From: a virus
Length of the DNA: 5,437 bases
Virus record (IMG/VR): IMGVR_UViG_3300045988_000371
Coordinates: 1-5,437 of that record
Reading direction: 5' to 3' (one strand)
Below the pieces are notes generated by a model, which saw nothing but the letters and a program-made list of their open reading frames with translations, was not told where the DNA came from and ran no database searches. The position numbers and the translations under genes are program-made. Shown here piece after piece: positions 1 to 5,437 of the stretch (position 1 is its first letter; each line of letters opens with the position of its first letter).

Positions 1-55
1 CCGCCGAAGCCTTCTTTGTCTTTTTTGCCGCTTCCGGCTGCTGTGCTTTTGCCGC
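1..55. repeat. Terminal direct repeat, copy 1 (circular-contig overlap)
   Basis: ccgccgaagccttctttgtcttttttgccgcttccggctgctgtgcttttgccgc matches 5383-5437 base for base (checked by eye). It lies inside the VP2 coding sequence, so it is redundancy of the linear representation and not a biological repeat. Confidence 0.95.
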
Positions 56-791
56 TGTTGTTGTTTTGGTTGAGCCATCCGGTTAAGTCCGGGAAGTCTG
101 TCTGATAGCTGTTGTAACCGCTGCTGTGCATCTCTCCACTCGAGTCTGTCCAGTTCCAGCTTTCGGCCTTTGTTTTTGAGTAGTTTGCGGTTGTTCCGGA
201 GATTGTCGGCATACTTGCTGCTTGCGTTCCAACGCTTGGTGCGCTTATGCTGCTTTGCCCGATTGTTCCGTGTGCGCCTGTCGGAGTGCTTGCGCCGCCT
301 TGTGCGTAGGCCAGTATAGGATTAAGCCCTGCTTTTTTCATGTCGGCCATTGCCCTCTGATAGCTTGTGTTACTCATGCGCTCTTGCCATGCTCTGTTAG
401 CTGCTGCCTCTGCGGAGTTGTAGGACATTGCCGCGTCTTGCTGGATGCGATTGTAAACGCCCTGCTGGATAGCTCCCAGAGTGTTTAAGCCCAGTGCCAT
501 GAGAGAGTTTTTGTTGTTTTGCATGCTCTGCATGCCCTGCGCTTGTTGGCTCTGCCCCAGAAAGTATTTAGCCAGCTCTTTTGTCTGGTCCATGTTTACG
601 CCGCTTTCGCTGGTCATGGTTGAGCCGCCTTCGCCGTGTGCTTTGTTGTAACTGTCAGCTGAGGTGCTGCCGCTACCCGACGTGCCTTTGAGCGCGTTAA
701 AGATGCCGGTTCCGGCGTTTATGAGGCCGCTTACTCCGCCCAGTATTTTCGCGCCTGTTGATAAGGCTCCTAAAAAGGCTGGTAATGCCAT
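1..791 (-). CDS. VP2: Minor capsid / DNA pilot protein VP2, N-terminal 263 codons plus 2 nt; the ORF runs off the window start and continues at 5382
   Basis: Hand translation from the ATG at 791-789 is open all the way to position 1. It reads MALPAFLGALSTGAKILGGVSGLINAGTGIFNALKGTSGSGSTSADSYNKAHGEGGSTMTSESGVNMDQTKELAKYFLGQSQQAQGMQSMQNNKNSLMALGLNTLGAIQQGVYNRIQQDAAMSYNSAEAAANRAWQERMSNTSYQRAMADMKKAGLNPILAYAQGG... The stretch ERMSNTSYQRAMADMKKAGLNPILAY (306-383) matches the block I recognise as conserved in gokushovirus-type VP2 proteins. The position directly after VP1 fits. The ORF is missing from the supplied track because it crosses the linear break. Confidence 0.85.
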   Translation of the reverse strand, partial: MALPAFLGALSTGAKILGGVSGLINAGTGIFNALKGTSGSGSTSADSYNKAHGEGGSTMTSESGVNMDQTKELAKYFLGQSQQAQGMQSMQNNKNSLMALGLNTLGAIQQGVYNRIQQDAAMSYNSAEAAANRAWQERMSNTSYQRAMADMKKAGLNPILAYAQGGASTPTGAHGTIGQSSISAPSVGTQAASMPTISGTTANYSKTKAESWNWTDSSGEMHSSGYNSYQTDFPDLTGWLNQNNNSGKSTAAGSGKKDKEGFG

Positions 792-794
792 TTT

Positions 795-823
795 CAAAAA
801 TAGCCGGGGTTTTGTCCCCGGCT
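795..823 (-). terminator. Intrinsic-terminator-like hairpin between VP1 and VP2 (probable partial terminator or mRNA-stabilising stem)
   Basis: The minus strand reads AGCCGGGG-ACAAAA-CCCCGGCT followed by ATTTTTG. This is an 8-bp perfect GC-rich stem (802-809 pairing with 816-823), a 6-nt loop, and then a T5 run. It sits 12 nt after the VP1 stop and ends 3 nt before the VP2 ATG. Confidence 0.6.
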
Positions 824-834
824 GTCTCCTTTCT

Positions 835-2451
835 TTAGTGATGGTCGATGAGGCCGGGAATGCTGTACACCGGCATACACCGCGTTGTTTTGTTCATAAA
901 GTAGAAGTCTGCAATAAAGTCCGGCTGAGACTGTACCGCAAGAGTTCGCTTCATTTCGGTGTCGGTCTGCTCCATCCATGCCGTACTCAGCGTGGGTAGT
1001 GCGTCGTAATCTTGTGCATAGTGCCATGCATCGAGGCTCTGTGCTGCGTTGCTTCGGAAAAGCCCAGTTACTTTGCTGGGCTTGTACCTGTAGTCGGCCC
1101 ATGCCTCTTGGTAGCCGAACGCCTCTTCATCTGCTGTGTTGCCCTGTGCATAGATTTCTTTGTTGAGAATGGCTTGTTCGCCGATGTTTGCCAGTACCGG
1201 CCAGTAGTAATCATACCGGCCTTTGCGGCTCCACATGCGCTCGATACCCTGCTGATAGGTCTGGTCGGTACGGACGACCGCCAGACCCATAATCAAACCA
1301 TGCTCAGTAAAGGACTTGGTAAACATAGGTTTGTTCATGGTGGTTACACTCAACGCCGCTGTGTTGCCCAGCGGACTCGTGCCGTCAGTCGAAGAGGTCT
1401 GGATAACCTGAGACACGTTGATAGGCAGTCTGTAGCCGCCCAGATACTCCGGAATCTGCATACGAGAGTCAGGAGAGATAACCCCGAAGTGCTCGCGCAG
1501 CACCTCGCGGTATCTCGTGCCGCCTCGTGCATCTTTTTCGAGCAGCTTCTGAATCTGGAATGCCTGACGTAACTGGTTGATGGTTGCTGCGGTGACGTTG
1601 CCGAGGTCTGCGTACAGGAATGCGTTTTGGCTTTCGTCCTGTACTCGTGTGCTGCCGTTCGGGAACTTTATGTCCGGTGCGTTTATGTAAAAATCCGACA
1701 CCCTTACATTTCCTCCGTCAACGACTCGTAGGGAGTATTCGATGTTTTCCCCATCTGCGACGTTTTTGCCGACGATCGGCGCGTTTCCGGTCAGCGGAAT
1801 CGTGATTGGCTCGCCTTTCTGAGGCTCCGGTAAAGCTCCGGTGTAGTAGTCAAACACCTTCGCTGCTTTGAGAGGCTTTGCCAACGTGATAGCACTGTCG
1901 TTGGTAGCGCTGCCATCGTTTTTGCCGGTCGTGGTCGCATCCGTCACTTCTACAAGCGTCGGCTGCGTGACGTTCTGGTTCCTGAACCATTCGTTGTAGA
2001 TGAGACCATAGGCTCGGCCGGGCAGAGCGCTCACGCTGATGCCCTCGACTTTGGTAGGCAGCCCCAGATAGTCTGCTAGCGTACCTTCCGCCCATCCGCC
2101 GGTCGGTGCCGTCACCTGCGGCACACTGTACTCCGTTTTAGGTGTCCATGCTGTTTCCTTGTTCTCGCCCATGAACTCCTTCCAATGTTCCCAGAGCAAG
2201 CGGTTAGGCACGAAGAAAAAGTAGAAGTCGCAGTAGGCATTGTCCATCACCGGGAAGATGGGTGTCGCCATTCGCATGACACAGGCAACGTCGATTTGGT
2301 GCGTATCGCCCGGTAACACCTCATCCAGATAGATTGGGATGAGGTCGCCCGTGTTGAAGGTCGTTTTGTTGTCGCTGTTGCGCTGGAATCGGCTGCGGCT
2401 TACTCCGACCTGCGGATTCTGTGCAAAGTTGTATTCACTGTTGCGGTTCAC
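835..2451 (-). CDS. VP1: Major capsid protein VP1 (Microviridae F-type capsid), 538 aa, GTG start
   Basis: This is a long ORF carrying N-terminal blocks that I recognise from gokushovirus VP1 proteins: SRSRFQRNSDNKTTFNTGDLIPIYLDEVLPGDTH and RMATPIFPVMDN...YFFFVPNRLLW. A GTG at 2451-2449 is the only start that keeps these blocks. An in-frame TGA lies 5 codons upstream, and the first in-frame ATG is codon 59. GAGGTG lies 6 nt upstream. Confidence 0.93.
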   Translation of the reverse strand: MNRNSEYNFAQNPQVGVSRSRFQRNSDNKTTFNTGDLIPIYLDEVLPGDTHQIDVACVMRMATPIFPVMDNAYCDFYFFFVPNRLLWEHWKEFMGENKETAWTPKTEYSVPQVTAPTGGWAEGTLADYLGLPTKVEGISVSALPGRAYGLIYNEWFRNQNVTQPTLVEVTDATTTGKNDGSATNDSAITLAKPLKAAKVFDYYTGALPEPQKGEPITIPLTGNAPIVGKNVADGENIEYSLRVVDGGNVRVSDFYINAPDIKFPNGSTRVQDESQNAFLYADLGNVTAATINQLRQAFQIQKLLEKDARGGTRYREVLREHFGVISPDSRMQIPEYLGGYRLPINVSQVIQTSSTDGTSPLGNTAALSVTTMNKPMFTKSFTEHGLIMGLAVVRTDQTYQQGIERMWSRKGRYDYYWPVLANIGEQAILNKEIYAQGNTADEEAFGYQEAWADYRYKPSKVTGLFRSNAAQSLDAWHYAQDYDALPTLSTAWMEQTDTEMKRTLAVQSQPDFIADFYFMNKTTRCMPVYSIPGLIDHH

Positions 2452-2942
2452 TTGCTCACCTCTTCATTTTTTGTTGATACTGCTGTACCTGGGTGCTGTG
2501 CTGCATCGCTTGTTTTCGGCAAAATGCCCATTTTGTCTGCCCACTCTTGGGTTCCATAGGCCATGATGTATTTTTCCACATCGTTGTCCCACTTGTTTTT
2601 GACTTCGATGGGCAGCTTGTCAAACTCGGCTTCCGCGTCTTTGATACGCCCATACCACTCGTGGTAATTTGTTGGTGCGTCCGAAATATCGGTCATCGTC
2701 TCGCTGGTCTGCCAGTCCTGACTGCCCAGTGCAGTCGGGTCGTATGTTGCCCGCTTGATGATGTTCTCGATTTTGGTCTCATCCAGACGGCTCTGGATGA
2801 GTGCATAGACGTCTGTTTCGCCGGTTTTTACCAGCTCCCGGCCTTCGTCCGTTACCTTGTACTCATACTCAGGTTCACGGCCGTTGCCGGTCAGGCTCGT
2901 ATGCCTTACCTGTCCGCTGTATGCGCTCCGAAACTCACTCAT
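2448..2942 (-). CDS. VP3: Internal scaffolding protein VP3, 164 aa (start trimmed from the 237-aa track ORF)
   Basis: The C-terminal block EAEFDKLPIEVKNKWDNDVEKYI resembles the F-x-x-LP...-F-x-ND motif of gokushovirus VP3. The gene sits immediately upstream of VP1. The ATG at 2942-2940 (MSEFRSAY...) is preceded by GAGGG and overlaps the stop of the upstream 80-aa gene by 8 nt. The 73 residues upstream in the track ORF are S/R/T/A-rich and read out of frame over a better gene. Confidence 0.75.
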   Translation of the reverse strand: MSEFRSAYSGQVRHTSLTGNGREPEYEYKVTDEGRELVKTGETDVYALIQSRLDETKIENIIKRATYDPTALGSQDWQTSETMTDISDAPTNYHEWYGRIKDAEAEFDKLPIEVKNKWDNDVEKYIMAYGTQEWADKMGILPKTSDAAQHPGTAVSTKNEEVSK

Positions 2943-3177
2943 TGGGCTTGCCCTCACATACGCACATGTTGGTGTTATCGATGACTTCGCCGGTCTCATC
3001 CTCCATGGTGCAGATGTAGTGCAGCTGGAAATCTTCCGGCTTGACGCTGATAAAGCTGTCTTTGTTCTTCTGCTGGCTCTCGAAGAGTCTGCTTGCAACT
3101 GCGTCGTTCTGCTGCTCGAAAAGGCCGCTGAAGGTCTTGGCGACTTTGTCGTAGATTGCATAATAACGTCTCAGCAT
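2935..3177 (-). CDS. Small conserved microvirus nonstructural-type protein, 80 aa (hypothetical)
   Basis: The sequence is MLRRYYAIYDKVAKTFSGLFEQQNDAVASRLFESQQKNKDSFISVKPEDFQLHYICTMEDETGEVI... The pattern Y-x-I-YD-K-x-A...F...A-x-R-x-F...PEDF-x-L...ED-ETGE matches my recollection of a small protein family recurrent in gokushovirus-like genomes and usually annotated as hypothetical or nonstructural. I cannot name the family with certainty. GAGGAGG lies upstream at 3196-3190, and the ATG overlaps the TAA of the upstream ORF (TAATG). Confidence 0.7.
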   Translation of the reverse strand: MLRRYYAIYDKVAKTFSGLFEQQNDAVASRLFESQQKNKDSFISVKPEDFQLHYICTMEDETGEVIDNTNMCVCEGKPNE

Positions 3178-3296
3178 TACAGTCTGGTGCCTCCTCTCAT
3201 GTTCTTCGGGCTGACGTTGACGGCCTTGGTTTTTTTTGCCGTCTGGGTAAAGACCTTTTTGTCTTTACTGCTGGTCATCTTCGTGCGTTTTGCCAT
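3177..3296 (-). CDS. 39-aa highly basic protein; candidate DNA-binding/packaging protein (functional analogue of phiX174 J / chlamydiaphage ORF8-type)
   Basis: Hand translation gives MAKRTKMTSSKDKKVFTQTAKKTKAVNVSPKNMRGGTRL, with 12 K/R residues and 1 acidic residue. The ATG at 3296-3294 is preceded by AAGGAGG (3312-3306) at 9-nt spacing. The stop TAA (3179-3177) overlaps the ATG of the next gene. The ORF is below the track size cutoff. Confidence 0.6.
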   Translation of the reverse strand: MAKRTKMTSSKDKKVFTQTAKKTKAVNVSPKNMRGGTRL

Positions 3297-3393
3297 TGCT
3301 GTCATCCTCCTTGTCGTGCAGTGCATGATAAATCATGTCCAGCTTTTCCAGAATGTCCATCATGATTTTGATGGCTTTCTCGATTTGCTTCAT
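3265..3393 (-). CDS. 42-aa hypothetical protein (amphipathic helix plus acidic tail)
   Basis: Hand translation gives MKQIEKAIKIMMDILEKLDMIYHALHDKEDDSNGKTHEDDQQ. The ATG at 3393-3391 overlaps the TGA of the upstream 68-aa ORF (ATGA), suggesting coupling. There is no nearby SD of its own. The ORF fills what would otherwise be a ~94-nt gap in a compact genome, and its 3' 32 nt are overprinted by the basic ORF. Confidence 0.45.
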   Translation of the reverse strand: MKQIEKAIKIMMDILEKLDMIYHALHDKEDDSNGKTHEDDQQ

Positions 3394-3596
3394 ACTGATG
3401 ATTGCCACTGTTTCAACTCCATTTCTGCCTTTTGGCTTTTGTATTTGTAGATTTCTTCTACGATGGCTTTCGCCTCTTCTACAGTATACGCTTTTTTGAA
3501 CGCTCTGTAAAGTTTTCGGATGAAGTATTCACATTCGTCCGGCGTTTTCGGCCCTCTTTGCCCTTTGTACAGTTCATAGTATGCTCTATCGTACAT
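3390..3596 (-). CDS. 68-aa hypothetical protein, predicted helical
   Basis: Track ORF MYDRAYYELYKGQRGPKTPDECEYFIRKLYRAFKKAYTVEEAKAIVEEIYKYKSQKAEMELKQWQSSV. The composition is protein-like and the ORF is co-oriented with the operon. A weak SD (AAAGGAAA) lies 8 nt upstream, and the ATGA overlap leads into the next ORF. I recognise no family. Confidence 0.6.
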   Translation of the reverse strand: MYDRAYYELYKGQRGPKTPDECEYFIRKLYRAFKKAYTVEEAKAIVEEIYKYKSQKAEMELKQWQSSV

Positions 3597-3672
3597 TTTT
3601 ATTTCCTTTCGCGTTGATGATTACGGCGATACTTAGCAGCATGATTGCGATACTCTGTATAACGTCTACCAT
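3586..3672 (-). CDS. 28-aa hydrophobic peptide, predicted single transmembrane helix
   Basis: Hand translation gives MVDVIQSIAIMLLSIAVIINAKGNKNVR, with a hydrophobic core at V4-I19 and a basic C-terminal tail. The ATG at 3672-3670 is preceded by AAGGAG (3685-3680) at 7-nt spacing. The 3' end overlaps the start of the 68-aa ORF by 11 nt. The ORF is below the track size cutoff. Confidence 0.45.
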   Translation of the reverse strand: MVDVIQSIAIMLLSIAVIINAKGNKNVR

Positions 3673-3702
3673 TTTGATTCTCCTTTCTGCTTTTGGTTAT
3701 TT

Positions 3703-3888
3703 TTACTGTTTTATCCAGTTGTCCGGGTCGAGTGCTTCCGTTGTTCCCAAGAGGTTCTTTTCGATGCGGTATATTTCGCCGTCGCACTGGTCAACTATGT
3801 ATCTGTATTTTTTTGTTTCGTAGATTCCTTTGTCGTACAGCTCGCTGATTGCGTTTATGCTCAGATGCCATAAAGATTTTGCTTTCAT
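3703..3888 (-). CDS. 61-aa hypothetical protein, first gene after the promoter (start trimmed from the 70-aa track ORF)
   Basis: The sequence is MKAKSLWHLSINAISELYDKGIYETKKYRYIVDQCDGEIYRIEKNLLGTTEALDPDNWIKQ. The ATG at 3888-3886 has GAGAGG 8 nt upstream. The track start at 3915 lies inside the -10 hexamer, upstream of the predicted transcription start. I recognise no family. Confidence 0.6.
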   Translation of the reverse strand: MKAKSLWHLSINAISELYDKGIYETKKYRYIVDQCDGEIYRIEKNLLGTTEALDPDNWIKQ

Positions 3889-3913
3889 GGTTCTTACCTC
3901 TCTTTCTGTTTGC

Positions 3914-3960
3914 ATTATACCATACTTTTTCTATTTTGTCAATAGTTTTTTGAAACTTTG
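3914..3960 (-). promoter_or_regulatory. Consensus sigma70/sigmaA-type promoter with extended -10 and an A-rich UP-like element
   Basis: The minus strand reads CAAAGTTTCAAAAAACTA-TTGACA-(17 nt)-TATAAT. The -35 TTGACA is at 3942-3937 and the -10 TATAAT at 3919-3914, preceded by TGG (extended -10, TGn). An A6 tract sits just upstream of the -35. The predicted transcription start is near 3907, giving a ~19-nt leader to the ATG at 3888. Confidence 0.8.
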
Positions 3961-4015
3961 CCGTCAGCTGCTGCCCCTCTGCTCCTTTATTCTGGAACGC
4001 GTAAGCGCTTGCTGT

Positions 4016-4034
4016 GCGGAGCTACGGCGGAGCT
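4016..4034. repeat. Direct repeat GCGGAGCT x2, spaced 11 bp start to start
   Basis: gcggagct occurs at 4016-4023 and 4027-4034, separated by acg. This lies in a GC-rich noncoding patch upstream of the promoter. The 8-mer GCTGTGCG also recurs at 4011-4018 and 4059-4066. Confidence 0.6.
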
Positions 4035-4069
4035 CAGCTAAATCAATTTTCCTTTCTCGCTGTGCGAGT

Positions 4070-4096
4070 TTTCAACACTTTCAACACTTTCAACAG
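4070..4096. repeat. Three tandem 9-bp iterons: TTTCAACAC / TTTCAACAC / TTTCAACAG
   Basis: Read directly from the sequence: 4070-4078, 4079-4087 and 4088-4096. The region is noncoding. Confidence 0.9.
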
Positions 4097-4097
4097 G

Positions 4098-4106
4098 TTT
4101 TCCACA
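4098..4106 (+). promoter_or_regulatory. DnaA-box-like 9-mer TTTTCCACA (fits the relaxed consensus TTWTNCACA)
   Basis: The sequence abuts the tandem iterons. The match to the relaxed DnaA-box consensus was judged by eye. Confidence 0.45.
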
Positions 4107-4112
4107 AAAAGT

Positions 4113-4132
4113 TGCACAAATGGTTTTGTGCA
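4113..4132. repeat. Inverted repeat TGCACAAA-tggt-TTTGTGCA (8-bp stem, 4-nt loop)
   Basis: 4113-4120 pairs perfectly with 4125-4132. It lies between the two iteron groups in the noncoding spacer. Confidence 0.7.
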
Positions 4133-4143
4133 TATTGCTACAC

Positions 4144-4274
4144 TTTCAACAATTCAACAAGTTATCCACAAAGTTATCAACATCAAAATTGACCAAAAAA
4201 TATCGTTCCAAGGATAAAAATTCATAGTATTCAACATTTTAACACTCTCTACTACTACGACTGCAACAAGTTAT
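4144..4274. repeat. Dispersed additional iteron copies (TTCAACA core and variants) plus an 11-mer repeat CAACAAGTTAT x2
   Basis: TTTCAACAA is at 4144-4152, TTCAACAA at 4153-4160 and TTCAACA at 4230-4236. Variants are TTTTAACAC at 4237-4245 and GCAACAA at 4263-4269. CAACAAGTTAT occurs at 4155-4165 and 4264-4274. Confidence 0.75.
4161..4182 (+). promoter_or_regulatory. Pair of DnaA-box motifs 12 bp apart: perfect TTATCCACA and near-consensus TTATCAACA
   Basis: The sequence GTTATCCACAAAGTTATCAACA contains TTATCCACA at 4162-4170, which equals the canonical DnaA R-box. TTATCAACA at 4174-4182 differs at one position. Confidence 0.55.
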
Positions 4275-4287
4275 ATATAATAGGCTG

Positions 4288-4335
4288 AAATAAACAGTGG
4301 GCCTAATCCTCTTCTTGATAGGATTAGGCCCACTG
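4288..4335 (-). terminator. Strong rho-independent terminator immediately after VP4
   Basis: The minus strand reads CAGTGGGCCTAATCC-(11-nt loop)-GGATTAGGCCCACTG followed by TTTATTT. This is a 15-bp perfect stem (4295-4309 pairing with 4321-4335). It begins 3 nt after the VP4 stop codon (TAG, 4341-4339). Confidence 0.8.
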
Positions 4336-4338
4336 ACA

Positions 4339-5361
4339 CTATAATAGCCCTCTGGCTTTTCTAAACCTCTGCCGTTTTGTCTCTTCTTCTACCTTTGCTT
4401 CCTGTTCGATGGTCAGCCCTGTATTGCTCATTTTGAGTTTTAGTGCATTGATTGCCCTCTCTTGTCTCTTGCGCTTTGTCTCCCATAGCTTTTTTGGCTG
4501 CTCACTCTCATACTTTTTATCAAAGTACCTCGGTATCGGCCTTTTTTTACCGTTGAAGTATAGCCCATCATCTGCGTACATCTGTTCTTTATGGCTCGTG
4601 TAGTAGTCATAGCCTAGACCCGGATTTCTTGACATACAACAGTATGGCGGTGTTAAACCTAACTCCCTATACCTTTTGTTGTCGTTTCCGTATGTCTTTT
4701 TGGTTACATACCCTGCTACATAAGCCATCGTTTCCGGTGATGCTTCTGCGATGATGACGTTGCCCATGCCCCATATCTTGTTTATCTCTTCGCTTTCGAA
4801 GTACGGATTATCACCCCTTTTTTTCTTTAGGTCTGGTATCTCCAAACCATAATAAATGCCGTGATGATGTGGTCTTCCCGTGTTTTCGCCGTATTCTCCG
4901 CAGTAAAAATATCTCAGGTCTAAGCCCCATTTATCGGACGTTTCTTGTTTTTTCCTCAGCCTTTTGTTAAAACGTACCATGTCCTCTTGTAGGAGAATTT
5001 GCACAACTTCCGGTGCGTCTCCGGTCGTCCACTGATGCACTGCACCTCTTATGATTTCGCCTGTTTCTCTTACCATGCCTGGCACATACTCTTGATTCCA
5101 TGTCAGCGTCAAAAACCATACTGGCGTCAGTGTTTTTGACTCCATTAGCATTCTTGTCTCCCAGTCTTGCCGTTGTCTGAGTCTGCACCCGAGACATTTG
5201 CCACATGGCAGCAGCATCACGTCTGTGCGGTACGCGAGACTCTCATATGTTGCTGTTGGATTGTGTGCTCTTTCGCGGTATGTTTCCAGAGTCATGATTG
5301 ACCCTGTTATGTTGTGGTCATTTGGATTGTATACTCTGATGAGTGGTCTTGCGCAGCTCAC
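4339..5361 (-). CDS. VP4: Rolling-circle replication initiation protein VP4 (HUH-type; phiX174 A-protein family), 340 aa, GTG start
   Basis: The motifs are all present: N-terminal xSCxxPL, LPCGKCLGCR, FLTLTW (motif I, 5098-5115), FNKRLRK, RYFYCGEYGENTGRPHHHGIYY (histidine motif, HHH at 4861-4869), MAYVAGYVTKK (two-tyrosine motif Y-x-x-x-Y, 4696-4722) and CMSRNPGLG. The GTG at 5361-5359 is preceded by AAGGAGG (5377-5371) at 9-nt spacing and overlaps the VP2 TGA. Confidence 0.93.
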   Translation of the reverse strand: MSCARPLIRVYNPNDHNITGSIMTLETYRERAHNPTATYESLAYRTDVMLLPCGKCLGCRLRQRQDWETRMLMESKTLTPVWFLTLTWNQEYVPGMVRETGEIIRGAVHQWTTGDAPEVVQILLQEDMVRFNKRLRKKQETSDKWGLDLRYFYCGEYGENTGRPHHHGIYYGLEIPDLKKKRGDNPYFESEEINKIWGMGNVIIAEASPETMAYVAGYVTKKTYGNDNKRYRELGLTPPYCCMSRNPGLGYDYYTSHKEQMYADDGLYFNGKKRPIPRYFDKKYESEQPKKLWETKRKRQERAINALKLKMSNTGLTIEQEAKVEEETKRQRFRKARGLL

Positions 5362-5437
5362 TTAAATTTGCCTCCTTTGCTGCCGCCGAAGCCTTCTTTG
5401 TCTTTTTTGCCGCTTCCGGCTGCTGTGCTTTTGCCGC
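5358..5437 (-). CDS. VP2: VP2 C-terminal end (5383-5437 duplicates 1-55; the unique part is 5358-5382, ending in TGA at 5360-5358)
   Basis: The VP2 frame continues across the junction (5382 is divisible by 3) as ...GKKDKEGFGGSKGGKFK followed by stop. The full protein is join(791..1,5382..5358), 271 aa. The tail is Gly/Ser/Lys-rich and basic. Confidence 0.85.
   Translation of the reverse strand, partial: GKSTAAGSGKKDKEGFGGSKGGKFK
5383..5437. repeat. Terminal direct repeat, copy 2 (circular-contig overlap)
   Basis: Identical to 1-55. The 55-nt length is typical of a k-mer overlap left by an assembler on a circular molecule. Confidence 0.95.

Follow-up and report, generated by a model that had tools for sequence, protein, structure and literature searches.

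[quoted passage not shown] Iteron-type theta origins of plasmids and of phage P1 combine Rep-binding iterons of 17-22 bp with DnaA boxes and an AT-rich region, whereas double-strand origins of rolling-circle plasmids and CRESS-DNA viruses carry a nick site in a hairpin loop beside Rep-binding repeats. Microviruses are the textbook case of initiator-only rolling-circle replication. The viral-strand origin of phiX174 is a stretch of 30 nt inside gene A (CAACTTG^ATATTAATAACACTATAGACCAC), and rolling-circle microviruses such as phiX174 are not known to need DnaA. Moreover, Kirchberger et al. report that microviruses rarely if ever exchange genes with their hosts and that Gram-positive hosts are barely documented (PMC9239249). 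In the literature searched, no paper linked Microviridae with DnaA boxes, trios or a defined gokushovirus origin.

In this study, we show that the non-coding spacer of a gut gokushovirus holds a look-alike of a bacterial chromosome origin, placed next to a conserved hairpin which probably is the phage's own nick site. This suggests that the phage recruits the host initiator DnaA, although DnaA binding is inferred here from sequence alone. The stretch analysed (the window, 5437 nt) is a complete circular genome of 5382 nt with a 55-nt terminal overlap (1-55 = 5383-5437). All genes lie on the - strand, namely VP4, the HUH rolling-circle replication initiator (5361..4339; PF23343, E = 3.8e-14; phrog_942, E = 2.4e-104), several small ORFs, VP5, VP3, VP1 (2451..835; Phage_F, E = 9e-173) and VP2, which runs across the junction. 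Close relatives come from human, pig, dog and monkey faeces. The only long non-coding stretch, 3916-4338, lies between the VP4 stop codon, which abuts the hairpin described below, and a sigma-70-type promoter, TTGACA-17-TATAAT with an extended TG (3942-3914, - strand; 12 of 12 consensus positions), which drives the small ORFs and the VP5-VP3-VP1-VP2 genes.

Architecture of the spacer

An initial annotation of this spacer had described a field of TTCAACA iterons interleaved with DnaA boxes in an AT-rich context. This observation was confirmed, and every feature it listed is present, a few coordinates being off by one base. TTCAACA occurs at 4071, 4080, 4089, 4145 (given as 4144), 4153 and 4230, always on the + strand, and the only other copy in the window is at 2352 on the - strand. 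Tandem Repeats Finder reports 4070-4095, period 9, with 2.9 copies of TTTCAACAC. As the third copy ends in G, the 9-mers are not the three perfect copies that had been claimed. Positions 4141-4200 hold 17 G+C, as had been counted. Shuffling tests, which had been proposed as a check, showed that the enrichment holds under local composition. In dinucleotide shuffles of 3943-4338, TTCAACA is seen 6 times against a mean of 0.18 (0/2000), TTWTNMACA 4 times against 0.22 (0/2000), TYMACA 10 times against 1.55 (0/2000) and exact TTWTNCACA twice against 0.10 (12/2000). Chance or low complexity was rejected by local as well as whole-window shuffles. In total, twelve box-like sites lie in 4069-4244, eleven of them on the + strand, at a density about 11 times that of the rest of the genome.

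Next to the promoter, 3943-4066 is a GC-richer segment (51.6% GC) with short dyads which is replaced by other variants in relatives. It may be a single-strand origin, but its ssDNA fold is not exceptional, 3943-4068 folding no better than shuffles (z = -1.06). The first distal box array (4069-4106, + strand) consists of four head-to-tail boxes, TTTTCAACA, CTTTCAACA, CTTTCAACA and TTTTCCACA, the last at 4098-4106. It is followed by an 8-bp inverted repeat, TGCACAAA / TTTGTGCA (4113-4120 / 4125-4132), each half of which is box-like (the - strand reads ATATGCACA at 4127-4135). The second distal array (4143-4182, + strand) holds CTTTCAACA, AATTCAACA, the perfect consensus box TTATCCACA at 4162-4170 and TTATCAACA at 4174-4182. 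An AT-rich spacer (4183-4227; 26.7% GC) conserved in type-A relatives (ATATCGTTCCAAGGATAAAAATTCAT) separates the distal field from the proximal element. As ssDNA, the field is predicted to be unstructured except for two hairpins, as expected for duplex binding sites, and the inverted repeat is the only hairpin predicted inside the field. This argues against a folded ssDNA origin for the whole field. No known RNA family reached a gathering score in the spacer or in the GC-rich inserts of relatives. Likewise, the only match to a Spo0A 0A box (TGNCGAA) in the window lies at 2515, inside coding sequence, and none lies in the spacer.

The decisive element, which the initial annotation did not single out, lies at 4228-4294. 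It reproduces the layout of the bacterial BUS base for base. On the + strand, a first box, TATTCAACA (4228-4236), directly abuts a second, 8-bp box, TTTTAACA (4237-4244). The 4-bp position that bacteria fill with a GC cluster (4245-4248) is GC-poor here, reading CTCT, and reads CTCC, GCCC or CCCC in relatives. DnaA-trio-like repeats follow at 4249-4269, where the + strand reads CTA CTA CTA CGA CTG CAA CAA (CTACTACTACGACTGCAACAAG), so that the strand DnaA would bind is the - strand, read 3'-GAT GAT GAT...-5'. This is the only (CTA)3 run in the genome, and relatives carry three to six CTA repeats, where a BUS calls for at least three trinucleotide repeats with a central A on the bound strand (preferably 3'-GAT-5'). 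After a G, the AT-rich tract TTATATATAATAGGCTGAAATAAA (4271-4294; beginning TTATATATAATA; 16.7% GC) is the candidate DNA-unwinding element. The composite module occurs once in the genome and arises in at most 2 of 20000 local shuffles and 0 of 1000 whole-genome shuffles.

Conservation and relation to bacterial oriC

Bacterial sequences from the supplement of PMC8287927, converted to the top strand, show the same arrangement. B. subtilis reads TTATCCACA, AATCCACA, GGCC and CTACTATTACTTCTACTA TTTTTTATA (trios beginning CTACTATTAC), Clostridium acetobutylicum reads TTATCAACA, AATCCACA, CTCC and CTACTACTATTACTACTT, and Clostridium botulinum reads TTATTAACA, TATCAACA, AGCC and CTACTACTAC (beginning CTACTAC). 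All of them, like the window, have a distance of 12 bp from first box to trios, within the BUS limit of 16 bp (typically 12-13). The trio of C. difficile is given as CACCTACTACTATTACTACTATGA (PMC7561715). TTTTCAACA and TTATCAACA are listed as species-specific DnaA boxes in the DoriC-based table of PMC8287927, and bacterial oriC modules carry AATTCAACA, GATTCAACA or TTTTCAACA at the position of the first box. TATTCAACA has 1 mismatch to TTTTCAACA, the motif of Oscillospiraceae-type oriC, and lies within the 2 mismatches allowed to a species' own motif on the strand carrying the CTA repeats. Against the strict E. coli consensus TTATCCACA, however, it has 3 mismatches, and the two proximal boxes have 3-4. 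They fit only the clostridial variant.

We searched bacterial genomes with the pattern TCAACANNTYMACANNNNCTACTAYTA, which is built on this layout, is matched by the window and should give about two chance hits in 2 x 596 Gb. It hit at least 120 bacterial genomes, mostly Clostridia (Clostridium, Oscillospiraceae, Ruminococcus, Lachnospiraceae and Selenomonas). Of the 120 hits examined, 117 lie within 700 nt of dnaA or dnaN and 92 lie between the two, and Pfam confirmed DnaA and the beta clamp in eight loci. Oscillospiraceae oriC regions are themselves built from TTTCAAC(A) repeats and end in TTTTCAACA TTTCAACA GCCC CTACTACTA. Phage relatives read TTTTCAACT TTTCCACA GCCC CTACTACTACGGCTAC and match bacterial origins over 31-34 nt at 97%. 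Extended homology which might name the host was not found among these 120 loci, where only the 31-36-nt module matched.

The field is present, unannotated, in 44 GenBank gokushovirus records and in no plasmid record, and seven records matched the window only here, at 81-92% identity. All 43 relatives examined keep the module in the same order and orientation relative to the hairpin, including the close relative KT264799, which has ORFs in place of most of the distal field. No other gokushovirus clade among 80 diverse genomes has the module, so it is an accessory of this clade and not a general requirement. The distal field, in contrast, is swapped between phages independently of the VP4 lineage. 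With PV067914, KT264788 and KT264789 it is about 91% identical, although VP4 is about 66% identical in DNA and 49% in protein, whereas with MG945135 and KT264798, whose VP4 genes are 80-94% identical at the nucleotide level, it is only about 70% identical. Among 36 relatives classified, field type A (as in the window), type B and A/B hybrids occur with every VP4 group, while the hairpin stem next to VP4 follows the VP4 group. The field is therefore a module that recombines freely and does not co-evolve with the phage initiator, which argues for a host factor rather than VP4. Comparing box and inter-box conservation within type-A fields did not discriminate, as the whole field is too uniformly conserved.

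The interpretation in the initial annotation was thus supported only in part. An origin-like architecture of a chromosomal kind, with DnaA boxes and an AT-rich tract conserved in relatives, is supported. Two interleaved motif classes are not supported, because TTCAACA and CCACA forms (CAAC and CCAC) replace each other at the same aligned sites in relatives, and TTTTCAACA and TTATCAACA are themselves oriC boxes of many Clostridia. Iterons and DnaA boxes are one motif class, TTWTN(C/A)ACA, the DnaA-box variant used in oriC of many Clostridia. Neither a plasmid Rep nor a VP4-binding array, the latter of which had been offered as an option, is supported. The hairpin that had been taken as the operon terminator is discussed below.

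The conserved hairpin and its orientation

The hairpin at 4295-4335 (+ strand; 16-nt arms at 4295-4310 and 4320-4335, 9-nt loop at 4311-4319) belongs to a near-universal gokushovirus element, found in about 60 of 83 genomes including Chp2. Its stem sequence varies, with compensatory changes at 13 of 15 pairs (88 cells against 36 in shuffles, 0/500; slid controls are far lower). CTTGAT in the loop and TGAYA just after the stem are invariant, CTTGAT in 31 diverse hairpins. In the window, the + strand loop (TCTTCTTGATAGG) carries CTTGATA at 4314-4320, and TGACAC, which is conserved immediately 3' of the stem, lies at 4334-4339. The cut in phiX174 (J02482) is annotated at 4305/4306, and in the window, as in typical gokushoviruses, GAC lies at +18 to +20 from the equivalent G^A, as in the 'key' part of the phiX174 origin. 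By this homology we read the hairpin as the probable VP4 nick site, the cut being predicted between G4317 and A4318 on the + strand. A scan for the terminator consensus (a GC-rich stem, a loop of 3-8 nt and a T-run) did not call the hairpin, whose loop is 9 nt and whose tail on the - strand is TTTATTTCAG. On that strand it may still terminate VP4 transcription, and a dual role is possible.

An origin of the phiX174 type lies on the strand that is both packaged and coding. The motif is on the coding strand in 55 other gokushoviruses, including Chp2, but on the strand opposite to all genes in the window and its clade, in the PV067914 clade and in one further genome, L127. These three groups have strongly A-rich synonymous sites on the coding strand (+0.41 to +0.76, against a median of -0.52 in the other class). 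The genes of the 120 bacterial origin loci have a median of -0.08 and a maximum of +0.26, so the bias is not host codon usage. This fits packaging of the non-coding strand. However, 2 of the 55 genomes with a coding-strand hairpin (L096 and L108) also reach this range, at +0.59, and independent lineages are few, so that the skew is suggestive but not decisive and packaging of the non-coding strand remains a hypothesis.

A candidate DnaA-dependent origin and its relation to known systems

We consider, with moderate confidence, that the spacer is the replication-origin region of this phage, that most of it imitates a host chromosomal origin and that a DnaA-dependent origin-opening module is fused to the rolling-circle origin. 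Ten or so distal boxes of the clostridial TTTTCAACA / TTATCCACA type precede the module, and the hairpin follows it. In this view, host DnaA-ATP would occupy the boxes on the double-stranded replicative form, oligomerise from the proximal pair onto the - strand trios and melt 4271-4294. Opening would start or boost replication of the replicative form, by letting the freed + strand, which carries the hairpin 24 nt away, fold for VP4 nicking, by giving the host helicase loaders an entry site, or both. The distal field would act as an auxiliary DnaA reservoir or looping platform, as distal boxes do in B. subtilis oriC (incC; PMC6669920). What the analysis itself establishes is the sequence architecture, its conservation, its identity in layout with bacterial oriC modules, its independence from the VP4 lineage, and the covariation and phiX-like geometry of the hairpin, whereas DnaA binding, strand separation, nicking by VP4 and the replication step that benefits are inferred. 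The fixed order of boxes, trios, AT-rich tract and hairpin in all relatives fits the model. Yet in about half of the relatives a GC-rich insert of 60-200 nt separates the tract from the hairpin, and direct coupling of melting to nicking therefore cannot be obligatory. The CTCT cluster, the presence of only three perfect trios and the absence of most of the distal field in KT264799 also weigh against the model, as do the mismatches of the proximal boxes to the E. coli consensus, the restriction of the module to this clade and the fact that rolling-circle microviruses such as phiX174 are not known to need DnaA.

If correct, this would be the first sign that a microvirus recruits the host's master initiator. 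It would tie phage replication to the host cell cycle or growth state and offer a route to plasmid-like persistence in gut anaerobes. The module gives a sequence-based host clue (Clostridia / Bacillota) for an abundant gut phage clade with no cultured host, and offers a minimal natural box-and-trio module for origin-opening biochemistry. The hairpin, inverted in this clade, makes the strand polarity of these virions directly testable. A more far-reaching and rather unlikely possibility, which the data do not rule out, is that this clade has fused a host-type oriC unwinding module to an inverted VP4 origin, that DnaA coats the trios of the coding strand and opens the duplex, that VP4 then nicks CTTG^ATA on the freed non-coding strand, and that the virion therefore packages the antisense strand. 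This would make it a DnaA-dependent, negative-sense microvirus whose replicative form might also persist as an oriC-type minichromosome.

Among the alternatives, a DnaA sink or sensor survives best, though it is doubtful. The cluster might titrate host DnaA, as datA and DnaA-box clusters do, or let DnaA regulate the phage promoter, shutting down or sensing host replication without opening phage DNA. Indeed, about 12 mostly same-strand boxes lie in 180 nt of a multicopy replicative form, a strong promoter lies 130 nt from the field, and the number and arrangement of distal boxes vary between relatives. But titration or promoter control needs neither trios, nor the exact 12-bp spacing, nor an AT-rich tract, and yet these are the invariant part, kept in 43 of 43 relatives. 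Moreover, the module lies about 300 nt from the promoter and has a fixed orientation towards the hairpin. Less likely still is a complementary-strand origin, in which the 4113-4132 hairpin would form a double-stranded box-like site on incoming ssDNA where DnaA assembles a primosome of the ABC type to prime second-strand synthesis. The inverted repeat has box-like halves, type-B fields carry an equivalent repeat (TTTTCAACAG-TT-TGTGGAAAA), and DnaA-box hairpins reportedly can prime ssDNA in E. coli (Masai and Arai). However, most boxes are direct repeats predicted to stay single-stranded in ssDNA, where DnaA domain IV cannot read them, the stem is only 8 bp, and the module has the layout of a duplex-opening device. 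Iterons for VP4 or a small phage protein, as in rolling-circle plasmids, CRESS viruses or iteron plasmids, are improbable. The repeats do lie near the hairpin and next to the rep gene, and several small ORFs matched no Pfam or PHROG function, which does not exclude a DNA-binding protein among them. But the field is uncoupled from the VP4 lineage, the 9-bp repeats are identical to bacterial oriC boxes and embedded in a trio module, no winged-helix Rep or HTH family was detected in the phage ORFs, and no similar plasmid DNA was found. An attachment or recombination site is very unlikely, since despite the 31-34-nt near-identities to oriC and the integration of other microviruses by mimicking dif sites, the phage has no integrase, insertion into oriC would damage the host, none of the 120 bacterial hits was a prophage junction (117 lay beside dnaA or dnaN) and ten extra boxes are not needed for such a site.

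Compared with the described systems, the element passes the sequence criteria of the oriC BUS, provided that the clostridial box variant is used. It shares the tandem 9-bp and 8-bp boxes, the 4-bp cluster, the trios starting 12 bp after the first box and the AT-rich tract, all in the same orientation, with distal same-strand boxes upstream, and its box variants TTTTCAACA / TTATCAACA and trio strings such as CTACTACTACGGCTAC are those found in Clostridia oriC. It differs in sitting in a 5.4-kb ssDNA phage, between VP4 and a phage promoter instead of between dnaA and dnaN, and in being followed by an HUH-nuclease hairpin instead of a helicase-loading region and dnaN. It is thus a look-alike or captured copy and not a chromosomal origin. 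With iteron-type theta origins it shares direct repeats, DnaA boxes and an AT-rich tract next to the initiator gene. The repeats are 9-bp DnaA boxes, however, not 17-22-bp Rep iterons, no iteron-binding Rep (RepA, pi or TrfA class) was found, only an HUH VP4, a trio module is present, and no plasmid in the collection searched carries similar DNA, even in a search for distant matches. As in double-strand origins of rolling-circle plasmids and CRESS-DNA viruses, a hairpin whose loop carries the conserved motif lies adjacent to the rep gene with repeats on its 5' side, but here the repeats match the host initiator's sites and do not co-vary with the Rep. With the phiX174 origin it shares CTTGATA at the predicted cut site, GAC at +18 to +20 and a homologous HUH initiator, whereas its spacer is a 16-bp hairpin stem, the element is intergenic, it lies on the non-coding strand and it is preceded by DnaA boxes.

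The probable origin hairpin in gokushoviruses and its orientation

A near-universal gokushovirus hairpin lies at positions 4295-4339 of the window, at 2898-2957 of Chp2 (L058) and at about 60 loci among L061-L140, our set of diverse gokushovirus genomes. It consists of a variable, covarying stem, an invariant CTTGAT in the loop and TGAYA after the stem, with GAC at +18 to +20 from the phiX174-type cut. This hairpin is probably the long-undefined gokushovirus viral-strand origin. Relative to the genes, the putative origin hairpin is inverted in three groups, namely the window clade, the PV067914 clade and the gokushovirus L127 (4108-4167). This was seen in the window, where all genes are on the - strand and the hairpin motif is on the + strand, in the genomes L001-L006 and in L127. 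All three have strongly A-rich synonymous sites on the coding strand (+0.41 to +0.76), as compared to a median of -0.52 in 55 genomes with a coding-strand hairpin. This predicts that the non-coding strand is packaged. The genomes L096 and L108 are exceptions.

The Chp2 intergenic region (L058, 2810-2900) carries two TGTGCAAAA sites, which fit the relaxed DnaA box on the other strand, and phased A-tracts just 5' of its origin hairpin, but has no trio module. A different gut gokushovirus, L139 (about 4060-4240), has two large palindromes built from TTTCCACA / TGTGGAAA next to its coding-strand origin hairpin.

Variation of the intergenic spacer among relatives

Optional GC-rich inserts of 60-200 nt are found between the AT-rich tract and the hairpin in the relatives L010, L012-L014, L020, L024, L027-L034 and others, and have no counterpart in the window. 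They hold an alternating CG/TG palindrome (ACACGTGCGTGCGTGCGCGTTTCGCGCGTGCGTGCGCGTG) followed by two strong hairpins (GCCCCTACGAGGGGC; GGGGTCTCCCGTGGCGACAGGAGACCCC), and comparison with Rfam gave no match for these inserts. KT264799 (L008), a genome 95.6% identical to the window, has ORFs in place of most of the distal DnaA-box field at about 1150-1590. Yet it keeps the proximal box pair, the trios, the AT tract and the hairpin. Between the promoter and the box field (window 3960-4066), many relatives such as L011, L023 and L044 share a GC-rich dyad (GTCATGCGGTAGGCGCGGTGCGCCGTGCGAAGAGCATGAC), whereas the window and the relatives L015 and L021 carry another variant. This segment may be a single-strand origin.

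Genome ends, possible host signals and comparison with bacterial origins

The terminal 55 nt of the window (1-55 and 5383-5437) are identical, so that the window is a complete circular genome of 5382 nt in which VP2 spans the junction. At 5362-5382, a strong Shine-Dalgarno sequence (AAAGGAGG) precedes VP4 and, together with the TTGACA/TATAAT promoter, fits a Bacillota-type host. Concerning bacterial origins, the dnaA-dnaN spacers of Oscillospiraceae MAGs (L180, 5850-6270; L201, 4430-4700) are made almost entirely of TTTCAAC(A) repeats, and in that lineage TTTTCAACA, not TTATCCACA, seems to be the working DnaA box.
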